Assembly (NCBI RefSeq): GCF_033153115.1
Contig: NW_026889793.1
Coordinates: 2,294,001-2,358,000, forward strand
Reading direction: 5' to 3'
Origin: Saccostrea echinata
Lineage: Eukaryota
Length of the DNA: 64,000 bases
Position numbers and translations under genes: made by a program. The notes beneath the pieces are model-generated. The model had not been told where the DNA came from. It did not search any database and saw only the letters and a program-made list of their open reading frames with translations. Positions 1 through 64,000 of the stretch are shown here, piece by piece; position 1 is the first letter of the stretch, and every line of letters begins with the position of its first letter.

Positions 1-2436
1 CCAAAACCAGTTCATAACACAGGTGGAACAAGTTCTTATTCATGTTTGAAACCACCAGACAAACCTTGGTTCAATGTAGAACTCAGAGAAAAGCATAGGA
101 TATATCGTTCAGCACTCAGCCGTTTTAATAATACGAAAAACAGTGTAAATCATTTGAATTTAATAGAAGGTAAAAGAAATTACAAACGTTTAGAAGCAAA
201 ACTTAAGCGCCAGTATTTACGGAAAGAAGGCGATTTACTGGATCATCTCCGTAAAGACAACCCAAAAAATATTTTATAAGCATTTTCGAAAAAGAAAACA
301 GAAATATACATCAATTGATTTGGAACTGTTCCGAAGGCATTTCGAATATTTATCTACATCTAGTACTAATATGAATAACGATACCCCAGTGGACACAGGA
401 AATACTGTGTTTGAAGAATTAGATATTGAAATTTCCGAAAAGAAATATCGGATGCTATAGATAGTCTTAAACGAGATAAATCTCATGGCTTTGATTTTAT
501 TTTGAATGAATACTTTATAGAATTCAAGGATATATTTTTGCCATATTTACATATTATTTTTAATCGTATCTTAACATCTGGCTATTTTCCAACACAATGG
601 TCTAATGCTGTAATAGTTCCTGTTTTTAAGAAAGGTGACCCTGATGACCCCAATAATTATCGAGGTATAAGTCTTATTAGTTGCTTTTGTAAATTGTTCA
701 CCTCAATACTGAATAGAAGGCTAATACTGTGGGCATCCTCTAATAGTGTTATTACAGATGCACAGTTTGGTTTTCAACCTATGTTAGGTACTACAGACGC
801 AGTATTTGCACTACATTGTCTTGTATCGCAAGCACTCCAAACTAAGAAACGATTTTACTGTTGTTTTGTTGATTATAAGAGGGCCTTTGACTCTATCATT
901 AGGGAAAAATTATATAGAAAATTGAAGTATTAAGGTATACAAGGGAAGCTACTTACAATTATTCGTTCCATGTATTCTAGAATTAGAACCTGTGTAAAAT
1001 CTTCTGATCGTTTTTCTAATTTCTTTGAAAGTCATGTTGGTCCTTTACAAGGAGAAGTTTTATCTCCCATGTTGTTTGTATTGTCCGTTAATGATCTTGA
1101 AAATGAGTTCATCAAACAGGGTAACACGCCTACTGAATTAGAGTTATTAAATCTCTATCTTTCAATGTATGCAGATGACATGGTATTATTTTCAGAATCA
1201 ATTAATGAAATACAAAGCATGTTAAATACACTACAATTATATACACGTGATGAGTGGGGTCTAGATGTAAATGTATCAAAAACTAAAGTTGTTGTGTTTA
1301 GAAATGGTGGGAAAGTCCGCACAAATGAGAAATGGCTTTATAACGGTGAAAATAAAGAAATAGTGGACCAGTTTGTTTATCTAGGCATTGTGTTCAATTA
1401 TAATTGTAAATTTTTTATTACTCAAAAACAATTAGCGACACAAGGTCGCATAGCTATGTTTGCTCTTAAATCAACCATGAAACAGCTTTATTTAAACCAT
1501 TGTACTTTGTTTTCTATTTTTGATACTTATGTGTGCAGCATTTTAAACTATGGATGTGAAGTTTGGGGATCCCACAAAGGCCAGGACATTGAAAAGGTTC
1601 ATCTTGAGTTTTTACGATATGTACTTGGTGTCCGTAAAACTACAAACACAACTATGTTGTATTTTGAGACAGGACGTATACCTATGTATCTTATTCGTAT
1701 TTATCGAATGTTTAAATTCTGGTTTAAATTATTGCAGTCTGAAAATTGTATATTAAGAGCTTCTTATGATTGGTCGTATTGTATTTGTTATATGTGGAAC
1801 GACCAGAGGAATTTAAACAGTCGTATTTGTTTGCCGATTATTCGGCAAAGACTTAATGACCACTTCATACAAACCTTATATAGCAAAATGCATATAGAAT
1901 CAAAATGTTATATCTACAAACATTTAGTTGATAATTTTTGCTTACGGTATTATTTAGAAAAATCAATACCAAAGCTGTACAAAAAATGTATTTCCAAAAT
2001 GAGGTTGTCCTCGCATAATCTATTTATTGAAACGGGTAGGCATAAAAATATACCAAGAGACAAAAGATTTTGTAAAACATGTACTACTGAAATTGAAGAT
2101 AAATATCATTTTATACTTGTATGCCCAGTGTATACGGCATAACGATCAAAGTTATTGAAAAAGTATTATTGGTGTAGGCCATCCATGTACAAATTAATAC
2201 AGTTATTAAGTGTGAACAATGTAAAAGAATTGTTTAATTTGGGAAAATTCATTTATAAAGCCCTTGCGCTAAGAAATGATTTAAACATATAATGTTGTGT
2301 CACATGGTTTATATGTATGTATATGATATAGATTTATAAGGACTGGCCATCCATTTTCGTCTCCTTTGTTATAAACTTGTAATACTGCTATAAGACGTAT
2401 GTCTTCTGCAATAAAGAAATTGAATTGAATTGAATT
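1..2436 (+). mobile_element. Decayed non-LTR retrotransposon (LINE): ORF2 with reverse transcriptase and C-terminal CCHC knuckle, plus 3' UTR and tail. Clade tentatively RTE-X-like; the 5' part runs off the window.
   Basis: ORF pieces 46-279, 502-933 and 970-2142 carry LINE ORF2 motifs: PVFKKGD..NNYRGISL, QFGF, FVDYKRAFDS, QGEVLSP, YADD, and ETGRH..CKTC..EDKYHFILVC. The last two pieces share a frame across a TAA, and the frame continues past TAA 2140-2142 to ~2292. There are frameshifts before 502. AATAAA at 2410-2415 is followed by a (TTGAA)n tail to ~2436. Confidence 0.93.
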
Positions 2437-2508
2437 ATTCTTGAGATGATGATGATGAATTCATCCATGTTAAGTCAATTTCCTTGAGGCTTAAGCAGCA
2501 CATCTTGA

Positions 2509-2512
<4 letters not shown>

Positions 2513-2588
<76 letters not shown>
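2513..2588. repeat. (TA)n microsatellite, ~38 units
   Basis: Uninterrupted TA dinucleotide run. Confidence 0.98.
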
Positions 2589-2592
<4 letters not shown>

Positions 2593-3381
2593 ACCTCCTA
2601 ACTTATTTGTAATCAACAAAGTATTATTAAATCATAAATAAATATTGTCACATAAAATAAACCCCAAAATTTAAATCTTTACAGTCTGTTCTCTTTTTAC
2701 TTCCTATAACCAACCTCATTATAATTTGCAAAAATAAACATTTATTTAAAATAAAATTTCTAAAGATACCCTGTTTATTAGGAAAAATGATAACAATTTC
2801 AGAAGGAAAGCAAATTTTATTACATATGGTAATAATAAATACAGTCATGATAATATTGCAAGATTGCAAAATATTCATATTTTAAAAATACCAAGATATT
2901 GAATCCAAAATAATCATTATTCAAAGCAATATGACACTAGCATACATGTCTCTCAAAATACATTGTAATGCAAAGGATTTTACAAAAAGGTATAAATTTG
3001 GGAACAATTTGTTTAAAAATATAATTGTATTCTAATTATACTTTTCTATCAAAATCAAATTTTTAAGACAATGGCTGTGAAAGACTTTCAAAATGCAGTG
3101 TTTAATACATATAATTTCAAACATTTAATCTCAGTGTTATTGAATTTCATTGGCTAGACATATGATTAGAAATACAGAAAAACACGCTTGTAACAAAGTG
3201 CCAGGGATGGATGATTTAACTTCTTTATAAACATAATTCAGTATATCCATTAAGTTTACAATATATTTTAAAGCCACGGGGAATAAAAATTCCTTATAAG
3301 CGTGTTTTCCTGTAATGATTTGGTTTTTCATTCGGTAAAAAAAATATATAGTGCATTTCATTCCATCTAAGTACACATATA

Positions 3382-6300
3382 TCAGAAATCTATCATAGCT
3401 GGGTCTATTTTCCTTCTGTCCAGCTGAACTTTCTCTACTTTTTCAGACAAACAACCGCTATCACATGTACAGTTTTCACATTTTTGTTTGGTGTTTGTTG
3501 ATCCCAAGCTTTCTGTTGTTGATGCATTATCAGTTGTCTCTTTTGAAGTGTCCATATTTGTACCAACGTCAGTAGCTTCTGATTTCTGAGCCAACATTTC
3601 ATTCAGCTAAATATCAAACAACCATATGAATTTATTCATCTTAAAATGAAGAAACCTCTCAGAAAATTTATTATTTTTTTAAAATAAATATGCCCTTTAG
3701 CCACACACCAAAAAATAAAAACATAAACAAATATTGTTTTGTGCAATAAAAAAACTCCCAAAAGATAATAGCTTCACAAAAAGATGAATATTAAAATTTG
3801 TCTGGAATATAAACACCTTTTAAATATTTATTTTTCAAATGCTTACATAAACTTAAAATAAATAAACCATGCTAATAGAAAAATGAAACTACATGAAAAG
3901 CACTCACCCTGCGTCTCTCTTTGTGACTTTTTCCAATTCCAAGTCTGTGAAGGAAAAAAAAATCAATGACTAATTAGAATTATCTACAAACAATTCCATA
4001 TAGATCTGAACAGTTTATACTAAATTTATGCCCTGTTAACACGGAGAGTTTAATTCGAATTAAACGTAGTTACTGCGAATTAAATTTGATCCGTGTTCAC
4101 ACGAAGAATTTAATGCGAATTAGTATAATTCGAATTAGTTTACTGCGTATTATATTATTTCGCATTAGCTCCATGTGAACACTAAGCGAGGCTAATTCGA
4201 ATTAAATTTTGACGCATGCTTAAGGGCAGAATTAGGTCACAGGCCACAATTTGATGGTCAAATAAAGGTACTTGTGCTATTTCTAAGTGGAAAACAAAGG
4301 AAAACTATGCTAATCACTAAAATGTGTACAGACACTATGACATTATGTCAAATGCATATATGCTCTGCACAATATGACGTGATTTGTAAATGACGTCGTA
4401 GTAGCCTCACTGAATAGACTTGTTGTAGAAACAAAATTATAATTCGCATTAGTTTACTTCACATTAGCTGTCGTGTGAACACAATTTAATTTGCATTAGT
4501 TTAATTTGCAACATTTTACTTCGCATTAATTTACTGCGAAATAAACTCTCCGTGTGAACATGGCATTAGTACATGTATTGACACATCTATTGATTCTGTT
4601 GAGTGAATACCTTGGCAGTCCTCTATTGAGTCCCTCCAGTAGAATACAGGCTTTACACAGGGGGTTACTGGAAATGTAGCCACACCTCTCACAGGTACCT
4701 GTCAACAGAAATAATACATCTGACAAGCACATCAACAGAAAGGATATTTCTAACAAGCACATCTACAGAAATACATCAGAATGCAGGGGCCATCAAATTC
4801 ACAATTTTGGAAGAAGCACCCTTGTTATAATAACCATCTATTTGGTTTGTTTGCTTAATGTCCATGAGCAGAGAAAAAGATTATTAAAGAAATAATGCAC
4901 TTTCACTATACAATCAATAGACCCCCTCCCCCACCCTCTAACAGAACCCGTTCCTGGGGCCACAAATTTCACAATTTTTGAAGAGGCACCCTTAATCATC
5001 AGAATGATGATTAATACATTAATATACAGGGGGAGAGAAGAAGATTTTTAAAGAATTTATGCATGTTCACTATATGATCTTTAGAGCTAGTGGTGTTCCT
5101 ATCATTGATTATAATCGAAAATTAGTCGATTGCTGGCATAATCCAAGCTCTCAATTACAAAATTTTTAGTCTGATTAATCAGGTTATCTTTTATTTTACA
5201 AGTGTAATAGTTTTTTTATGTACATACTTTGGATTCTACAAAATGAACGAAGAACCAGCTGGACCACCACAGAAAGTTGTTATTCACCCACTCTTACCAT
5301 TTAATATACTAAATTGACAGACTTTGTAAATGTCCGCTTAAAATTGATAATTAGTTAGTTACAGTAGTCCGATCACCCATTATGAAATTCTTACTGATTC
5401 CCATCACTATTTAGAGCCCCACCATAACTCCTGACCAATGGGCCAAGAATTTCACATTTTTATTTTGTAGAGAGCTGAATGCTTATTACAATTATTTCAA
5501 CAGTTTGACGGCTTGATGTCCAAGAGTAATGAATATTTTTAAAGATAGCACTAATTTTCATGGCATAAGCCCCACCCCTAAGGCAGAGGGACAGGGACTA
5601 TGGAATTCATAATTTTTGTTCCTCTTCACCCATAGGTACTATATGCCAAAATTACTTGAATGGTTCAAGAAGCTGAAAATGTTCAAAAGTTTTAAATTAT
5701 CACCAATGCATAACCCTTATCGCATGAAAACAGATGAAAACATATGTAGAAGCACAAATTTTCGTGGGTATAAAATTTCTTGATTTGTCATCTAAAATGG
5801 TTTCATGGGCATTTAATTTCGTTGTTTCAAAGGTAACCCTATGCAATATATATACATTAGAAAATTTCATGTGGGATTTAATTTCATTGATAATTGTTAA
5901 CAACAAAATAAACGAAATTTAATCCTCAATGAATACATGTAATTGTGCTTTTACAGTAACAATAAGTCACCTGAGTGACTTAGGTGACCTTAAAATCAAC
6001 CACAAGCATATATTTTGAACATGTATGAACTTGTTTAATAATCCAATTTCATGGTCTTTTTGACTTTTAAAATTATGCTAGCAAAAACTAAACATTCATC
6101 AGAAAGAGGTACCTTGTACTGGTAGTTTCACTGCTTTCTTCACAGACAGACTCTCTCCAGAGTGAACGATATCTGAAATTATACAAATCACTACTGAGAC
6201 AATTTATCTTCTCAAACTGTTAAAGAAATGGACATTTTATTATATATCCTTAAATAAACTAATTCTCCATTGTACTTATTGATTTTAACTGGACGTGCTG

Positions 6301-9300
6301 TGTTTGTTCAGATAAATAAGGATGTTTTTTTGGGGCTAGTTGCCAAAATACTCTAAAGAGGTACTTTTGTTGTATAAATTGTAATAGGTGTCCAAAATAC
6401 ACCCTCAAATGCATTGCTTCTTCTTACAATAATAATGTTTTTTGAACTTGAATGTACGAAATTTTGACCTACCAATTATAGCACTTGGTCGGATCTTTTC
6501 TAAGTCTTTTATGTAAGCCCTTGCAAATCCCCTAGAGACAGTAAAAAAAACCCAACAAAATAATGAAGAAAAGCTTATGGACAAAAATTAGAATGATACT
6601 TTGAACATATTACATTATTATACTTTCATGTTAAATACTAAAATCTGATTGGTTTAGAGGCATTTAACAATCCGTAATGTTACCCTCAGCATTAGCAACA
6701 CACTTGACATTACGAAAATATCACATGCGTTCAAATGATGCGCGTACGGTTCACCGTAGAATTCTCAAAACGTCGGTTGTGCGTTTGCAACTGACGCGTC
6801 GGTTGACAATGGTTTTCCTTGGGGTGTCAATTTCAACTGTTACCCTCAAAAACGTGCACTATTTATATAATGACATACCCTTATCTTACCTATAAGCATT
6901 AGGTGAATATATACACTCTGTGGAGAAATAATCCAGCTTCTTAAAGTAGGCATACCTAGTAAACGGAAACAATATATATTATGTACAGTTGAACTTCGAT
7001 ATCTCGAACACAGATATCTCGAATACCATGGATATGTCGAAGTCATTTTGAAGTCCCATTTGCTTATTCCTTAAGTATTTTGAAGTCCCATTTGCTTATT
7101 CCTTAAGTATTTTACCCTGGATATCTCAAATCCTCCATTACCTCGAAGTATTTTCATGGTCCATTTTAGTTCGAGATAACGAGGTTTGACTATATTCATG
7201 TTTTCCTTAATTTACTGACATGTATTCTCTAAGATATAAAAATAAATGTGTATAATCTACAAACATTCTATAGTTCAGCAATCGAGAAAGGTTAAAACCT
7301 ATAGTTTCTCCTGCCTTACCAGTGGTGGATTTATCAGTTTTCATATGATCTAGAGGTTTGACTTACATGACTATCTCTTTCTCGTATGTATACTTGAATG
7401 GTTTACTTCTGGGAAGGGCTCCCTCAGTGCCCTGTAATAAAGATCATAGTCTGAAATTATCTTGTCAAGTTCTTCAAACTCACATTTAAATATTTTTTTT
7501 ATACCTTTAAAAATTTTTTCCTATATAAATCTATACCCAAAAAAGTGTAACATTTCCAATGTTTTACTGAGCGGTCCATAAAAAATCGATTTTTACTACT
7601 GAGTGAATGATTAGGGCTTTGAAGGAGAAACTGTCCTAGTCATTGCAAATAATTTCCAAAATAAAAACCTCTCAATGATGTTTTTACCTGGTACTTCTAC
7701 CATTTCTAAATCATTAGGTTCCAATTTGTTATCAGTTTATCATTCATAACTAAGCATGACTGCATTCAAGATCGTACATGTAGCAGCTAGCCTAACTGCT
7801 AGGTTAGATATCTACATGTAGGTCATATTGAGCACACTGTATAAATAATGCTTATCATAGCTAGGCTAGCATATCGTTCAAGATTGTAGCAGCTATGTCA
7901 AGCTAAGTAGCCACTATGATCTTTAAGGCAGCCCAGATTTATAACAGATTTTTCTATGTTTAGCTACTGATCTGTAATTTACATCTGACACTGATGTTTA
8001 TTTTGTTACCGTGGTGATGGCTGTACACCTCTGTAATCTTCCAATGTCACCTCTCAGTACTGTAATTATAAACAAAATCAAAATTTATCGCACAAATTTA
8101 AAACTTTATGTCATTATGAAATCATCTTTCTTCTAACCTGTGCAAAAACAACATCAATTGTACAATCATGTTAACAAAAATATACAACTGTACAGTCATG
8201 TAAACAAAATTATAGAGTCCACTTTTCAAACATACATATAAATGACAAACCAGTGTACTACATTATAAGACAATCTGAAACATTTCAATCAAAAAGTTAA
8301 TGACGAATTTCCAAACATCTTTCTGTGAAATCACTCATTTTTGAGAGATTTTAATTTTTGTTGTTTTTCATGGTATGAAAAGACCCATGAATTCATGTCT
8401 GCAATGTGAAAACTGCACACTGCAGTGTAACGTTTCTCCTTTAACCATGAAATCATATCCCTTCTAACCAGTAATTTTTCATCAAATCTTGAAAATTTGA
8501 CCCCACGAAAATAAATGATTTTACAGTACCTGTTCATTTTTAATACCGTATATACTCGCCTATAAGTCAGTTTTTTGGGAGTTAAATTTTGATCCAAAAC
8601 TCATCATCCGACTTATACTCGAGTTATAAAAAGACTAGTATTTTAGTGGGTCAATCCCTTCAACTTAAGCTTTAAGAATACAACCGACTTATAGGCGGAC
8701 CGACTTATAGGCGAGTATATACGGTATGTTTAACTTACCATTCATAATCACAGTTTCAGCTATATCATCTGCATTGTGTCCTGAAAATTAAAACAGAATA
8801 TTCAAAGACAAACTCTAATCAAAACTACTTGTTCAAAAGAGGAAAATGGGGAATAGAACAGGTCTTGAAATTACAGAGTAAAGGAAATGGATAAAACTTG
8901 TTTTTTAACCCACAATTATTCAGATTTCTTTCCACCTTTACTTACCATCTTAAAAGATGTTATTTATATGTTTTCATGTGACATTTTGCAAAAGGTATAG
9001 GTGTATCATTATCTATCCTTCACCTTACAGTGCCTGTTACTATTGTATCCACTTTCATAAGAAGGGCACCTCTATCTACAGCCTACTGCCTACAAACTAA
9101 CCAGTTACTATCCTATCCACTTTCATCAGAAGGGCACCTCTATCCAAGGCCTGACGCCTGAACACACCACAGAATGTACCTAAAAGTATCAGATATTTTC
9201 ACAGAATTCACCTCTGAATCACCAGACCTTTAAAACTATGGACAAATCTCAGTATTTAAAGTTTGACTGCCTGTGCAGACAACATCAAGATATCAAAGAG

Positions 9301-12300
9301 TTTGAAACTTCTCAAATGCTGACTTTCTACCTTGTTTCCATGTAAATCTATTAACTTCTTTAAAAGTTTGATTTTCTTTATAAAGTAATGTAAGTAGGGG
9401 AAAATCTTTGCATTTTGTTTCACATGAAACAATTGTATATTCTCTTTTTCTTTTATAAAGACCTTTGATAAATTTAAATTTGTAACTACTGGTATATTTC
9501 GTATAAGATACATACAGTTATTTTTCAGACCAATCTGTTTGACAATAGCGTCCATGGTCCATCCATACAACTCTTCATAAGACACAATCTTCAGAGGCAA
9601 CTCATATTGTTGTTGATTTCTCTTTACTGTCTGAAACAATCAGGAAAACTTTAACTGACAATCAAATATAATATTTACACATACATTGTGTTTAGCTACA
9701 TGTATCATAGATATATAAATTTGTATGTAATGGACAGATTCAGCTGACCATTTTGCCACCTCTGAATAAGCAGGACAATTATCACCAAAAATATCAGCCA
9801 AAGGTTATTCAATTTCCTTTTTTTTTTTAATTTTAAATTTTATTACTTGGTATTTTACCATTGCTTTGTAATCATCAACTCACTAGAATTTCTCTCTCGA
9901 TCAAGAAAATGTGCTAGGCTAAATTTAATATGTTTCAGCTAATGAGATGCTTTTATATCTAGTAGCAGAGATCTTTAATTATTTTGTTGTACAAACCTTC
10001 AACTAGCTCCTAACCATTTGTTGATGTAAACAGCAAATACTTCCCTACTGATTAAAAGATGCATTGATTGTTTAAATAAGGTACATTCCTAATGAGACAA
10101 GTTCTGAAACTATATATATACAAATTTAATAAATATTTTGGTTTGTCCAAAATTGATCAATATTTTTCTGCAGATATTTCTGCAAGGTTTTTAAATCATA
10201 TATCTACTGAGTATTCAAAGGTTTTTAAATTAGAAAACACCCATAGTTTACAGGGTATTCAAAGCTATTTAAATCATCTGACCAAATATCAAGGGTTAAA
10301 ATTCGAATTCTATGCATATTAGCTGGACAATATATCAGAGGCCAGCCATGTTGGATTTATGGGTAAGGAAAGACAAATTTACACAGCTTTAGCACATTTC
10401 ATTCTGATAATTTCTGTCAACAGAGAAATTTACCATATGAAAACTTCAAAAATTTAGAAAATCCTTCAAAGCCTGATTCATGTTATTAATTCGACAAAAT
10501 AGGTATAGTGGTTATTTCTGCAATACCATGTATCCTTAATAATGTTACATGTAATACTGAATGAAACATGTACCACAGAGTACAAAGATATTGGTATGCA
10601 GAGGAATATTCACACAATAAATTTCTTAGGCACAGGGAAAAAAATCTTTACTATTACATGCCATAAAAAAATAAATAAAAAATAGAACTGGTATGTAGGT
10701 TTTGGTTTTTATTTCTTTTTACACAAGGGCAGAACTTTGTAAATATAATTTTGTAAAGACAGTTTGAAGCTCTCTTCTTCTTGCCATATAAGTAACATCT
10801 TTTTTCCCCCTAATCTACCTGATAGCTCTACATGTAAAAAGTTATCCTATAGCCTAGAAACGGTAATATTTGAAGAAAAATGCATATACATACAATTTAG
10901 ATGTTTTACAATGAGAAATTGGATTGGCTCATAAAATTAGCATCAGTCGGGTAACCCAACACAAACATATTTTTTACCCTTTAGGTCTTATAGCTGTAAT
11001 TACCCCAAAGTGTTAATTTCCACATTAACAGAATTCTTTAATAAGTATTTTATGTTCTAGTTCATTAAACACAGTTTAAACATATCCAAATTCAATTAAT
11101 GAATTTGCAATTTCTGAGCATTCTCTTATACCCACTTTTCTGATCTATAGTTTCAGCTGGTCATGTGACCAACACAGCAGTTATGGACCCTAGGTACAGT
11201 GCTCAAGATGTCCTCCGTTGTGATCAATGTCAGACTGATTTAGTACAGAGCTTCTGTCAACTTTGTCACATTAAACTGTGTAAGGCCTGTGTTGGAGAGC
11301 ACCTCTCTGATACATCCAGAAATCATAGAGCCGTACCATACACAGCAAAGAGTTCAGCTTCTAACTACCTGGAATGTCCAGATCATGCCACAAAGCTTTG
11401 TGAATTTTACTGTGAGAAATGTAAAGTTTCTGTCTGTAATACCTGTATCATGTCGAGTAAACATCATGGGCATAAAATTATAGGTATTCAACAAAATCTC
11501 AGCTCTGAAACAAAACAACTGGAGAAAAATCTTAAAGAACTTGAGGAAAAAATTGGTCCACAATATGAAGAAATTTTCTCTGAGTTAAAGTCTGAGAAAG
11601 CCAACATAGGAAAACACTTTGAGATGCTGACAAGAACCGTTACTAATCATGGAGAAGACTGGCATAGAGAAATTGACACCATTGTCAACAAACTCAAATC
11701 TGATACTGATGACATGAAAAACAAACACCTGGCTGACCTTATCAAGCAGGAAAAAGAAATTACCCAGAATATTTCTGAAGTGAAAAAAAATATTCTTGAA
11801 ATGAAGAAAATTCTAGCAAACAAAGATATTTCCCTTATCTCTTCATACAAACCCAGAAATGATGAATTTAGAAAACTTCCTCCTAAGCTGAAAACTTCAT
11901 TACCCAGTTTTTCTCCTCAATCAATCAGCAAAGAAAAAATTTATCAACAATTTGGTTCCTTGAGAGAATTATCCAAGGTAACAGAAGAAAACAGCTACAC
12001 ACTGCTTAATGAACCAAAGCTGATCAAAACCATAGAAACTTTGGACAAACTACGGAGTGTTGTTTGCCTCAGTGATGAAGAAATCTGGACATGTGGGCAA
12101 ACAAAACTCATGAATCTCCACAACCTACAGGGAAAACTACTGGAGTCAATCAAAACCAAGTCAGGGGAATGGCCACAGGATATAGCACTGACAAGGAATA
12201 GAAATCTAATTTACATCGACTCTACTAGACGTACTGTGAACAAAGTGAAGAATGAACAGATACAGGAAGTGATCAGACTGCAGGAGTGGAAACCAAACAA

Positions 12301-36708: not shown

Positions 36709-37659
36709 GTTCTGTTTACAAATATTACACTTTCTATATATGTTGTATCTAAAATACGCAATACTAAGTATCTCCCCCGGAACGAAATCGAGGTAAGGGC
36801 GACATATTGTATTTCTTCCACCTTTGATCTGACCGATAATATCCTCGCAAATGGCGTGGACAATCTCAAGTAAAACTCGACAGAAATGTTAAATTATCAA
36901 ATCTAGTTGTGCATTCAACATTTCCTTTTTTTAGAATAACCACCGTTGCTATACATATGAAAACTTCTAAGTCTCATTTTTCTAAGTAACTGTTCAGCTT
37001 GTTCTTTTTTTTTTTTTTAAATAAGGCTTTATTTTTTTCAGAACGTCAAAGTGATTTTAAAAAAAATGGAATCGCTTGGATATTTTTTAAATCTAGTCAT
37101 GGAAGCAAAAAAGGTCTATTCATTTTCAATATATTTCAGTTTTCTATCTAAAGATATTTCAAACTGTATAATCTAGATTTATAAGTGTCTGTTCAGGTTT
37201 CTGGGGTTCAAAATTTCCAAAAAGACTGCCGCTGCCATGGAAACAAGAATGTGGTAAATTTTTGAAAATTTGAAATTTGCAATTTTTTTAATGTTAGAAG
37301 CTTACTCTGCTTTCAACTCCAATATTACACTATTTGGTTAGTTCGGGATTATGGGTGACATATGACATCGCCTGAAATGGCAAGGATTTTCTTTTAATGA
37401 GGCATTGTCTTTCTAATTACTAAGATGCAAGTCATCCAGACCTAGAGTACGTTTTACTTTTGATATTCACAATCCATGAATCTTTGTTTTCTATCATATC
37501 TTGATAACATACTCTCATTATATAGTTGTTACTTCTTTCTTAATTTTAACCAAAATTTAAATGTTTTTCAATGTTAATATATTTCTATTTGTATTCTACT
37601 CGATGCATAATACTCTACACTACTACAATTATTCTTTATTACACTTACTACTCTTTCAC

Positions 37660-38290
37660 ATTAAGTGTGAGCTTTTCTGATCGAAATTTGTCTTGTGTCT
37701 GTCATTGTTGTTTTCGCAAACATTTAATTTACATTTTCATCATCTTCTCCTGAACCAATAGGCAATTTCAACCAATCTTGCATTAAATCATCTTTGGGTA
37801 AGGAAGAATCAAGTTTTTAAAAAATTTTTAAAGAAATTTTCTTCTCAAGAACAAGAAAGAAGTGATAATTCATATGTACATGTATATGGAAACATGCATA
37901 TGGTAGTCATATTAAATGTGTTCAAATCATGGGGTATGATGGGGCCATAATGGGCGATCGAAGTTTTACATAAGAATTTATCAAGAAAATCTTTCCAAGA
38001 ACAGCAGAGAGCCATGATTTAGTCATATTAATGTGAAAACATTCTCAGGCAGTGTAGATTCAAAATTGTTCAAATCATAAACCCCCTGGGGTAGCTATAG
38101 GGTGTTACATAGGAATATATAGGATTTTTTAAAAATCTACTTCTGAAAAACACAAAGCCATGATTAGTCATATTTATATAATAAAACCCTCAGGTAGTGT
38201 AGATCAAATTCGTTCAAATCATGGCCCATGGGGTAGGGTTGGACCACTTCAGGGATCAAAAATAAAAAAAAAATCTTTTCAGAAAAAATA
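37660..38290 (+). mobile_element. Degenerate Helentron-type element with satellite-like monomers
   Basis: GTGAGCTTTTCTGATC start and repeated AAATCTTCT..CCATGATT(T)AGTCATATT..GTAGATTCAAA..GTTCAAATCATGG units. Boundaries are approximate. Confidence 0.5.
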
Positions 38291-41200
38291 GGTTCCGACT
38301 CTTTTTTTAGAGCACTACTTTACATTTAACATTTATTTTTCTATCATTTAAACGTTTAGATAGAATGGACACTTTACCCATTTGTATTCCAGAATCTTTG
38401 TATGGCTCCTATAGAGCCATTTTCCAGTAAATAAGCTTATCTGTCATCTAAGAAACAAATTATCAATTAATAAGCTATTCAATATTAATAATAAATGAAT
38501 CAAATTTGTTAAATACGACATTACTTACAAGATATTTTTTTTGAAAAATACAACTTTTCCATTAAGTGAAAATTGAGAAACATATCACAGCGGGGGATAT
38601 TCCTCGCCATATTCGCCCTCATTCTTTCCTTCTAATTTGATTAAATACTTCAATCTGCGTGATACTGATTTGTAAGACTTGCTGTCTCCTCAGGTTCTGG
38701 CGTTTAAAATTTACAAAATGACTGCCGCTGTCATGAAAGCCAAAAAAGGTAAATTTCTGAAAATTTGAATTTTGCATGGTACATGCCAGACCTGGGGATA
38801 ACGATAATATGTAACGGAAATGCATATTGTATTCATTACTACCATTCAAAGTAAGGGAAAGTAATTTTTAATGGTCCATCAATTACAAGTAAAGGCAAAG
38901 TAATGGATTAAATGAAATATGGAGATAACGAACAGTAAAAAAGTGTCAGTAATGACCAATACTTTTCAATAATTGCGTTTTGTCTTATCTTTATTTTTAT
39001 TTATTTTTTTTTTTTGAATCTGAAACCAATCGAGGTCACTGACAGGTGATTTTTTTTATATAAAACATACGTGAGAATAAATTCTTATTTTACCTCTTTT
39101 TTTTAAAATGTTTATTCAATGGCTATTGATAGACATCCTAAATGATTGCTTAGAGAGAAAACATCTTGACACACAGCTATAAAATCAATTGAAAAGATCC
39201 AGGAAAATATACCTATAGAGATCTTTTTCAACAGTAGCCACAAAACGAGTGACAATAGTACACTCTACTGAGCTCTGACCAAGTTTAGTGAAATACAAAC
39301 TAAATTATTTTTTTAACTGAATTTCCTACTTCACAAAATTCATTCTTTGTGAGCAAAATGCGTATAAGATCATTACGATCTACCAGAGCTCACAAAGAAA
39401 AAACTTGAAGGCCAAATATATAGATTTATGTCCATTATTTATTATTTCTGGTAAATTTTAATTTTAAACAGTGACAGTGAGGATCGAAATTAGCTAAATC
39501 TTTTATAATGTTGATCATTTCAAAACCCTTATACACGCGTTTTAAAGATCTCTTTTCCTTCAACCCCCCCTTTAACGATGGTTGGGTACCTCATTCTACA
39601 TGTATGCGATGGAACCGCATGGGGGGGGGGGGTGTGATGGGAAGGGGAGACCGAAATAATAAACTTCTAAAAGTTCTCAAATTTCCATGTAAATCTTACA
39701 TTTGAGAATTTAGAAATTTAAGGGGGATAACGATGTACTCAGATGATAACGATGTACTCAGATTTCAGCAGATCAATCAATCCATTTATTATGATATACA
39801 TGTGCATGTATTATTTGCTCATCTGTGTATACCTGGCGCAGATGGAAGTTTATAAATACTACATTGAAACATCGGGTATACACATACAGTGTAGCAACGA
39901 AGAATCACGGATCGATCAGTTATGTAAGTATATGACATTACAGCTTATTGAGAAGCAAAAAAATAAATAAGAATAGATAAATAAGTATAGGTAAGAAAAG
40001 GAAAATAGTGAGAGGATTTAAATTATCTAATTCTTTCTAACAGTGTGAAATTAATAAAAAAAATTAGATGGTTATTAGTTAGAAATTCAAGTTACTTTTA
40101 ACATTTTCCACTCTTTTTTTCGATTGTTTATTTTGTTATTTTTCACCTTCATTATACAGTTAATTAATTATCAAATCTAAAATTCGTGAAATGTTGAATC
40201 GATAAAGAACATTTTATGGTTTTTCATTTTTTTTTTAATCTTTTTTTTTTCTTTTTTTTTCTTGGATCGATTATAAATTTATATGAATACATATACAATA
40301 ATTCATAGAAATATAATTATTTTATCACGTTTAAGCTAGATCCTAATTTTAACACGAAAAAATAAAATATATATCAAAAATACATTTAGATTACAACCCG
40401 GCCTGGAAAAAGCACAATAAATTTAAAACTACACTGTAATCAGGTGGCTAGAAATATTGGCAGTTATTCTCATCTACCTCAGAAAAATTCAGAAAAGAAT
40501 GTTTTTAATGCTAACATTTTCCTTTTTTTTTTTAAATCCCTTTTTAAATAGTTGATTCGACATTTAAATGCTTATTTTGCATTAATTTATAGATTTATTT
40601 ATTTTTTTTTAATTTAGTAGATGGTCGTATTTAATACAGATATTGGCATGAATGCGTGCATTGTAAAATAACATCCAAACAAAACAAACGTTATGTCTCT
40701 CATTGAAAACAGAACAACGGAGGATAAAAATCTTATTTTACGGGTGTTTAATTAAATTCTCTACACCTGGTCAACTCTGAATACCTTCTGCGCTATGTAT
40801 TACTTAATCGGTTTATTAAAGCGCCCAATTCAATATAATATCGTCTGCTATATGAAGATAGTTTATAACCGTTAGATAATTACGATTTTATTTGGAAACT
40901 TCTTTATCGGCGTCAGCCAGGCAAGGAGAAATCGATAATCTACAGGGCTATTTCTTTCTTTCTCTCTCTCTAGGTCGATTGCAGGAAATTTTATCGTCTG
41001 CTAACATTATTTATGGATGAGTCATCTTTGTTATCGACGTAGAGGCAGACGATCTGACTTCGTTTCCATAGCACCCACTGAAATGTAATTATCCACAGTG
41101 ATCCTAATGCCGTTTTGCCGTGATCTTATTAAACGCGTTCAAAGAGCTCTTGCTTCAGGTTGAAGAATCACTGCATCATTGAGGTAAGAGCTGTATATAT

Positions 41201-42172
41201 TTATTACAATTTAGCTGTTATAAAATTGTGCACTGCTATCGCGCTGTATTTTGTAAATAAGGTTTATACTAACTGGGTCGGCTGGAGGGGCATTTATTTT
41301 TATCTTAGATAAACAAAACACGGATTTTTCTCCGGCGAAATCTTATTTGATTGAAAACATTTGTTAAATTAACTTCACTTTTTAAAGTTTTCAATACAGC
41401 ATACAAATGCTTGAGATTTTAATGCAAATGTATATAAGGCATACATGTACAAACTCAGAGGTGTACACTTTTGTGATGCGTAATATCAATTTACATTGTA
41501 CTTCCAAAAATAACAAAACGTCGGGAGGGTTCCTTTGTTTACGCTATGCAGCTGTTACTGATTTAAATGTGCGCATTTTATGTAGTTAATAACGAAAATA
41601 AATTGATTTAGAGCATGCTCTCGAACAAGTTATTGAAGTCTTAAAAATAGAGCTTGAAAAAAAAAAGATTTGCCTGAAACATGTTTATTTAAACAATCAT
41701 GCATATACCTGTTTTATAAACCCTTATCACAGCTATTTATACAAGATACTCGTTCACGCAAATTTTAGGACAATGTTTTAGATTTTCACTTTACCTTGTT
41801 ATTTGTCATTTACTGTTAATTTAACGAAATTAAATGTCTTGCTTGTGTGTACTTGGTAAGAAGAATAAACTGACTGTTAATTGAAAATCGCAATGGACTC
41901 ACTAATTACATGTTTTCAATAATTATTTTAAAAAAAATATATATCAAATTTATTTCTTTGAAAAAAAGCTATTGTTAAAGGACGTAAAATAATTAAACAT
42001 TCTTCAACATACATGCGAGATATTGAAGAAAGGAAGATGTTTCGAATCGCCAACTACATTTTATTTTATTTTTTTCCAAAAAAAAAAATATTTAAACAGG
42101 CAAATATTATAGGCTAGTATTTTTTTCATATCAAATTGATTGTTAAATGTAATTTAACACGTTTAACAGGCG

Positions 42173-45100
42173 ATGGACGTTGACGGAGAGACGAATGAAA
42201 GTGATGACGTCACAATAGTAGAAGAGACACCAGAAGAGAATAACCATGGAAAAGAGAAAGTCTTAGCACCGCTGGCACCAAAGCCACTTCCTGTAATGAT
42301 TAGACGATCAGTTCCGGGTCATAAGCTCATGCCAACTCGATACCTTACTAACACTAGTCACCCAGGTTTTATCAACGCATGGCGCATGCTCAAGAAACAA
42401 GAACAGTTGAAGAGAGGTCCGAAAGAAAAAGAGACATTCCGAAGAACCATGTACTGTCTTCCAGATAAATACGCAAAACTTCCGAAATTCTCCTCTGCCG
42501 ATCTAGCAGAGAAAGCTTTGGTGCAAGAGCACCAAGATATGGGATATGGTATGTAAATAATGCGGGAAAATCTGATTTTTATTGAAATGAAATTCTTTTT
42601 TTTTTTAAAAATAATCGAAATGTTTTTTGAAAATGACTCATTTTTTGGGGGTCAATTCTAAACAGGCAATGAAAATACTCAAGTTTCATGTGTATGATTA
42701 GATTTAGAAGAAATAATTTTGATATGCCTTTTTGTCAAATTATTCAAATTTCTAATTTTAAAGTAAACTTCTTTTGCTTTGAAGGATATCCTGCTCAAGA
42801 CTATGATTCTAATCAAATTCCCAGAAAAACGGAACTCTGTCTTTCTCTGTCACCTCAAGAATTTGAAAAGCACCTCTCTGAGGTTCTTTACCCAAGCCTG
42901 AAAGGAAAGAAATTCGAAATCTACAAGATAGACAAACAACGCCGTTTGATCCGCCTCGCCAAATACACTCCCCGAGCAATCAAAGACTCCAAGTATCAAG
43001 GCAGCCTCATTATCATACCATATGTAAGTACACGAACGGTACAGTAATTATGTTCGTGCTCTAATACACTGATACAAAGATTAAGATTGTTAACCAGTTC
43101 AAGGATAGTCAATGAGGAAACTAAAGACTCAGAAGGCGCTCTAAGGGGAGCACTTTAAGATAACAAAATTAAACTAGTGTCTGCTGCATTGAAACAAAGG
43201 ACTACTCATGTCTTTATTGTTATAAGATATACACATGAAATCATATTATCCATCACGAGTTATTTAAAATTACTATTTAAAAATCATGATATGATCGAGT
43301 CGCCTAATCCATAAGTACCTTAATTCCCAGAGATGTTTCATGAAGATTTTTATTATTCACTTTTTCGCAGGTAAAGGAGGAGGATCGCCCCCCTCAGGTC
43401 CTTTACCGTTGTGGGGAGGAATACTTCATGCACCAAGTGTCTTCTACGACCAGTCCCCCAAACCAAATACCTCTCATCGGAACCCCTCCAGAGTTACCGA
43501 GACCTATCAGTGAGGGTAGCGTTGAAGGGGCTTCACAATCGTCCATTGCCACGTCATCCACAAATTTTCAAGTGACGTCACCAAAGCACCATGTCATTCA
43601 CCGAAATCCATCACCATCTCCTCCAATGGTACAACAACAAGTTATCGTGAGTTTGGGTTTTTATACATTACAGTGGCGGATCCAGAAGTCCACGTGGGGG
43701 GGGGGGGGGGGGGTTTGAGGTCCGTAGGGCCGAAGGGGGAGGGCATGGGAGGGGATGTCCCCCTCCCATAGGTGGGGGTTCGGGGGGCCTCCCCCGAGAA
43801 ATTTTCTTTAAAAATGGCTCCAAATGGTGCATTTTCCAGCATTTTAGATTGAATTAATTAGTTCTTGGCCACTTTTTTCCTATAGTTGTTTTTCAAGACC
43901 GACCTACCCAAATTTTCAAGAAATTGAACAAAAAATTAAAATTTTGGGATTATTTTTAACTTCCATGTTAACTTGAAAAATGAGACTTTTCTAAAGAAAA
44001 AGTTAAATGTAAAATCTGATAAAATTAGAAATATCGCCATTTGCTATATAATATCCAATTCTTCATTATAAAATGCACGTCCTACACACTGTCGCATGTG
44101 AAGCTTTGTCTACCAAAATACAACTGCATGATGTGCAATTTTCAAACACTTAGAACATTCGAATTCTGTGTAGAGACCCTAATTACTCTTTTCAACTACT
44201 TGACTATACAGTTCATATAATTTGCAATATATACACATAATGATATTTCATATCGAAGAATAAATATAAATTATTTTGGAAAATAATTGGAATTATTGCT
44301 TATTCATTGGGGGGGGGGGGTAATTATAATTTCTAACATAAATGCACTCTTTAATTCTATTTTTTTTTTACCCATTTACCTGCCCAATGTTTGAAAAAAA
44401 AAGTCTTGAAAAACAATCAATAAAAAATTGGCCAATTCTTGTTTTGACAGGACCTCTAATTTATTCGTATTAGTTTTACCACAATTCATTATACAAAGTT
44501 GTAACCGTTAGTTGGGTTTTATTCAACATCATTCAACTGTAATTTTAAAAAAATGCAGATCTTTTGCTTTTTAAAATTGCATTGTAACTTCCATCTACAA
44601 AAGGAATACTTTCAATGTGCTTTTTGGTACAGGTCACAACGTATTTCAACTAGTATACGTCCCTGATGTATTAATTAATTTTTTTTCTATTAAATAATAA
44701 TCACAGTTTATTCACGTAGTTCAATAAAGTAACATTCAATTATCGAAGAAAGAAGAAAATTCTCGAAACAATATTACTTTAGCCAAAACAAAACCGTAAT
44801 AACTATGTGCAGTTTTGGTTGTTAGTGTATGTCGTTGCGTCATCACTAGCTGCACGGACTATCATGATCTCTGCATGTACAGTACTGTTGATTACCTGTA
44901 TATTGTGTGCGCTCAAGCGGAAAGGGATTTCGCATGGTGACTGTATATTTCACCTCTTTGTGTAAAACAATGGGCTTGGATAGAGTTGCATTTATGCAAT
45001 ATATTGTTAAAATGACACTGTAAAAAAATTTTTTTTGATCGGGCGGGGGGGTTTTCCCGAACCCCCCCCCCCCCCCCCCCCCCAAACCCCCCTGAATCCG

Positions 45101-47180
45101 CCACTGCATTGTACCATACATGTTGTTTTATTAATTTTCATCGAGATTAAATTTCGTAAATACAATTTCGTTAATGCGTAAATTGTTGGACAGGTACCGT
45201 GTCCTGTTCTATATAATCAATAAAATCTTTACTTCATTTATCAACTCAGTTCGTGGCATTGCTCAACCACGAAATCAAAGATAATTACTTTTCAACGAAA
45301 AATGACGAAATCACAATACATCTAAAGCTGCAATAATTTTTTTTTATTTTCACGTTGGCTAGAAAAGTATTTACATCAATTTATAAAGTTTAACTTAACA
45401 TACTCAGGAGTGCAGTTTACCAGCCAGATCTTTACATATCTCATTCATCTGTATGCAGATCTGATTTTAATTAGTGGGTAACTGCTTCTTTCAGCTGGAC
45501 TTGACTAACACCGTTATTAAATGTGAAACAGAACATGTATCAGAACAAAACGTTCCCAGAGCCAACTTATCTATTGAAACTAAAGGTAAATAATGTATTT
45601 TTTTCCTTGAATATCCTACTATAATAACTTTGAAAATTATTCTGCCTTTTTTCATATTTTCTTTGATCCGCTCACATAGATTGCTAAAAGGATCTGAAGA
45701 GATCCGGTTAAGGGTTATCTCCTGATGACCTTCAATTTATACCCAATCAAACGTTCATAATTCTCTGGTTTCGGACATATAAACTTTTCGTTGCATCAAT
45801 GCAATTGATATTTGCACTTGATCTGTTTTAATTCGTTGATTTGTATGAACTTGAAGATCTTTTCTACAGCTAATTTCACTTCAATGTTCGACACCCTGAA
45901 GGTCGATAAAGTGCGAGCTCTCTGATTGGCTAAAAGTTAGAGGAATGTTTTTGTTTGAAAGATTACCAGGAGATGACCCTGAATGGGATTTCTTCAGATC
46001 CTTGTGTTATGATCTATGTGAGCGGATCAACTGATCTGGTTTTAATCAGATTGTTTTATTGTCAATTTAGTAAAATATAAATTTCATGTCGTGTTTTATA
46101 TTTTTCACAGCAAAATGCAAGATATTTGAAATATCTGAATTCCTCAGAATGCAAATCCAGGAAAAAACTTTAATTCATATCAGAAGATCCCATGTGTTGT
46201 CGGATGTCATAAAAATCTACCAGAGAAACCCGGCAATACTTCAAAGTGATTTTAGCGTCTGCTTTGAGGAACATCCATGTAATGATGACTCGGATCACGT
46301 GCCATTGTCACCATATGCGATGTTTGTTGAGTTTTGGAAGGAAGCATTTGCAAATGTTTTTGCAGGCAATCAAGAATCTGTCCCAATGATAGACCTCTCC
46401 ATTGATCCAGAGTTTTTCAAAACGCTTGGTAAAATTCTTTATCATGGACTTATACTGTTAGACTATTGGCCCGTAAAATTATCACAGGCTTGCGCATGCG
46501 TAATGATTCTGAATACGTGTTCTGATCGACAACTTCTGACGTCACTACATCGAACCATGTCTGATCAAGAGAGATCTGTAATAACTGAGGCAAAAAGAGA
46601 AATCCGATCGGGGTGTTCTGAATTTTCTCTTTCAACAACAAGAAGCTTGTACCAAGTTCTCCGCTTATATGGCAATACACAAAGACCAAAGCCTGGAAAT
46701 CTAGAACAACTTCTACTACAGATATCAAACTACTACTTAAAGCAGAAGTCGTACTGGGCGTTGTTTGAAATGAGGAGTGGCCTACAGTCTACTGTATCAG
46801 ACTTTCTCGGTCATTTGGAGGAACAGGACGTGTTCACATTCTATTCACTCCTCACCCCAAACGCTTTATCCTTATTTGAAAAGACAATCTACATGTTCTC
46901 CGCCGCAGACAACAGCATTAATGAAATGGAAGAAAAGCGTGTTAAAATGTATTTTGAGAACTTTGTAATGAAACTTAATTGTGAAACCCTTTCTGCACTT
47001 CTCATTAAATGGAGCTACTCGGATTGTCTCTGCATGGAACACTTGTATGTGCGGTTTTTGCCCAATGCTATTTCTGACAGGCCTCATTTTGATCCAAATG
47101 AGACCACACTGACGTTGTCGTCTGTGTATACGTCACAGGAAGAACTTCATCAATTGATGATGTCAGAACTGGAGACGTAG
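42173..47180 (+). CDS. Uncharacterised 683-aa protein with a C-terminal HECT-like (G2E3-like) domain apparently lacking the catalytic Cys
   Basis: Exons 42173-42548, 42785-43023, 43371-43646, 45495-45585 and 46111-47180; GT-AG introns with phases 1,0,0,1; 2052 nt open to TAG. A probable non-coding upstream exon ends at ~41183 (GAG|GTAAGA). The last exon has HECT N-lobe patterns (IHIRRSHVLSDVIKIY..FSVCFEE, FVEFWKE..FAGNQESVP, FKTLGKILYHGLILLDYWPVKLS) and a C-lobe pattern (LYVRF..RPHFDPNETTLTLSSVYTSQEEL). Confidence 0.85.
43671..45106. mobile_element. Non-autonomous DNA transposon with CAGTGGCGGA TIRs and subterminal G/C tracts, in intron 3 of the HECT-like gene
   Basis: Left end CAGTGGCGGATCCAG followed by poly-G; right end poly-C followed by CTGAATCCGCCACTG. 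Flanks are CATT-A and CATT. Confidence 0.7.
43865..44435. mobile_element. GGCC-ended MITE (same family as 13977-14470) nested in the CAGTGG element
   Basis: TTGGCCACTTTTTT..GTTGTTTTTCAAGAC / GTCTTGAAAAACAATCAATAAAAAATTGGCCAA with 3-bp TTC flanks. Confidence 0.75.
45663..46030. mobile_element. MITE with long (~80 bp) imperfect TIRs in intron 4 of the HECT-like gene
   Basis: TTGATCCGCTCACATAGAT..AAGGATCTGAAGAGATCC..AGGGTTATCTCCTG pairs with CAGGAGATGACCCT..GGATTTCTTCAGATCCTT..ATCTATGTGAGCGGATCAA. The TSD is unclear (possibly CT). Confidence 0.75.
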
Positions 47181-48665
47181 TTTACATTCCGTGAATGTCT
47201 AGAACACTCTGGTGACACACATTTTGTGTTTAGTGTATTATTGGTGTATTGCATTGGCAATCAGAATGAAAGAAAACAATATTACATGTACTTATGTTTG
47301 TTTCAAAACATAAAAAAAACTTGTTTGGTATAAAATTCTTGATTACATGATTGAAGTGATGTTGTGATTGCAAGGAATCAAGGAGAAGATTATTCTGTCT
47401 TCGAGTATGAGACAAGACTTTTTATTTTACAAGAAACATGTCACTCATTCTGAAGTTTAGAAAATGTTAGGCTTCTTTGTCTGAATTTAAAAACAAAAGA
47501 TAAAATGATATATTTTTATAATATTTTCCAAAGATATTTCCTTGCAAGAAGTAAATTATATTATGTTTCGTTTGAATTTTATCAATAGGTCTAGGAATTT
47601 TTATAAAATCTAAATGACAAGGGATTCGCTATTCTAGTTAAAGGTTTAAATGAGTCTGGAAAGGACACGGTTTCAATGTCATGTGATGACATGTACCGAT
47701 GGACGACAATATGTGCAATGAGGGTAGGTACACATTGTCGCCGGCGACAATATGAACAGGACGAAGATTTGTGCCGTCACAATCGCGTTAGTGAATAAGC
47801 ATATGAGATACGTCAGTGTGATTTACACAAATTACATTCACAAAATTAAAAAAAAAAAAACAACAAAAATATCTTAAAGCAACAATATCTGTGGGGCGAC
47901 AATATGTGCAGTGAGGGTAAGGCACATAATGTCGCCGTCTATCGCACCTTTGCGACATTGTACACTTGCTCGATGGTGTGATAGTGAACTAAGTGGTTCT
48001 ATCTGATTCAATTTTTTAAAAAATCTTACAAAACGAAATTTGCAGGGGTCTTGCTGCATAATCACGCCCGATTAACAAAATTCAGTTGATTTTGAACGTT
48101 TCGAGAATGAATTTTTTTCGATTCTTTAGGGAAAAAATAACTTTGCAGCCACTATATATTACTAGTTTTGTATGTGACAACAACCTACTTAACACTATTA
48201 CAGCAGTGTTTAAAGGAAGAGGAACGAATTTAATACCTTCAACCTAATGAATAAGTGTAGTTAAAAATGTATTAAGACTATCCTCTAGATTGTTTCGTTT
48301 TAACTATCATCGTCATGGTTCCTTTTGGTTCCTGGTGGAACATAGGGCCTTAGTTTTAACTATCCTTGTCCTTTTTTGTTGTTTATATCACTTTGGAGCT
48401 ATACATGTTTAAAGATGGACATCAAAGGTCAAGGCGATTTCTGATAACGCGATTCGTAAATTAAACACTTACAAGTCTGAAAAATTATTTTGTATAATGT
48501 CTGAAAATGAAAAAAAAGAGAGAAATAACGGCAATTTTATGGCGCGGGCGTAAAATGTTCTACTTCTCAATATCAGAACAAACTCATGTAGTTCAGCCAT
48601 CACACATCTAGATATGAGATTAGATGAACATACATACCATAAACTCACATTCAAATCATAAACAA

Positions 48666-49084
48666 CAGTGGCGTATATTCCGTATAGGCAAAAAGGCTGT
48701 AGTCTACACATCATTTTCTCAGGGATAAAATTTGGTTGAAAAAGTTGATAAATCTAATCTATAAATTTTATTTTGTTGCAAATGCCAAAAAAGCATTCTT
48801 AGCAATCCGAACTTTTATACCTATCCAATGTTTACAGTTTTAAAACTATTCCTAGCCGGAATTTTTCAAAGCCGAAATTTAGTAAAGTTGTCTTCATATC
48901 ATGACATATACTGAAAATATGTTTTAACCGTAGATGTCTTTGAGTTCGCAAAAATGAACCCCTCATACCCCCTCCCTATCGAGAGGGGGTGTCCCGCTTC
49001 TTACCTACTCACACTTTGCGCCTCAGGTTAAATCTGTGACTTCACACTAGCCTACACATTAGCAGAAAGGAATATACGCCACTG
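48666..49084. mobile_element. MITE with CAGTGGCGTATATTCC TIRs
   Basis: Perfect 16-bp TIRs CAGTGGCGTATATTCC / GGAATATACGCCACTG. Flanks are AACA-A and AACA. Confidence 0.82.
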
Positions 49085-49087
49085 AAC

Positions 49088-49160
49088 ATGTAGATCAAAC
49101 TCAACATACCTATATGTAGATCAAACTCAACATACCTACATGTAGATCAAACTCAACAAA
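49088..49160. repeat. 26-bp minisatellite (~3 copies, with further decayed copies to ~49320)
   Basis: ATGTAGATCAAACTCAACATACCT repeated in tandem. Confidence 0.85.
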
Positions 49161-61886: not shown

Positions 61887-62919
61887 ATATCGATCGAACA
61901 GTTCTTCTCATGGGGAAAAAGGCCATGAATTCTTAGAATTTAGAGTTTTAAACCAACCTGGTTAATTTGTTATAAAAATTGGAAGTTTCTACACCAAGCT
62001 AATCCTTCTCCATTCATGTGTGACAATTTTTTTTTGTTTGTTTTTTGTTTTGTTTGTTTTTTTTTCTTTTTAATTTATGAACTTTTTACATGTAAGATAT
62101 AGACAGTTGTCTGGTGTAATTCTGCGATTTGAAAAGAAGAAAAACAAAATTACTATAAAATAAAATTACATGTAGAAGCAGAGAATATTCTTTTGGGTTG
62201 ATTTTTTATTTAAATTTAGCAAATTTGAAGAAAGGATATTCAATGGGTTTTGATGAGAAGTTAGATTACAAATTTGATTTCATCAGTCAAAAGCTAGAAT
62301 CGAATGGTTTGTGCATTTTTAACTAAAACAAAATTGTAAAAATTACTCAAGGTGTTCCAATGCCAGAAAAAAAAACTGAATTCAGTCAATAGCGAATTTC
62401 TTCACTAGACCATCATCTGATGTGGGTCCATAATACATCTTTATTATTTGCATAATTACATGTATGCCGCATATAAATCACCTCTCCCTTCTAACATGTA
62501 CATTAATTAATTCGGTTAACATAATTTTCATTTTAATAGTTCTTGTTTAAAAAAAAATAATTTTTGAGTGATAATAGGTATTCTTTGTAGAATCGGTTTT
62601 TTTTTTTCATAAAAATTTCTCAAAATTAAAATTGCCGCACATGTACATGGGACAAGGCATATTCAGTCTATAGATTAGATAGAGCGGTAGCGAAATTTGT
62701 AAGAAACTGGGTACTTAATTCATTTCTGAGTGAGAAAATTAAATTAAGTTTGTGGATGGATGTTTCAGTTGGTATGCAAAGTTAAATTATTTTTTTTATC
62801 TAAGCAGTTATAGGACAATTTCCATTGAAATTTATAGCATTTTTCTGATTTAAAAATACAAAGTTTTTCATTCAGACATATTTTATGTACAATATAAAAA
62901 AAATAATAATAACAATTTA

Positions 62920-63156
62920 GGCCAAATTTGAAATAAAGTTTGTTTGCCCTCTCCCGACTCAAGATGAAAATTGGGTCGGTAGGCAGATGATTTTTTTCAC
63001 AGAAAATTTTCAAATCAAATAATGCTGAATCTTTAAAATCTATGTTCCGGAATGAATAAAAAAATAATCGTTTCCTGGAGGTTAAAAAAGTTTTGAGTCG
63101 GGCCCTTTTAGCCAATCGGTCGGGAAGGGCAACCAAACAATTTTTTAAAGATGGCC
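62920..63156. mobile_element. PIF/Harbinger-like MITE
   Basis: GGCCAAATT..GTTTGTTTGCCCTCTCCCGAC / GTCGGGAAGGGCAACCAAAC..ATGGCC with TTA on both flanks. Confidence 0.8.
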
Positions 63157-64000
63157 TTATATGATAAGATAAAAGATACAAAAATAAAGGGGGTACCTCT
63201 TCATATTTTATACTCAAATTGAATTTTAGTAATTTTTTTTTCGTATGGAACACTCTCTGGCCAATATCAAGTTGGTGACTCGACCTCGATTTTATAGAAA
63301 TCAATATTCTTCGTCATTCTCGGCGAAAAAGTAAAAAAAAAAAATGTGATCGTAGATTAATTGTTCTAATTCACAGGTGCTTGTGGACAGGACCACCCCC
63401 CTCCCCCTCCCCGGGTCAAAGGATATTTTTATTTGTCTTTTTTTTCCCATAAATTAATCTTCTAGTACAAATTTACAATGTAAATCCAAATGAAAAATAA
63501 ATGAAATAAAATACGTAGAATCAACGTTTTATTAAAAAAAAACAAAACAAAAAAAACAATAGCTGCAGTATTATATATAACGTTATGATTTTTTTTCACT
63601 GCTTCGTTAACTTGGATGGTTAAAATTTCTGCACTGGTCTGAAGCCAGACATAATTATGCAAAAAATACGGGCCTGAATTTAGACGAGGGTGCAGCCCCC
63701 CCCCCCCCCCTTTCCAAGGAGAAAGAATATAATATTATGTCATGCTAGTATTGCACATTTGTTGTTTGTTACATGAAGATGGTAGCAGACCTGTTTACTC
63801 TTACGATTTCGCCGTATTTTGTACGGATTTTGAGTCCAAAATACGTCTCACGTTTTGCTATAATGAAAATATGGAAATCGGAAAATCCTTTCATTTGGAT
63901 TTTAGCAGCTAGTTTTCATTATGATGTCTCATTTTGATGCTTTTTAATCGCGAAAAAAGAGAAAATTTTCTAACACTTAAGTGATGTCGGGTTGCCAAAA

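Follow-up and report, generated by a model that had tools for sequence, protein, structure and literature searches.

A spliced, mollusc-conserved gene for a HECT-like protein without the catalytic cysteine, and its probable link to IS3EU transposons

The stretch of Saccostrea echinata DNA analysed here (64 kb, referred to as the window) contains an intact, spliced gene that is conserved among molluscs and whose product has neither the catalytic cysteine nor the acidic N-lobe motif of HECT ubiquitin ligases. Structure prediction gives this protein a ubiquitin-like fold and a HECT fold. With the predicted HECT fold kept, the catalytic residue lost, and the gene spliced and under purifying selection, the protein is likely a pseudo-HECT. 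The explanation that best accounts for the data as a whole is a Cys-less HECT adaptor or brake, probably a domesticated ligase of an IS3EU transposon; we see the chances for and against this overall explanation as evenly balanced.

A first-pass annotation of this DNA, made from the sequence, had described an intact gene with an uninterrupted last exon of 1070 nt, and this description holds. The open frame runs from 46074 to 47180 (368 codons, stop to stop) with an AG acceptor just 5' of 46111, and at this composition a run of 355 sense codons has a chance probability of ~3e-12. The coding sequence is split into five exons, all with canonical splice sites; with the first counted from its ATG (42173-42548), they encode a protein of 683 amino acids (Table 1). 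This gene model differs by three residues from the RefSeq protein XP_061192085.1 of Saccostrea echinata, which is labelled "uncharacterized". The peptides that the first-pass annotation had quoted (IHIRRSHVLSD, HPCNDDSDHVP, FKTLGKILYHG, SDCLCME and RPHFDPNETTLTLSSVY) were all found in the translation.

Splicing, for which confirmation had been sought, is seen directly: all four coding introns are joined, with GT..AG joints, in transcript-type contigs from three of four runs (X1, X2 and X4, belonging to two studies), and X1 and X4 contigs also have a 5' non-coding exon spliced on. The four runs (X1, X2, X4 and X6) were classed as "probably RNA" by an automated guess. No splice joints were seen in the contigs of run X6, which come from a related organism. 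The insertions reported earlier within introns are present and leave the frame intact; they are an element of 1.44 kb in intron 3 and a MITE-like element of 368 bp in intron 4. The ends of the intron 3 element (43670-45106) are inverted and G-rich, and sequence related to it occurs in transcript-type contigs. One further near-identical copy of the gene was found in the genome, on contig C38. It was considered as a paralogue but is read as the other haplotype, as the two regions are collinear over ~30 kb, mostly at 93-96% identity.

Table 1. Positions in the window of the gene, its domains, its key codons and its intron insertions
Feature	Position	Strand	Basis and remarks
Non-coding 5' exon	41044..41183	+	Joined to next exon in runs X1 and X4; in-frame stops upstream of ATG; start uncertain
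Coding exon 1 (start codon at 42173), with the disordered N-terminus and the start of the ubiquitin-like domain	42170..42548	+	Gene model, full-length structure model, spliced contigs
Ubiquitin-like (beta-grasp) domain, predicted, residues ~80-205, split by intron 1	42410..43023	+	pLDDT; Z 4.4-6.1; 41-62% identity to non-oyster orthologues
Coding exon 2	42785..43023	+	Gene model, spliced contigs
Coding exon 3, mostly disordered linker	43371..43646	+	Gene model, full-length structure model, spliced contigs
1.44-kb element with terminal inverted repeats, intron 3	43670..45106	.	Haplotype comparison; missing from second haplotype
Coding exon 4, linker	45495..45585	+	Gene model, spliced contigs
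368-bp MITE-like element, intron 4	45663..46030	.	Inverted-end match; 19-nt perfect inverted ends
Last coding exon, whole HECT-fold domain (predicted), residues 329-683, stop at 47178-47180	46111..47180	+	Frame, structure model, structural matches, spliced contigs
Decayed acidic loop of the N-lobe, residues 378-397	46260..46319	+	Alignments; lowest pLDDT block of the HECT domain (68)
Cys633 codon, W-x4-C-L motif; candidate structural or migrated catalytic Cys	47025..47027	+	29/29 clade rows, 2/13 sister rows
Codon of Asn657, which takes the place of the HECT catalytic cysteine	47097..47099	+	Cys in 85/91 relatives and 13/13 sister rows; in the model, within the turn that links strands 653-655 and 660-666

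The structure model and the profile and language-model searches are the basis of the HECT assignment. The Pfam profile is silent: PF00632, the check first suggested for this gene, gave no HECT match at its curated cut-off for either the exon or the full protein, and no Pfam family matched at all. A search of solved structures with the single sequence returned one chance match (E 0.41). When a profile of 150 relatives was used against solved structures, it matched HECT domains (best E 1e-14). In the Atlas (language-model) search the first match was a HECT domain (0.96), and the exon was placed beside HECT and G2E3-like clusters (0.95-0.96). Modelling and structural comparison, also suggested at the outset, came out clearly for a HECT fold. 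The AlphaFold model of the HECT part has a pLDDT of 96.2 and a pTM of 0.92; every match listed by Foldseek for this model was a HECT entry (best E 8e-12), and its best VIA match was UBR5 (Z 25.1, 335 residues aligned, rmsd 4.8). The predicted fold is bilobed, spans ~350 residues and sits at the C-terminus. Pseudogene decay or a wrong fold assignment would be consistent with the missing Pfam HECT match and with the single-sequence search of solved structures, but splicing, a pN/pS of ~0.05, full-length orthologues in three mollusc classes and the fold match itself argue against it, and we count this very improbable reading as already refuted.

The model of the full-length protein also folds confidently over residues ~85-208 (pLDDT blocks of 72-93 over residues 81-210). 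This N-terminal domain matches many ubiquitin-like domains with Z scores of 4.4-6.1, which we read as a predicted beta-grasp arrangement and assign to no family. It carries two conserved basic stretches, KRGPKEK and RIDKQRRLIR. The full-length model has a pTM of 0.53 and a disordered linker between the domains, so we make no claim on how the two domains are arranged. The first-pass annotation contained neither the ubiquitin-like domain nor the IS3EU link, the range across molluscs or the invariant Cys633.

At the active site, R-P-H-F-D-P-N-E-T of the oyster protein aligns with R-P-I-A-H/N-T-C-S/G-x of its relatives, placing Asn657 in the catalytic column. The first-pass statement that this site has no cysteine is therefore correct. 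In the clade of orthologues, the catalytic column holds a residue other than Cys, of many kinds, in 27 of 29 rows. The remaining two rows group with Octopus and have Cys in the column by one alignment; by the other alignment, which includes one of them, the same Cys falls two residues past it. A Cys at this later position occurs in 4/29 clade rows, counting the two alignment-dependent ones. The Thr that precedes the catalytic Cys in 83/91 relatives is not conserved in the clade, and conservation of the FxTGS motif is lost as well. A cysteine of SDCLCME in the catalytic position had been named in advance as an outcome that would overturn the first reading; SDCLC lies on the FxTGS loop, ~24 residues earlier.

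The N-lobe has lost its acidic loop, in line with the earlier claim that the G-x-D-x-G-G/V motif is replaced. Among 91 relatives the motif E-x-G/A-x-D-x-G-G-x-x-R is well represented (E in 75, D in 65, G in 79, R in 67), and it is not conserved in the clade. Mean column identity, compared between 18 clade rows and 13 sister rows, is 0.12 vs 0.60 for the acidic loop and 0.18 vs 0.59 for the catalytic hairpin, whereas for the N-lobe segments in residues 398-577 it is 0.30-0.43 vs 0.21-0.34, that is, equal or higher in the clade. From the HECT layout, residues 465-535 are presumably the E2-binding subdomain.

An aromatic residue in the C-terminal tail of HECT ligases has a role in ubiquitin transfer. 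Such a residue is found within the last six positions in 74/85 Cys-bearing relatives and is absent here, as the first reading had noted: the last aromatic is Y667, 16 residues before the protein end. The aromatic tail is gone in oysters, mussels and scallop. Some clade members retain it, so this loss is not clade-wide; the rows P0016, P0018, P0020, P0184, P0186, P0187 and P0188 (the named ones being Dreissena, Mercenaria, Mactra and Mya) share a conserved terminal W-E-Y-T/S-L/F. By established HECT chemistry, as set out in the available part of PMC9547173, a protein that has lost the catalytic Cys and the acidic loop is not expected to take up ubiquitin from an E2. It is thus highly probable that no ubiquitin thioester can form.

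This conclusion would be overturned if the protein were an active, atypical ligase with a rebuilt active site, its nucleophile having moved to Cys633 or to the Cys629/Cys635 cluster. Cys633 is present in all 29 clade rows, Cys635 in 20 and Cys629 in 18, and W628, L634 and F643 are invariant in the clade, with F654 nearly so. Migrated catalytic residues are reported for other pseudoenzyme families (PMC10211241, in part), and excerpts of further sources describe supposed pseudoenzymes that proved active, namely USP53 (PMC12037411) and G2E3 (PMC3673628 vs PMC12920882). Yet the 633 column in active relatives is mostly V, I, T or L, a hydrophobic character that suggests a buried side chain, and two sister proteins carry this Cys in addition to the canonical catalytic one. 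The loss of the acidic loop, and of the aromatic tail in oysters, mussels and scallop, also speaks against a working active site, and we regard a migrated nucleophile as improbable. The surrounding Cys-rich motif W-C/S/T-x-x-D-C-L-C (window 46997-47033, residues 624-635), also present in orthologues, could serve in putative metal binding or redox sensing.

Orthologues were identified in Saccostrea, Ostrea, Crassostrea, Tegillarca, Mytilus, Pecten, Solemya, Potamilus, Sinanodonta, Dreissena, Mercenaria, Mactra, Mya, Haliotis and Octopus, and full-length ones occur in three mollusc classes. They form one clade (28/119 rows, SH-aLRT 100) in a first tree, for which 70 of 189 sequences, fragments and near-duplicates, had been dropped beforehand. 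The trees built afterwards were limited to selected sets of 61 and 45 rows. In the 45-row tree, with the trait columns removed, clade support was 100/100 and the branching order was cephalopods, gastropods, bivalves; P0024 and P0027 are two deep members of the clade. The trees thus show a single origin of the clade, which follows mollusc phylogeny.

The gene is under strong purifying selection. Compared with the second haplotype (C38), it shows 15 silent and 3 amino-acid-changing differences (pN/pS 0.055); compared with the contigs of run X6, there are 34 silent and 6 amino-acid-changing differences among the 40 listed out of 56 (pN/pS 0.049). The DNA for these estimates comes from the second haplotype and the contigs of one run because scans of metagenomes for related loci found none. 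The first-pass annotation had held that absent or neutrally evolving orthologues would undo its reading; orthologues were found across molluscs, and pN/pS is ~0.05.

Outside oysters, identity is 41-62% in the ubiquitin-like domain, 30-41% in the N-lobe and 19-51% in the C-lobe, with 19-51% for the HECT part overall. Conservation is highest in the ubiquitin-like domain and much lower in the HECT part, whose fold may therefore be secondary. This would fit a dead HECT scaffold outside the ubiquitin system, in which the basic ubiquitin-like domain acts (on chromatin, RNA or one protein, for example) and the HECT domain is a structural or interaction module. The basic stretches of that domain, and a C-lobe identity of only 19-36% in heteroconch bivalves, abalone and the cephalopod group, favour such a scaffold; however, both lobes are whole, with many invariant residues, in every full-length orthologue that was aligned, and the N-lobe segments are conserved at least as well as in the active sister proteins. 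We consider this scaffold unlikely, although it deserves more weight than a migrated nucleophile.

We propose instead that the protein acts within ubiquitin signalling. Its ubiquitin-like domain would serve to dock on a partner. The N-lobe, being preserved, would keep a binding surface for an E2, for E2~ubiquitin or for an active ligase, and the protein would thereby compete with active HECT enzymes or tune them. Docking and the N-lobe surface together would make it a non-catalytic adaptor or brake, a role that we think could equally prove right or wrong. When the HECT part was modelled together with a UBE2L3-like E2 of Saccostrea (two runs, no alignments), the score was 0.00, which is uninformative on binding either way.

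The relatives of the gene point to mobile DNA. Searching the oyster's own genome with the exon yielded 15 further loci at 20-26% identity, most of them long intronless frames, and the related loci with an intact end retain the T-C motif. Flanks were examined for 14 related HECT loci, ten from this list and four found later. A DDE transposase lies on the opposite strand beside all 14, and TA..TA inverted ends with 6-bp duplications were found for 11, all but C22, C18b and C46. Pfam rva_4 is present in both transposases that were scanned, and the C25 transposase, compared by eye, reads almost like IS3EU-1_CGi_2p in the supplement of PMC10045372, of which part was available. The same source, in the part available, defines IS3EU by a DDE transposase, TA..TA inverted ends and a 6-bp target duplication. 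The IS3EU families of this genome are 11.5-21 kb long, have TACG..CGTA ends and 6-bp duplications, and combine a DDE transposase with a convergent intronless HECT gene, in most of which the Cys is intact; within each family the copies share 96-99% identity. Several IS3EU families are spread over contigs C1, C16, C18, C25, C28, C34, C36, C47, C56 and C75 (loci L003-L037 and L118-L125).

One IS3EU element resembles the oyster gene more closely. This 21-kb element, on contig C54 at ~24495510-24516463 (L101, L102, L115), contains a multi-exon gene with ubiquitin-like and HECT parts. Its ubiquitin-like domain is the same as in our gene and is split by an intron that matches intron 1 in codon and phase. 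HECT exons with the T-C motif follow the ubiquitin-like part, putatively in a single transcript. The element is inserted in a PIF1 helicase frame, probably of another mobile element. The sister group of the mollusc clade consists of Cys-bearing proteins, including ones from Priapulus (XP_014674228) and Mytilus (XP_063442660 and CAC5363318). The ubiquitin-like domain is shared by a Cys-bearing Mytilus coruscus protein (E 1e-21), a member of the cluster behind sister row P0044.

The transposases and inverted ends at the related loci, the domain and intron shared with the C54 element, and the domain of the Mytilus sister protein therefore make domestication likely, and the gene would then derive from the ligase of an IS3EU transposon; that the transfer ran in this direction and not by capture is what we infer. 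Descent from the intronless IS3EU HECTs of this same genome was tried and rejected, since a joint clade of six of them with the gene's clade has a p-AU of 1e-49; these local HECTs are thus not the direct source. Somewhat more probably than otherwise, the ancestor was transposon cargo whose fixation predates the divergence of cephalopods, gastropods and bivalves. The contending view is that an ordinary, G2E3-like host ligase gene was ancestral and that transposons captured copies of it independently, with no domestication. The rejected joint clade fits such a host origin, as does the window, in which we found no transposase, no TA..TA IS3EU ends and no 6-bp duplication, and the available part of PMC12730594 reports that IS3EU elements pick up passenger genes. 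A host origin accords less well with the transposases that adjoin all 14 related loci examined, with the domain and intron position of the C54 element, and with a HECT domain held in one exon, as in the cargo genes. We consider it a real possibility, albeit the less probable of the two.

A further reading gives the transposons a different part, making the gene a host defence decoy, a dead copy that poisons IS3EU ligases or competes with them. The genome does carry many recent IS3EU copies with a Cys-bearing HECT (97-99% identical), and one IS3EU element has the same ubiquitin-like domain. However, slow purifying evolution and apparent single-locus inheritance are unlike an arms race, and the intronless transposon HECTs of this genome share only 20-26% identity with the gene. 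We regard a decoy as improbable, to the same degree as a migrated nucleophile.

Among described systems, the pseudo-HECT proposed here shares with the class IV HECTs (UBR5/EDD, G2E3 and GL-Metazoa in the available part of PMC3673628) a bilobed C-terminal HECT fold, UBR5 being its best match; it differs from them in lacking the catalytic Cys, the acidic N-lobe motif and the aromatic tail, in falling below Pfam detection and in having an N-terminal ubiquitin-like domain. Vertebrate G2E3 likewise has a divergent HECT domain, once called non-functional (PMC3673628, same part). G2E3 has RING/PHD-like fingers, however, whereas Pfam finds no finger in the oyster protein, whose N-terminus is ubiquitin-like and whose HECT site has no Cys. 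H3K14 ubiquitination by G2E3 is reported to depend on a catalytic cysteine, the domain that holds this residue being unstated in the part of PMC12920882 at hand. The HECT cargo of IS3EU/GingerRoot belongs to the same divergent HECT family, and in one element both the ubiquitin-like domain and the intron position agree with the oyster gene; this cargo keeps its Cys and is multi-copy, between TA..TA ends, whereas the oyster gene is one locus with an apparent allele and has no transposase or ends. The protein is accordingly set apart, by the features that define each, from active HECT ligases, G2E3 orthologues and IS3EU elements.

Ubiquitin-system folds that regulate or scaffold without catalysis are known from pseudo-E2s (UEV/Mms2; PMC10211241, in part) and, as non-catalytic RING folds, from the TRIM-family pseudoligases (preprint 10.1101/2024.10.15.614675). 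For HECT, the review PMC10211241 asserts that pseudoenzyme counterparts do not exist; the 'pseudo-HECTs' of Leishmania are partial domains of 60-69 aa in the available part of PMC7647121, and the part of a Mytilus HECT survey (PMC11353290) that could be consulted mentions neither Cys loss nor transposons. A literature search for a described pseudo-HECT or a transposon-borne HECT recognised none for this family, within a coverage that lay outside most subscription journals and Repbase; Repbase may already describe the HECT gene of IS3EU.

A Cys-less HECT of single origin, under selection and mollusc-wide, is a direct counter-example to the view that there is no dead HECT, and one that Pfam-based surveys miss. 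We tentatively suggest, while judging it somewhat doubtful, that it represents the first conserved pseudo-HECT family in animals, domesticated from a transposon's ubiquitin ligase in the mollusc ancestor, stripped of the catalytic apparatus of both lobes, and retained since then as a regulator able to trap E2~ubiquitin or restrain active HECTs, those of IS3EU included. Such a family offers a natural test of the uses of a HECT domain without catalysis; if a thioester formed after all, the active site of this HECT would have moved elsewhere. The family would also extend the sources of domesticated genes to transposon cargo, beyond the transposases.

Several other features lie in the window. An intronless frame with B-box, coiled-coil and NHL-like parts (TRIM-like) occupies 11144-12544 on the + strand, flanked by minus-strand frames at 9256-9639 and 15450-15770, which by motif resemble exons of a putative tRNA thiolation gene. 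An intronless bHLH gene, presumably Olig-like, is found at 23094-23966 (Pfam HLH, E 1.5e-15), and a LINE-type element at 430-2142 has two reverse-transcriptase frames with a stop between them.
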